Positions 1 through 64,000 of a stretch of DNA of 64,000 bases are shown in pieces (positions within the stretch are counted from its first letter, which is position 1; each line of letters begins with the position of its first letter). Source of the DNA: Haplodiscus bocki (taxonomy: Eukaryota); the NCBI GenBank assembly GCA_965655095.1, contig OZ296653.1:27590001-27654000 (forward strand), in the 5' to 3' direction. The notes below the pieces were generated by a model. The model saw only the letters and a list, made by a program, of their open reading frames with translations, was not told the DNA's origin and ran no database searches. Made by a program: the position numbers and the translations under genes.

Positions 1-232
1 TTTTACCTTCTTCAACAAAAGCTTTTCCTATTTTTTCAAGAATTAACCTATGGCTTCAGCTTCTTTTGTGGTGTCACTAACACTCATTGATTTTGTTTCT
101 ATTACATCGAACACATTTACCAAAGAAAAAATTTTGACCCATTTCAGTTATATCAGGTTCGATAGATATAGTTGCAATTTGATGAAAACCGCCTACACTA
201 TAAAAACTAGACTTAAAATTTTGAAAGCTCAT
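1..232 (-). pseudogene. Small virion-type protein remnant (pX/protein-VI-like, amphipathic) of Polinton-like element; runs off window start
   Basis: Manual translation from the ATG at 232 gives MSFQNFKSSFYSVGGFHQIAT...GKCVRCNRNKSMSVSDTTKEAEAIG*FLK(K)IGKAF, with frameshifts. It resembles the CxxCNRKKSMxVSDxTIxAEGLGxFFKxLGK family as I recall it. Confidence 0.5.
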
Positions 233-239
233 TCAGTTT

Positions 240-1353
240 TTAAAATTTTTTTCAAATTGAAGTAATTATCATGTTTTTTCCTTGGAACCAAGCTTGAGTT
301 TGTCTTCATCTTCTGCATAAAAAGATTTGATATTTCAAAAAAATTTGTTTGCTTTTTGTAATGTACTGTTTGTGGTTAACAAAAATTTTCCAATCCGGCG
401 ATTCATCTAAAGCAAACCTAACTAGTATTGGTTCTCTTACACCAATCAATATTGATCCATTTCTACAACACTTCAAATGAAAAATGTATAATCTGCTTAT
501 ATCTAAATTATTTCAACTAATGTTTTCGAAATTGGGGTCATAAACTCAATGTGGTGTAAGAACTAATATTGTTTCATTAAATTTTTTTGATCAAATCTCT
601 GATCACTGTCTGTTTTGAATCTTGAATTGGTTGTGATTTTACCAAAAGAAACGGTAGTTTTCAAAAAGTTGTCTAAAGTGCTATTAATGTCCCTAACTTC
701 ATATATTCCCTTTGGAATCTAACAAGCATCAGAAATAGAGTTTTATTTTGTTGAAAGAAACCTAGTAAATGGTTTTTCCAACCTGTTTTTCCTAAGAAAG
801 GTTTCAAAATCTTAGTGACTGCTCGTAATCTCTAAAAGTAAATTTCATTTTGAAACTTTATCAATGTTACTAGTTGTACTATAATCAATTACTTTTTCTG
901 TTAAGTGTAATATTTTCCTCAGTTTATTTATGTCGTCAACTTCCATTTCTTTTAAGGTATCAAAAACAGCTGGTCTCATTTCCTTACCTTTTAGACCTTG
1001 CTGGTTTATTTTTTTAACGTCAATTTTCAAATTTTTTGAGAAATCGTTGTGGTTGTTCACTAATACCCTTCTTCTCCATATTTTCATAAAATTCAGACAT
1101 AAGTCTTTCGTTAGTTTTTTTTAAAAAAAAGGTTTTTATACTTCTAAACTAAATAATCCTAACATCCATTTTCCATCTTTTAATGAAAGAGCAGAATCAA
1201 ATGAAAAATTGTCCCTTGGTTTCGTTAATTTAAAATCTAATTTCTCTTGTGGTTTTGTCTTCGTGTGTTTATTAGGTGTATTGGTGTTTTTCAAAATTGA
1301 AAAAAAAACTCTTCAGGTAGTTTTTCGATGTATATGTTTTTAAATTCAATCAT
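240..1353 (-). pseudogene. Minor capsid (penton)-like protein remnant, Polinton-like element
   Basis: Broken reading frames give KTKPQEKLDFKLTKPRDNFSF...KWMLGLFSLEV and FHLKCCRNGSILIGVREPILVRFALDESPDWKIF...VHYKK. These match the recalled penton pattern IHLKCDxIDGSxVNGxRQPILxSFxLDKPxGYKxFxEPxxIHYKK. Confidence 0.65.
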
Positions 1354-1959
1354 TTCATTATAATTTTGTTATGTACAAAGGAAAAGTCATAGTCTCACCA
1401 TTAAAACCAACAAAAATTACCATCAAGTTTTGTTAAAGAGGATTAAAACTTTTACTAATTATTTTTCTGTAAAATTAGGACTATTATTTTTCATTTTTAT
1501 ACATTTGATCATTGAATTTATTTTATTGTATCATGGCATGAAATTTAGTTCTATATTGTATGATTTGGAAAGCGAATATGTAGAAAAAAAGGCCATCCAA
1601 AATAAATGAAACTAAGATTAAAATTAAAAAGTTGTTTTTTGCTTTGTGATTTTTAATGTATTCTTCAAGTAGTTTTTTTAATCGGCACATTTTTTTGAGT
1701 TTGATTTTTTTCCAACAATTTATTCAAATTATCGTCAAGAGTTCCTGTTTTTGATAAGTGTTAAAAAAAATTTTGTTTTTGGTCTCTCAAAGCCTATTTA
1801 CGTATTTAAAAAAAACTATCAATGTTTTAAAATATGTATTTTTCTATCTGATAATGTCAAAAGATTCAACATACTTTTCCAGTATATTCCATGTATTTTT
1901 CAGTTTATGTACATAAAGAAGCAAACTTTGTTCACAGAGTGTAGCTACATAAGTCGGTT

Positions 1960-2700
1960 TTTGGTTGCTGTTGAACACTAGAACGTTAGTGTTGTTAGAA
2001 TTGAACTTGCAGACAAATTAGGCGAAGTGTTGAATTTTTCTCACAGTTAAATTTTTTTGAAAGGTGTGACAGCGTTTTCTGGCGCTGAAAATGATTCAAT
2101 TTCGGAGGGAAACTCCATTCACCTTCTTTTACGCGCGTGAAAGTATATGTTTTTTGGAGATTCTGTGGATACTATTGAAACATCTGGGGATGTAGTTCAG
2201 GCAGTTATTTCTAAAAACGGAAATAACAACCAACAATATTCAATCGCCTATTCACAGAAAGGTGTGTAGTTTTTAAAATAAATCTGACGTGATATTATAA
2301 AAACCTATAGAAGACGAAAACATAAGAGGAGACTACTCGAAAAGGATGAATCATTGGAGTGTACAGTTTTGTTCATGGATGAAAATCAGTTTGATGAAAA
2401 TGAAAGCCTTTCAATAGCTCAAACAGCTCAAAAACTTTGAAGTGCTTTACTCCAAAATTTCAATTAAATTCAGGGAAGATGAAAAAGTTTATTATGAAGA
2501 ACAATATGCTCCAGCTGAAGTAAATGGCCCGAACGAACAAGAAAAATGTCCTATTATAACGTGAGTTTTAGGCGTTCGTCAAGGCGCTCATCAGTATTTG
2601 TGTGAGAAAAGTTACACTTTAGGTAGAATTGGATAAAAATGTGTTGTCTTTTTAAAAACAATCTTATCCAATAAAAAGATAACAAGTGTAGTAGTTTTTA
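1960..2700 (+). pseudogene. Diverged copy of the viral accessory gene with C-terminal RING finger
   Basis: Aligns by eye with 8720-9434: shared ggttgctgttgaa start, acagcgttttctggc, and catcagtatttgtgtgag RING remnant. Many stops. Confidence 0.5.
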
Positions 2701-2783
2701 CGCAGGAAAATAAACCAATCCTTTTATTGTTTCGATTGATTTTCACCACTGGTACAAGGCACGTTTAGTTATATATACGTACA

Positions 2784-2788
<5 letters not shown>

Positions 2789-2817
<29 letters not shown>
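2789..2817. repeat. (TA)n microsatellite
   Basis: Visible AT dinucleotide run. Confidence 0.9.
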
Positions 2818-2820
<3 letters not shown>

Positions 2821-3942
2821 ATTTATATTTTATTTCAGGGAATCTAACTACGGAAAACGTTCCATGGTTGCTGTTGAAAAGCTGAATGTTAGTGGTGTTA
2901 GACATGAAAAAATTAAAAAATTTTATGAAGTGTTGAATGTTTTTAGAGTTAAGTTTTGTTTAAGTGATGTTACAGCATTTTCAGGGTCTAAAGATGATGC
3001 ACTTTGGGAAGGAGATTCCATGCTTTTTTTAAACTGGTGTAGGTATGTTTTTTGGAGGTTCGGTATATAATTTTGAAACCTCTGGGGTTGTAATTGAAGG
3101 GCTTGCTTCTAATATGGGAAACAGCAACCAACATTATCCAATCACCTATAGACAGAAAGCTGTATTAAATTTTTACATGTAAATATGAGATTTGAGGTTG
3201 ACTCACAAGTTTTTTCTCTGGTGAGAAAAATTGAGGTGATTTTGCAGGTTCTATAGGGCAATTTATAATTTTCGGATGTTAGTCTGGTATCATTCAAAGA
3301 TGTTTTTTCTTACTGTATCGGTAGGAAGTTAGGTGAGTATTTGATAAACAAAAGGCAGCGCATTAACTATCAATTCCTTGTTTCTTATATTCACAAGAAG
3401 CACATTCTCGTTTCATTTTGATGAAAAAATCAGATAATACTTTCGGTGGAGAACGACCATAAGAATCAAAAACTTTTCATTTTTTCCTGCTACCTAATGT
3501 GTGCTTTTAGTGTGGTGAAAAATAACATTATCAATCTTTAAGGAAATTTAGTTGTCTCTCCTGTAAATTTCTGTAATTAATCTTTTTTTTGTTCAGCACC
3601 TTTCTTTTTAAATTTGATGTTGGTTGCTTTTTCAAATTAATTTTTTAATTAATTTCTCTCATGGATAATCTCAATAAATTTTATCTAATTCTAGTTCTCC
3701 GTTTGATCTTGTACCGACGGTAATATACTCCTTAAAAATGTCTTCTATATTTTGAAATCCATCAAAAAGACATACATCATAAATTCTTTGTATTGTAGTT
3801 TTAAGTAAATTATCTATGACATTATTGCATTCTAAAATAAAAACTTAGTTAAAGACATATCAAATGCTTTTAAAGTTGACTCTACACTTTATTTTAGAGT
3901 AGTCTTAGCTTCTCTCAATTTTTAATTGTCATATAAAGTTAT

Positions 3943-4200
3943 TTACTTGTTGAAGTTTTTGAAGTTTTGTTCTATATATTTTGTTTTACTTTGTGAATAT
4001 TTAAACGGCTCTGCTCTTGTTGTTATTTTCAAATTTAGTTCAGTCGTTTCTTTATCTTGTGTTTTTTTGCCAGTAGCATCAAAATAAATTTTGCTTTTAC
4101 CGAATTTGTCATAACTTATATAACTCAATATATCAATTCTTAGGATTTCGATGAAGTCTTTTTTCAATACACCCTCGACATAGTTAGCCTTTTTCATCAT
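3943..4200 (-). pseudogene. Fragment of an uncharacterised Polinton-like accessory gene (copy 2 at 7453-7710)
   Basis: 85-aa ORF (KKANYVEGVLKKDFIEILRID...YIEQNFK) duplicated with only two amino-acid changes; part of a longer frameshifted frame. Confidence 0.4.
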
Positions 4201-4318
4201 TGATTTTTTCCAAAGTTTTTCTTTGCCTTCTTCTAACTTTCTTTAGTCATATTCACCTAATTTTTTTTGATGTTTTTAGTTCTCTCTATTCATTTCCAGA
4301 AATGCATCTCCTGAATTT

Positions 4319-4852
4319 TTATATCCTTTTTTTTACAGCTGGTATCGTTGCTACTAATTCGTCTGCTCTTTCTGATTGTGTCAACAGTGATTGGGATTTA
4401 TTGTCTTCCAAGTATCGTATTGTTGGTTTTTCCATAGTTTTCTCATTTGATGCTAGTTCTATTGTATTTATTATAAATAAATAAACTGTTTCTTTAAGAC
4501 TTTCATCCAAAATCTTTTTATTAATTTCACTGATTTCATTTTTAGTAGGAGTACCTCCTTGGCTCATAGAGCCAGCTTCAACTTTAATTGAGCTCAAAAA
4601 ACTTGGTTTGGAGTTTTTCTTATTACTTTACCGATTAGATGGGCTGATCATCTTTATATTTTCCTTTATCTTTCAAGTGTTGAATCGGCGCAGCGTAAAT
4701 CTTTTGCAATTTTTTTTTCTTGTACATTTCGAACTATAAGTTTTCATTTCCATACATTTCATCAATAAAGTTGGTTTACATAATCTTAGTGCACAGTTTG
4801 AGTCTATATTGTCTTGTTCGGAAAATGAAGCCAAAGAAAGAGAAGAGGACAT
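4319..4852 (-). pseudogene. HTH DNA-binding protein remnant (copy 1)
   Basis: Paralog of 7829-8360 within the tandem unit; frameshifted. Confidence 0.5.
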
Positions 4853-5211
4853 TTGTAAAAAATGAAACTTACTTTGACAGGGTCAGTTTTTCCTTCGTGA
4901 TTGTTAAAATAATCCTCAAGTAATCCTAACAAACGGAACAGTCATGTAAAAATTATTTTATTAATTTCAATTCAAAACAGCATGAAGATTTCCTGTTTTA
5001 GAAAATTGTTCCACAGAAAACGTAATTGTATTTGTTCTCTCAAATCCCATTTAGAAATAAAAAAAAACTACCAAAATTTTAAAATGTGTTTTTCCAAGTC
5101 ACGATCTCACAAGGTTCAACTTGTCTTTCAACTATACTCGTTTTAATGTTCATTTTACATACAAACTAAACGCAATTTTATTTCAGAGAATCTAACTACG
5201 GAAAACCTTCC

Positions 5212-5935
5212 ATGGTTGCTGTTGAAAAGCTGAACGTTAGTGGTGTTATAAATAAAAATATTTAAAAAAATATGTGAAGTTTTGAATGTTTTTATAGTTA
5301 ATTTTTGTTTAAGTGATGTTACAGCATTTTCAGGGTCTAAAGATGATGCAGTTTGGGAGGGAGATTCCATGCTTTTTTTAAAGTGGTTTCTGTATGTTTT
5401 TTGTAGATTCGGTATTTAATTTTGAAACCTCTGGGGTTGTAATTGAAGGGCTTGCTTCTAATATGGGAAACAGCAACCAACATTATCCAATCACCTATAG
5501 ACAGAGGGCTGTATAAATTTTTTACATGTAAATATGAGTTTTGATTAGATGAACCTATAGCAGATGAAAACAAAGGGAAGAGACAAAACCGAAATGGATG
5601 AGTCATGATTGTACTGATTTATTCATGGTTGAAAATGAAATTGATAAATGAAAAATTCATTCGTTAAATTTAATAGCTCATAGATTTTGAAGTAATTTTC
5701 CCAAAACTAATTTTTGACACTATGGAAAATGAAGTAGACTTTGAAGAACAATGTGCTCTAGTTGCTCTTGATGGCACGAATAAAATATTTTCATCAGAAT
5801 GTTGCTATTTGCCCAAATGACGCAAAACCAAGCGTTTATGTTTTCGTCAATGTGGTCATCAGTGTTTGTCTGAGGATTGTTACATTTTAGGGAGAAATGC
5901 AAAGAACTGTATCAATTGTTGAACAGAACAATCTT
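5212..5935 (+). pseudogene. Viral accessory gene with C-terminal C3HC4 RING finger (copy in unit 1)
   Basis: Ends in FRQCGHQCLSEDCYILGRNAKNCINC*. Paralog of 8720-9434. Confidence 0.6.
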
Positions 5936-7828
5936 TTCCATTGAATGGTTGCAAGTGATGTAACGTTTTTGCAGGGAAGAATGACACTTCTTTTTATGGT
6001 TTGGACTGATTTTTACCACCGGTATAAGGCATTCAGGTATATGTATACGCCTTTAGTTTAAAAAGGCTCACTCGAGGAGCGATTTTCGCTGCTTGAACGA
6101 AGTGTTTTGTTACAGCAAGAGAAAAAGATTCACCAAAAACATAGAATTTGTAAGGTGGGACCCAAAACTTTTTATGGGGGTACCTTTACTTTGTTTATAT
6201 ATATTGGCTCCTATAATTTTTTTGACTTGGGTCTGTATCTTTTTTTTACATGATTTCAACAATTTTCTGTATTATTGTTTTTTACAAGTTGTAGTTTTCT
6301 TTTAAATTAACTGAAATTGGTTTTTGATAGCTGTAGTTGTTGCCTATAAATATTATCTTCCAAAAAAATTGATTAACCAACTAGTATAGATTCATTCTTT
6401 AAACCATCACTAGCATTTGGATGAAAATTATTTTATAGATTTTTTTGATACTGCTAAAGTTGATCTATTTTACCATTGGTACAATGCTCAATTAAAAAGA
6501 GGTCCATTTCTCCATAGATATAAACGTGTGTGTGTGAGCGCGCGAAAAAAATATGCTCAACGTAAAGATAAGCGTATGTTGACTTTTTTGATTGATTTCA
6601 GGTATTTTTTAATTTTAAGAAGTACGACCAGGACTGCTGTAAGAAGAATGGCCAAGTTAAGCAAATTTTTTTTGTATTTTTTGACGTTTTGAAGTTGGGA
6701 AGTTTTGAGGTTGACTCACAAGTTTTTTCTCTGGTGAGAAAAATTGAGGTGATTTTGCAGGTTCTATAGGGTAGTTTATAAATTTCGGAGGTTAGTCTGG
6801 TATCATTCAAAGATGTTTTTTCTTACTGTATCGGTAGGAAGTTAGGTGAGTATTTGATAAACAAAAGGCAGCGCATTAACTATCAATTGCTTGTTTCTTA
6901 TATTCACAAGAAGCACATTCTCGTTTCATTTTGATGAAAAAATCAGATAATACTTTCGGTGGAGAACGACCATAAGAATCAAAAACTTTTCATTTTTTCC
7001 TGCTACCCAATGTGTGCTTTTAGTGTGGTGAAAAATAACATTATCAATCTTTAAGGAAATTTAGTTGTCTCTCCTGTAAATTTCTGTAATTAATCTTTTT
7101 TTTGTTCAGCACCTCTTTTTAAATTTGATGTTGGTTGCTTTTTCAAATTAATTGTTTAATTAATTTCTCTCATGGATAATCTCAATAAATTGTATCTAAT
7201 TCTAGTTCTCCGTTTGATTTTGTACCGACGGTATAATACTCCTTAAAAAGTTCGTCTATATTTTGAAATCCATCAAAAAGACATACATCATAAATTCTTT
7301 GTATTGTAGTTTTAAGTAAATTATCTATGATATTATTGCATTCTAAAAAATTAACTTAGTTAAAGACATATCAAATGCTTTTAAAGTTGACTCTACACTT
7401 TTTTTAGAGTAGTCTTAGCTTCTCTCAATTTTTAATTGTCATATAAAGTTATTTACTTGTTGAAGTCTTTGAAGTTTTGTTCTATATATTTTGTTTTACT
7501 TTGTGAATATTTAAACTGCTCTGCTCTTGTTGTTATTTTCAAATTTAGTTCAGTCGTTTCTTTATCTTGTGTTTTTTTGCCAGTAGCATCAAAATAAATT
7601 TTACTTTTACCGAATTTGTCATAACTTATATAACTCAATATATCAATTCTTAGGATTTCGATGAAGTCTTTTTTCAATACACCCTCGACATAGTTAGCCT
7701 TTTTCATCATTGATTTTTTCCAAAGTTTTTCTTTGCTTTCTTCTAACTTTCTTTAGTCATATTCACCTAAAATTTTTTGATGTTTTTAGTTCTCTCTATT
7801 CATTTCCAAAAATGCATCTCCTGAATTT

Positions 7829-8360
7829 TTATATCGTTTTTTTAACAGCTGGTATCGTTGCTACTGATTCTTCTGCTCTTTCTGGTTGTGTCAACAGTGA
7901 TTGGGATTTATTGTCTTCCAAGTTTTGTATTGTTCGTTTTTTCATAGTTTTGTGATTTGTTGCTAGTTCTATTGTATTTATTATGAATAAATATACTGTT
8001 TCACCAAGACTTTCATCCAAAATCTTTTTAATAATTTCACTGTTTTCATTTTTAGTAGGAGTACCTCCTTGGCTCACAGAGCCAGCTTCAACTTTAATTG
8101 AGCTCAAAAAACTTGGTTTGGAGTTTTTTTTATTACTTTTCCTATTAGAAGGGCTAATCATCTTTATATCTCCTTTATCGTTCAAGTGTTGAATCAGCGC
8201 AGCCTAAATCTTTTGCAATTTGTTTTCGTGTACATTTCGAACTATTAGTTTTCATTTCCATACATTTCATCGGTAAAGTTGGTTTACATAATCTTAGTGC
8301 AGAGTTTGAGTCTATATTGTCTTGTTCGGAAAATGAATCCAAAGAAAGAGAAGAAGACAT
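7829..8360 (-). pseudogene. HTH DNA-binding protein remnant (copy 2)
   Basis: ORF 8175-8360 ends in TRKQIAKDLGCADSTLER, a helix-turn-helix pattern. It continues via a frameshift into GDIKMISP (ORF 7829-8185). Confidence 0.6.
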
Positions 8361-8719
8361 TTGTAAAAAATGAAATTTACTCTGAAAGTGTCAATTTTTC
8401 CTTCGTGATTATTAAAATAATCCTCAAGTAATCCTAATAAACGGAACAGTCCTGTAAAAATTATTTTATTAATTTCCATTCAAAACAGCGTGAAGATTTC
8501 CTGTTTTAGAAAATTGATCCACAGAAAACCTAATTGTTTTTGTTCTCTCAAATCCCATTTAGGTATATAAAAAAACTACCAAAATTTTAAAATGTGTCTT
8601 TCCAAGTGACGATCTCACAAGGTTCAACTTATCTTTCAACTATAATCGTTTTAATGTTCATTTTACATACAAACTAAACGAAATTTTATTTCAGAGAATC
8701 TAACTACGGAAAACGTTCC

Positions 8720-9434
8720 ATGGTTGCTGTTGAAAAGCTGAACGTTAGTGGTGTTAGAAATGAAAATATTTAAAAAATTATGTGAAGTTTTGAATGTTTT
8801 TATAGTTAAATTTTGTTTAAGTGATGTTACAGCTTTTTCAGGGTCTAAAGATGATGCAGTTTGGGAGGGAGATTCCATGCTTTTTTTAAAGTGGTTTATG
8901 TATGTTTTTTGTAGATTCGGTATATAATTTTGAAACCTCTGGGGTTGTAATTGAAGGGCTTGCTTCTAATATGGGAAACAGCAACCAACATTATCCAATC
9001 ACCTATAGACAGAGGGCTGTATAAATTTTTTACATGTAAATATGAGTTTTGATTAGATGAACCTATAGCAGATGAAAACAAAGGGAAGAGACAAAACCGA
9101 AATGGATGAGTCATGATTGTACTGATTTATTCATGGTTGAAAATGAAATTGATAAATGAAAAATCCATTCGTTAAATTTAATAGCTCATAGGTTTACAAG
9201 TGATTTTCCCAAAATTTATTTTGACACTATGGAAGATGAAGTAGATTTTAAAGAACAATGTGCTCTAGTTGCTTTTGATGGCACCAATAAAATTATTTCA
9301 TCAGAATTGTGCTATTTGCCCAATTGACGAGAAACCAAATTTTATGTTTTGGTCAATGTGGTCATCAGTGTTTGTGTGAGGAGTGTTACATTTTAGGGAG
9401 AAATGCAAAGAACTGTATTAATTGCAGAACATAA
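8720..9434 (+). pseudogene. Viral accessory gene with C-terminal C3HC4 (IAP/Mdm2-type) RING finger
   Basis: Begins MVAVEKLNVSG and contains ASNMGNSNQHYPI. C-terminus reads CAIC...QCGHQCLCEECYILGRNAKNCINCRT* with one frameshift inside the RING. Confidence 0.65.
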
Positions 9435-10649
9435 TCTTTTCCATTGAATGGTTGCAAGTGATGTAATTTTTTGCAGGGAAGAATGACACTTCGTTTTTTG
9501 ATTTGCACTAATTTTTACCACTGGTATAAGGCATGCAGATATATGTATACGCCTTTAATTTGGAAAAGCTCACTCGAGTGGCGATTTTCGCTGTTTGAAC
9601 GAAGTGATTTTTCTGCAGCAAGAGAAATGTATACAACAGAAATTAGAAAAGTTGTTTGGTGGGACCTTAAAACTTTATGGGGTTATCTATAATATATAAA
9701 TTTTTCTTTTGCTCCTTTATTTTTTCGTTCTCGATCTGTATCTATAACCCGGATTATGTCTGCAAACCGCAAGTTATATACTCCAATTATATAGTATATT
9801 TCTAATTGAAGTGATTTTTTTAAAATCATTGAAATCACTAATTGAAATATATATATTTCTTGACTTTTCATCAATCTTAGCTTTAATAGTTTTAGCTGTT
9901 GCCTTGATTTAATATTTTTTGAGTTTCACTGGCCAACTAATATAAATTCAGTCTTTGAAGCATCACCAACATTAGGATGAAGTTTATTTGTTTATATAGT
10001 TGTTTGACACAGCGAAAACTGATCTATTTTACCACTGGTATAATGCTCAATGAAAAATGATCTACTTACTTACCATTGGTATAAATGTTTGTGTGTGCAA
10101 AAAGAAATATGCACAACGTATAAATGAGCATTTGATTATATTTTTTAATGAGTTTAGGTTATATTTAATGGTTGAAAAAACGGCCACCCAGCCGTAAGAA
10201 GTATGGCTGAATTTAGAACGTTTTTGGCAGTTATTGTTTTTTAAGTTGGAAGTTTTTGGAGGTTTTTCGGGTGATTAAGAAGTTTTCGAGGTTAGTCTAG
10301 TATCATCAAAATTTTTGCCGTATGGATGTCTCCAGTCAATCATGCCTATGATGCACGGATCACGAAAGACATTTGAAATCATGATTCGAGTTGTAACTGA
10401 CACCTTCAGAAGTACTACACCAGCTCTCAACCAAGAGTTTGTATTTGGTTGAGAATGGGTGCCGTCTCAAAAATCATATTCAGACAACTAGCTGTTACGC
10501 AGTCTCATTCAAACAATTGATATGCCAATCATGTGTTTTCAGGTTATGCTATTTTGCTGCCCATTGTTCAAGAGTTTTGCACCGAAAAATTGCGAATTAG
10601 ATAGACCTAATCCGACCAGAAGTCATTGAGGAGGACACTTCAAACGAAT

Positions 10650-11080
10650 GACACACGTTGAAACATCGTTGATTGAATTTTAATATTCAAGAATTTTTGT
10701 CACAAAATTATGAAACTGTTTATCCCTGCCACTCTACAAGACATTTGGGTAACGAGAGTTCGAATAAGCACTGGCTAGAGGCAGTCCGAGCTGTAGCTTT
10801 CAAGAAAATTATTTTTGAAAAAGGACAACTGAAAAAATTTTGTTTTTTGAATTGTTCATTAGATACAATTTCAAATGATTACGTACCGCTGTTCATTTCA
10901 TTTAAAAACAAAACAAGCTTGATAATAGGCCATGTGAAAAAGTTTGACAGGCAGCAATGCGACATGAAAAAAATTGCACTAGTGTGATCGCATATTTTGC
11001 CAGCGAACGCATATTTTGCTAGTTGGATGCACATGAAAAAGAAAGCCCCCGTTCGTAATTCACTTCGTTTGTTCCCTCGT
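10650..11080 (+). mobile_element. Possible Penelope-like GIY-YIG 3' remnant
   Basis: YPCHSTRHLG...KH, SLIIGH and MHMKKKAPV resemble decayed YIGxTxRxLxxRxxEH / SAIxxH / IHIKKxKPxLN motifs. Weak. Confidence 0.3.
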
Positions 11081-12103
11081 GTAAATGTAAATCCAGATCA
11101 AATTGAAATCGAAGCCTAACTTCACTGTGCTGTGACAACAAAAATGTTAACGTTTCAAAATTAATAAATTTCATACTGATTGTGTAAGAATAATTCAAAA
11201 CGATGACAAGCCTCGGTTAATTGAAAATTTTACAAAACTGCCCTTGTTTAAAGTATATACTTAGTTGAAAAACGAACAATTTTCCACATTGAACTTTTTG
11301 AGCATCCGAACATTTTCAGGTTGAACTCATTCAAAGTTATTTCATGAGAAATTTCGCTCTACACCATGGACACACAAAATCCCAATATATTCAACAACCA
11401 TGTATGTGGGACTCAGTCGCAAACTAAGTAATTACTCAATCAGGTGGTCCCCCACTGAGTTTTCAATTGCTCCGGAATTGATTCTTTACTATCATTTTTC
11501 ATTTATTTTGGTTACTAGCAAACCTTCTGCCAGATCGGCAGATTAAATTTCCAATATGTCCAAGACATTTTAAAGACCGTTGCATTTTTTTTGGCTTAGA
11601 AGTCACTGTTATAACGCTGAATAAATAAAGCAGGCGAGTGAATGTAGCGGACGACTTGACGAACTCACTCGTTTCCTTCATTCGGTCTGATCATCATGAC
11701 GCCATTGCCGAAAGACTATCACTGAGTTTAATCTCGTTTTTATTGGCTCGCTATTTTCACTAGCTGGCTTCTGTCTTTCAGCAACGACGTCAGAAAGATT
11801 TTGATAGTTTTGAAAAACCCAGACACGGTTCGCCATCTGCGTTATATATTGGATTCTTGGAATTAAGTGTTGCTGTGAACTGAGTAGAAAAATTAGTAGC
11901 AAACTACATTAAGCATTAGCTTCAAAAGTCGAGACAGTTTTTCCCCAAAAAACGGAATTTGTAAATTCAAACTAGTGGTTATAAATAGTACTTTCATAAA
12001 AACGATTCAAAATTTGTGAATTCATAATTTGTGAACATTGTTAGATTTTATTGACAACAAATAGAAGCAGAAGTATTAATATTGTTAAAAATTTTTGGTT
12101 TCA

Positions 12104-13885
12104 TCATTTTGTGACGTAGTAAAACAACCCGTTCTGGAACCACGGGAATTTGAACGATGACGACTTCAGCCTCAGAGGAGACGCGAATGGATTGACTAGA
12201 TATTTCGACACTCTAATTTCATCTTTCAACTGCGAAGAGAGCACTTTTTGCAACCACTGTTGCTGCATTGCAGTGAACATGGGGCAGAAGTTAACGAAAT
12301 AAATAGGTATCGATGCGTTAACTATTTCCTTCACTATCATCAGAGATTTCTCTGGTTCGGATATCATATCGAAGTTATTAAACCCAATAACCAGGTCGGG
12401 TCTTTCACTGCTCTTTATACTGGCCACAGGAAACTCGCCTTGCTGTATATTAACATGCAAACTCGTATTCTCGCAACCTTCGGGATTGTACTTTATTGAA
12501 AACGCCGGATACTTCGATTGGTAAATACTGAGTCGTACATGAATTTTACATTCTCTGAACAACAGTTGTTTAAATATCGCAGCATACTTCGGATGAAACG
12601 CTGATTCTAGTACCACAATGTGCACTTTATTTGAGGAGTCTGTCACCATTTTTGGAAATACCACTCTAGATAGATAGCGTATAGTCATACACGTGCTCAA
12701 TAGGGCTGCTACAGGGTTGTCAAATGTGAGCTCTTGGGCGTTGTAGTACTCTGCCCAGTTTTTGAATTGTTGGGAATCCTCACTTCGCGGGATCGAATCC
12801 AGCTTGGTCAGCCTTTTGTCGATATACGGAGTCTCAATATCATCTTCACTAGAAACACTCTTCTGTTGGTGAGTTTCAGAGCACTCTTCTTTATTGCAAG
12901 CTCCCTGATTTGTTTGTAAACTGGTCCAATAGCCGAGCCCTAGGAGTCCCTTTGATTTTAAAAACTCTTCAAATATAAATTCTTCTCGGTTTGATTCTTC
13001 GATAAATTCGAAAGGAAAGACCTCCAAGTACTGTTGAGCCAAAGTTCCACTAAACCGCTGAAACTCACTGCACCACTTTTTATGACTCGATTCGGCAGGT
13101 TTTTTCTTCCAGTCTTTCCTGAAGCAATCATTGGAACAATAATAAACCGCGTGACAAGCCGTACATTGCTTCAAGTTATCTTTTTTTGTTTTCAGTCCAC
13201 AGTTCAAACAGGCGAACTGTTCGTTCAAAGGCACAGCTGGTTCGTTTTGCTGTAAATTCACTACAGCTTCAATCTCAAAACACTGTAACTTGGGTTTGAG
13301 TGCCTCTAGTAAACCAGCGTTCTTCAACATCAATTTGGCAGGTCGTGCTGGCTTTCCCAAAACGGGATCCAACATCGAGGAATACAAAATGTCTATAACA
13401 TCTTTGGATAACAACTCAAAATCTTCCATATTACTTAACGTCTTGAACGATCTAGCACATCGATTTCCATCAAACAATTGCACCATTTGTTGCTTTGGAT
13501 CCTGCAGTTTGTTGTTATCTGAATTGTAACCACCTATCGACCAGGTTTCGTCAACTTTGGGTAGATTCAGGATTGTCTCAATTGAAGGTTCAGTCATACA
13601 GACATTGGTTTCAAATTTCTTACTTTCTTTTCTCGAATCGTTTCTCCAGTTTTTGAATTCGTTCAAAAAATGTTGATACTGGCTTTCGTCGCTGCCCAAA
13701 TTGTGAAGATACTTTTCGAGGATAGAATATTTTTCACCCAGCTCTTTGGATTCAAAATCTGGGCCATGTTTGTCGGAAAAGAAAGCGATAAGAGCAACAA
13801 TCTGTTCTCTAGTGAATGCTCGAAGAGTTTCAGGTATTGGCAGTTCAACTTTTCGATTTGACTTTTCTTCAGGCTCGGCAACCAT
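12104..13885 (-). CDS. ZMYND15: MYND-type zinc finger protein with MSS51-like C-terminal domain (ZMYND15-like), intronless
   Basis: Intact 593-aa ORF. MYND finger CLNC...CTACHAVYYCSNDCFRKDW...HKKWC. Upstream PARPAKL motif. C-terminal W..YY, PVAALL, PDLVIGFN, NPFASP and QNG motifs typical of MSS51/ZMYND15. AATAAA at 12047-12052 (minus). Confidence 0.8.
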   Translation of the reverse strand: MVAEPEEKSNRKVELPIPETLRAFTREQIVALIAFFSDKHGPDFESKELGEKYSILEKYLHNLGSDESQYQHFLNEFKNWRNDSRKESKKFETNVCMTEPSIETILNLPKVDETWSIGGYNSDNNKLQDPKQQMVQLFDGNRCARSFKTLSNMEDFELLSKDVIDILYSSMLDPVLGKPARPAKLMLKNAGLLEALKPKLQCFEIEAVVNLQQNEPAVPLNEQFACLNCGLKTKKDNLKQCTACHAVYYCSNDCFRKDWKKKPAESSHKKWCSEFQRFSGTLAQQYLEVFPFEFIEESNREEFIFEEFLKSKGLLGLGYWTSLQTNQGACNKEECSETHQQKSVSSEDDIETPYIDKRLTKLDSIPRSEDSQQFKNWAEYYNAQELTFDNPVAALLSTCMTIRYLSRVVFPKMVTDSSNKVHIVVLESAFHPKYAAIFKQLLFRECKIHVRLSIYQSKYPAFSIKYNPEGCENTSLHVNIQQGEFPVASIKSSERPDLVIGFNNFDMISEPEKSLMIVKEIVNASIPIYFVNFCPMFTAMQQQWLQKVLSSQLKDEIRVSKYLVNPFASPLRLKSSSFKFPWFQNGLFYYVTK

Positions 13886-14015
13886 TCCTTTCTAAAAACA
13901 ACATCTTTGAAGCGAACCACAACAAAAAAGAACTCACAACTGAAGATGTCAGAAAACGTAGTTTTTTATTACGCTGATTTCACTATGATAGATTTCGCTT
14001 CCAATAACATTAAAA

Positions 14016-16577
14016 TTAATAAAAATTTGGAACATTATGATTATTTTTTCGAGCAGCCGCCGCCTTTCTGTTATGAGGATTAGAACTTTTGGTCTTGTGT
14101 TCATCATTGTCATCGTTGTATCTGTTGACAAAGCCACGTCCTCTTCCCATGGGCTTTTTGGAGACTTCTCTAAGCTCCGAGGCTGGATTTGTGGCAGCGT
14201 CCTCTGTGCCTTCGGTAACAAAGCTAGGATTGGCGCTAGTCAGTTGCCTATTAGTGTCTGATCTGAAATTATTGTTATCACCTTTATTAAAGCCATTCCC
14301 ACTTCTTCCCTGGACTTGTTTACCGGGAGCTCGTTGTTGTCGAAACTCTTTGGGCCGCGTACCTGTTGGATTATTGTTCAACCTTACTCCACCACAAGAG
14401 CTATTAAAAGGATCACGATTATCATTAGAAAATTGTTTTCGATTACCACCGCCAGTTTCTGCGCAATCCATGTCACTTCCGTAATCTGTTCGTCTATGAC
14501 TTCTAAAACTTCTGGGTTGACTAGCATACGAAACTCGTCCGGTATCCTCGACAGACCTTTCTATGTTTTCAGATTGATTATTTCGCTGTTGGATAAATGG
14601 TGAAGAAGCTCCTACTTTGTTTCTTTGATTGAAGGAACCTTTGTTATTTTCATTTTTCCCTTTATTATGATAACCCCCTGAACTTCGATACGAACTTTGC
14701 GGCAAATTGCTGGAAGCGATTTCTTGATTAGATGTTCCAGCATCTTGGTCCCCTGAGTTTTCCTCGTCACAATCAAGCCAATCATTCCTATTCCCTCCCA
14801 TCCTGGTAGTCCATTTTGCTGCCCCCCAATTAGGGTTTTGTACGGAGAATCCGATGTCTCCATTCTCAAATGAATCCGCGACTTCTGCTACGTTATCATA
14901 AGTATCGTCGTATTCATCGTCATATTCGAGAGATAAACTTCTTCCAACAGGGTTCTCGAAAATTGTCCTGAAATCAGGAGCTCTGCTCGATGGAGCAGTT
15001 TCTATGGCGTTATTTTCCATAATAACTACTTCATTTGAAAAATCATCGCCTCCTTCTTCCACATTGCCATATCTTTCAACAATATTATTCATCATCGATG
15101 GAGTCAACTCTTCGTCCTTTTTCCTGAAAACTTTTTGAAAAGTGGGCTTTTCGGGCTCAACGAAATCATCGAAACTTGCACCTTCAGGTATGGAAAGATT
15201 ATTCTCAAAGATAAGATTGACACTTTCTTCCACTGAGAGGTTTGATGCAAGAAGGTAATACTTTACAACCTTATCGTCTACTTCAGGAATGAGTTGCTTC
15301 ACTTCGCTTAATGCTTTTTGTAAATTATCGACCCCATTTGAACTACTACCATCAAAATCAACAACATCAGACGGGGGCTCTGAATCTAAGTTTGTCATCA
15401 GATCATCCAAGTCTTTCAAAAAATTCGGATTCCCGTTTTCTGCCCAGCTCATCAACGCATGCAACAAATTGCGCACAATAGGGTCTACCTCAAACAATTG
15501 GCGTACCCAGTACAACTGAATAAAGTCTTGCAAAAACACCAGAGCTGTTTCAACAACACCCGTTTCAAAATTTTTTGATACGTAGTCTTCCAATGTCAAA
15601 CGAACTATTTCCACTGAATTAGAAGCCGATGTTTTCAACTTCAGAGTAAGAACTGAGGACAAATCACTATCTTCCAACATTCTTACACTCCAAAACAGAC
15701 ATTTTAAAGTGACTTCCACAAAATTGCAGATATGTCGCAACAAATCGTTTGTGTCGTAGAACAGCAATTCGACAACTGAAGGAACAGAATCTGCAAAACA
15801 AAGCAAATTCGAGGTCAAGTCAACGCAAAGATCAATTATACGGGTCAGTCCAGAAACATCTAAGCTGTTACAAGGGTTGAACTCTTCGCTTAAGTCGTTG
15901 CAGTCAACTACATGTAACCCACATCTCATTTTTATAACACTCAGAGTTTGTTTAACGTTAGCTGAGTAACGCGTGAAACTGCTTTTGAAATCCGATCGAT
16001 TGTGTTTTATAACATTCTCACACAATTTCTGCAGCAATGGTGACTGATTTGCGTAAATGCTACAAAGAAGCGACATCTCGAAAGCTCCCAACCAACCATA
16101 TTTGGAATGTAAGTTGCCAAAAAAGTCTGCCGACATATAACCTTCATTCGATTCTTTGTACGTCGACATTCGCAGGAACAGCAAAAACATCTTTTTTGAT
16201 ACGATTTGATGGCTTTTGACGTACTCATGGACAATTTTTTCGGTCTCCCAACAGTTAGGGCTGAATTTGAGAAAAGATTTGATAAGAGTGTTCAGACTGG
16301 TGTCAAAAAGCATCTGCGACCAAAACTTGAAATGAGGAAGTCGAAGTAAAAGGTCAACGTCTGTTTCAATAAGTTCCAGACGAGTAATGTAGTCATGACC
16401 GCCCACGATATTCAGGTCCCTGAAAGGAGGGACATAACTTAGAAAATTGATTCGTGTGACCCAATCTTTATGGAGAGCTGGCCTTTTAGAACCATTGTCA
16501 GGCAGGGCAATTTGTCGCTTTTCCAAAGGAAGAAAAGCTGCATCCTTTTCAAAGTTCGTAACCGATCCCGAGAGCAT
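14016..16577 (-). CDS. ASCC2: Activating signal cointegrator 1 complex subunit 2 (CUE-domain protein), intronless
   Basis: Motifs LLRLPHFKFWSQMLFD, FLRMSTYKES, CUE-like VKQLIPEVDD...VEESVNLIFENNL, hallmark YDDEYDDTYD, and C-terminal NPHNRKAAAARK. The first ATG is at 16577; the track's start at 16784 is a non-ATG codon. Confidence 0.92.
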   Translation of the reverse strand: MLSGSVTNFEKDAAFLPLEKRQIALPDNGSKRPALHKDWVTRINFLSYVPPFRDLNIVGGHDYITRLELIETDVDLLLRLPHFKFWSQMLFDTSLNTLIKSFLKFSPNCWETEKIVHEYVKSHQIVSKKMFLLFLRMSTYKESNEGYMSADFFGNLHSKYGWLGAFEMSLLCSIYANQSPLLQKLCENVIKHNRSDFKSSFTRYSANVKQTLSVIKMRCGLHVVDCNDLSEEFNPCNSLDVSGLTRIIDLCVDLTSNLLCFADSVPSVVELLFYDTNDLLRHICNFVEVTLKCLFWSVRMLEDSDLSSVLTLKLKTSASNSVEIVRLTLEDYVSKNFETGVVETALVFLQDFIQLYWVRQLFEVDPIVRNLLHALMSWAENGNPNFLKDLDDLMTNLDSEPPSDVVDFDGSSSNGVDNLQKALSEVKQLIPEVDDKVVKYYLLASNLSVEESVNLIFENNLSIPEGASFDDFVEPEKPTFQKVFRKKDEELTPSMMNNIVERYGNVEEGGDDFSNEVVIMENNAIETAPSSRAPDFRTIFENPVGRSLSLEYDDEYDDTYDNVAEVADSFENGDIGFSVQNPNWGAAKWTTRMGGNRNDWLDCDEENSGDQDAGTSNQEIASSNLPQSSYRSSGGYHNKGKNENNKGSFNQRNKVGASSPFIQQRNNQSENIERSVEDTGRVSYASQPRSFRSHRRTDYGSDMDCAETGGGNRKQFSNDNRDPFNSSCGGVRLNNNPTGTRPKEFRQQRAPGKQVQGRSGNGFNKGDNNNFRSDTNRQLTSANPSFVTEGTEDAATNPASELREVSKKPMGRGRGFVNRYNDDNDEHKTKSSNPHNRKAAAARKNNHNVPNFY

Positions 16578-18548
16578 TCTCCTGAAATTTAATGTAAATG
16601 GATGCAGAGATACACGTTTCGATCGAAAACAATCAGAACGTCGAAACAAGGTATAAACACCGCTATAATTTCCTCCGAAGTTTTCATAGATCACAGACTT
16701 AGTACCGAAATTTTCTGTGGTGGCCCACCATTGTTTTACACAGAGGCAAAGCTGCCCTTCGCAACACTTGCTCCAACGGAACAAATCGACTAAATATAAC
16801 AGCTGTGTAAAGGGATCACGATACCATGAGTACTACTGGTACCAAGCGTACAGAGACTCAGTTAATTCTTCTACATTTATATACAAGTAAGAAACGCTAA
16901 AATATTACATTTTCTTCAAGATTTTTTTTCATTTTTTGAACCCATTCATAGTTTGTCAGTGAACAGAGTTGAGTAATGTTCAGTGTTCTCAGATTTAAGT
17001 CGCCAGTTTCGAAGAGTCCCGAATGGGGGTAAAGTTCAAACCATTTCTACAATCATGAGTTTCATTTTCGGAAGATTTCAAACATTTAAGGTTCTGATTA
17101 CGAAACTGAAATCAAATTTCAAACCAATACAAAGTGCCCTACAAAATTTCCTAAAATTTCCAACAATGCTGTACCGATCGCCTGCTACTTTTCTTCAGCG
17201 GAAAATTGAACAATGAAAAATTTACTTGAATTTTACTACTGAATCAGTGGATAAGAAATACACGTCATTTCTCAGTAGGAGACTTCAAAATTATTCCAGG
17301 TGGATCTTTAGACGTTATCATTTCGACGCCTGTCTTCGAATCCTCATGAGGTGCAATTGTGGAGGAGTGAAGGTTGACATGATACAACCGTGGCCGCAAT
17401 TTTTCTTGGCCTAGCTTTTCTTTGAATTTCAAACTGATTGTGTTTTTGGTCAAACAAATGCTCTCAATTGCACTCAAAGCGTAAATGTTCAAGTATAACC
17501 TCTAATCTGCAATCGACGATTATCTAGAATTTAAGTAAATTAGCAACCATGTAGTACTGCAATAAAAAACTCCTATGAGCCAGGGCTACAGCTCGAACTC
17601 TGCATAAGTCCTGTTCTGCCGAAATTTTCCATACTTGTTTCAGTCATCGAACTTTGAATCTTCAATTAAGTGTCGGAGTCTAGTTCACAACTGCTGAAAA
17701 ATTTATCAATGAAAATTATGCTGGGCTTCAATTTTCAACAGGGCTACTAATTTCTCCAATCGCTAGCCTGCAACTGGAAACACTGTTACAGCGGAAAGCA
17801 GTTTTTTTCCGAAATATTTTGATACAATTTCTGGAAGATCTGAACTAGTCTGAAAGCTAAAATGGTCAGTGGAACAACCACTCCTTAAACACATCCTTCT
17901 GATGGAACAACAAAACTTATTTAAGTGCTGTAAAGACAGAAGCCTTCAAATGGATATAGTTTCTAGAGACGTAAGTGCAAGTAAGAAAACTCATTTTTAA
18001 TTGATTGTTTCCAAAATGATTTTTATGCCCGGTCGATTCAATTTTATTTTCAATAGTACGAAATTTCGTACCATGTTTGTTACTATGGATGCTAAAAACA
18101 TTTGAACATGGCTTCGGAAGCCTTCCGGCATTGCAGCCCAGCTCTCGGGCATATCGGTGCTCGACGCTGGGCTCCAATGCCTTCTGGCCTCCAATACCTA
18201 TGTTCTAATTGATCAGGAAGCTCTGCCCTTATTCCTTCATGCCTTCTTAGTGCCATTTTACAAGTTTTTCTCAGCACTTCTATACTAAGCTCTGAATTAA
18301 CTGTTTTTTAGACGTTAGTCGTCAGTTTCTTCTTTCCCTAACATTCAGGAACTATTCACCAAATAGTCAAAAGTTGATGAACAACATAATACATGCAACA
18401 CTTGAACTGTCAACGCTATTTGGGCACTCTTCGTTCTAAAGAATCAAAATATACAGAACATACATCTTTATTTTGAATAAATCCAAAAATTTATTGTATA
18501 TCTTTGATAAAAGTAAATCTAGGAATTTAAAGAGCAAGGTCAAAACTA

Positions 18549-19241
18549 TTATCCACCAAAAGTTTCAGATTGAAACTCAAAATTGTTGAAATTGCGCAAA
18601 ATAACGAATAATTCTCTGAAGCCTTGAAATTCCAAAGGATCATCAAAATGAGCAGGCAAATCTTCGGGCGTAGAGTTGTATCCATCAGAGATGATTGATT
18701 CAGCCGAACTCATATGCTCGTTGTCATTTACCTGATGGCCATTGGATTGTGAGACATCTTGCCAGTAATCGAATGACAAATCCGGGTATTCCCAAGTGTC
18801 ATTAGACCAACTGACAAAATTAGTTTCCCAAGTGTCGGAGAATTCTGATGAACTTTCATATGAAATGTCGCTTCTTGCATCATTTGGACTACTACTTGAA
18901 ATGCTAACTTTAAGGGTAGGTTTAGGTTCCATAACTGAAGAATTGTGTAAATTGATTCTTTCAATCCGCACAAACGGTTGGACATTGCTCAATTTTGACA
19001 ACAGACTCTCAGATGTGCTGTCCAAACTATTTTCTTCATTAAGATGACTGATATTCGAAGTCCGATGCACCATGTCATTCAGTTGGCATTGGGGTAATCT
19101 ATCGACAATAACGACCACCTGTCTTTCGAATGCTCCTTTTATGTTACAAAACATGTCCATATGATGATTTGACAGACGATTCAGTACAACACGACATTTC
19201 TGATTGAAATTCCCATTCTCCTCGATGTTTCTATTCTCCAT
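18549..19241 (-). CDS. Uncharacterised 230-aa protein with three VxL/IxRL/I motifs and an acidic Ser-rich tail (may be an exon of a larger or decayed gene)
   Basis: Open 693-nt frame in AT-rich DNA. TTTTCAG acceptor 8 nt before the ATG. Motifs CRVVLNRL, VVVIVDRL, PFVRIERI. Confidence 0.45.
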   Translation of the reverse strand: MENRNIEENGNFNQKCRVVLNRLSNHHMDMFCNIKGAFERQVVVIVDRLPQCQLNDMVHRTSNISHLNEENSLDSTSESLLSKLSNVQPFVRIERINLHNSSVMEPKPTLKVSISSSSPNDARSDISYESSSEFSDTWETNFVSWSNDTWEYPDLSFDYWQDVSQSNGHQVNDNEHMSSAESIISDGYNSTPEDLPAHFDDPLEFQGFRELFVILRNFNNFEFQSETFGG

Positions 19242-19825
19242 GTCTACTTCTGAAAAGGATATATATTAACAATGTATTCTAGAAAAAGCCATTCCATTCA
19301 ATCACTTTGAAAAGTTTTCGCAATCAGAATTTTCAGAAAGGCATATTAGAAATTATAGGCCTAAACAATGGTTGAAGGCGGAGTGGTTTCACCCTGACTG
19401 CAGCCACGAGCTGCTGGCTCTCAAAAATACCAGCGTAATTCAATAGTTTTAAATTGGCAATATATATATATATATATCGGTTAAAAAAGAACTATCGAAA
19501 ATTATTAAATAGACTTACACTGTGAATATGCTGTAAATCCACAATCGATCTAACGCGACTTCGTGAGTTACGTGGCCAGTCATCAAGGAAATACCAGGAA
19601 CTCTATCAAGACTACAGACTTGAAATAAAATCCCTTACGTTCCTGAGAAGTTACGGTGGTGATATCCGTCTGATCAGAAACAAGAGACAGCGACTCTCCA
19701 AAACCAGAAGAGACAAAGGACTCAAGTGAGGCTAAGGTAAATAGTTTCCTTCCTTGTTTCTCCCAGCCTTCTTTTACTGGTGTCTAGGATTAATTTCCCG
19801 GGCTAAGCTAAGAGAAACTACAATC

Positions 19826-20736
19826 ATGGTGAGAAAATGCAAGACGTGTAAAAACAGCATTGCTGCCTCGGAAAAAACCTATCGTTGCGTGGGCTGCAAC
19901 CAGCACATGCAACTTACCACCGAATGCACAGCTCTCTCAAACGTTGCCATCAACGGAATCAAGGAACTCGGTAACAATTGCATGCTCATGTGCAACACTT
20001 GTCTTGACAATGGAGAACGAGACGTGTTCATTAGATGCAGAGCACAAACGAAGGTCGAGTCCGTAATCTGAGACTTGAAAATCGACGAAAAGCTCTCCAA
20101 TCTGGAAAACAAGTTCTCCGAACTTGTCGACTCGAAACTTGCAAATCTAATTTCGAAGTCATGTGACAAAATTGAACAAAACTATGCTAAAGTGACAGCC
20201 AAAACGCTCGAGAACGCTGCCTCCGTGGTAACTTCTTCAAACTCCAAAACAAAAGTGAAATCTGAAGATCTCAACATCTCAGCAAGCTTCAGAATACAAG
20301 GGATCGCTGAAGATCCCGAGAAAACTGTCGATGAGAATCTTGTCCCAACCACCGAAAAAGTCGAAAATATCCTACAAACCTTCAATGTCAATACCGAAAT
20401 CACTTCAATGAAGCGACTTGGAAAATTTGACAAAACAAGAATTAAACCAAGGACCCTTCTTGTTACGGTCCGGAATGAGTACGATAAGAAGCCAATCATG
20501 GCGAAGAGCGTGGAAAACCGCGAAGTCTTAACGGAGGAATCCATCTACATCCTTCCTGCATTATCAAAGGCTGACGTCATCAAAGAGAATCAAGTGCTGA
20601 AAAAGAGAAGAGAACTTCTTGATGAAGGCGTTCCTCATGAGAAACTAAAAATTCGCAACTTTGAATTATTCATAATGGTAAAAAGGTAGCGATGGATGCA
20701 ACCGAGCTCCCCCCCAAGGAGCAAAGTTCATTTTGA
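19826..20736 (+). pseudogene. LINE ORF1 (PHD finger, coiled coil, RRM-like); one internal stop and one frameshift
   Basis: CKTC...CVGC..H...C...CNTC, FRIQGIAE, RLGK...KPRTLLV, KLKIRNFELF. Stop at 20069-20071. A 1-nt deletion near 20672 hides the continuation NGKKVAMDATELPPKEQSSF* to TGA 20734-20736. Confidence 0.85.
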
Positions 20737-23580
20737 CTAGACAATGTAAGTGTACTACTTTTAAACGCTCGAAGTCTCCTAAACTACGAACGTAGACTCA
20801 AACTCAGAAACGCCATTCATGTTCAAAAGTATAACATAATCTGTATCACTGAAAGCTGGCTCACTTCAGACATTAACTCGGCGGAGCTCCTCATGAGTGA
20901 CTTCACCATCTATCGGGCAGACAGACCCTCTACATCCGGCAAGCCCTCTGCTCATGGTGGTGTGCTCATCGTCATCAGGAACACTTACTATTCTGAAATC
21001 ACTTTTGCCAATCTCCCCGAATGTTGCCTTCAATGCACAAAAAGGATTTCAGGAGAAGACATTGTGATAAGGGTCTTCTACTCGCCCGCACATGGTAGCC
21101 CATACAGATACTCCATAGACGATTTCGTAAATCTGATCAGGGGAACCCCAAAAGGGAAACCAGTCATAATCTGTGGTGACATCAATTTCCCCGACACAAA
21201 CTGGGAAACTCGAACCAGCACCGACTCATTCGAACAAGCTGTGATTGACTTACTCGATGACCTAATGTATGATCAATCGATCAATTCTCCCACCTGTGGC
21301 TCGCGAACTCTTGATGTTGCCTTTTTCTCCAACTGCACCGTAACAGCTGCGGTAGACGAGAACTTCAATGAGATTTACAATTGCTCAGATCACCTTGCCA
21401 TCAGACTGACAATTGAGAGACTGACTTGTTCTGAAAAGATCTTCATAGAAAACTTCAGAAGCTTCGGGTCAGCCGACTTCAGCAGCCTGCGTGACCACCT
21501 CTGCCGGAACCCATTTTCCCCCACTTGTTTTTCCAACATCGACAACACGTGCCTCGAACTATACCAACATTTTGATCGAGCCATTGACATGCTCGTCCCA
21601 ACCCGGACGAGACATCGCCAGAATTTGCCCCCCTGGATAACCTCCGAATCTTCTCATCTGTTGAAGAAAATGCAAACCCAGAAATGGTTACTAGCAGCTA
21701 AACCTACCAGCTACAGGCGGAACAAAATAGTCGAACTAGAGAACCTAGTTTCCAAGTCATGTGAAGAAGACAGAGTTCATTACCAGGAGAAAATGTTCAA
21801 CACGCACGACACTGGTAGAATTTTCAAGCACTTAAAGTGTCTCAAAAAGACAGCCAGTCTTCCGTTATCAATGCAATTCAGAAGTGAAGGTACTCAAAGT
21901 GCCTTCAGAAGAGCGGAAATGTTCAACGAATACTTCCATTCAGTCTTCGCTCCAAAGGTGGACTACAACTTGAACAACATCCCAGTGAGCGATGTTTCCT
22001 TAACAAGTTTCAGCATTTCAAAAGCCAAATTACGGAGCATTATCTCTGATCTTGACGTCAGCAAAACGCGAGGCCCAAATGGCTATCCGCCTTCCTTCTT
22101 TGTTAATTCTGGCGAAGGTATGATTCATGCTCTTCATCTCTTGCTCAAAAACATAAAAAGATTGCGAAAGGTTCCCAAATGCTGGAAGCGCGCTGTTGTT
22201 TCGCCCATTCATAAGAAAGGCGAAAAATTCCTCGTGGAAAATTATAGACCAAAATCACTGCTAGACATTGACAGCAAAATTATAGAAAAATGCATGTATT
22301 CGCCACTCTACGAGCACTTTGTTACCTCCCCGAGCTCACGCCAACATGGTTTCGTTCGCCAGAAATCGACAATAACGAACATGCTCGCTTTCCTCCAAGC
22401 TGTCTACAAAGCCCTCGATAAGGATCAACACAGTGATGTCGTAGCTTTTTACACAGATTTCAGTAAGGCTTTCGACAAAGTATCCCATTACCTTCTGTTG
22501 TGCAAAGTAGCAAGTCTAGGCGTAAATGTTTGTTTGCTCGAACTTCTCCGTGACTATCTTTCCGACCGAAAGCAAATTGTGCGCGTTGACAACGTCAGCT
22601 CTCGGCCAAAGGACGTAACTAGCAGTGTCCCCCAAGGGTCCCTCTTGGGACCACTTCTGTTCTGTATTTTTATAAATGACCTCCCAGAAGCCCTAGCTTT
22701 CAGCGACTCATACTTTTTTGCAGATGACCTCAAAATTCTTTCCGTAAACCTAACAGAACTCCAAGTGCAAACCGACCTTCAATCACTTGAAATATGGGTA
22801 AATAAGAATCGAATGGCCCTAGCAACAGACAAATGTGCTAAACTGACATTCCGAGGGAAGGACACAATTTTAAAACTCTTCGGAGAACCCCTGAAAACCG
22901 AAGCCAACGTAAGAGATTTAGGCATTACGTTGACCAGCGATCTCAAGTGGAACATGCACATATCAAAAAAAGTAGCGAAAGCAAACGGTGTTCTCTACTT
23001 ACTAAGAAGAAATGTCTCTCAATCTGTAGGTGCTCGAATCAAACTCGGACTCTATAAATCCCTAGTCTTACCCATTCTTCTCTATGGTATCCAGTGCATT
23101 CACCTGTCAAAATGGTCAATGATCATTCTAGAAAAACTCCAGAAAAGAGCCGTTAAGTGGATATGCGGAACAGGAAAATATGGACAACAACTTCGCTTTC
23201 TGAACATTCTGCCGATGCCTATGCACATCCAAATTTTCAACCTGCTTACCTTCTCAAACTTTCGTACCAAGTTTTGTACCAGCAACCCCACAACTGTGAC
23301 TCTTTTACATAGTCAAACTGCGCCCTCAAGAAGCAAAGAAGTCTTCAAGCTTCCCAAAACTAGAACTGAAAAAACGAGGAACGAATTCGTGTTCAGAACT
23401 TCCCGTCTGGCAAACAGAGTAAATCAACACGCAAACTTCGAGGAACCTGTTGGACTGAAAAGATGTCTGACCAAGCTATTTTGGAGGGTAGAGGAAGCTA
23501 CCTACGACAAACTCAACTCCTGCACATGGCTGATTGCGTGCGACTACCAGAACTGCAGGGAAAAGTGGACAATTTTCTAA
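20737..23580 (+). CDS. LINE ORF2, AP endonuclease plus reverse transcriptase; frame open from the ORF1 stop
   Basis: Upstream of the ATG at 20893 the frame reads LDNVSVLLLNARSL...ICITESWL (APE motifs I/II). Then YRADR, GGV, GDINFP, SDH, NYRP, QHGF, DFSKAFD, VPQGSLLGP, FADD. Confidence 0.92.
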   Translation, partial: LDNVSVLLLNARSLLNYERRLKLRNAIHVQKYNIICITESWLTSDINSAELLMSDFTIYRADRPSTSGKPSAHGGVLIVIRNTYYSEITFANLPECCLQCTKRISGEDIVIRVFYSPAHGSPYRYSIDDFVNLIRGTPKGKPVIICGDINFPDTNWETRTSTDSFEQAVIDLLDDLMYDQSINSPTCGSRTLDVAFFSNCTVTAAVDENFNEIYNCSDHLAIRLTIERLTCSEKIFIENFRSFGSADFSSLRDHLCRNPFSPTCFSNIDNTCLELYQHFDRAIDMLVPTRTRHRQNLPPWITSESSHLLKKMQTQKWLLAAKPTSYRRNKIVELENLVSKSCEEDRVHYQEKMFNTHDTGRIFKHLKCLKKTASLPLSMQFRSEGTQSAFRRAEMFNEYFHSVFAPKVDYNLNNIPVSDVSLTSFSISKAKLRSIISDLDVSKTRGPNGYPPSFFVNSGEGMIHALHLLLKNIKRLRKVPKCWKRAVVSPIHKKGEKFLVENYRPKSLLDIDSKIIEKCMYSPLYEHFVTSPSSRQHGFVRQKSTITNMLAFLQAVYKALDKDQHSDVVAFYTDFSKAFDKVSHYLLLCKVASLGVNVCLLELLRDYLSDRKQIVRVDNVSSRPKDVTSSVPQGSLLGPLLFCIFINDLPEALAFSDSYFFADDLKILSVNLTELQVQTDLQSLEIWVNKNRMALATDKCAKLTFRGKDTILKLFGEPLKTEANVRDLGITLTSDLKWNMHISKKVAKANGVLYLLRRNVSQSVGARIKLGLYKSLVLPILLYGIQCIHLSKWSMIILEKLQKRAVKWICGTGKYGQQLRFLNILPMPMHIQIFNLLTFSNFRTKFCTSNPTTVTLLHSQTAPSRSKEVFKLPKTRTEKTRNEFVFRTSRLANRVNQHANFEEPVGLKRCLTKLFWRVEEATYDKLNSCTWLIACDYQNCREKWTIF

Positions 23581-23624
23581 ACTCAACTCGGGATCAAACT
23601 CCCCTCAGTTTACTGTAAAGCCTC

Positions 23625-23656
<32 letters not shown>

Positions 23657-23845
23657 CCAACCCGTGTAAAGCAAGCAATCGAATTGGGCCTGCGAATTTT
23701 TAAAAGCAAATAAAATCAAATAGAGGGTGATTCATCAACGTTCTCCACAAATCCATACGTGACTCAGATGCGAAGATTGTGTTGCCAAAAGTTCTGATAT
23801 TTTGACAGAAAGTAATGAATTGATAAAATTGAGTGAAACTGAGAA

Positions 23846-24860
23846 CTTGTTGTTGTTGGGAAATCGCAGCTTTAGCTGCAGGGCTCAGTGCCCCAGTCGT
23901 CATTTTAAAATGATATCCACTTGTTGCGGCACGTGGGGCAGTCGTATGAGAGCTGCCAAGTGCACACGTTTGATTCTGAGTATTTTTCATCAACAAATTT
24001 CCACATTAATTTTAGAAGTCTGTTCTTCAGTCCTTGCGGGTTCATAAAGTCGATATAGTCGTCCAATCGATTGACGAGTCTGCAATTTCTGAAGATGAAC
24101 TCGCTTCTCCCCTTCTCTGTTCGTGTCTTCCGAAGTTTTCACTTCTTCCTCTTTTTTCGGTTCTCTGGGGTAGGCTGATGCTGGTTCCCATTTCTTCGTT
24201 TGTGATTTTCGATAAAAGCAGCACATCGTTCAACTGTAGAAACATTGGTAGCGGCAGGATGTTCAGGATTTTCAGTTGGCTTCGATAACTCATTGTTTTA
24301 TTCCCGGTTATCCATCTCACTACCTTCATCTGGAATTTTTCTAGTAAGTGGAGATCTGGTCTTGATGCAAAGACACATGCGAAACCGTACAACAGCACTG
24401 GCAGGATGAGAGACTTGTACAGTCCTAGTTTTACAAGTGTCTGTACTTTCACTGCAACATTTCTGCGTAGAAGGTATAGCACTTTATTGGCTTTCCTCAA
24501 TCGCTCTTCGATGTGCATTTTCCAGGTTAAATTATCCGAGACTTGGATGCCGAGATTTTTCACAGTCTTCGAGTTATCTAGTTTTTGATCCAAGATGTTG
24601 AAACTTCGGTCACTGCCTGTAAAGGTGATTTTCGTACACTTGTCCATGGCAAACTCCATTCTGTTCTTTTTGACCCATTCTTCAACCCTATCCAGATCAT
24701 CCTGTACTTCCCAGTATGATTTCTCAATTGAGAGTACTTTCAAGTCATCCGCAAAGATGAATGGTTCAGAAAAAGTTAGAACTTCAGGTAGATTGTTTAT
24801 AATTATGCAGAACAGCAAAGGGCCAAGGAGCGAAACTTGGGGTACTCCGCTAGTAACTAG
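23846..24860 (-). mobile_element. 5'-truncated CR1-group LINE (RT C-terminal half), tail-to-tail with the preceding LINE
   Basis: SGVPQVSLLGPLLF, FADDLK, ILPVLLYG. Frameshifted C-terminus CTWQLSYDCPTCRNKW. (CAA)n tail at about 23847-23858. Confidence 0.9.
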
Positions 24861-25949
24861 AACCTACTGGTACTAAATGGAATGAACCCTATTTCTTGCA
24901 TCATAAGATTTAATTCCTATTTATTAGATAGTAAGTTTGAATTCATTCCGGTACTTTGTAAAATGAGCCCATTGCGGGGTTCAAATGTTGAAGCACATGA
25001 ATCACGAAACGCTCAACGAATTTAAAAAATTTATGTGTGTGTGATGCAAAAACTGCCCAAGTTCACCTATGGGAGTGCTCGTGCACCTTTGCCATCCGAT
25101 CCCAGTAAACCAATTTTTTCAAGCCAGTACTTTGACTTGAAGGACATTCCCAAGATTTCTTTTTGATTCTGCGTTACAATAAAGATTTCCTACAAGTATT
25201 AAACCACCTAGAAAAAGCAATTTGTCAAGTGAGACCATGCTGTCTCAACTCCAGCCCGTAGTAACGGTGAAAAAACAGTTCAAAAGTCGAGCGAGTAAAA
25301 ATTCTTCACTTCCTCGCAATTTCCGCCTGCGAGGAATTTGCAGAGGTTAATGTTTTCCAATATTGCTCCACAAAATCGAATGTAGTGTGCATATTTTGAT
25401 TTGAGATCACGGAGTTTTCTCTGAACCAAAAGTCTCGAATTTGGTTAAAATTTCGAAAACGTTCTTTTTAAAAAGGAAATCAACATTTTTCCAAAGGCAT
25501 TAAAATTGGTTATTATTTCAATTGTCCAAAAGCATACAAAGACGCTTTATACCTCCAGTATTTTAGACCTTAACTTCATTGCAGAAAAAAACTCTTTAGA
25601 GCAGTCTTAAAAACACACACACGATTTATGCCGTAGGTGTTTAAACCTATACTATTCACAAGATAATTCACAAACGTTTTTGGCCTCAAAGTTCTCAAGC
25701 TACTTGTTGTGATAAACTTCTTGAATAGTTTGAGATTCGATGGTTGCTGGGAACTGCCGAAGAAGGTCTAGCCGGGATGACTGTCAGAAGTGTGGAAAGA
25801 AGACTGGAGAAAAAGACTACGTCTAATGTGAACAATGCGAATCGTGGTTTCATCTATCCTGTACCTCACACTACAGGGAAGTCTATCCATTTCTATCGGA
25901 TTCTGAAAACCTTTCCTTCAATTGTGACAACTGACTGAAAAGTGACCGG

Positions 25950-28752
25950 AGAGCTGCAACACTAGAAGGAGTTAAAGAAAATCTAATATCAGTCATATCG
26001 GACACCCTTACCCAGTAGCTATCAAAAATTCCTCAAGCCGGCCAGTACAAAAAAGGCATTCGCCTCCAATACTGAAACTCAAAAACCAACCTTCGATAAA
26101 AAAGAGATTAATGGATTTCGTATACGCGGGCTACCTGAACAAACGGGCACAGACGCGGGGAAACTTGAGGCGGACAAGTCTGCAATTGAAGATGTTCAGA
26201 CACACATTGGCAAGCCAGCACGCATCCTGGATGTTAAAACGGTCGAAAAACCGAATGACAAAGGTTCGAGACCACTGATATTTGATGTGGATAGTGTTTG
26301 GCACAAGAGAATACTGCTACCGCTCGTGAAAATGAAGTCGTACTCGCGAAACCTTTTCATCTCACGAGAACCGAATGCTTTCGAGCGTAAAACAAAAAAC
26401 GAATCGCTGAAGAAACGCCGAGAACTGCTACTGAAACACTACCCCAAAAATGATCTCCGAATGCGCAACTTTGAGCTATACAAGAAGGAAGACGGGCAAT
26501 AGGTTGAAGCATGACTGGCACCGATATTGTTCCCAAGAACTATGTTCACAAACGCGCTTTGGCTAAAGAAAACTGGAGCCCTCGTTGAGCTACATGCTGA
26601 CCTGATTGGGTGTGAAATTGATGTGTGCCAAGTATCTGAAACTTGGTTCAATGTGCAAACCAGATCAGACAGCATTGAAATCCCAAATTAAACCCGTCCG
26701 CGTGTGGACCGTAATTCTACCAATTCCGCAAAAATCATTGGCGGTGGCGTAGCCTGCTACCCGAAGAAGAAAACGGACGTCAGTAATTAAATGTAGTCGG
26801 ATCTGAGGGCTTTGAGCTGATGTGGCTCTTGAGCACAGCACTGAAGCCTTACCTAGTAGTAGTGTACTACCCGCCAGATGCAATGAACGGAAAATTGATG
26901 TTGAGTCATCTGAGAAAAAGTAGCAAGAAACTAGCGGTAGAAACCCCCGGGTACAACTTTGTGTTCGGCGGAGATTTCAACCACCTCGAAGCTAGCGAGG
27001 TAACAAAAAATACTCACTGCACTTGGATTAAAACTTCAGGCACTACAATTAAGAAATGTCTGAACAAAGTCTTTGTCCCAAATACAGATTTAATTGATCA
27101 AGGTGAAACCATTAAGACGTCGTTCATCACAGATCATCTCGCCATCATACTGCAGCCCACGAAACCACTAAAAGCGGAGCGACGGAAAATAAAGGTCAGG
27201 GTTTATCGCATTCAGAAGCGACAGCGGATGAACTTAGCGCTAGACAAACATGTTTTTGACACTTCGTGCTCGGTAACGGACCCCACGGCACCAATAGAAA
27301 TGCTAATGACAGCTATCACTGAAAAACTGGACGAGCACTGTCCACTTCGATCAGTAAAATTGTCATCAAAAGACCCACTTTATATGAGCCTACTGCTAAA
27401 GCTTCTACTCCAGAAGAAACACAAACAAAAATCTGCCAGGGGAAAAGAGTAGTCGAAGGAAACTGAGAGAAGAATCCAGGGCACGTTTATCGCGAGCATT
27501 AATAGCTCGAAAAACAAACCTGTATCTGCTTCGTGGTGGAAGACAACCAATTACATTCTCGGGAGGGGGAAAATGCTCAACAGCGCTGGACTTTGACGTG
27601 GAAGAGCTGAATCAATAATTCGCAGATGTTTGCAGGGACGAGGATCATCAGCCTCCGAGAAAGAGAGAAACTCGAAGAACGCCACCCCTGGAGGTCTCAC
27701 CGCATCTTCTATATGGAGTACTACGCAAAACGAGAGACACTGCACCTGGAGAAGATGGAATACCCGCCTGGGTTTTGAGGGAGAATGCACATATCTTTAC
27801 AGTCCCAATCAAGCACATCATTGATCACTGTCTCGCACAAGGGAAATTTCCCGCCTGTCCGAAGATATCCAAAGTCATTCCTTTACCTAAAGTTGCAACG
27901 CCCCGAAGTCCGAATGATTTAAGGCCCATTGGAATAACCCCAATTATGTCCAGGATAGGGGAAAGAATTTTGATGAAAAGCTTCAATGCCACAAACTACG
28001 AGGAGAAAATTGAAACGAGCCAACATGGATTCCGTTAGGAGGATCTACGGAGAATGCCCTTATACGAGTGCAGATTGACTGTCGCCACTTTCAATCAGTG
28101 GGATTTGACTATGTTCGGATCATCTTCTTGGACTTTTGAAAGGCATTCGATAAAGTGAAAAACAATCTCTTGGTTGAGAAGCTTTATGGCTGTCAACTTC
28201 ACTACCGAGTCATAAACTCATTCACTGTTTTTCTCACTGATCGAAAGCAAAGCGTCACTATGAACAATTTAGTGTCAAAATGCTTTCGTTCGACCTAAGA
28301 GTGATTCGGGGTACAGAGAGTGGTCCACGAATTTTCACTTACTACATCAACGATCTCTTCACAGATGCGGGAAACACAAGGGATTTTAGTTTCGCTGTTA
28401 ACACGATCATTGCTACTGCTGAATACCTCAACACTGGATACGAAATCTATCAAAGCTTGTGTTCGGTGGATGAATGATGCCAAATATACAAATTGAGTCT
28501 CAACACAGGCAAATGTCGAGAGATTCTTGTTCAATTTAGGAAAAGACACGTAGAGTTCCTGACGAATATTCCACGCCGCCACTCATTGAAACTCCTGGTA
28601 GTCCATAATGACATAAACTTCGGGTCTGAAAGCCACATTGAGAAATTATCATTGAAATGCAGACAATCAACTTTCCAGATTAACAGGCTCCGAAAACATG
28701 CATATATCATCAAGGAAATGCGACATATCTTCAACGCCCTCGTTTTGCCTCA
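25950..28752 (+). mobile_element. Degenerate L2/CR1-group LINE (ORF1 remnant, APE, RT), cut by assembly gap
   Basis: FRIRGLPE, RPLIF, LRMRNFELY (ORF1). VSETW, GGGVA, GDFN, TDH (APE). NDLRPIGITP, QHGF, DF*KAFD (RT). Many stops and frameshifts. Confidence 0.85.
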
Positions 28753-29099
28753 NNNNNNNNNNNNNNNNNNNNNNNNNNNNNNNNNNNNNNNNNNNNNNNN
28801 NNNNNNNNNNNNNNNNNNNNNNNNNNNNNNNNNNNNNNNNNNNNNNNNNNNNNNNNNNNNNNNNNNNNNNNNNNNNNNNNNNNNNNNNNNNNNNNNNNNN
28901 NNNNNNNNNNNNNNNNNNNNNNNNNNNNNNNNNNNNNNNNNNNNNNNNNNNNAATTGTACAAGTTGTGGTTTGATAGAAAAAGGGTTTTTTGAAAAAGAG
29001 CAGAGGTTAACAAACTAACGCTTTGCAACAACGAATGAATACCTTTGCCCACAATGTAAAATAATACGAATATATCTGATGAAAAATTTCATTTAGGTT

Positions 29100-32000
29100 C
29101 TGAACAACAAACAGGTAGGAAAAAAATCGTATAGCGACGCATTTTATAAAGTTTATGAATAACAACTCAAAATCTTCCCATTTTGTATCTACAGTACATT
29201 TGATGAAAAATACCACATTCAACATACCTAGTGACATACTACTAAAGTTAATAAAAATGATGACCCGAGTGTGTATCAGTTAAAAACAATATTGCAAAGA
29301 AGCATTGGGAAAGTGATACAACGTTCCCATAGAATTGAATTTCTATAAGAACTTTCACTAAGTTTTGTCAAAGACAAAGTAGCTTTATTTAATATTACAA
29401 AAAAAATTTCAAGTGCTTTACGAACCAATAGATTAGCAAAATGCAAAAGGATGTGGTAATCAAGAATCAGGAAAATGAGCAGGGAAGAAGTCGTCCTAGT
29501 TTTGACGGTATTGACTACAGAATTTTTGACTGCTTCTTTTTTTGACGTGTTGATACACAAAAGTCCAGTCACTGCACACTACCAATACCATTTTATAACA
29601 CAAAATCCGTCCTTAGTTTCCAGATTATAGCTGATAACTTATGTATCGTCTGGTGTATATGAGCACATTTGTTTGAAGTAGACACCGATTGTTATCAACT
29701 TTTGATGTAAAGTTCATTGAATTTAAATGGAGAAAAGTGCAAGTCCTATTACAGTAAAACTCTTGCTGAAACCTCAGCCACCAAACAAACTAAACACAAA
29801 TGTTTTCGAACTAAAATCTTTTATTGACTTCCTACCATTATACGTTTGAAAAAAACTTTTATGACTACCAACTACACCTAGTATTTTTTGAAAGTCTTTG
29901 TTGTCTGATAACTATATTGCAAAAACATTTCCGGACAAAATTCGATGGCAAGTCTTTGTAGAAATTTCTTCAACACTTCTAGTTTCTGAACTTACCTTCA
30001 GAAACAACCGGAAGGTGTATTGTGCGAAAGATTTCCATTGCTACTTAAACGGACAAGGAATAAAAAGTTGGTGATTGAAACGTAAAAGTAGGTTTACCAT
30101 TATAGATAGATGTTGGTTGTGATCGAATATACACACCAATAAACGATCCCAGTCAAAGAACTTTGTTTGTACGCTAACAGATTGCAGTAGCTGACAATGT
30201 AGTCAAAAGACAGTATTGTCAAGGTAACTTGTTTCAACAGAATCATGGTTTTAATGACTTTTTGGAAAAGAATGCATTGAATGGTTCGTCAGTGATATAT
30301 TGGGAATAGAAACGCACGAGTTTTTGAAAAAGTTTCCCATTGATCTATAGTGAAAAATTCCCATTTGACGAAAACAATTAATGGTTAGGTGAAGAAAACT
30401 TCTCTGAAAAAGATAAAAACTTGAGAGATCTTTGATTTTCAACAGGAATATTTAGAAGTATGGCGCTTGATGCATGTAATTTAAAAACACAATGAAAGCT
30501 GCACTTGTACCAATTTTTTTCCAAACATTTTCCGGGTTAGATTGTCATCTACTTTTTGGAAACCTAATTGATACAGCTATTGGAATAAAGCACAGAAAGA
30601 AAAGGAGAAGACTAGTTTGAAACTGTATTCAGAAAACTACTCTGTTACGCAATGTTGGTTACTAACGCCGTGTTTTTTCTGAAGATTTTTGGACGCCAGT
30701 TTACTAAACTTTGCACAACAATATCTTCTTTCACCTCTTTAGAAGAGTTGGAATGAAAGATGATATAAAGGAAAAAGATTCAAGTTGCTCACAAAAAGTA
30801 TCCTTTATTGAATCAGACTTCAGGCCGTCAAACCTAGAAATGGAAATCTCCCAGTAAGCACTAATACAGACTTTTCGAAAAACAAGGAATTATGAAGACA
30901 AATAAACTTGTGAAAAATAAACAATAACACCAACTGATTAGAATGAAGAATGTTATATCTAGAAAACATTGCTTTACTAAGCACAGATGCAAAAACATAA
31001 TTTTGAGAGAAAAGTGAATCTGCTGATGACATAGGTCTGATAGATCACTGATAGTACCCCTGAACTCAACTTGAAAGCTAGCTAAGGGAGACGCTTTTGA
31101 AATTCTTCCGAATAACCGAGGACAAACCCAGATTTTTACATGAGATTTTTTTGAGAAGTGACCCTACATCTCTATTGATACACTGTTTCGTAAAGCGATG
31201 TTCTTCGATGTAAATCAAAACTGAGACACTTTTGCTTTTTATGGAAACACTGTATCGCGATAATTACCAACTGGAAGACTCTGAACTTGGTTGTACGAAC
31301 AAAACCGAAATGCTAAAAATATAGAAACACTAAAAATGATTTGAATGTTGGGTTTTATTAGAAAATCGTTTCTGTGTTTCACCAAAACTACTCAAGCGAA
31401 CAATGATTTTCCCAATCTGCCTTGAAATAAAACAATAAAAGTAAAGGTTTTTTTGACTAAATGAGAGAAAATAAATCATAACTTTATAACCCTGCCAAAA
31501 AACTGAGTCATGACATAAAAGACAGGGAAATTTGTTTTATACACCAAAAACAGTGAAGAGTAATTTTCAGGCAAGGACGTGAAGTTTCAGCATTACAAAC
31601 TGCCTAATAATTTGGTCAACAACCATGATTAGAAAATTGTATCCATTCTATGTCAGAGCAAGAAACCGAAGCAAACAATGATTTTGATAAATAATTTTAC
31701 AAAATATTGATCGAAGTTTTCTTTGGGGAAACGCTAGAAAGATTTAGCCAACGAAAGATGCTTGATCTTATATATGGACCAGATAGAGTGAAGATTACAT
31801 ATTGACAATGAAAAAAAAATCTTGGATGAAATTCGAGTAGATGTCAATCCTCACCCTGTAGTAATAAACAAAGAATGAATCGCTTGTAATAAGCCCTTTA
31901 TTCTTATGGTTCGATGTTTGAGATTTACGAAAACCAATAAACGAGGGTTGATTTTATGATAAATTACGTTTTTTGCTTCCTAATTTTTGCAGAAGCTAAT

Positions 32001-32460
32001 ACAGATTTATATAATTGGAGACAGATTCTTTCACATTTTGATTCACCTCAAATGAAAGCTTTACTGGTGATTTAAAACACTTCAGTGACGGTTTACACTC
32101 GAGCGAGTTGTATTTATCACATGGAGCAAATTCAAACGATGAGGCGAAGGTTGTAGGAAAAACAAAGCAACATCAACACCTGAGATAGAATTCGATAGAG
32201 AAGTGCTTTTGAGGAGTAAATTTCAAATTGATAAGAAACAATCTGGTGTACTTGAAGGAAAACAACAACAATTACAACTTCATAAACAATAGGCTTAAGA
32301 GAATTGAAAAAACACGTTTAAAAAGAGAAATTCTGTATGCTAAAATTATTTGTTTGCGAACTGAAATTTATCATAATTAAAAGGTTGAACAACTATCAAG
32401 AGCTTTCAATACATTGGACAATTAAAGAGGGTATTCAAAAATTTATGAAAGTATACTACA
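29100..32460 (+). pseudogene. Protein-primed DNA polymerase B remnant
   Basis: Fragments: DNLCIVWCI*AHL (~29630); LVPIFFQTFSGLDCHLLF, ExoII HNxxxYD-like (~30510-30560); EANNDFDK*FYKILIEVFFGETLE, motif B KxxxNxxYGKT-like (~31668-31740). Confidence 0.7.
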
Positions 32461-32739
32461 GTCGCGCTGTAAAAACAAATATTTTAATAATTTGGGTTTC
32501 TTTAACAAGGAACAAAAATTCGGACTGCTAGTGAATCGAACTTTCACGGACTGAAATTTCATAAAGTGGACTTTCACGAACAAAAAGTAGCTTTCCGGAC
32601 CATCGCGGTTCTTAAAATTATTTTGACTCGCAGATAGATCTTACGTTCGTTCACTTGGTCGAAACGAAACTATATGAAGAAAAGTTTGGTCGATGCATCG
32701 CCGATTCGCTTAATAGACGTCTTATAAATAATATCCGGA

Positions 32740-33400
32740 AGACCAAAAAAGCAACAATTTTTCGTGAATGAGAGTTTTTCAAACCTTTCATAAAAGAATT
32801 ATGTTAGCAACAAAACCTTCGTTTATCTTAATGATAAAATTTGGAGTATGGATTTTCAAGACCTAATGGACTATGGTCCGAAAGACAAAAAAGGTTAAGG
32901 ATTTACTTTGATTGTGATTGGTAATTTTTTTAATAACGGATAGATAGCTGTGATAGAAAATAGCTACGCGAAAACAATGAGAGTGGGTCAATTATCTTCC
33001 ATATCCTCAAAAAACAAACAAAACCTAACTGAGCCCTCTATTGAAAGAACGTCTGTAGTTAAAAGTTTTGATAAATTCTTAGTATATACATCTTAGAACA
33101 AAATATATATACATCCTCTATTACTCCAAAGTGCTGTCTTCCAAGACGGTTTTATTAAGTTTGTCAGAAAACTCCTCAAAAAATGTGTTTTTGAAAGAAA
33201 GGTAGCTAGATAGATGAAATAAACTGAATAACTGAAAAAGACAGCAACACAACTAAGTAAACACTATTACAAGTAACTTAGAAAAACAATGAAGAATGCG
33301 TTCATGAAAAATCAAATGATTAATAAAACAAAATGGAACCAATTTAAATTCAGAAATTTAGGTCAGGACTGCAGAGACAAAACATGTCATAGAATTGTTT
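32740..33400 (+). pseudogene. Retroviral-type (rve) integrase remnant
   Basis: KNYVSNKTFVYLNDKIWSMDFQDLMDYGPKDKKG*GFTLIVIGNF matches the Polinton integrase pattern WxxDxxDxxxY...GYRYVLxxIDxF. Later AVFQDGFIKFVRKLLKK, similar to AVFAERFNRTIRDLLK. Confidence 0.75.
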
Positions 33401-33830
33401 TTTCCAAGAATTTTATTGAAGCCAATGTACAGAAAAATCAGATTTAACGATTAAAAAAAGAAAATGTAAAGAAAAATTTCGACAATATTGAAGTTGCTCA
33501 TTTTTGTAAAATAAGGTGAGATTGGAAAAGATGAAAGACAATAAAAATTCTTTGACTTCCTCTTTTAAAGGTTGGGTCCAATGCATTTTGGTTAGTCTTC
33601 ATTTCTTCCTTCAACAGATAAAGTTGCATCAAATGGAACTGAAAGATCGTTTTCGAACCGCTTCTTCGGATCAACTCCGATCTGTCGACATTGCCCAAGA
33701 AATGTTGCTAATCTAAACAATTCTCTAGTTTTTCACTGTCTGTTTTTTCATAATGCGTTGAATTTCACATAAAAAACGCACGAACAACAATTAAAATTCT
33801 GTTCTTGTTAGGAAATGGTTTTTTTTAAAT
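33400..33830 (-). pseudogene. A32/FtsK-like packaging ATPase remnant
   Basis: NRILIVV (pre-Walker A), then MKTNQNALDPTFKRGSQRIFIVFHLFQSHLILQK, similar to IDPFFTRGRHxxxDVYYLSQSYFxLPK. Confidence 0.6.
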
Positions 33831-34129
33831 CCAACTTTGTCTTTTGCTCAACAATCTTCACCAGAAGAGTATTGACACAATTCAAATTCAACATAATCCC
33901 TCAAACAGCTCCAGAATCGTTTTCCCAAACAAAAACTTTATTGTCGTCAAAATTGTTTTTGCAATCCTTACTAGTCGACATTGCCTTATTAATTGAACTA
34001 AAAAGGTTTTCCGGAAAACTTTCTCAGAAAAATTCCTTTAAAATTGTATAAAAATAATTTTTCTGTTTAGTTTTCCCATTTAAAAAAGGTAGACAAAAGT
34101 AATAATAAATCATGCTGAAAACAGTTTGT

Positions 34130-35016
34130 ACACTTTTTTTAAATTTACTTCTGAAGAGATACTTTATTTTCATTAACAAAAACGTTGAAGAAAATGCGTA
34201 AGCATTCATGTTCTTCTTTTTGAATTGTTTTATACTGTGGACAATTTCTAAAAACATTTATTAAAAGCTGGACTTGGAAAATTTTTGCTCAGCTATTTTT
34301 TTTGTTTTTTGTTTTTTGAACACGCACGGAAATGATTTTAAACTTTACTTTAATAATCAATTAAGATCAACTGGCAACATCAGTTGAAAAAAATATATAT
34401 TTTCTTTGTCCAAAATCTGTTGTGGTCAACCTAACAAAGATGAAGTTGTTCAAAATTAACAATTGTATCAACTGACTTAAATACTGTGAACCACATTTTT
34501 TTCTGTTTTCAGTATCAAATTTTCTTCTTTTTGGTGAAAAATTTAGTTTAAAAACGACTGAGAACATTTGACACACTATGCGCTAAAGCTCACCATTTCA
34601 TGAAAATCGTCGAAACCTAAAAGCCCTTTTGGCGATTAACAGTCATCATCTGATTTTTTTTTGAATTTTTTTACCATTTCTTGTTTCTAGTCCTATCCCT
34701 TTCAGTTTTCTTACGTAAAAATCGTCTTCTTTCTATTTCGTTTGCTATTATGAAATCCGATAGTTGAAAATTATTCAAAATTTCATCTCAATAACTCAGT
34801 GTATAAACTACAAAATCTCCCGTTATCTTCTGTTACATTAAAAATTGATGTATAAACTTTTATAACAGTTGCACCCAGTATAGGTTTCCTCAATTTTAGC
34901 TTTATTGTTTTATTCTGTGAGACAAAGCCTAATCGTTTTTGTTTAATTAAATCATAGAACTGGTGTTTGCTCAGTAAGTAAATCAGTACTCTTTGTATTT
35001 CAAAGCGAGAAGTCAA
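34130..35016 (-). pseudogene. Minor capsid (penton)-like remnant, homologous to 240-1353
   Basis: ILGATVIKVYTSIFNVTEDNGRF, similar to MIGLTSLEVYNSIFNITEENNKF. Confidence 0.55.
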
Positions 35017-35399
35017 TTGTTGTATCTGAATTCAAAAAAACTTTTTAAAGTTATACATTTGTTTTTTTTCGGAGCACTGTGGATTCATAAAGACACATAA
35101 AGACTGTGTTTTTAGTCTTTTTGTTTTCACAGAAAATGATTGATAACTACCGTCATTATATTTTCGTTTTCTTCTTCTCTGAAAATCTCAAACTTTTGTG
35201 CACCCTTGTTTCTTTTTCTCTTTCTTTTTCATAAAAACATAAATTACAAGGGAAACAGATGTTTTTATTTTTGTTTGATTGGTATCACATAGTTGACCAG
35301 TAACCAGCAAAGTAACAATTTTTCGCTTTGGTTTTGTAATCAGGTGAAGGTTGTGATCGTTGTTCAAAACATTCAGGTAAAGTTTAAAGAGGTGTGCGT

Positions 35400-36520
35400 C
35401 CATGAGAATTTAAGTAGTTTTCCTTGATGTGTCTTTAGACTTTAGAATGTTGCGCAACTTTAGAATGATGAATTTTGACAATTCATTTTTTACCTTCAAG
35501 AGGTTCGTCTCCTAAACGTAAACTGCATTTTCATTTCAATTTATCTTTTCTAGCGTTCTGTTTGCTAGCTGTTTTTATTTGTCTGTTATACTTTTTGATA
35601 ATTTTTTAAATAGTGTCATTTTCTAACATTACTCTTGCTGTATGAAACAACATGAGCGTTTTAGGGTTGTTTTGACCTTTTCAACAGCTTCCCTTGCTCC
35701 TCTACATCTTTTGTTAATAGTTGAATAGTCTTTAAATACTCAGTTTGCATTTTCTTTTTTGTCGGAAAAATCTATATCATGGAGTAATTCAGTAATTCAT
35801 CTGCAGTTTTTACGAACTTACAATTAATTATTTCAAACTCTACCGATAATTTATTCAAATTTCTTTCGAACCAGTTACTTATTTTCTGTCAGTTTTTTAT
35901 AAATTGGATTATGTCCTTTTTAAAGTCATTAGTTTATTCTTCAGTGATTGAAACTTGATTTAATTTGTTTTTGTACATAATTTTGTATTGATTTAACATT
36001 CGGCAACACTTTGTTTCATTTGATTGAGACTATTATCATGTAGTGTGTCATTTCGAGACACAATATATTGCAGTTAATTACAACTAAGTTCATCATAACT
36101 TAAACAACTTGTTCTTTTCCATCAATTTTGTCTTTTGATTTTGATAACTGTGTCTTCAAACTTTCCATATGAACGCTGCTTTTTCGTTTTATAAATTTTT
36201 TTTTGTTTTTTTCTCATACGGGCCGTACTCAATATGTTTCATATAACTTGCTGTTCTCTTTTCAAGAACTACAATATCAGGAAATCGAACAAAAATATCA
36301 TCGCGCTTTGAAATTGAAGCTTCTCTAATGCAAGGCGTCCTCATTTCTAAGTTTTCTGCCGTTTCAGCTTCTGTAATTAATGATTGAAATTTTGTACCTT
36401 TTGATTTTTGTGTTATATTTTCTAAAACGATCACTTTCTATCACTGGATATGAACTTTTTTGCTACTTGAACTAGTATTCATCATAAGTGTTTTCTGTTA
36501 ATGATTTTATCCAAGTGAAA
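35400..36520 (-). pseudogene. Possible repeat-rich fiber-like gene remnant
   Basis: TPCIREASISKRDDIF resembles the recalled DPxSIREAASKxYVD repeat. Otherwise very decayed. Confidence 0.3.
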
Positions 36521-36559
36521 TTCATCAGTTCCAACTTCAGACTTTGTTGGTCCAATGAT

Positions 36560-36850
36560 TCGAAGTATTACTGTTTCTATATGTAATACCTTCATCCTCA
36601 GTATGTGATTGGAACAGAGAAGGGCATTGACAGTTCTTTCTTTTTGGGGTGCAGTTCTATTATACAAGTTGTCTGTATTTATGAACCTCTCTTTATATTT
36701 TTGTTATTGAGTCGAAAAATTATCTCCGATTCGCCATTTTTCGTGTCAATTTAGGGTCTTTTGCATTTTTCGGGAGACTTTGATACCGTTTTGTAAAACA
36801 ATTTGGTCTAATAACATTTTAGCATCAAATTTTGTTAATTCTTGGATTGA
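36560..36850 (-). pseudogene. Adenain/Ulp1-like cysteine protease remnant
   Basis: FFDS...LYNRTAPQKERTVNALLCSNHILRMKVLHIE, similar to YFDS...LYSExQIQxxDSxCxxYCLYIIYLTKVLGID. Catalytic residues are lost. Confidence 0.45.
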
Positions 36851-37880
36851 CCCAAAATCAGAAATGGAACTCCTTTCAACGTTAAAATTGAAAAAAATAG
36901 AAAACTGAAGATGCGGCTCAATTTTTTCAAAAATTCATTTTAATCATCAGAGTTTTTGAAATTTGATTGTTTTTTTCATAGAATGTGCAGGTTGACTTGT
37001 CCGTTCAAAATAACTAATTTTGAGATTTTTACAGGTGATTTTAAGGGCCATGGTGATTCCAAGAATCACAGTTTGCGTTTAAAGTTTTCTCATTTATTGA
37101 AAATTGACGCATGTAATTCTTTTTCACATCTAGAAATAAAATAAACCTAGACTTCCCTCTTCTTGACTTGATAATTTTTTATATTGACACGCTAAATGTT
37201 AAGTGGTTCTCTTCCAACCAAACAAGAATGACAAAAACTAAGAAAGTGTTATTATTTCAAAAGTTGCGTTTGATATCGGTCTCATACAGACCACAACAGT
37301 GTGAACTGGTTAATGTCTCTTTAAACGTCTCGTGTGGCTGTTTACTGTCTAACTTGCAGAAAGTCAAGCTACATAATCTCAATTTTTCCAGCTTATCCTT
37401 GCGGGAAGGGAAAGACGTTATGACGGCAAAGTTGGTCACAGACCCACAAGTTGTATTCTTCTCAAGGAATGCTTTGTTGAAAACGCTTGAAAAAAACATA
37501 TACTAGTTTGCATGTGACGTCCTTTTTTGATCTGACTGTTTTGTGTTTGTTGAATTTTAGCATATACAAACATAGCTCTAAATGAACAACTTTCGTAAAT
37601 TAGTTATGTGTTTTTGTTTCGGCAAAAGTCAATTTTAATGGCTAAAAGTTGACGTTTGTTAATTGGTGGTCAAATGTTTTCTTAGGGTTGTTTTTAAACT
37701 GCAAACTGTGCAGGTTTAATTTTCCATGACCAAATTTTATACTTCATAATAATATTTTTCGTTGTCATTTTTAGGGTGTAATGTTTTGCTGAAGGTATGT
37801 TTCAGACTAGGTAAAAGGTAACTATAAAATCATCTAAAAAGTTATCTATAAAAGTGTCTATGAAAGTATCTGAAATTTAT
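36850..37880 (-). pseudogene. Probable major capsid protein remnant
   Basis: Supported by size and position upstream of the protease, plus weak fragments (IDTFIDN..DFI, NDNEKYYYEV). Very decayed. Confidence 0.35.
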
Positions 37881-39379
37881 TTACACGGGTATTCAAGGAA
37901 TTACCTTTAAGTGCGTATTTAGAGGTTTGTATGATGTTTTTTAACAAATAGTAACTTTAAGATAACCGTCCAGAAGCCAGTTCGCATCGGCAAATTGACT
38001 TTCCATGATTTTGGTTGAGTTATTTCAAGTGTCGTCACACATCCATTTTGCATAGTGGTAGTTCCGTTCTTGCCATAGTATGCGTTGTGGTTGATGAACA
38101 CTGCAGTTATCAGAGTTGCGTTTTTGTCATCAATTTTGTGCTTTTTGGTTTCTTGGTATCAAAAATTTCTCATGGTTATCGAGGACGTAAAAAGTGTTTG
38201 TTGGTTTCAAGGTTTTCTCGGGCTGTCTTGGTTTTTTAATGATGGGGTTTTTTTGATGAGTTTTGAGTTCAGCTGATTTCCGAGGAAGTTTAGGAGTTGT
38301 GGCTGATTTTGAGAAGGAATTTTTTGAAAAAGATTGATGTTTTTATAAAAGTGAAGTCCTCGTAGTCAATTCTTCCATTCACTTTTGTTTTTTGACGTCT
38401 TCGAGCAGTAATGTAGCACCAACTCTGACCAGTTATGATTTCCTTTTAATTGCATTTTCCGTTAGTCTATTGTATTTTTCTTTGCTTGAACTTCTTGGTA
38501 AGTACATTAGCGCCTATCTTTTCGTTTCAGGAACTTTAGGTAACCAAGTTGAGGTTTTTCTCGAATAATTGTGACCAGTATAAAACACAAGGAGAGACCC
38601 AGCTAGATTTTTGTAAATTTTGAAATCTCCTGAAGTGTTTCACCTTATGTTTGTTTCTGAGAAACGAAATCCCCGAATGTTTTTGTTAAACCATGAAATG
38701 AATCGTGAATGCAATGGGTTTTTAAAACACATTTCAGGTTATTTAAAAAATCGATCGCTTCCTAAAACTTTCAAAATCGTACTATCTAATCAGTCTCAAT
38801 TGTTGCTGTTGCTTTTTTTGCCTATGCACGGTACACGAAGCAGATTCAAACGAAGGAAAGTCCCAAGTTTTTCAAAGGAGTAATTAATAATAGGTACTTT
38901 GAGAACAAATTACATCAAAGCTTTCCAAGTCAAGTCAACATTACAATCGTATAGTGGAGCAGTTTTGATTGAGTTTTGCGAAAGTATTTAAAAATTCAGC
39001 GAGGAAAGTTGAAGGTTGTCACAATCAGTGCTGGTTCCATGGACCACAGATACTCATCCAATGTAGTTACAAATGCATGGGTGTGTTTAATGAAGTTTTT
39101 TGAAAAGTTCAACACCGATTTCTAATACTTCTGGAAACCATCGTTAAAAATCCCATTGTTCAGGAAAAAATGACTCCCTAAGTTGCTGTCTTCTGAAACC
39201 GTTTTTTGCATTTTGTTTCAATATACTCATCTGGTCTTCAAAAACACACACGTCTGTTTTGCAGGGACGGTGTTTATTTGTCGTTCGCTGGAAATCACGC
39301 GTTCAGAGATGTAATGTGATTTTTCTTTTCTTATTTCAAAAATTTAAAAGACAATCTTTCCACTTCAGTTTGAGCGCTC

Positions 39380-42300
39380 AGACCTGTCGCATCAGCTTTA
39401 GTAGACATCTAAGTGGAGGTGGTGTCCGATGCACTAGATATCCTGGCTACCTCCATGCCTAATGCCGCGGTCTAACGTGTGCTAAAGACTTCTACCACGT
39501 CTTTAGTTGCCAGCAATGCTCTGGTGAAAACAAAACTCCGACAATCAGACAGCAGTATCAGACAACTTTCAGACCTCTGCGTCTGGGCATCTTTAACAGA
39601 CGACCAAAAAACGGAACTGTTAGAACTATACAACTAAGCTGCATATTGGAAGCCCGTATCCTTCGTTTCCTGCTAAAACGAAGATGAATACGATGTCTTC
39701 AACATTCTCGAAATTTTTCTGCAACCTATGGCTGAGGGATCGAATTGGAGTAGTCTCAGCATGATACACACAACGGCCAATATCTAAATTTTGGGATTAC
39801 AAAAACTTTTTATGACGGCTCAATTTGAAAGAAATACACAGAGAAAAAACCAAGGGATAAAAAAAGCGTCAAAAAAATGTTAAACAAGCCAAGGTTCTCC
39901 AGTCCATAGAAGAAATGGACTATTAACTGGGACGTCAAGATGAAACAATTCAAAGACATGAAAGAAGCCGCCAAATAGTCCGGTGCCTCCGGCCTTAACG
40001 CAGAACTGCATTATAGATGTTGTCTTTCTGAGCTAAGAGAAGGCAGCACTCTAGAAGACAGTCAAAAAGGAAAACACCCTTTTAAACAAACTGAAATTAC
40101 AACTCAAACCACCGGACTGAACCATTTCCCATCATCCGTCATTTTTTGATCAAATCAATGTCATAATTATATACATTGATGAAGAAAATCTTCAATGAAA
40201 ACGTACAGACGCCATCAGCCATCTGGCTTCAACATGACCGAAAAGAAGAGTTGAAAAACACTGTTGAAAGGCACGTCCAATTATTTTTTGAGAATTTTTG
40301 GTGAAGTTGCTCGCAGAAAAGCTACGAAAACTATCGCTCTAGAGCAACTCAAGGCATATATTGATTGCAAGTTGGTGATTTTAGAGGAAACTCCCGGTTA
40401 TAATCCGACAAGTATGAGTGAAGTTATACGATATCAAAGTAGCCGCACCTTCACAAAATGTTTGACACAAGACGTGCACTTACCGGATCCATTAGGCAAC
40501 TCTGCCAAGGACAAAAAAAGGAATTGAGATAGCTACTCCGTAACTACGCGGAAACACTGAAGAGAGCAATACTGAAGCACTTACATGGAACGTATATAGC
40601 GCCTTCAAATTGTTGAACCGCGAACCGGCGATGAAAGACTGCAAAATTCCGTAACTCGCACTGTATAACGCAATTTACAGCTCCTTGGGAAAACCGTTTG
40701 CTCTGTTTGTCAGATATAGTGAACTGCTACCGATGGTTGACGGATCGAATTGGAGTAGTCTTAGCATAAAAGCGACAACGGACAAAATCTATTTTTTGGG
40801 AACACAAAAACTTTTTATGACGGCTCAATTAGAAAGATCCTACACAGAGAGAAAACCAACGGATTAAATTAGGCGCCGAAAAATGTTAAACAAGCCAGGG
40901 TTCCCCAGTCCAAATAAGAATTGGACTATTAAATGGGACGTCAAGATGAAACAGTTCAAAGCGATGAAGGGAGCCGCCAAAAATTCCAGTGCCTCCGGCT
41001 TCAACGCAGAACTGCCTTCCAATTGTTTTCTTTATGAGCTAAAAGAAGGAAGCACTCTAGAACATATTCAAAAAAGAAAACACCCTAATAGACAACCTCA
41101 AATTAGAACTCAAACCACCGGAGTGAACCGTCTCCCATCATCTGTCGTTTTTTAACAAATTAATGTCATAATTTTTAGCATTGATGCATAAAAAACTGCA
41201 AGGAAGAAGTACAGACGCCATCAGCCATCTGGCTTCAACGCGACCGACACGAGGAGTTGAAGAACACCGTTGAAAGCCTCGTCCAAATTTTTTTTGAGGT
41301 TTTTTGGCGAAGTTGCTCGCAGGATAGCTACGAAATTTGTCGCACTAGAACAACGCAAGGCATATTGTGTTTGCAATTGGTGACTTTAGAGGAAACTCCC
41401 GGTAATAATCCGACAAGTATAAGTGAAGTTAAACGATAAAAAAGTGACCGCACCTTCACAGAATGTTTAACATAAGACTTGCACCTACTCGGATCCATTA
41501 AGCAACTCCGCCAAGGACGAAAAATCGGAATTGAGATAGCTATTCCATCACTACGCGGAAAAATTGAAATGAGCAAAACTGAAGCACTTCCATGCAACGT
41601 ATATAGCGCCCTCAACTTGTTGAACCGCGAACCGGCAGTGAAAGACTGCGAAATTCTGTAACTCGCACTGTCTAACGCATTATACAGCTCCTTCGGAAAA
41701 CGGCTTGCTCTGTTTGTCAGATATAATAAACTGCTGCCTATGGCTGACGGATCGAATTGGAATAGTCTTAGCATAATAGCCACGACGGACAATACCTAGT
41801 TTTTAGGAACACAAACAATTCTTATGACGGCTCAGTTTGGATTACATTCGCAGAGAAAAAACCAACGGATAAAAACAGGCACCGAAAAAATGTAAAACAA
41901 GCCAGGTTTCCCCCGTCCAATGAAAAAATGGACTTTTAACTGAGACGTCGAGATGAAACAGTTCAAAGAGATGAAGGGAGCCGTCAAATAGTCCGGTGCC
42001 TCCGGCTTTAACGCAGAACTGCATTCCAGATGTTTTCTTCCAGAGCTAAAAGAAGGCAGAACTCTAGAAGACATTCAAAGAAGAAAACACCCTATTTAAC
42101 AAACTCAAAGTAGAACTCAAACCACCGGAGCGAACCATCTCCCATCATCTGTCATTTTTCGAACAAATCAATGTCATAATCATTTGCATTGATGAACAAA
42201 AAACTGCAATGAAAACGTACAGACGCCACCAGCTATCTGGCTTCAACGCAACCGAAATGAGTAGTTGAAGTACACCGTTGAAAAGCACGTCCATTTATTC

Positions 42301-44530
42301 TTTTAGTATAATTGGCGAAGTTGCTCGCAAGGTAGCTACGGAAGCTACCGCACTAGAAAAACTCAAGGCGTTTTTTGATTGCCAATTGGTGACTTTAGAG
42401 AAAACTCCAGGTAATAATCGGACAAGTATAAGTGAATTTATACGATAAAAAAATGGCGGCACCTTCAAAAAGTAGTTTAGAGAAGACCTCCACCAACTGG
42501 GATCCATTAGGCAACCCTGCCAAGGACGAAAAAGTGGAATTGAGATAGCTATTGCATCACTATGCGGAAAATTTGAAGAGAGCAATGCTGAAACACTTCC
42601 ATGGAACGTAGATAGCGCCTTCAACTCGTTGAACCGCGAACCGACGATGAAGCATTGCAATTTTCTGTAGCCCGCACTGTATAACGCATTATACAGCTGC
42701 TTTTGAAATCCGTTTGCTCTGTTTGTCAGATATAATAAACTGCTGTCAGGGGAAAACAAAAGACAAAGCGAGCCGCTCGTTATGGCGATGCGTGTTTTTG
42801 CAGTTCCTCCACTGATTGGAGAAGTCAAAAACGAGCGAATCAATTAGCGATGATAGGTCGAGGACATATCAGTGGCGATTTGGATGTTTTGCGCTACGTC
42901 CCCCGCAACGTCAAAGCACACGGAACTCACTTCGAATATTGTGTCAAACCCCCGATGGGCCGCCTCTTTGTCAAAAAAGTTTCCATCTCCAAAACCATTT
43001 TCTATGTGAAGGCAACCAATTTCACAGATAAATCTCTGTTTTTGGGCTCTGTCACCGTAAGCAAAAAGTCCTGTAAAAACACGGAAGAAAGAAAGCAAAC
43101 AAAAACAAAAATGTTCATGAAATTATCTCAACTGGTCGAAGTATGGCTTTTAAACGCATACTCTTCTGCACCACGAAGTATCCAAGGAAAACTGTCTGTC
43201 ATGTAGAGAACAAATACATTCTTGGCGTAAATATATGGCTAAACTGAGTAAGTTTTTGAAAAACGCAGTTCCAGGTGCCCGTAGGCCTGCCTAAAGAATT
43301 GGACGAGGATCGGTATTACCTTTCGTAACAGCCCAAGACGGGTGAGCTGAACATCCAAAAACCAACAAAACATTCCAGAAACTAGTTATGATCCAAAAAC
43401 GTTACAGAACACGTAACTCATTAGGACATCTCGGAAACGAAACGATAGCGAAAAAAAACAGCATTCGAATTTAAGCGGGAAAAAGTTGAAGAGCCTGAAG
43501 TCGAAAAAAACAATCTTTTTGAAACGCTGACTGAGGAAAGACGCCAGATTCTTTGCTTAGACTCAAAACGAGGCACGTGAAAAGGGCTGAATATCCTGAC
43601 GCTAACAAAAACGCCTGAAAAAGTCGTTCTTTTTAACCGGAAGAAGTCAATAACTTGAAACAGATGACACATAAAATATGGAGTTGAGCCCAGAAGACTA
43701 CCTAAAACTTTCCAATGTGGCAACCATTTCACAATTGCCCGTGCACTTCCTTGTCGAAAAAATAGATGTATATACTTTTTTATGCCGCATCGAAGTCAGG
43801 GACACCCTTGCAAAATACATGGTTGGAAAAAATGTGTAACGATGTCAAAATTGGACCTATTGTTCAACCGTTGCAAAACAAAAGCTTCGACAACAAGTCC
43901 GCAGGAGAAGAGGAGGGTCGCTAAGACAAAAAAAGCAAACGGTTTCTCAAGACACCGCTTCACACGAGGCTTCTTCTGTGTAAACGTCTTAACTCCGTAA
44001 CCGAAAGTGTCCAAAACTTTCCTGATCCATAGAAAAAACACGAAGAATCAAAAAATGGAACTAGCTGCCACGCACTCTGGATGTGCAAGAGAGCAGCTTC
44101 GTTGCACTAATCCTCTCATGCACAGGTGACGCTATGCATAGGACAACAAAATTAAAGCAATTTCTTGCGGAAAAGATAAAGTATACTGAGTTTTGTTCTT
44201 TTCTGCAGCTAGAAACTTTGTTTCAGGGGATGTCGCTCAACAAAAAGAGAGACCCACTACAGAATATGACGAGTGATCATTCAGGAGGGGAGGCTGTTGT
44301 TTCAAACGCAAAACTATAACTTTTGAAACTTTTGAATTTATCATGCGATGCAGTAAAATGCTGTCAGCCACTGGGTTCGCATAGACAAAGGGGCAGTTCA
44401 ATGTCTCTGTATAGGAGGGAAAAACCATGCAGCATATAAACAGCAGGAATTCTGATTTCTTCTCCATTACATAGTTGATCGTTTTTCATATTCTCAAGAC
44501 TTCTTTCCTCTCGCAGATTTTACACATTCC
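39380..44530 (+). mobile_element. Degenerate CRE-clade (restriction-like endonuclease) non-LTR retrotransposon
   Basis: DCKLVILEETPGYNPTSMSEVIR is similar to ACRLIPLDKxPGxRPIGIGEVxRR. Also QLRQGRKIGIEIAI, SALNLLNR, and LLSGENKRQSEPLVMAM similar to LLSxEGTTQGDPLAMAM. The 3' ALILSCTG region resembles the CRE zinc-finger region. Confidence 0.7.
39728..42745 (+). repeat. Three tandem ~1005-bp copies of a CRE RT N-terminal segment
   Basis: The junction word atgg(c/t)tga(g/c)ggatcgaattgga recurs at about 39728, 40733 and 41740. The third copy runs into unique RT sequence at about 42745. Confidence 0.92.
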
Positions 44531-46525
44531 GAGATTAGCTTACGTTTCTGCAAGTTCTGTTACATGAGTTGCTTAACATACCATTATGCACAAACTCTTT
44601 GGAAAATTCTACAAAACTGAGTTATCGCTGCCGGAAGTCAAGTCTCAGAATTGATGAAGCTAGAAGTTTTTGGAGAGATTGAAAGCTGTAAAATGGGGAT
44701 TACTGTGTCCTCGTACCTCATTTTAAGATTGAGAAATAGGTTTTTTTGGCATGACACCTGACTCTCACAGGTTCTTTTGCTCAATCCGTTTTTGTTGACG
44801 GAGCTTTTCAGAAAGATTAAAGCGTTAATTTGGTGAGAAAATTGAAAATTTCTAACTCTTCTATTTCCAAAAGTGTCCTGACTTTTGCAGGATCTCTATT
44901 TGGTGACTTCCCATCGCGCCGAACATTCATTGCGTTGACATTTTGCAAACTAAACAAAGCGCCGAAAATTAGCCAGAAATCAACCATTGAAAATACAGCA
45001 TTTTTTCACTCCCCAAAAAACTGAAATCAACGAAACAAAATCAAGAAAAGTTGATTTCCGGCGCGAAAAAAAATCAAAAGATAGAAAAAGTCATGATTAA
45101 TCATTCTGACTGATTTTCACTAATCCTGTAATAAAATTTATTTCTCTTTACTCAAAGTGAAGTTTTATTCTCTTCTCTCCGGAAAAGTTTCGAATTCTTT
45201 GATATTTTTCAATTTATAGAATACTAAAACTTGAGAATAGTTAAATCAAATTACTAATCAACGTAATAATAAAATAAAAATATTTTTTCTGTTTTTTCTC
45301 TCCTCCCCCCTACACCATATTGGATATGCAAAAATAGGCGGCGTAATGTTTTGACCTGCGCAGGTGAAGGAGTTGAAATTCTTGTCACTACTGGTGGGGG
45401 GGGAAGTAACAGAAAAATCCAAATAATAATTTGAAACAATAGGAAAATCGAATGATTATAACCTTCAAAATAAATTATTAATTATCCACCTCTTTTCTGC
45501 AACCCCTCACTTCCACTTCTTTAACCCCCACCTCCGCCCAAACACACACATTCCTCAAACCATCTTCCCTCCAGTTCTTCAATACACCCACTTGAGTGAA
45601 GAAAGAACGAGGGGGGGGGAATGGGTGGAACAAGTGAAAAAGACGGATCACTTTACGCAACATCACTTCAAAAAAAAATTCAACTTTGTGTCCTCGAAAA
45701 CTTTACAAGATCGGCCGTGATGTGAAAAAGAAACGTCAGACCATTCTTCTCTGTAGTTTTTCTACTTTTCCAAGAAATGGGCCCCAAAATGGGACAACTC
45801 TGAGAAATGCAAGCATCAAAGGGCTGTCAATTCGTTTTTTTATAGTTTCGGTTTTTAGTTGTTCATTTGAAATTTCAACGCTTTGAATGCTTCGAAATTT
45901 TTTCGCGCAATAAAAATCTTCAATTTTTTGGTGCACTCAACAACTTTACTAATTTCGGCGCGTTGATTACTTTTGTTTAGTTTCTACGCAATGAATAGTC
46001 ACCCCTAATTGTAGGTGGAAAAACGATAATTTAGAAAACTGATATCAACCGATAACCATTCTACAGCATATTTGCCACCTTTAGCGATTTTGAAGAAGCT
46101 CAAAATTAATCTCGAAAAGAAAGCCAAGTCTTGAACGTTTTGAGAAATCTTACCTTTCTAGTCGCATGCTTCGGCAAGTTTGCTACAATTCGGTGAAGAA
46201 AATTCTCACGTTTAGAAACGTGATCGAACATCGTTTTTAGCGTATAGCCAGTTAGCAGAATTCGGGTAGAAAAACGTTCCATTTCCGTGGAAATAGTTTG
46301 CTTTCATATTGTAAACAATCTGGCTCAAAATAAAAAGATATCCCAACCTTAGAAAAGCGAGCCTTTCCAAAAGGTATTGCTCTAGCAGTAGTAGCAGAGA
46401 CTTCAGGGTTTGAGCACGTGGGCTTCCACACAATATTTTCCACATTGGCATCAGTTTGTCAGTTTGAGTGTATCTTGAAACCTCTGCAGTGACAAAAAAA
46501 TCACCAAGTGCAGATGACATTCTCG

Positions 46526-49500
46526 TTAAAACAATTTCGCAAGTAGTCCCAACACACTTAAGTTATCGTTCTTCTTATACATCAAGGTTTCATTTCTCTT
46601 GAATACGTGTCGTCTCATTACGTTCAAAAACGACGGCTGCACGAACCCAAAAGTTTTGTCACATCTCTTTAGTAGGGTCCTAGAGTTGATAAAATCATTT
46701 GCCGCTGTCTGACGAGTTCTCGAACCTGTAGCGATTATAAGGCCTGTACAAGAGACAATGCTGTTTTTGTTTTCGATCACTGACATCAGGATAGAAAGCT
46801 CAAGAATTTCAAAGTACATCGACAGGGGCAGTATTTTCAATGCAAATGTGCGATGTTTTTGGGACAGAAAAGACGTACCCAGAATAAGGGTATTTTTTCG
46901 TCTTTGCAATTTTTCCATTTCCTTCATATCACTTTTACTGGGGTACTAGATTTAACTAACATAGCTGAGTATGGTAGCCACATCGCCAAAATGAACGTTA
47001 AACTTTGTTTTCGCAATGACAGTAGAAACAATTCTCTTCAAAAAATAGAACGCACGCCAGCCTTTCTTAAGTCGTGTTTCACATTTAATCGACCGTGAGA
47101 GCGTTGAATTGATCGCAGCGCCCAGATCACGTTCATTTTCACGATTTGTAAGGCGGGTTGTTGAAACAAAATTCACCTTCGCGCTCGAATTTTATAAGCT
47201 ACATTTTTTGAGTTCAATTGCATTCCAGTGTTTGCACATCATTTTTCAATCAGCGCATTGTCTTTTGGCATTTCAAGTGGATTAGTTGGTAATTATTTAT
47301 ACTTGCCGGTGTAGTCGAACGGTTTGCAGCTACTCAATGATTCGCAAACATCGTGAACATAAAAAATGAGAAGTAGGACACCTAGTTTAAAACTTTGGAG
47401 AACTCCGCTTGTTACTGGTAATGGCTGTGAGACGCAATTGTTGACACGCAATTGGAGTTTTTTTGGAAGAGACAACTTTGTAACAACCCCGAGGCTTTGC
47501 CTCCGATACTCATGGCAAAAAGTTTTTCGAACAGTTTTGATGTGGAAAGCAGTGAAAAGACTTTTTGAAATCCAAGTACAGGACATACAGTTTCTCAACT
47601 GCTGCGTTTGGGGGTTTGTAGATATAATCAGGGTGCCGATGTAGTTCTATCACGACAGACCTATTTTTGCTGAAACCGAATTGGGAGTTTACTATCTTGG
47701 AGGGAATTTTTTCGTAAAGATCATCAAAGACTTTTTTCCAATTTACTTGAGACATTCTTAAGTAGGTTGATTGGTGATAGTTTTGTTTTTGCCCTACGTT
47801 GCCACCTCTGTGTATTGGTACCGTTTCACTGGCTTTTCATACCGTGAGAAATTCTCCTCTGTTCGTGCAAGTTTGATAGAAGTAGTGATTTGGACAAATC
47901 AGTTGCACTTCTAAGAAGCACGTTTCCATTGTTGTCCTGTCCGCGAGTTTTTTTTATTAGTGGGGCATTCACGTAATTGATTATTCGGTTCTCGGTGACT
48001 GAGATTTTGTTGGAAGCTGATGGACGTGGTTTTGTAATTTGCCAAGAGGGATTGAAGACGCCACTATAGAAGTTGTTGAATAATGTTGCTTTGCTGATGG
48101 TTTCGTCTGCCCTTTTGTTGTTGAAAACCATTACAGACGTAAAAGGGCCGTTTGTGGAGACATGTCAGGTATTTTTGTAATGACGGAAAATCTCTGCTTC
48201 TGAGGAGTTTGTTTTCGGAGGCTGTTAGATCTTCAAAAACCGCTATCGAATGCTTCTCTCCTGCCTCTTGATTTTTAGTATTAAAGAGAGAGAGAGAAGG
48301 AGAGCGAGAGAGAGAAAAAGTGACTCTTCTCCAGCTTTTTTCTCGAGTGTTTTAAGCTTCGTTATCTCTTGTGAGTTGGGACTAGTGACCCAAGGTGGGA
48401 GCGTTCGACGATTCTGAGTTACACGAGGCACGTTCTTTCCATATTATTTGTTTCACCAGTTGCGCCAAAGTCTCAATAGCTCATTGACATTACTCAAGCA
48501 GCAGGGTTGGAACGGATTCTAGACAAAGTGAAAAGTTAGTTAATCCCAGTCGACTTTTTCAAAACAGTACTTTAGCCTGCGTTCGGTTTTTTTTGGAGAT
48601 TAAAGCACAAGTCAATGGTGACGGAAGATGAAGCATGAAAGGAGCAAATTTTTCCAAGTTTTGAGTAATCTGTAGTGTCACTCCAACTAGATGGAGTTGT
48701 TCAGATGCAGCACTAACAACGTTTGCCATGTTTGACAAGAAAACGTTTAACCGTTTTGGTGCCCTATTACGAAAAAACTTCTCCAGGCCTATGTCAGAGA
48801 AAATATTCAGAACTTGCTCATTGTAAAAGACAGTGGAGTTTAAAGTTGTCCAATTGGTTTTGTTCAGATGCAAGTCACCAGCGAGAGAGACTAAAGAAGG
48901 TGTACGATATTGCGTTTAATTGTTCAAAAAAGTCAAATGTTTCAAGAAATCTGCGGGAGGCATCTTGTAGTCAATTCAAGAGGTTGGGTTGTATAAGCAG
49001 CGAAGCATGATAAAGGTTTGGGCCAGGCGAAGTTGAATTCGAAGACTATCACTGGGTACGGGTTGATTGCAACGTTTGTGAGGATCTCCTTTAACTGCAA
49101 ATAACACACCACTGTGCTGAGTAGGAAGGCTGACAGTTTCGCCGTCGGCTCTGTGGATCACATATCTTGGTAGGAAGAGGCCTTCTTCCGTTACCGGTTC
49201 ATTGAGCAACGAACTGGTTCAGTGGGTCACAATATGTCAAAAGATGAATTCAAACATAAAAAGTCAACAAGGACAAACATTCTGTCAAATAAAGAGGGAC
49301 TGTGCACATTTAAAAACCAAAAACTCGGTTGAGTTTCGCTTGTAGAATCAATCTTCTGCAAGGTTGAGGTCAACTGCACCCCACGTTTCACGTTTTATTC
49401 TGCTGGCGCTTTAACTTGAGATCACGTGGTCGTAAGTCTTTTGGCTGAACGCCTTCGTTGACAAGTTCCCGACTCTTCTGCAGAAGCCTGTTCTCAAAAA

Positions 49501-50470
49501 TTTGTTTCCCGTTGTTTAATTCATTGCTAACGTACTTTTACTTGTCGCATTTGCTCAACTTGTGGAATGACAAAAGGAGTTGTTCACGGAAGTGTTATTT
49601 TGGGATTTTCGCCATCATGGTGCGAGATTTTTCGAGAGTGTAGTTGCCAACAAGGATAATGTCGTCCACCTCGCAATCTAAATTTTGATAGTTAAACACG
49701 GGTTTCCCTAAAATCGCCTTCATAAGAATCGCGGTTGTCCGTTTTCGTAGATTGTGGGGTTCCTTGCAGTCTGATGCCGTTTTCAGGGTCACTTTGCGGT
49801 GTGGTGGATAGAACTTTTGGTGGAGTTTTGATTTTGTTCGTCTAACCGGGTCTATTCTTTTGAGTTTTTTATCGCAGGCAGTTCATCTGTGATAACTTGC
49901 ATCTCACCTAACGCCTCTACAGCCGTTTTCAGTTCAGCTAGACTTTCGTTCAATTGTGATATGACTGTGTTTACGTCTCGGTGGATAGAAAAAAGGTTAT
50001 CGAGGACATGATCTCGCTTGTTGTGTGTGCCGCACTGGTTATATATCAGCAATAGTTTTGGATTGATTTCATGCTTTCCGGAGATAGCAGATTCGGAAGT
50101 ACCATTTTAGGATTTCGTCAAATGCATTGAAACGTCGCATGATACACAGTGAAAGATGGCATCGCGATTACTAAATTTTTCATTGCGAAACTTCCAACGA
50201 TAGCCGTTTCGGCTGTCCGTTCCTTCATGAGCCATGACCGAGGACTGTGAGAAAATTCCGACAGGACAATGCCTCTCGCAAACAAAAAAGGTTCCGGGGG
50301 GCACAAAGTTGCAGTGAAACCTACTTTGACTCGAACTGTTCTGGTGTTGTTCGTTGTTCCTAAGTCTTTCTTTTTTGGACGGCTTGCTCTCTTCGGTTTC
50401 CGGTCTGTAGTAGGCAGGGATTTTTTTGGGTTCTTTTTGACCCCAAACTGGCCCAAGCGAAATCTTCGCC
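46526..50470 (-). mobile_element. Degenerate full-length CR1-group LINE
   Basis: ORF1 PHD remnant CVSCDVSMH. APE remnant YVIHRADG...HSGVL. RT remnants QFGF, LYLDFKKSF, VTSGVLQS. Many disruptions. Confidence 0.85.
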
Positions 50471-50789
50471 AAATTATTTGGAGCAGCTTGGCTTCCGGGG
50501 CAAAAGGGGGTGTAAATGTCCTAATTGCTCACTAAAAAAAGAGAGTTCCAATTTTTCTGCTTGCGATGGTAGATAATTTTTTTTCGCGCGTCTATAGTAA
50601 GGATCTCTGTCGCTCGGAGTTGCGTTAGAATGATGGAAGTTNNNNNNNNNNNNNNNNNNNNNNNNNNNNNNNNNNNNNNNNNNNNNNNNNNNNNNNNNNN
50701 NNNNNNNNNNNNNNNNNNNNNNNNNNNNNNNNNNNNNNNNNNNNNNNNNNNNNNNNNNNNNNNNNNNNNNNNNNNNNTGGTTTCTCCAA

Positions 50790-53280
50790 CGGAAGGGTAT
50801 TGAGCCCACGCAAATACCAGTTACTTCATGGTGAGCAGGGTCGACATTGACAGTTGATTCGCCATGAGCATAGGTTTTCTTCACAAAAGTTGTTGATAAA
50901 GAACTTCCAGTAATAATATTGGATACCTTCTTTGACGTAGCACAGCTCTTGTAAATTTACAGTTCTCGATAGTCTCCGGTGAAGTTGAAGAGTTCCGTGC
51001 CAAAAATTGTCTTTGCTTTTGCTCCTCCTTATTTTTGGTAGATAAAACGGGGATGATGTTGTTGTTGTTCTCAGGGAACTTTTTTCAATAGGGGTGATGT
51101 GCCTTTTCCAGTTGAAGTTGTATTGATCAGCTACTATTTTATAGAAGCTTAGTAAATTGCGCAATTCGATGTATAATTTATATGGTAACAGCTTCAGTTG
51201 GATCAAGCGGGTTTTGTAGTCTACTTGAGACGTTCTGCAAATCCATTTCGTTTCTCTCTTCTGTACCAGTTCGAGTTCTTTCGTGGATGTCCTGTTTCCA
51301 TGTCAGACTGGAGAACAGTGTGTCAAAATCGGTACGATATACCCACATTGCATTTTTAGGCTTGAACACAACGAACTCAGTGGTGAGGTGTTCCTTTTTT
51401 GATTGAAAAAGGCTCGATAGGCGTGTTGCATGTAGTCTTTGTTCCTTCAACCCACGATAGATCTTCCGAAAATACGACGCCGAGGTCTCGCTCGATTGGA
51501 GATGTTTGGAGGTTTACGTTCTTCATCTGAGTTTGTGGGAGTCATCGCCGCGGAACATCATCAAATGGGTTTTTTTAACATTGGTTTCCAATTTGTTCTG
51601 GTCGCACCACTGGACAAACCGATCTAAATCTTCTTGTAGTTCCATCGGGTTGGAAGACATGATTTTGGGTGTAATCGGCGAACATGTAGACGCTACTGGT
51701 GGTAACGACTTTTGGCAGACTTTTCACGAAAACAAGGAAGAAGAGTGGGCCCAAAATTGATCCTTGTGGGACTCCACTGGTTACTGGTAGTTCCGGTGAT
51801 TTCTTTGTTCCAACTTTCACACGTTGCATTCGATTGTCCAGATAACTTCTCACAATGTCATCTGTCTTATTTGGAATTCCAATTGATTGCAGAGCTTCCA
51901 GAATGCGTTTTCGGTCCAGCTTGTCAAAAGCTTTGGCAAAGTCAATGTACACCGTTGCAAGGAATTTTGTCTGAGAGTCCAGGGTTCTGTAAGTTTCATC
52001 TGTGTACGCTAAGAGTTGCAAGAGGGTGGAACGCTTCGAAACAAAACATGGGTCAACTTTCGGAAGAAAGATTTCAGCAGTGGTTTTCTCGATCGTTTTC
52101 TCCCACACTTTGGATATGTTACAGAGGAGTGATATTAGTTTATTTTTCTTTTCCAGTGATCGATCCGTATCTTTAAAAATTGGAGTTACTTCCGACTTTT
52201 TCCAGAAGGTGGGAAAGCATCGTTCATTATAGAAAGTTCTAAAGATAACGGATAGAGAGTTTGCTAGAGATTTAGAACATTTGTTGAGCATAATGTTCGG
52301 CAGATTGTCCGGTCCACAGGCTTTTTGGGGGTTGAGGTTTTGAAGTAGATTTGTAATGTCATTTGAGAAGTTTGGTTCTATCGATTGGTCTTCCAATATC
52401 GCAGGTATTTAGGTAGATTCATCGGTACATTCATCTTCATGGTCGTTAGATTTCGAGAAGACACTAGAGAAGAAAGTTTCAAAAAGAACGCTCTTCTCTT
52501 CGTCCGTGTTAGCTGTTGAATTATCATGGCAAATTTCGGTCGATATGGGATCATAGATGATTGCTTCGATCCGATGTCCCAAGAGTTTCAACAGATCTTC
52601 GAGTTCTTCAATTGGTCAGGCTTGGAAAATGTTGCTGGAGTGTTCCGTGATGCTGTTGTTTATGATATCGTGCCAATATAGTGAACGGTTTTGCTGGCCA
52701 AGTAGAGCTCAATGGGGCAGATATTGCAAAATTTTGAGCTGGTTCTTTGCCCTGCAGTTCAGGTTCAAACCTGGGAGGGCGAAGGTTTGTCGAGACAAGC
52801 TTTTTGAAATGTGCTGGCCAAGGGATAGATTGAAGAGCTTTGTTTTGGCAGCTAGCTCTAATAATGAAGACCATAATATGCAATTGTCGGCCGCTGAAGT
52901 CTTTTTAGAGTATAAGAGGCTGCCCAGTCGTCAAGAATGTTCGGTTATTGAATCACTTTCTGAAACTAATCAATAATATTTAGTTCGTCAGATGCATTGA
53001 ATCGCCGCAAAATACGCAGTGAAAGATGGCGTCGCGATTACTATTTTGTTTTTTGCAAGATGTACAAAGCAGTTTTTGTTATTCGTTTTTTCATGAGCCA
53101 TGACAGGACAGTAAACAATTTCCGACACGATACTGGCCCTTCTGACCAAAAAAGGTTTTGGGGGGCACAATGCAGAAGTCGAGCTGTTCTGTTTTTTCTT
53201 CTTCCTAAGTCTTTGTTTTTTCGATGGCTTGTTTTTCTTCAGTTTCTGTTTTCTGGGATGAGTTCAATGAAAATGGAATT
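50790..53280 (-). mobile_element. Internally deleted CR1-group LINE
   Basis: RT motifs KACGPD, YIDFAKAFD, SGVPQGSILGPL, MFADY. C-terminus SWRINCQCRPC. The 5' part (52985-53270) is homologous to 50120-50420. Confidence 0.88.
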
Positions 53281-54345
53281 TAGATAAACTTTGCTTGTCA
53301 TGACCTGGTATGGATCCTAAAGTTTTATTTGACGGCATCAAGTCTTGGTTGTTCATCCATTTAGTCGATCAAAGTCCATTAAATTCAAAAATGGTCGGAA
53401 TTGATAAAAAAAAAGGTGTCAAACTTTTGTGATCATATTACACATTCTGACAGGAAGAATTTGAATTGGAAACCGCTTTATGCTTCGTTTTTTTTCATCC
53501 TATCCAAAACTTGTTGTTTTTAACGTCATCAGAGAGTCTAGTAATCTTGTTTCAACGGTCAAAAAGTTTATCTTGTGTAAACTTCATTTTCACGTTGTTT
53601 ACTGTTGAAGCTTTGTTGAACGTTGGACTTTTAAATGGCGTTTTTAAGGATTAGAGTGTGGTAGATACTCGTTCATTTTCGTGGTTTTTACTGTAGAAAC
53701 TTTTTTTACCATGGGTCAATAAAGTAGCGTAACGTGAAAAGACATAAATTGAAATATCAATTTTTTGAAGATACCTGCGACTTTTTTGACTCTTTCAAAA
53801 AAATTTTTGATTGAAATCTGGTGTAATATTTCTAAAAGTGTCAATCACATCTCCGATCATGGTTACAATTGTCTTCGGGATCCGTGATCTCAACTGTGAA
53901 GTCAGAATGCGTTGCGAAGTTCCGCGTCGCCTCTGTATGAGAATTCTAAGAAACTTTCGTTTCTGCTACTGTTTCCGAGCCTCTTAGTTTTGAAAATTTC
54001 GAGCTTGAAAAACGTCAAATTTTGCTCAGGAGTTCACTGAACATTTGGAAGGATAAGCCATTAAAAATTTCTCGAGGTACTGTTACTTTTTGATTTTGCT
54101 TTATCCGAAGAAAATTCGATTATTGGAGCGTGTCTTGTTTGTGTCTTGCATAACATACACACGCATTGCATAATTTTTTAAATTCTGGATACATCTATAT
54201 GCCAGAACATTCCTATAGAGCCCTCCTTCCTTGAGCTTGTTTCCTCTTTCATTTGCAGTACTACTTCCTTTTTAAAACTTCGGTGAATTTCAGAATACCA
54301 ATTTTCATTGTAACAACGCCTGAATAACTTCGACATTGGTTCAAA

Positions 54346-55433
54346 ATGTCATCAGACAGCGATTCACTTGTTCCTGATTGGATGGGAGCGCTGGCTGTAC
54401 AGATAGATGGGTCGAGAGAGCCCCTGAGGATCAGAAGTTTTTCTCAATTCCTCTACTTTTCCGTGTCTCTGCCCACCTTCCCACTCATTTTTCTGTACTT
54501 GCTCGTGATCCAGTGCTCTGCTGTTTGGACACGCAGGGTCGCACCGTTTCAAATGCGAAAGGTGACATATATTTTATGCCTTTTTAAATGTATTCTTTTG
54601 AGTACAGCATTGTGATTGGTAAATGGAAACAGAAGGAGGTATAAATAATTGATATTGGCTTTTTGTTTGTTATAGAAAGTACGTTAGATGAAATTTGATT
54701 CCTAATTTGAGTCGAACCCAAACTCGCTCGACGACCCTATCAAAATTAATAACAGTAAAATAATACCTGTTAATTGAAGAAATTAAGATAGAGAGAAGGC
54801 AGCAATTTAATATCGAGATAGTAGAGCATAAATCTGTCATTTCTACTAAAATTGTTTCAGCTTTTGGTTATCTACAATTTGCTATGCAGTCTTATCAATG
54901 TCATCTGCTTTGTCTTATTCTTCATGGGTATTTACACCAAGGGTCAAATTTACAGCCGCGACACGAATGTGCCAACTCGACTTGCTTTCAGGATTTACTT
55001 TTACTCAAAAATAATGGAACTACTCGACACTGTTTTTATGATCCTCCGTCACAAACGCAGACAAATCTCATTCTTACACGTATTTCATCATGCCTCCATG
55101 GTTTTACTTTGCGACTTCGGAGTTCAGAATGGATGCCGGATATCCTTTTGCTACCCCATGGGCGTGAATTCATTCATCCACATTCTAATGTACGGCTACT
55201 ATGCTGCATCGGCTGCCGAAATCCCATTCATATCAGCAAAAGGAGCCAGTATCAAGAAACGCCTGACACAGCTGCAGCTCACTCAGTTCTATACGGATTT
55301 GATACAAATTGGATATGGAATCTATCTGCAGGAGTATTGCATATACTCTGTTTTCTATGCCTTCTCCATGATCATTCTGTTCACTAATTTCTACATAAAA
55401 GCCTATAGAAATGATAAAACTAAGAGTCAGTAA
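54346..55433 (+). CDS. ELOVL: Very-long-chain fatty acid elongase (ELO/GNS1/SUR4 family); exons 54346-54561 and 54861-55433, 262 aa
   Basis: Phase-0 intron (AAG|GTGACA...TTTCAG|CTT) joins PFQMRK to LLVIYN. Motifs KIMELLDT, FLHVFHH, NSFIHILMYGYY, TQLQLTQF. C-terminal KTKSQ fits a KxKxx ER-retrieval signal. Confidence 0.93.
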
Positions 55434-55654
55434 AATCTATCCTTTGTTATTTTTCGCCGCATATTTATAATATGCAAGAAAAATTATTCATTCAGTAAGG
55501 CCGTTTTTCTTCCAATTTTGCCAACTCTTTCTATTCAAAAATAAATGTCAGCAATGGGGTTATGACAGAAGTTTCTCAAGCAGCAGACCCCGGTTCAAAT
55601 CTCCGTCGTGTCAGATATTTTTATGATTTCACTGACATTTGTCAGAATTTCCAA

Positions 55655-55718
55655 TTGTTCCCATGGCACAGTGGGTAGGATAACAGGATTCTGAAGAGGT
55701 GCGGGTTCGAATCCCAGC
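55655..55718 (+). mobile_element. tRNA-derived SINE head (Pol III A and B boxes), interrupted by the RTE insertion; continues from 58814
   Basis: A box TGGCACAGTGG 55664-55674 and B box GGTTCGAATCC 55704-55714. No complete cloverleaf seen. Confidence 0.6.
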
Positions 55719-58700
55719 ATTCTTCTTCTTTTCACCATGACCGTTGCAGTCTTAGGTTCCATCTTCCATTTTCTTCCACTTCTCTTTGTCATTTGCTTTT
55801 AGTTCTGCAGTTCTCATATCCTTTATTTTCATATTCTCGAATACAATCGAAGTCCAATTTGTTCTTCTTTTTCCTCTTCCTTTCTTTTCATTAACAATCA
55901 TCGTCATTTTCTTCAGATCTTTTCCTGCAGATTCTCTAAGTATGTGTACCAGGTATCTGATTTTCCTTTTAACTGATTGCAGGAGTTCAGGCTTTTCAAT
56001 TTTATTTTTTAGAAGAACTTCTTCATTTGAGACATAGTCGTTCCAGCTGATCTTTAATATTCGTCTGTAGCACCAGAGTTCAGAGGCTGTAATTTTCTTT
56101 TGGAGCGATTTCGTCAGTGCAAAGCATTCCGATCCGTATCTCAATATAGACCATACATGAGTTTTTAGTAATCGCAGTTTCGTCTTGAGTCTAATGTTGT
56201 TTCGCAGGAGTTCTTTGTTTCCAGAAGGCTTGCTTAGATTTCGCAATATTGGCCCGGACATCTACGTCATGTTTCATCGTCTCATTTATCCATATTCCCA
56301 AGTACTGAAAATTACTGACTTGTTCTAACTTGTCATCACCAATTTGTATATCTTTTTTTTGAGTTCCATTGTCTGTCACAACCATGCATTTAGTTTTCTT
56401 TGGATTTATTTCAATCAACCACTTCTGCAGGTTGCTTTTTATTTTATTCAGAGTGTCATTCAGTTCCTTCTCGCTTTTGGCCATTATAACTGTGTCATCT
56501 GCGTAACTAATTTTGTATATTTTCTTTTTCTCGTATATTTCGATCCCGTTTTTAATCTTGAAGCTTCTAAACGCCTCTTCGGCGTAGATAATAAACAGAA
56601 TGGGTGAAAGGATACACCCTTGCCTGACGCCTCGTTTTATTTTTATTTCGTTTTCTCGCTCACTGTCGTTCCGCATGAATGCTCGTTGTTTGTTGTATAA
56701 TTCGCAAATCAGACGAATTTCAGCTTGTTTCACTCCTTTCTTCTTCAGGACTTCAATGAGCATTTTTTGTTCAACTCTGTCAAAGGCTTTGGTAAAGTCA
56801 ATAAAGCAAAGGTAAGTACTTTTCCTATGATTTATTCTGTTATTCAGGATCGTTTTTGGAGCTGTAATACTTTCCACAGTTCCAACCTTTGGTCTAAAAC
56901 CGAATTGTAGTGGGTCTAGTTGCCTGTTAATTTTAGTGCTAATCCGATTGTACATTGTTTTTCATAAGATCTTCATTGCGTGAGGTATAAGCGCAATTCT
57001 TCTGTGCGCTTCAGACTTTTTCGTTCCTGACTTTTGTGGGATTTCCACAAAGATGGATTCGAATAACTCTTCCGGAATTTCTTCTTCTTGCTGATAGATT
57101 CGATGAATTAGTTGGCAGACTTGTGACAGTGTTCTGTTACCACCATACTACAGAAATTCCATGGGAATGTCGTCACTTCCCGGGTATTTGTTGTTGCTGA
57201 TTCCCCTTGCCGCATTAAAGATTTCCACAAGAGATATTTCATCGTTTTCAGTCGTCTTGTATTCTGGTCTTTCAAGCTTGCTGTCATATAGCTCTTCCAT
57301 GTATTCTTTCCATCGTTTGTTTATCTTGTCTTTTTCTCCTAAAAAGGGATCCATTTTTATCGGCTATTGATTTGTTTTGTTTAGGTTTTGCTTTTGGTGC
57401 AAGTTGTCTGACAAGTTGTTACATTTTCATAGTCTCGTTTCTATTTTCAAGGTCTTCAACCTCTCGGCATTTTTGTTCTATTTCTTCATCTTTTGCTTCG
57501 CAGCATTTTCTGCGTATTGACTTCGGAAGTTCTTTCACTGCTCGTTGGTCATTTTCGTTCCGTCGCTGATTCATTAGTTCAATTATTTCATCAATCGTCC
57601 AATTATTCCTTTCGTTTCTTTTTTTTCGGTATGCAGTTATTCGCAGCTTTTGTTAGTCTCTTCTTTATATCCACCCAAGTATTTTCACCTGTGATTTCTT
57701 GTTCTTCCACATACTTCCTGAACTGGTGTTTGTTTTTTGTCTGTCTCAGCCAGCCAACGTCGATGCGGTCTTCCCTTCTCGGTTTCTTGATTCTTTGCAT
57801 GTGTTTTCTTCAAAGTACCGATTACTGGATCGTGATCAGATAGCTTGTCAACTTTGTGTGTGACCTTACACTTCCGCAAAGATTTTTCGTGCTTTTTGTT
57901 TATGGTAATATAATCAATCAGACTTTGTCCTTTTCCACTATCGCTTTTCCACGTGTAGTTTTTACTTTTTTGATGCTCAAGAACGTGTTCTCTGCTACAA
58001 GTTTATGTTTCTCACAGAATTCCACAAACGATCTTCCGTTTCTATTGTTTTCGTTGTTTCCATATTTTCCAGTTATACCCTTGATCTCGTTACAGCCGAT
58101 TCTGCCGTTAAAATCTCCCATAATCACAACTTGCCTGTTCTTTCCTGTGTTCAGTTGCGTCCTTACTTTTTCAACTTTTCCGTAGCACTTCTCTACCTCT
58201 TCTTTTTTTGCTGATATGTCGGGTATGTACACTTGGATCAGAACTGCGCAATTTCGACCCATGTCCAGATTGATTCCAATTACATTTGGTCCTTCTGATG
58301 CTACATTTATAACTCGCTGGTCCAGCTTATCGCAAATTAAGAAGCCAACTCCTTTTCGTCCTGTATCATCACAGTCACTTACATACAGCTTGTACGTTCT
58401 TTCATTCCTTTTTGTAGGCCGTAGGGTGTAAGTGTTGGCCTTTATATATGTTTCAGCTAATCCCATCACGTCGATGTTGAGACGGTCCATTTCTTCGCAT
58501 AGCATCTGCTGTTTTCCTGTTTCTCTCAAACTTCTGATATTCCATGTAGCAATTTTAAGTTTTTGTTTGCGGTTTTCGCTTGTTAACGACCCGAGGAGCC
58601 TCATATCTCCCCCTGCCGGACGAGGTTCTGTTACCAGTCCCATTGACGTCGTTGTTTGAATTTTGTGTTGTGGATTGCATGTTGAAGATGGTTTACCATT

Positions 58701-58813
58701 GCTGCATTGGCCGTTCCTCACGTTACGCGAGGCCCGTTGCCCAGGGAATCCCAGGGAGACCCTATTTGTAGGGAAACCCACTCGTGGAGGGTGCAGTTGG
58801 CTTTTTATTCCCC
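55719..58813 (-). mobile_element. Full-length (~3.1 kb) RTE-clade LINE, frameshifted, with 7-bp target-site duplication TCCCAGC
   Basis: Single APE-RT frame: IATWNIRSL, GLAET, GDFNGRIG, SDH, QFGFR, FIDFTKAFD, GVRQGCILSP, YADD, YGSE. (AAG)n tail at about 55720-55732. TCCCAGC at both 55712-55718 and 58814-58820. Confidence 0.93.
58702..58813 (-). ncRNA. HDV-like self-cleaving ribozyme candidate at the RTE 5' end
   Basis: P1 GGGGAAU/AUUCCCU with G1-U wobble, P2 CUGCA/UGCAG, P3 CCC/GGG, L3 starting UCC pairing with GG (P1.1), GCAAC junction, P4 CCUCGCG/CGUGAGG, J4/2 GCCAA. G1 (58813) directly abuts the TSD. Confidence 0.75.
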
Positions 58814-60072
58814 TCCCAGCCTTTACCTACCTTTTCAACTTTAGTAATACGACGGAAAATTGTGATACCCCATCTCTTACGCATGGAAATTTTCGATGTC
58901 ACAATTTTTCTGAATCACAGAAGAGTTCACCTACGAATTTTTTCAGCACTGTGAGACAATCAATTTTCAACGGAAAATTGTGATAATTTTTGCATAAATC
59001 TAATTTTTAGATAAATTTAGAAATCAGTGATGGAATTGATGTTTGTAGAAAACCTTTGAAAACTAGATTCAAAATAGTAGTTTAACTGTTAGCAAAAGTT
59101 GATTAAACTATTTCTAGTTGGGCGAAAAATATACCGGCGCTAGCCGACCGTCTTGTTTTTTTTATTTCAATCTGCGATCGATTAATGGCAGCAATGTTGC
59201 GAAAAGTTTCTGATATACTTGGGCCCCTGCTTGTCAACTTTTGACGAAACAGAAAATATCACATTGCTCACTGCGCATTTTGTCTAATTTATCAAATCTC
59301 CAGCATTTTAGTCTCATTTTTTTCTTCAAAATCGCAAGTTTTTGGCGACATGATTTTATCTCATTGGGGGTAGGTTTTTGCGATGCGCCCTTATTTCCAT
59401 TTACCAAAATTTTTCCCATCAGCTTTTGAAAAACAGGATCAAAAGTTTCTGTGATGCCGGTTTTGCATATTCGAAGCCCTGAAATTGATCGAATTTGAAC
59501 GTTCCAGAACTTGCTCAAAAACTTGAAGCTGTCGCAAAAAATTTTTGTGTTTAATAATTTTCAGCCCTAATTAACGCAGAAAATTTTGCAAATTTCGGAA
59601 AAAATTCAAAGAGTATTTCCTCCTCAACTACGCATTTTTAGGAAATGAATAACAACTTGTTTGAAAGGTCTATCATGAAGCTCTAGTTTGGTCTGGTGAG
59701 CCGATGTCGACGCGCGCCGCCCTTTGGAATTCGGTTTGTAACAACGGCGTGCTATTGGGTTTTAACGCACTGGTCTTATGTGCGTGATGATTTAGGGTTG
59801 CTACTTCATATTCAGCAAGCATTTTGGAGAAAAGTGTCCTATGCGAAAAAAGTGAATGGTCAGGAAATCTGGCTGTTTTTTGACATGAAAGTGCCCATTA
59901 AAACCGTAATTCTGTTAAAACTGGACAATATAACAGGAGAATGAAAAATATAGCGTCCTAATGAATGTGTGTTTGTGGAAAATTGATCCGGAATTTGAAA
60001 AAACGGTTGCCTGCTTTAAAGCAGCGCTACGTCTGTTAAGATTATACTTGATTTATGCATTTTCAGAACTCT

Positions 60073-60291
60073 ATGGCTAGTAAGAAGTTTGGAGTATGTA
60101 ATTTTTCTTTTATTTTTCGTTTCCAAAATTATTCAATATGTTTCACTCGATTTCGTTAACTTCTTTAGTCATTGAAGAGTCCGAGGAAATTTCTTCTGGG
60201 GAAACCAACAGAGACTACGAATATAATCAAAACTACACTTCCTGCAGGGATGGCTACACCAGCGCCTCCATTGGGTCCTATGCTTGGACAG
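60073..60291 (+). CDS. MRPL11: Mitochondrial ribosomal protein uL11m, first two coding exons (60073-60093, 60169-60291); remainder not found in window
   Basis: MASKKFG|GTATGT...TTCTTTAG|SLKSPRKF...IKTTLPAGMATPAPPLGPMLGQ|GTAACG. The uL11 signature AGxAxPxPPLGPxLGQ is present. Confidence 0.88.
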
Positions 60292-62909
60292 GTAACGACG
60301 AAAAAGTTATATAAAAAGGACAGGTGGAAAAGACTTCATAGAATACAACAAGCCGTAAGGGTTGAAAAATGCAAAGAAAGCTACCACAAAAATTTCGGGG
60401 TCTGGTCTTTTTGTATGCATATGGGTGCATCGAGTTTTTAATATTGAAGTCGAAGGCGAATTTTTGATCAAAACTGGGCCGTGTCCGTTTTTTTCCGGCA
60501 TGGCAAATGTGGATATGATGTCATTCCAGACAAACACGTGTTTTCTTACGTCACATCAGCTTTGCATTACTTATCTAGTTACGTCCGCTACAGCTAAGCC
60601 GTGTATCCTGGTTCAGTGACCAATCATTCAGTACGTATTGCGTGCCAATCATTCTCGTTTGACCACTGGAGGGCTACGCGGAATTAATTCGATTTTTTTC
60701 ACCTTAAACACTTGCTTTTGGTTTTTCTCTTTATTTTCAAGTTATTTGCTTTTTCCGACCTTTCTCTTATCAATTTATGACTAATTTTTGTAGTTGCTTT
60801 GTGACTGGATTTTATATTTTGCGAGAGATTAGTTTCGGCGAAATGGTTTTAGATTCCTAACAGTCACCGTTTGCCCACTTTAAGCATTTTTTGGAATTTT
60901 TCTCAGTGACTTTCAATCCGGTTTTGGCATTGGGCGTTCAATCAAAGGCCAAAAATATCTTTTAACAAGTCTGGTGGAACAAAAACTTAGCGGGAAAACC
61001 AAGAACACCTTATGATCGATTTTCAAATTTGTTCTATACTTAGTGACCCTGCTTACTTGTGTTCATTGACCGCATAATCGAAAGCTAACTGTAATACAAA
61101 AAATCTCGTGGCAGAAATACATTCGCCTTGTTTCATCTTCGGAACGAATATAAATCAAATTAGGAAAACAACACAAAGATCGTTGACTATGATCCAAAAT
61201 CAAAATTCTTTTTCTCATTGGATCAGAATCAAGTTTTGGCCTTTAAACGCTTCATCAGAATGTATGTATTAATCGAAAAGATCTCATGCACTAATTCGGG
61301 CCTTCCTATTTGTTTTTTGGAAAAAAATAACACAAAATTACGACGGAAAACTTTCTGAGAGTGGACTCTGAGAGAGATGTTTTTTCTTCAAATACTAGCA
61401 ATTCCGTTTTGCTCGCCAAGCACCTAATCAAAACCCGAATTTATCTGGCAAAGATCTTTTTCGATAACGTACATTTTCATCTTCAGGAAAAAATTGACGA
61501 AATTACCAAAAACTCGATGATGACTGACTATAGTGGATATTCGAATGGTCTTTCTGTGACTACAAATTCCATGTTGCTGATTTGACGCTTGATCAGACTG
61601 AAGGTTGATTATGATCAATAATCCTTGTCGTTTTCGTTGACCACCGATTCAGATTAGCTCATTCAGCACCAAAGAGAAAGATAATTAAATCTGGCGAAGA
61701 TTTTTTGCAACAAACTTATATCCTTCACTTCCATCTTCGGAAAGAAAAGCTCAATAATATTAAGCAAAACACTTAATGACTGAATATGATCGATGTTCAA
61801 AATTGTATTTACAGTTGGTACCACTTCAACCTGCATCATTTAAGGCCTGATTAGAAGCTATATTTATCTCGAAAAAATCTCGTGAGACCGTTTCGTTTCC
61901 TTTGTAGGATAAAAACTATCTGCCGAGAGAAACTTAATGGTTGATTAAAGTTTATTCCCTAAATATCAATTCAGATTCGCTCCTAGAGCGCTTAATGGAA
62001 GGCCTATATTGTCGAGAACGATCTGGTGGAACAAGATCATAATATATCTGATAGACACAAACAGGTTGACTATGATCGGTTTTTTAAACTTTGCTCGGTG
62101 ATTATCATTTCAGTTCTGCCCGTTACGCGCTCAATGAGATTTTTAATAACTGCACTATGAAATTGTAGTCGCGCATATGTTGTGATTTTGCTATTGATTA
62201 AATAAAGTGATAGTTTCGCGGATCGATTTGGACTTTTCTTGTCTATTGTCGAGCCCCGAAGGAACCTTTTTTTCCAATGTCAAGTATTTTTCGGATTCAG
62301 GCAAATGTAGTTCGATCTGTTCAATATTAATTTGCTTTCAAGCACTTGCGCCTGTGCTGCGGTCCCTCTTGAACGTGCGGAAACTAAAACGTGCTTCTTA
62401 TTACTGACACGAAAGGAAAAAGTTGCTGTTATAGTAGGGCACTATTCTGCCAAAACGTTGACTCAGAAGCCTGTATTCTAGGGTAGCTTTTACAAGCGAG
62501 GGAATTCTTCAGACGCATTTTTTTCCAAAAGAGTATAAAATGAATTGACACTTTCTTCATACTATGTATACTTTAATAGGAAAGTCGTTTTCTTGAAAAC
62601 CAAAAATAATTGAATCGCTTGAATGATGCTGATTTTTGCGTTCAGTTTTCATTGACAAGATATGGTGGTCCAAAAGATTCAGAAATGTGATTATGGTCAA
62701 TTTTCAAATTGCTTCTTCTGGAACTTACTTAACACTATGTTCCGTTTTTGAGGAAATTCTTCCACCAAAGTCCGGATAAAATCCGGTTTGGTCATAAAGA
62801 GCGAAGTTGAGGAAACAATTATTAGTTTCCGTGCAAAAATTTTTCATGAAAGGTTCAGTAGTCGGAGTTTTTGTCCTTTTCCTGATTTCGGCCGTGATGC
62901 GCGAAATTC

Positions 62910-63010
62910 GTGGCCGCAGAAGCGTTGGTGTCTGCAGAATACATATAAGTGGGATGTCAGCGCACTTACGGAGCCAGCGGTCGCGGGTTCGAATCTTTTT
63001 GCCGGTCATG
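62910..63010 (+). mobile_element. Possible second tRNA-derived SINE head
   Basis: B box-like GGTTCGAATC at about 62986-62995, preceded by GGTCGCG. The A box is unclear. Confidence 0.35.
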
Positions 63011-63199
63011 TTCCTGTTTTATTTTTAAACACTTGCTACCGCATTCCGATTTTTCGATGCAAAAAACTGTTTTTTTTTTTTACAAAATTCGGGGTTTTTT
63101 GACAAGTGAGCTCTTATTTTCGCGATAGTTATCCGTTTTCCAACGTAACTGAAACAAATCTGTATTTCTCATTTTTTTTCAAACCATTGGGATTTTTTG

Positions 63200-64000
63200 A
63201 TTTTCCAAAAAATCGAGAAAAGTTTATATGTCTGATGAAGAGTTTAACTATAACTGAAAAAAACTGAATTCTCTTTTGAGCTTTTTGATAGCAGTTGTCT
63301 CCACTTTTCTAGTTTCTCCGGGGTCAGAAATTACCAATTTACTTCAAAAATATGTCTGCTGGAACATATCGTTCTCGGATCCCCTTATTGCGCAAATTCC
63401 AAAAAGCGCATTTGGTGTTACTTTTCCTTGGTGTTGCAACTCACTTTTCTCCGAAAATACAAAGTTCAATCGCATGCCTTCTATTTGTAGAAGAGTGTTC
63501 CTCTGAAAAGTCTTTGTTTTTTTGCGTTAGATGCTTCATGGACCGGTAAACGCTGAAAGTGCCAGTACGGAATGAAAATCACGATTTTCAAAGTTTTTAT
63601 CTCTTCATAAATACCGGCTTGATTTTTTCATCAAGTTCCCGATCGAAAGCTTTCAACTTGTGGCGAACCATTCGATTCAAAAGGTTCCGATTATTTCCTG
63701 TGCATTCGGATCCTCATGGTCCCAAATTTCCCGGAAGCGCTATTAATATTGATTTATCTCGATGTTCGAACTTGTTTTTTTTCGTCACTGCAGATTTGGT
63801 TTCTTTCATGAAGACCTTTGTCGAAAACTTTGCACTAGTAGAGGTGGATTCCGTTGAAATATCATTGGTTTTGATCCCTCCATCGCAATCCTGATATTCC
63901 GAGAAATCCCAAAAAAGTGCTTTTGTCAGTGATTATTCTCGATTTCCAGACTCATGTTCCTCTGTAAGTGAAGGTTTGATTTCTTCCATGAAAATATCAA
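63200..64000 (-). mobile_element. Possible Penelope-like element 3' remnant
   Basis: The minus frame ends ETTAIKKLKREF...SVIVKLF, resembling the ExLxIKKLKPxLN...SxxLKLF C-terminus of Penelope proteins. Decayed. Confidence 0.35.

What the first reader, a model, noticed from the sequence alone, without database searches (positions are those of the whole stretch)
58750..58790. Extra structured hairpin inserted in loop L3 of the HDV-like fold
Seen: between L3 (UCCACGAGU) and the P3' GGG that precedes P1' lies GGG-UUU-CCCUA-CAAA-UAGGG-UCU-CCC (58779-58754), a self-contained hairpin. Equivalently, the P3'-P1' decamer is present three times (GGGUUUCCCU, GGGUCUCCCU, GGGAUUCCCU), and only the third is followed by GG-GCAAC. 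Known: HDV-like ribozymes usually vary in J1/2 and P4, while L3 is short and part of the active site. Inference: an undescribed architectural variant that standard descriptors would miss, or a register switch in which decoy P3'/P1' copies tune cleavage.
Basis: partly seen in the sequence, partly recalled or inferred. Interest (0 to 1): 0.8.

Follow-up and report, generated by a model that had tools for sequence, protein, structure and literature searches.

The report
Hairpin insert in retrotransposon HDV-like ribozyme
A hepatitis-delta-type self-cleaving RNA that trims the 5' end of a small family of jumping genes carries an extra 28-base hairpin beside its active-site loop in the older copies; the insert is real and inherited, but whether the RNA still cuts with it is untested.

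Summary
On the minus strand, 58813-58695 folds as an HDV-like ribozyme. Its cleavage site (5' of G58813) is the exact 5' end of a 3.1-kb APE+RT, RTE-like retrotransposon (58813-55719, target-site duplication GCTGGGA).

A 28-nt block (58781-58754) lies between the L3 core (UCCACGA) and the P3'/P1' strand. It forms a hairpin of -11.5 kcal/mol and is built from two extra, imperfect copies of the P3'-P1' decamer.

The insert is not private to this copy. Of 17 copies in this genome that keep the element's 5' end:
- nine carry the insert;
- two carry it minus 10 nt;
- six lack it and have a textbook 8-nt L3.

The insert-bearing copies are older (2-7% private divergence against 0.7-1.7%). Their target-site duplications place the 5' end at the same G1. 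Relatives in other organisms, and a second ribozyme in this genome, have 7-nt L3 loops.

Rfam's HDV model aligns the short form end to end but finds nothing in the long form.

No compensatory changes were seen, because all copies descend from one insert. Cleavage activity is not shown. Decoy registers are nearly isoenergetic with the active one.

Verdict: a lineage-specific, apparently tolerated variant of a known ribozyme class, of moderate interest.

The parts
55719..58813 (-). Whole retrotransposon copy. It has a single APE+RT reading frame, now broken, and a (GAA)n-type 3' tail. It is flanked by the target-site duplication GCTGGGA at 58820-58814 and 55718-55712.
   Evidence: Pfam Exo_endo_phos and RVT_1 on the ORF pieces. 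Alignment of 17 copies locates the ends. Target-site duplication. ORF pieces.
58807..58813 (-). P1 5' strand, GGGGAAU. The predicted cleavage site is 5' of G58813, which forms a G-U wobble with U58743.
   Evidence: Sequence. Homology among copies starts exactly here. The target-site duplication abuts G1. Compensatory P1 changes occur in relatives.
58792..58801 (-). P2 5' strand: GCCA, a bulged A, then CUGCA. It pairs with 58706-58695.
   Evidence: MFE fold. The best P2 helix was found by script.
58789..58791 (-). P3 5' strand, CCC.
   Evidence: Relatives have GCC/GGC or ACC/GGU.
58782..58788 (-). Conserved L3 core, UCCACGA. It corresponds to U20, C21 and C22 (the P1.1 strand, 58787-58786) and G25 of the genomic HDV numbering.
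   Evidence: Rfam RF00094 alignment of the insert-free sister copies. L3 is U20-U27 in HDV.
58754..58781 (-). The 28-nt block that is absent from the short-form copies. It holds two decoy copies of the P3'-P1' decamer and folds as a 5-bp plus 3-bp hairpin with a CAAA loop.
   Evidence: Indel in the alignment of copies. Fold of -11.5 kcal/mol. It occurs only in 11 copies of this family. It is present in contigs from separate runs.
58743..58752 (-). The functional P3' (GGG, 58752-58750) and P1' (AUUCCCU, 58749-58743). This is the only decamer fully complementary to P1.
   Evidence: Register energies.
58741..58742 (-). GG, the P1.1 3' strand. It is followed by GCAAC, as in HDV.
58716..58732 (-). 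P4 hairpin: a 7-bp stem with a 3-nt loop.
   Evidence: Folds. P4 differs in sequence but stays paired in relatives.
58707..58715 (-). J4/2, with C58710 as the candidate general-acid cytosine (the C75 equivalent).
   Evidence: In the short form, the Rfam alignment places GGCCAAUG on GGCuAAuG of the model. The role of C75 is described.
58695..58706 (-). P2 3' strand: UGCAG, CAA, UGGU.
58641..58643 (-). First in-frame ATG of the endonuclease-RT frame.

Best explanation
The stretch is the HDV-like self-cleaving ribozyme at the 5' terminus of a low-copy, promoter-less RTE-like non-LTR retrotransposon.

How the element is thought to work. A read-through transcript folds into the double pseudoknot and cuts itself 5' of G58813. 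This releases the element RNA with a defined 5' end, which is then reverse-transcribed.

What the insert is. In one lineage of this family, the 10-nt P3'-P1' segment was locally multiplied and picked up a 7-nt spacer. The result is a 28-nt block between the L3 core and the genuine P3'/P1'. In the nomenclature the block lies in J1.1/3, or equivalently in J3/1.

Why it may be tolerated.
- Each decamer reads GGG...CCC, so the two extra copies pair with each other and form a self-contained hairpin.
- That leaves the third, perfectly complementary copy free for P1.
- All core residues are kept: U20, C21, C22 and G25 of L3, the GG of P1.1, and the J4/2 cytosine.

What is shown and what is inferred.
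- Shown: the anatomy, its inheritance, the ages of the copies and their ends.
- Inferred: the insert was tolerated, because insert-bearing elements kept producing new copies with the correct 5' end over a long period.
- Inferred: it probably made folding slower or less reliable, because the decoy registers compete with the active one.
- Inferred: the youngest subfamily, which lacks the block, most likely lost it.
For: Ribozyme identity:
- Short-form copies align over all 89 positions of Rfam RF00094 (33 bits). P1, P3, L3, GGGCAAC, P4 and GGCnAAUG are all in register.
- Relatives in other organisms share 43-48% protein identity. They keep the fold with changed but still paired P1, P2, P3 and P4.

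5' end equals the cleavage site:
- Homology among 16 copies starts at G1.
- Target-site duplications abut G1 in long copies L022, L023 and L025, and in short copies L032, L033, L036 and L037. The other copies have 1-8 unrelated extra bases.
- RTEs are reported to lack promoters of their own (PMC6765202).

Inheritance of the insert:
- It is in 9 copies, plus 2 copies with a 10-nt deletion, and nowhere else in the genome.

Ages:
- Long copies form a star with private branches of 2.2-6.6%.
- Short copies form a supported clade (0.99) with branches of 0.7-1.7%.
- All 10 short-allele copies have 0 mismatches in a 26-mer, against 0-2 mismatches in the 18 long-allele copies.
- At the one diagnostic site that can be polarised, outgroups carry the long-lineage residue.

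Folding:
- Hairpin of -11.5 kcal/mol.
- With fixed helices, the register using the third decamer is 8-12 kcal/mol better than the decoy registers.
Against: - No cleavage assay and no RNA data exist for this organism, so activity of the long form is an inference.
- When the rest of the RNA is allowed to refold, P1 paired to the first decoy (-39.5 kcal/mol) is as stable as the active register (-39.2) at the nested level. The decoy is also transcribed first, so misfolding could be severe.
- The two 'mid' copies (P1 GGGUAAU, third decamer deleted) have no acceptable P1, yet at least one has its 5' end at G1. Either their changes arose after insertion, or a precise 5' end does not require a good ribozyme.
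- The direction of change (loss versus gain of the 28 nt) rests on copy ages and on one amino-acid site.
- Every copy has a broken reading frame.
Confidence: 0.6

Rival explanations
1. The insert kills or nearly kills the ribozyme. Under this reading, the long-form copies obtained their 5' ends some other way. Possible routes are a transcription start at +1, processing by another nuclease, or reverse transcriptase stopping at a structured end. The insert would then be simply a deleterious duplication that was later purged.
For: - L3 is the active-site loop and is 7-8 nt in every characterised member and in every relative found here.
- The decoy register is isoenergetic with the active one and is transcribed first.
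- The 'mid' copies, which lack a usable P1, still have the same 5' end.
- The canonical form is the one that gave the youngest copies.
Against: - Eight independent long-form insertions spanning about 2-7% divergence all begin at G1, as precisely as the short forms.
- The sequence at +1 does not look like an arthropod initiator. This is my own reading of the sequence.
- RTEs are reported to lack promoters.
- All catalytic residues and a perfect 7-bp P1 are retained, while the decoys have mismatches.
Confidence: 0.27
2. The decoy P3'/P1' copies are an evolved register switch. The RNA first folds into an inactive register and converts to the active one under some condition, such as a protein, temperature or transcription speed, so that cleavage is timed.
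For: Three registers lie within about 2 kcal/mol of each other at the nested level. The order of transcription favours the decoy first.
Against: - No related element shows the arrangement.
- There is no lineage-level variation with compensation.
- The arrangement was lost in the most recent subfamily.
- The family has only about 30 copies.
- A palindromic decamer gives such pairings automatically when it is duplicated.
Confidence: 0.07
3. The short, canonical form is ancestral and persisted unseen. Under this reading, the insert arose on a side branch that happened to leave all the old full-length copies and then died out.
For: - Outgroups are canonical.
- The indel and 8 substitutions lie on a single unrooted branch.
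- The 28-nt difference is not a clean repeat-to-repeat deletion.
Against: - All 10 older full-length copies carry the insert, and all short-lineage copies are young.
- The one site that can be polarised makes the short lineage derived.
Confidence: 0.3

Closest known systems
HDV-like ribozymes at the 5' ends of RTE and other non-LTR retrotransposons (Ruminski et al. 2011, J Biol Chem 286:41286; cited in PMC3774820 and PMC6765202)
   Same: - It has the double-pseudoknot fold.
- Cleavage is at the first nucleotide of the element.
- The element is promoter-less with a single APE+RT ORF.
- Dispersed copies have unrelated upstream flanks.
   Different: A 28-nt hairpin-forming block lies between the L3 core and P3'/P1' in the older subfamily. 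I found no description of such an insert, but the two key papers (Ruminski 2011; Webb and Luptak 2011) were not held in the library and could not be read.
Genomic HDV ribozyme (Rfam RF00094)
   Same: The short form matches it position for position:
- a 7-bp P1 with a G-U wobble at the cleavage site;
- a 3-bp P3;
- an 8-nt L3 of the form UCCnCGnU;
- GG then GCAAC;
- GGCnAAUG in J4/2.
   Different: - The score of 33 bits is below the 50-bit gathering threshold.
- The long form is not detected at all.
- P4 is shorter.
- P2 has an internal loop.
Large HDV-like ribozymes with peripheral domains in J1/2 (Webb et al. 2016, PMC4908430) and R2 ribozymes (PMC3774820)
   Same: They are natural HDV-like ribozymes that carry extra structured domains outside the core.
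   Different: In those ribozymes the extra domain sits in J1/2 or P4, at the periphery. Here it sits next to the active-site loop, at the 3' side of L3 or at the P3'-P1' crossover.

Membership tests
HDV-like self-cleaving ribozyme | Nested double pseudoknot: P1, P1.1, P2, P3 and P4 in the canonical order. | tested here: met
   All helices can be drawn for the window copy. The short sister copies align to RF00094 over the whole model. P1, P2, P3 and P4 change but stay paired in relatives L039, L041 and L049. The long form meets this only if a 28-nt insertion is allowed.
HDV-like self-cleaving ribozyme | Cleavage 5' of the first P1 nucleotide, with a G-U wobble closing P1. | tested here: met
   G58813 pairs with U58743. 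The element's 5' end, defined by target-site duplications, coincides with G1. The cleavage chemistry itself was not tested.
HDV-like self-cleaving ribozyme | Catalytic cytosine in J4/2 (C75 equivalent). | tested here: met
   C58710 lies in GGCCAA, which the Rfam model aligns to GGCuAA in the short form. The role of C75 is described in PMC13635239.
HDV-like self-cleaving ribozyme | Short L3 (7-8 nt) carrying the P1.1 cytosines and the G of the U-G reverse wobble, followed directly by P3' and P1'. | tested here: not met
   The core residues UCCACGA are present. However, L3 is 36 nt if P3' is the third GGG. Alternatively L3 is 9 nt with a 27-nt linker before P1', if P3' is the first GGG. The short form meets the feature (8 nt).
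HDV-like self-cleaving ribozyme | Score at or above the Rfam gathering threshold. | tested here: not met
   The long form gives no hit at E<=10. The short form scores 33 bits against a 50-bit threshold.
HDV-like self-cleaving ribozyme | Self-cleavage that yields a 2',3'-cyclic phosphate and a 5'-OH. | not testable with these tools
   No RNA runs are on record for this organism.
RTE-clade non-LTR retrotransposon | Single ORF with an N-terminal APE endonuclease and an RT, about 3.2 kb long, short UTRs, and a simple-repeat 3' tail. | tested here: inconclusive
   Pfam domains. Length of 3.1-3.3 kb and a (GAA)n tail. The best protein matches are unclassified endonuclease-RT proteins of arthropods. 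No clade phylogeny was made.

The most novel reading that the evidence does not exclude
The long form is a catalytically competent natural HDV-like ribozyme that accommodates a 28-nt helix at the 3' edge of the active-site loop, or at the P3'-P1' crossover. That position is held fixed by all descriptors and covariance models. It would mean the family's core is more plastic than assumed, and that searches miss a class of variants.
Probability: 0.5. Interest if true: 0.6.

Novelty: new variant of a known kind. Interest (0 to 1): 0.5.

Why it matters
HDV-like ribozymes are found with descriptors and covariance models that fix L3 at 7-8 nt and allow nothing between P3' and P1'. Here one retrotransposon family carries a canonical form and a +28-nt form in the same genome, and the rest of the sequence is nearly identical.

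This is a ready-made natural pair for asking how much the catalytic core tolerates. It also allows a test of whether duplicated strand copies act as folding traps.

If the long form cleaves:
- search tools have a blind spot;
- the site could be a new place to graft sensor domains.

If it does not cleave, the precise 5' ends of the old copies need another explanation. That would bear on how RTE elements define their ends.

Tried and rejected
- Rfam on the whole window at gathering thresholds, and on 58400-59100 at E<=10, gave nothing relevant.
- A search for RNA sequencing runs found only four runs of unrecorded type from one study, kept as contigs. There is no evidence on expression or RNA ends. 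Laying those contigs only confirmed the sequence.
- A metagenome pattern scan for the conserved 3' half of the ribozyme gave 0 matches.
- Relatives:
  - L042 and L044 show no recognisable ribozyme motifs, probably because the copies are 5'-truncated or decayed.
  - L043 is cut inside P1'.
  - L045-L047 (33-38% identity) have no recognisable ribozyme upstream.
  - L048 is degenerate.
- I did not build a covariance model of my own.
- Covariation within the insert cannot be tested, because all 11 copies share it by descent. Their few differences are private decay.
- Papers: Ruminski 2011, Webb 2009, Webb and Luptak 2011 and Chadalavada 2007 are not held. The claim that no L3 insert has been described therefore rests on an incomplete search. 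My recollection that deleting U27 of the genomic HDV ribozyme is tolerated could not be checked.
- Assembly artefact and chance were considered and rejected.
- The column-majority line printed served only to find the element's ends.

Full report
WHAT IS THERE

Read on the minus strand, window 58813-58695 has every element of an HDV-like ribozyme:
- P1: GGGGAAU (58813-58807), pairing with AUUCCCU (58749-58743), with a G-U wobble at the first pair.
- P2: CUGCA (58796-92) with UGCAG (58706-02), extended by GCCA/UGGU.
- P3: CCC (58791-89).
- L3: begins with UCCACGA.
- P1.1: CC (58787-86) with GG (58742-41), followed by GCAAC.
- P4: a 7-bp hairpin (58732-16).
- J4/2: GGCCAA, with C58710 as the C75 equivalent.

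Alone it folds at -11.5 kcal/mol, with z = -2.1 against shuffles.

Downstream is a broken reading frame with an Exo_endo_phos domain and an RVT_1 domain. The element ends at 55719 in a (GAA)n-type tail. It is flanked by a 7-bp target-site duplication.

Rfam reports nothing here, either at gathering thresholds or at E<=10.

THE FAMILY IN THIS GENOME

The window belongs to a 1.5-Gb eukaryotic assembly. A DNA search found 17 places that hold the 5' end of this element. Pattern searches found no more. About 28-30 copies exist in all.

In 16 of the 17, similarity begins at the predicted cleavage site and the upstream flanks are unrelated. The seventeenth is a short internal fragment. The copies come in three forms:
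- Long: nine copies, including the window and the fragment, carry the 28-nt block (window 58781-58754).
- Mid: two copies carry the block but lack 10 nt (the third decamer), and have GGGUAAU as P1.
- Short: six copies lack the block. They read CCC-UCCACGAU-GGG-AUUCCCU-GG-GCAAC, a textbook HDV core with an 8-nt L3.

Rfam's HDV_ribozyme model aligns these short copies over all 89 positions with every helix in register. The score is 33 bits, below the 50-bit threshold. The insert therefore really does hide the ribozyme from a standard model.

ENDS OF THE COPIES

Target-site duplications can be read for most copies.
- They abut G1 directly in three long copies (the window copy, L023, L025) and four short copies (L032, L033, L036, L037).
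- The remaining copies have 1-8 extra bases with nothing in common between copies. I read these as junction additions of the kind generally seen at non-LTR 5' junctions (general knowledge, not checked here).

Long and short forms are thus equally precise at the 5' end. RTEs are reported to lack promoters and to be released from co-transcripts by the ribozyme (PMC6765202; PMC3774820). This is the main, indirect argument that the long form was processed at the canonical site.

AGES AND DIRECTION OF CHANGE

A tree of the element body, with the ribozyme excluded, gives the following:
- long and mid copies form a star, with private branches of 2.2-6.7%;
- short copies form a clade with support 0.99 and private branches of 0.7-1.7%.

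Eight substitutions separate the two lineages. In a 26-mer around one of them, all ten short-allele copies are unmutated, whereas the eighteen long-allele copies carry 0-2 changes.

At the only diagnostic site that can be polarised, ten outgroup proteins carry Ala or Gly. Ala is the long-lineage residue; none carries the Ser of the short lineage.

Insert-bearing elements therefore transposed over a long period, and the insert-free lineage is the most recent. A secondary loss of the block is the simpler reading. An unseen persistent canonical lineage is not excluded.

RELATIVES ELSEWHERE

The closest proteins in public data share 41-55% identity and come from arthropod-type sources. Where the 5' region could be read, the findings were:
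- L039/L040: a canonical ribozyme with a 7-nt L3 and nothing between P3' and P1'. P1 is GGGGUCU/AGACCCU and P3 is GCC/GGC.
- L041: also canonical with a 7-nt L3. P1 is GGGUUC/GAACCU and P2 is ACUGAC/GUCAGU.
- P4 has a different sequence in each relative but stays paired.
- L043 starts inside P1' and matches the window's 3' half.
- A second, unrelated HDV-like candidate in this genome (L049:1503-1566) also has a 7-nt L3.

The fold is thus supported by compensatory changes across lineages. The insert is specific to one lineage of one family.

ORIGIN AND FOLDING OF THE INSERT

The block consists of two imperfect copies of the P3'-P1' decamer (1 and 2 mismatches to the genuine one) plus a 7-nt spacer. 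Each decamer reads GGG...CCC, because P3' is GGG and P1' ends in the complement of the G-rich P1. Duplicated copies therefore pair with each other automatically.

With helices fixed, the register that uses the third decamer and a folded insert is 8-12 kcal/mol better than either decoy register. It makes little difference whether P3' is taken as the third GGG (a long L3) or the first GGG (a 9-nt L3 followed by a 27-nt linker, J3/1 in the nomenclature of PMC13635239).

When the rest of the molecule is allowed to refold, the picture changes. P1 paired to the first decoy reaches -39.5 kcal/mol, against -39.2 for the active register, because the second and third decamers then pair with each other. 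These figures ignore the pseudoknots and the tertiary structure that only the active register can form.

Even so, they show that a competing fold exists, and the first decoy is transcribed first. I conclude that the insert leaves all catalytic residues in place and is sterically conceivable, because it enters after the G25-A26 equivalents. It probably costs folding efficiency.

WHAT REMAINS UNEXPLAINED

The two mid copies share GGGUAAU and the 10-nt deletion but have no acceptable P1 in any register. At least one of them nevertheless appears to start at G1. They share no other derived changes beyond the background level.
- If their source element already had both changes, a good ribozyme was not needed for a precise 5' end. 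That would weaken the main inference.
- If the changes arose after insertion, the identical G-to-T change in both copies is an odd coincidence.

COMPARISON WITH WHAT IS KNOWN

HDV-like ribozymes at RTE 5' ends are established. Known size variation is in J1/2 and P4 (PMC4908430; PMC3774820). L3 is 7 nt in CPEB3 and antigenomic HDV and 8 nt in genomic HDV. I found no report of a helix inserted at the 3' edge of L3 or between P3' and P1'. The primary papers on retrotransposon ribozymes were not available to read, so this is not a firm negative.

VERDICT

It is not shown to be functional or conserved, and it has no compensatory support. It is best filed as a new variant of a known kind and is worth a bench test.

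Noticed in passing
window 55640-55718 and 58814-58870: The element sits inside a tRNA-like repeat. The flank reads ...GGTTCGAATCCCAGC on the plus strand, which looks like a T-arm. The upstream flank has contig depths in the thousands, and loose ends continue with the same tRNA-like sequence. This suggests a high-copy tRNA-derived SINE. ARAGORN calls no tRNA here.
   Followed up: partly
L009/L030 (G000:C2:42564832-42565034) and L010/L031 (G000:C6:43112153-43112354): Two old copies share a 10-nt deletion that removes the genuine P3'/P1' decamer, plus a G-to-T change at P1 position 4. No HDV register pairs properly, yet the 5' end is where it should be.
   Followed up: partly
L049:1503-1566 (G000:C604, about 35992-36055): A second, unrelated canonical HDV-like ribozyme candidate: P1 GGCCCUU/AAGGGCU, P3 ACC/GGU, L3 UCCUCGU, a P4 hairpin with a GCAA loop. 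It scores 35 bits with RF00094. Its genomic context was not examined.
   Followed up: no
all 17 copies (L022-L038): More than half of the roughly 30 copies of this family reach the 5' end, which is unusual for LINE-like elements. Every copy has an interrupted reading frame, including copies that are under 1% diverged. The 3' (GAA)n tail varies from 3 to more than 12 units.
   Followed up: partly
window 54852-55433, plus strand: An open frame with a fatty-acid-elongase-like histidine box (LHVFHHASM) appears in the mechanical ORF list. It is probably an exon of a host ELO-family gene next to the element.
   Followed up: no
window 58811-58817: In this copy only, the flank plus the first element bases (GGGAGGG) can pair 6 of 7 with the second decoy decamer. 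This comes from the insertion site, is not shared by other copies, and is taken as chance.
   Followed up: yes

What the first reader, a model, noticed from the sequence alone, without database searches (positions are those of the whole stretch)
58702..58820. HDV-like ribozyme whose cleavage site is exactly the RTE 5' end
Seen (minus strand): G1 at 58813 starts P1 GGGGAAU, which pairs with AUUCCCU (58749-58743). P2 CUGCA (58796-58792) pairs with UGCAG (58706-58702). P3 is CCC/GGG, P1.1 is CC/GG, a P4 hairpin follows, and J4/2 GCCAA has the putative catalytic C at 58710. The target-site duplication begins at the very next base (58814), which independently indicates that the inserted RNA began at G1. 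Known: HDV-like ribozymes process the 5' ends of R2 and RTE elements.
Basis: partly seen in the sequence, partly recalled or inferred. Interest (0 to 1): 0.7.

Follow-up and report, generated by a model that had tools for sequence, protein, structure and literature searches.

The report
HDV-like ribozyme heading an RTE retrotransposon
The first 112 bases of a dead 3.1-kb RTE-type jumping gene encode a self-cleaving RNA of the hepatitis-delta-virus type whose predicted cut site is the element's first base, a known arrangement; this copy also carries an unusual 28-base insertion in the catalytic loop L3.

Summary
Thirteen uninterrupted copies of the SINE-like repeat that was hit show that the inserted DNA is exactly 58813..55719, flanked by a 7-bp duplication, GCTGGGA. 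The genome holds 17 copies of this 5' end. None shares sequence upstream of G1, and the duplication abuts G1 in seven.

The helices alone are not beyond chance (10 loose-descriptor hits against 6.5 expected). The case rests on three other things:
- The conserved core nucleotides: a strict descriptor gives 0 hits in 300 simulated windows.
- Six canonical short copies that align end to end with Rfam HDV_ribozyme (33 bits, E 0.002, below the gathering score).
- Compensatory changes in P1, P2 and P3 in a sister family and in related elements from two other assemblies.

The window copy is a derived long form with a 28-nt insertion (58781-58754) that makes L3 36 nt. Rfam misses it, and its activity is inferred only from long-form insertions that still begin at G1. 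No RNA data exist, and ORF2 is broken in every copy examined.

HDV-like ribozymes at RTE 5' ends are already published, so this is a new member of a known kind. Other first-stage notes report the same motif elsewhere in this genome.

The parts
55719..58813 (-). RTE-type non-LTR retrotransposon, 3,095 bp, with a degraded ORF2
   Evidence: Homology with 15 other copies runs from G1 to window 55719-55723. Paralogous empty sites confirm the limits. Pfam finds Exo_endo_phos and RVT_1.
58814..58820 (-). Target-site duplication, 5' copy (GCTGGGA)
55712..55718 (-). Target-site duplication, 3' copy (GCTGGGA)
58702..58813 (-). HDV-like ribozyme, long form (112 nt), with the predicted cut 5' of G58813
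   Evidence: Model R1 scores it 97.3 bits over the full model.
58807..58813 (-). P1 5' strand, GGGGAAU
   Evidence: 7/7 paired
58743..58749 (-). P1 3' strand, AUUCCCU
58797..58806 (-). J1/2, A-rich linker (4 or 5 A among copies)
58792..58796 (-). P2 5' strand, CUGCA
58702..58706 (-). P2 3' strand, UGCAG
58789..58791 (-). P3 5' strand, CCC
58750..58752 (-). P3 3' strand, GGG
58753..58788 (-). L3, 36 nt. It keeps the core UCCACGA at its 5' side, and CC 58787-58786 forms P1.1.
58754..58781 (-). 28-nt insertion in L3, absent from the six short-form copies. It is predicted to fold on itself (58779-58754, -11.5 kcal/mol for L3 alone).
   Evidence: Assembly unitigs of the public runs break at 58753.
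58741..58742 (-). P1.1 3' strand, GG
58712..58736 (-). P4 hairpin (outer CG/CG, GG.AA internal loop, 7-bp core, UAA loop)
58707..58711 (-). J4/2, GCCAA. C58710 is the putative catalytic cytosine.
   Evidence: Alignment of the short form to RF00094
58631..58699 (-). 22-codon upstream ORF starting 2 nt after the ribozyme and overlapping the ORF2 start
   Evidence: Read
57921..58643 (-). ORF2 piece with the AP-endonuclease domain (ATG at 58643)
   Evidence: PF03372 E 3e-6
56194..56955 (-). ORF2 piece with the reverse transcriptase domain
   Evidence: PF00078 E 4e-35

Best explanation
Window 58813-58702 (minus strand) is the 5'-terminal HDV-like self-cleaving ribozyme of an RTE-type non-LTR retrotransposon (58813-55719).

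Proposed mechanism. The element has no evident promoter of its own and is transcribed as part of a longer host transcript. The nested double pseudoknot (P1, P1.1, P2, P3, P4) folds, and the cytosine at 58710 in J4/2 catalyses scission of the bond 5' of G58813. This frees an RNA that begins with the ribozyme. Full-length reverse transcription of that RNA puts G1 next to the target-site duplication. The ribozyme ends 2 nt before a small ORF and 58 nt before the ORF2 start codon, so it may also help translation, as proposed for other such elements.

Shown here:
- the fold and the core letters;
- the exact insertion limits;
- the common 5' end of the family;
- homology of the short form to HDV ribozyme models;
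- covariation across lineages.

Inferred: cleavage itself, co-transcription, and any role in translation.

The window copy is a derived long form with a 28-nt self-pairing insertion near the 3' side of L3. It probably still cleaves, because long-form elements inserted repeatedly with G1 as their first base. It may cleave less well, because the long lineage is older and star-like while the younger clade is canonical.
For: - Helices and core nucleotides are present.
- The strict descriptor hits only this site in the window and gives 0 hits in 300 simulated windows.
- Thirteen paralogous empty sites give the exact insert and a 7-bp duplication.
- There are 17 copies of the 5' end and none has homology upstream of G1.
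- The duplication abuts G1 in the window copy, L053, L054, L063, L064, L066 and L067.
- The short form scores 33.1 bits on RF00094 (E 0.0018, model 1-89), with RF02682 second. In a whole-genome RF00094 scan, 4 of the top 5 hits are short-form copies.
- Model R1 finds all 17 copies, plus a sister family with P1 pair 6 changed AU to CG and P3 pair 1 changed CG to GC.
- A relative with 48% ORF2 identity in another assembly has GGGGUCU/AGACCCU, GCC/GGC and L3 UCCUCGU, 25 nt before its ORF.
- L093 has GGGUUC/GAACCU and CUGAC/GUCAG.
- For the short form, the unconstrained minimum-energy fold is the native P1+P3+P4. For the long form, the native nested fold lies 1.1 kcal/mol above the minimum.
- Precedent for RTE: PMC6765202 and PMC3774820, both citing Ruminski 2011.
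Against: - There is no experimental or RNA evidence. The four public runs are DNA contigs.
- The window copy gets no Rfam hit even at E 10, and the short form stays under the gathering score.
- Helices alone are at chance level under a loose descriptor.
- L3 of this copy is 36 nt, outside every canonical HDV-like ribozyme I know of.
- Two copies (L059, L061) lack the P1 3' strand through a 10-nt deletion and carry G4U, yet still end within about 3 nt of G1.
- Three long-form copies have 1-5 extra bases before G1.
- Four more distant relatives (L096-L099) show no detectable ribozyme in the upstream sequence available.
Confidence: 0.85

Rival explanations
1. The family ribozyme is real, but the long form in this window is catalytically dead or severely slowed by the 28-nt insertion in L3, which sits in the active-site loop. 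In that case the window copy is only a relic of an impaired lineage.
For: - L3 is 36 nt against 7-8 nt in the short form, the sister family, L094, L093 and L068.
- The insertion holds two decoy GGG-N-UUCCCU-like repeats. A decoy P1+P3 fold is as stable as the native one (-38.0 against -38.1 kcal/mol).
- Long-form copies are older and star-like (tips 0.019-0.057). The younger clade (tips mostly 0.005-0.015) is canonical, as if the long lineage died out.
- Exact G1 junctions are fewer among long copies (3 of 9) than among short copies (4 of 6).
Against: - At least nine independent long-form insertions with unrelated flanks start at or within a few bases of G1, so long-form RNA was ended there.
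- The seven core L3 letters, P1.1 and all helices are untouched.
- The insertion is predicted to fold on itself. All 6 substitutions seen in it among the long and 10-nt-deleted copies other than L061 fall in its unpaired positions.
Confidence: 0.3
2. The common 5' end is set by transcription initiation from an internal promoter at +1, as in several other LINE clades. On this view the HDV-like fold is a relic, or serves only translation or protein binding.
For: - L059 and L061 lack an intact P1 yet have nearly the same 5' end.
- There are no RNA data to tell 5'-OH ends from capped ends.
Against: - P1, P2 and P3 keep pairing through compensatory changes across lineages, and the catalytic-core letters are conserved. 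That is not expected of a relic.
- The 5' end coincides to the base with the cleavage position of the HDV model.
- RTE elements are reported to lack their own promoters (PMC6765202).
Confidence: 0.05
3. Chance resemblance: GC-rich triplets that happen to allow an HDV-like drawing.
For: The loose descriptor finds 10 such drawings in the window against 6.5 expected. The minimum-energy z-score is only -1.0.
Against: The strict descriptor gives 0 hits in 300 simulations. There are also the Rfam alignment of the short form, the covariation, and the exact coincidence with the element's 5' end.
Confidence: 0.01

Closest known systems
HDV-like ribozymes at the 5' ends of RTE and baggins retrotransposons (drz-Agam-2 type; Webb 2009, Ruminski 2011, cited in PMC6765202 and PMC3774820)
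   Same: A nested double pseudoknot at the very 5' end of an RTE-type element, with the cut site equal to the element's first base. There is no evident promoter, and the ribozyme lies just upstream of the coding region.
   Different: Different host (the closest ORF2 relatives are chelicerate and hemipteran) and different sequence. Rfam's drz-agam models gave no hit on this family. J1/2 is a short A-rich linker without a P1.2 helix. The window copy has a 28-nt insertion in L3, a site where I know of no natural peripheral domain; the known sites are J1/2 and P4 (PMC4908430 for J1/2).
Hepatitis delta virus genomic ribozyme (Rfam RF00094)
   Same: The short form aligns over model positions 1-89. 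The shared letters are L3 UCC-CG-U, CUGGGCAAC after P1, and GGC-AAU in J4/2.
   Different: The score is 33 bits, under the gathering score of 50. P1, P2 and P4 sequences are unrelated. The context is a retrotransposon, not a circular RNA.
R2 element ribozymes (Eickbush and Eickbush; PMC3774820)
   Same: An HDV-like fold that processes a co-transcript to make the element's 5' end.
   Different: R2 inserts site-specifically in 28S rDNA, and in most species it cuts 9-36 nt upstream of the junction. Here insertion sites are dispersed and the cut is at the junction.

Membership tests
HDV-like self-cleaving ribozymes | Nested double pseudoknot in the order P1-P2-P3-P3'-P1'-P1.1-P4-P2', with a 7-bp P1 and a 3-bp P3 | tested here: met
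   7/7, 5/5, 3/3 and 2/2 pairs; P4
HDV-like self-cleaving ribozymes | G1 at the cut site closing P1 with a G.U wobble | tested here: met
   G58813 with U58743. The same holds in 17 of 18 distinct rows of alignment A2.
HDV-like self-cleaving ribozymes | Catalytic cytosine in J4/2 (C75 equivalent) | tested here: met
   C58710. The GGC-AAU stretch aligns with the RF00094 consensus in the short form.
HDV-like self-cleaving ribozymes | Short L3 (7-8 nt) that supplies CC for P1.1 | tested here: inconclusive
   The CC and the first seven L3 letters are kept, but L3 is 36 nt in the window copy. The six short copies and all other lineages have 7-8 nt.
HDV-like self-cleaving ribozymes | Helices supported by covariation | tested here: met
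   P1 pairs 4, 5 and 6, P2 pairs 4 and 5, and P3 pair 1 change on both sides across lineages. There are few independent events.
HDV-like self-cleaving ribozymes | Mg2+-dependent self-scission giving a 5'-OH product | not testable with these tools
   No RNA runs were available.
Rfam RF00094 HDV_ribozyme (curated family) | Score at or above the gathering threshold of 50 bits | tested here: not met
   The window copy has no hit at E<=10. The short form scores 33.1 bits.
RTE clade of non-LTR retrotransposons | About 3.2 kb, one long ORF with an N-terminal AP endonuclease and a reverse transcriptase, and only a vestigial first ORF | tested here: met
   3,095 bp; PF03372 and PF00078; a 22-codon upstream ORF overlapping the ORF2 ATG.
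RTE clade of non-LTR retrotransposons | 3' end with a short simple repeat rather than poly(A) | tested here: met
   The tail is ...GAAGAAGAA(T/G) in all copies. It is expanded to (AAG)n in L057.
RTE clade of non-LTR retrotransposons | Reverse transcriptase groups with RTE references in a phylogeny | not tested
   No reference set was at hand. As indirect support, relatives are about 1,000 aa on contigs of about 3.3 kb, and some are named craniofacial development protein 2, a label I recall being used for RTE/BovB-derived genes.

The most novel reading that the evidence does not exclude
The long form is an active HDV-like ribozyme that tolerates, or uses, a 28-nt structured domain inserted in the catalytic L3 loop. 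That would be a natural peripheral domain at a site not described before. It might tune the cleavage rate through the decoy P3'/P1' repeats it contains.
Probability: 0.45. Interest if true: 0.55.

Novelty: new member of a known kind. Interest (0 to 1): 0.4.

Why it matters
This adds a well-documented case of ribozyme-defined 5' ends in RTE elements, with exact empty-site proof, family-wide junctions and cross-lineage covariation. The host appears to be an arthropod; that is a guess from the ORF2 relatives only.

The one feature that goes beyond the textbook is the natural set of three variants within one genome: the canonical short form, the long form with 28 extra nt in L3, and the long form less 10 nt. 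They could be compared directly at the bench to learn how much the HDV active-site loop can tolerate.

An intact ribozyme in a dead element can also still cut any host transcript that reads through it.

Tried and rejected
- Rfam on the window at the gathering score and at E<=10 found nothing at the site. The insertion hides the motif.
- Plain minimum-energy folding is uninformative (z -1.0).
- The loose helix descriptor is at chance level.
- RNA evidence: the only four runs are DNA contigs, so no 5' ends could be read.
- ARAGORN finds no tRNA in the flank, although the flanking repeat looks tRNA-derived.
- The feature search of the protein atlas gave only generic reverse transcriptase hits.
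- P0001 (Nymphon) is not on record for its contig.
- L096-L099 have no ribozyme hit in 243-846 nt upstream. Those contigs may lack the 5' end.
- Model R1 misaligns the 3' half of L093, so I read that one by hand and checked it by script.
- Ruminski 2011, Webb 2009 and Webb and Luptak 2011 are not held, so the precedent is cited through reviews.
- I considered a hairpin GUGGG-UUUC-CCUAC in the insertion, because L061 changes it compensatorily. In long-form copies the substitutions fit the longer self-paired fold better. The question is left open.
- No consensus of the element or mended frame was built.

Full report
**What is there**

- P1: GGGGAAU (58813-07) with AUUCCCU (58749-43), opening with a G.U wobble.
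- P2: CUGCA (58796-92) with UGCAG (58706-02).
- P3: CCC (58791-89) with GGG (58752-50).
- P1.1: CC (58787-86) with GG (58742-41).
- P4: 58736-58712.
- J4/2: GCCAA, with C58710.

A script confirmed each pair.

**The element and its limits**

Downstream lie pieces of one ORF with an AP-endonuclease domain (57921-58643) and a reverse transcriptase domain (56194-56955). A 22-codon ORF (ATG at 58699) precedes them and overlaps the ORF2 ATG at 58643.

Homology with 15 other copies ends at 55719-55723. The flank 58814-58900 and the flank below 55718 are two halves of one SINE-like repeat with a tRNA-like T-arm motif in antisense. Thirteen uninterrupted copies of that repeat read straight across the predicted empty site.

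The inserted DNA is therefore 58813..55719, 3,095 bp. It is flanked by GCTGGGA at 58820-14 and 55718-12, and it ends in GAAGAAGAAT rather than poly(A). Size, domain order, the vestigial first ORF and the simple-repeat tail fit an RTE-type element. ORF2 relatives are about 1,000 aa on contigs of about 3.3 kb. The best named ones come from a sea spider, a scorpion and psyllids, and some are labelled craniofacial development protein 2. I did not place the reverse transcriptase in a reference phylogeny.

**Family 5' ends**

The genome (1.5 Gb) holds 17 copies of this 5' end, and all candidates were scored. In none does similarity continue upstream of G1.

I fetched the full copies and read both junctions.
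- The duplication abuts G1 directly in the window copy, L053, L054, L063, L064, L066 and L067.
- L052, L055 and L056 have 5, 1-2 and 1 extra bases.
- The junctions of L057, L058, L062 and L065 are ambiguous.
- L059 has 3 extra bases and a complex 3' junction.
- L060 is internally deleted, and L061 lacks its 3' end, so neither could be read.

Depth in public DNA runs falls about tenfold from the 3' end to the 5' end, the usual 5' truncation. ORF2 is broken in the window copy. No other copy with a 5' end keeps it whole either; the longest stop-free stretch is 666 aa.

**Is the fold more than chance?**

Helices alone are not. A loose descriptor finds 10 drawings in the window against 6.5 per simulated window, and the minimum-energy z-score is -1.0. 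With the conserved letters added (G1.U, Watson-Crick P1-P3, L3 starting UCC, GG after P1, C-N-R-A before P2'), only 58813(-) remains, against 0 hits in 300 simulations.

**Three forms of the ribozyme**

The copies fall into three forms.
- Short form, six copies: these lack window 58781-58754 and have L3 UCCACGAU.
- Long form, nine copies including the window: these carry the 28 nt.
- Deleted form, two copies (L059, L061): these are the long form less 10 nt. The deletion removes the true P1 3' strand, and both also carry G4U.

Rfam finds nothing on the window copy. The short form aligns over all 89 positions of RF00094 HDV_ribozyme (33.1 bits, E 0.0018, under the gathering score), with G1 at the model's first P1 position and shared CUGGGCAAC and GGC-AAU. 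RF02682 comes second. In a whole-genome RF00094 scan, four of the five best hits are short copies of this family.

**Covariation**

A covariance model built from the six short copies recovers all 17 copies genome-wide. It scores the window copy at 97.3 bits.

It also finds three old copies of a sister family.
- Their flanks are unrelated upstream of G1.
- An endonuclease-type ORF start follows downstream.
- P1 is GGGGACU/AGUCCCU and P3 is GCC/GGC, so both helices changed on both sides.

On the 20-row alignment, 93% of cells pair, against 28-45% when partners are slid.

Relatives from other assemblies add more covariation.
- P0005 (48% ORF2 identity) has a ribozyme 25 nt before its ORF, with GGGGUCU/AGACCCU, GCC/GGC and L3 UCCUCGU.
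- L093 has GGGUUC/GAACCU and CUGAC/GUCAG.

All these lineages have a 7-8 nt L3. The canonical loop is therefore ancestral, and the window's 36-nt L3 is derived. Four more distant relatives (L096-L099) showed no ribozyme in the upstream sequence available.

**Does the long form work?**

A tree of element bodies, with the ribozyme left out, puts the six short copies in one well-supported clade. Their tips are short (mostly 0.005-0.015). The long and deleted copies form an older star, with tips of 0.019-0.057.

Every long copy has its own flanks and duplication, so long-form RNA was repeatedly ended at or next to G1. This argues that the ribozyme still cut. The evidence is indirect.

In energy terms the native nested fold of the long form is 1.1 kcal/mol above the minimum, with the insertion paired on itself (58779-58754). 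A decoy fold that uses the duplicated GGG-UUUCCCU inside the insertion is equally stable. The later success of the canonical lineage suggests a cost to the insertion.

The two deleted copies are unexplained. They cannot form P1, yet they start within about 3 nt of G1. Either the 10-nt loss arose after insertion, by slippage between the TCCCTGGG repeats, or the 5' end does not strictly need P1.

**What is known**

HDV-like ribozymes at the 5' ends of RTE, baggins, R2, R4 and L1Tc elements are published. The cut falls at the 5' junction for RTE, and a role in translation has been proposed (PMC6765202; PMC3774820; both cite Ruminski 2011, which is not held here). Known peripheral domains sit in J1/2 (PMC4908430) and in P4. 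I know of none in L3, but that is memory, not a test.

**Verdict**

This is a new member of a known kind, with one variant feature worth a bench test.

Three other first-stage notes report the same motif on other pieces of this genome, and one reports the L3 hairpin on this stretch. I treated these notes as leads only.

Noticed in passing
window 58814-58900 and 55620-55718: The RTE sits inside a SINE-like repeat with a tRNA-like T-arm motif (GGTTCGAATCCCAGC on the plus strand). The first search gave 307 candidates, and copies are 81-88% alike. ARAGORN calls no tRNA there.
   Followed up: partly
L068:1503-1571 (G000:C604:35990-36060): A second, unrelated and compact HDV-like ribozyme candidate: GGCCCUU/AAGGGCU, CGCUCA/UGAGCG, ACC/GGU. 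It scores 35.2 bits on RF02682 (E 4e-5), 35 bits on RF00094 and 24 bits on drz-agam-1. It is single-copy on a small unplaced contig. Only the sequence about 80 nt downstream of it matches a tandem repeat on C11.
   Followed up: partly
L090:1501-1571(-), L091:1501-1570, L092:1501-1572: A sister retrotransposon family with its own short-P4 HDV-like ribozyme at its 5' end. It gives seven matches in the genome, all old and decayed.
   Followed up: partly
L059:3433-3535(-), L061:104-204: Two copies share a 10-nt deletion that removes the P1 3' strand, plus G4U, yet they begin within about 3 nt of G1. L061 also has three changes that keep a GUGAG-UUUC-CUCAC hairpin. This is unexplained.
   Followed up: partly
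L057, 3' junction: The element's GAAGAAG tail is expanded into an (AAG)n microsatellite. This recalls reports that RTE tails seed microsatellites (the Tay 2010 reference in PMC6765202).
   Followed up: no
window 58753/58754: Assembly unitigs of four public DNA runs all stop at 58753, the edge of the 28-nt indel. This fits the short and long forms branching there in the assembly graph.
   Followed up: no
L094:1408-1476 and L095:1408-1476 (ENA ERZ25067903): A related RTE in another organism's assembly carries a canonical HDV-like ribozyme 25 nt upstream of its ORF. The two loci have identical neighbours, so they may be haplotigs or a segmental duplication.
   Followed up: partly
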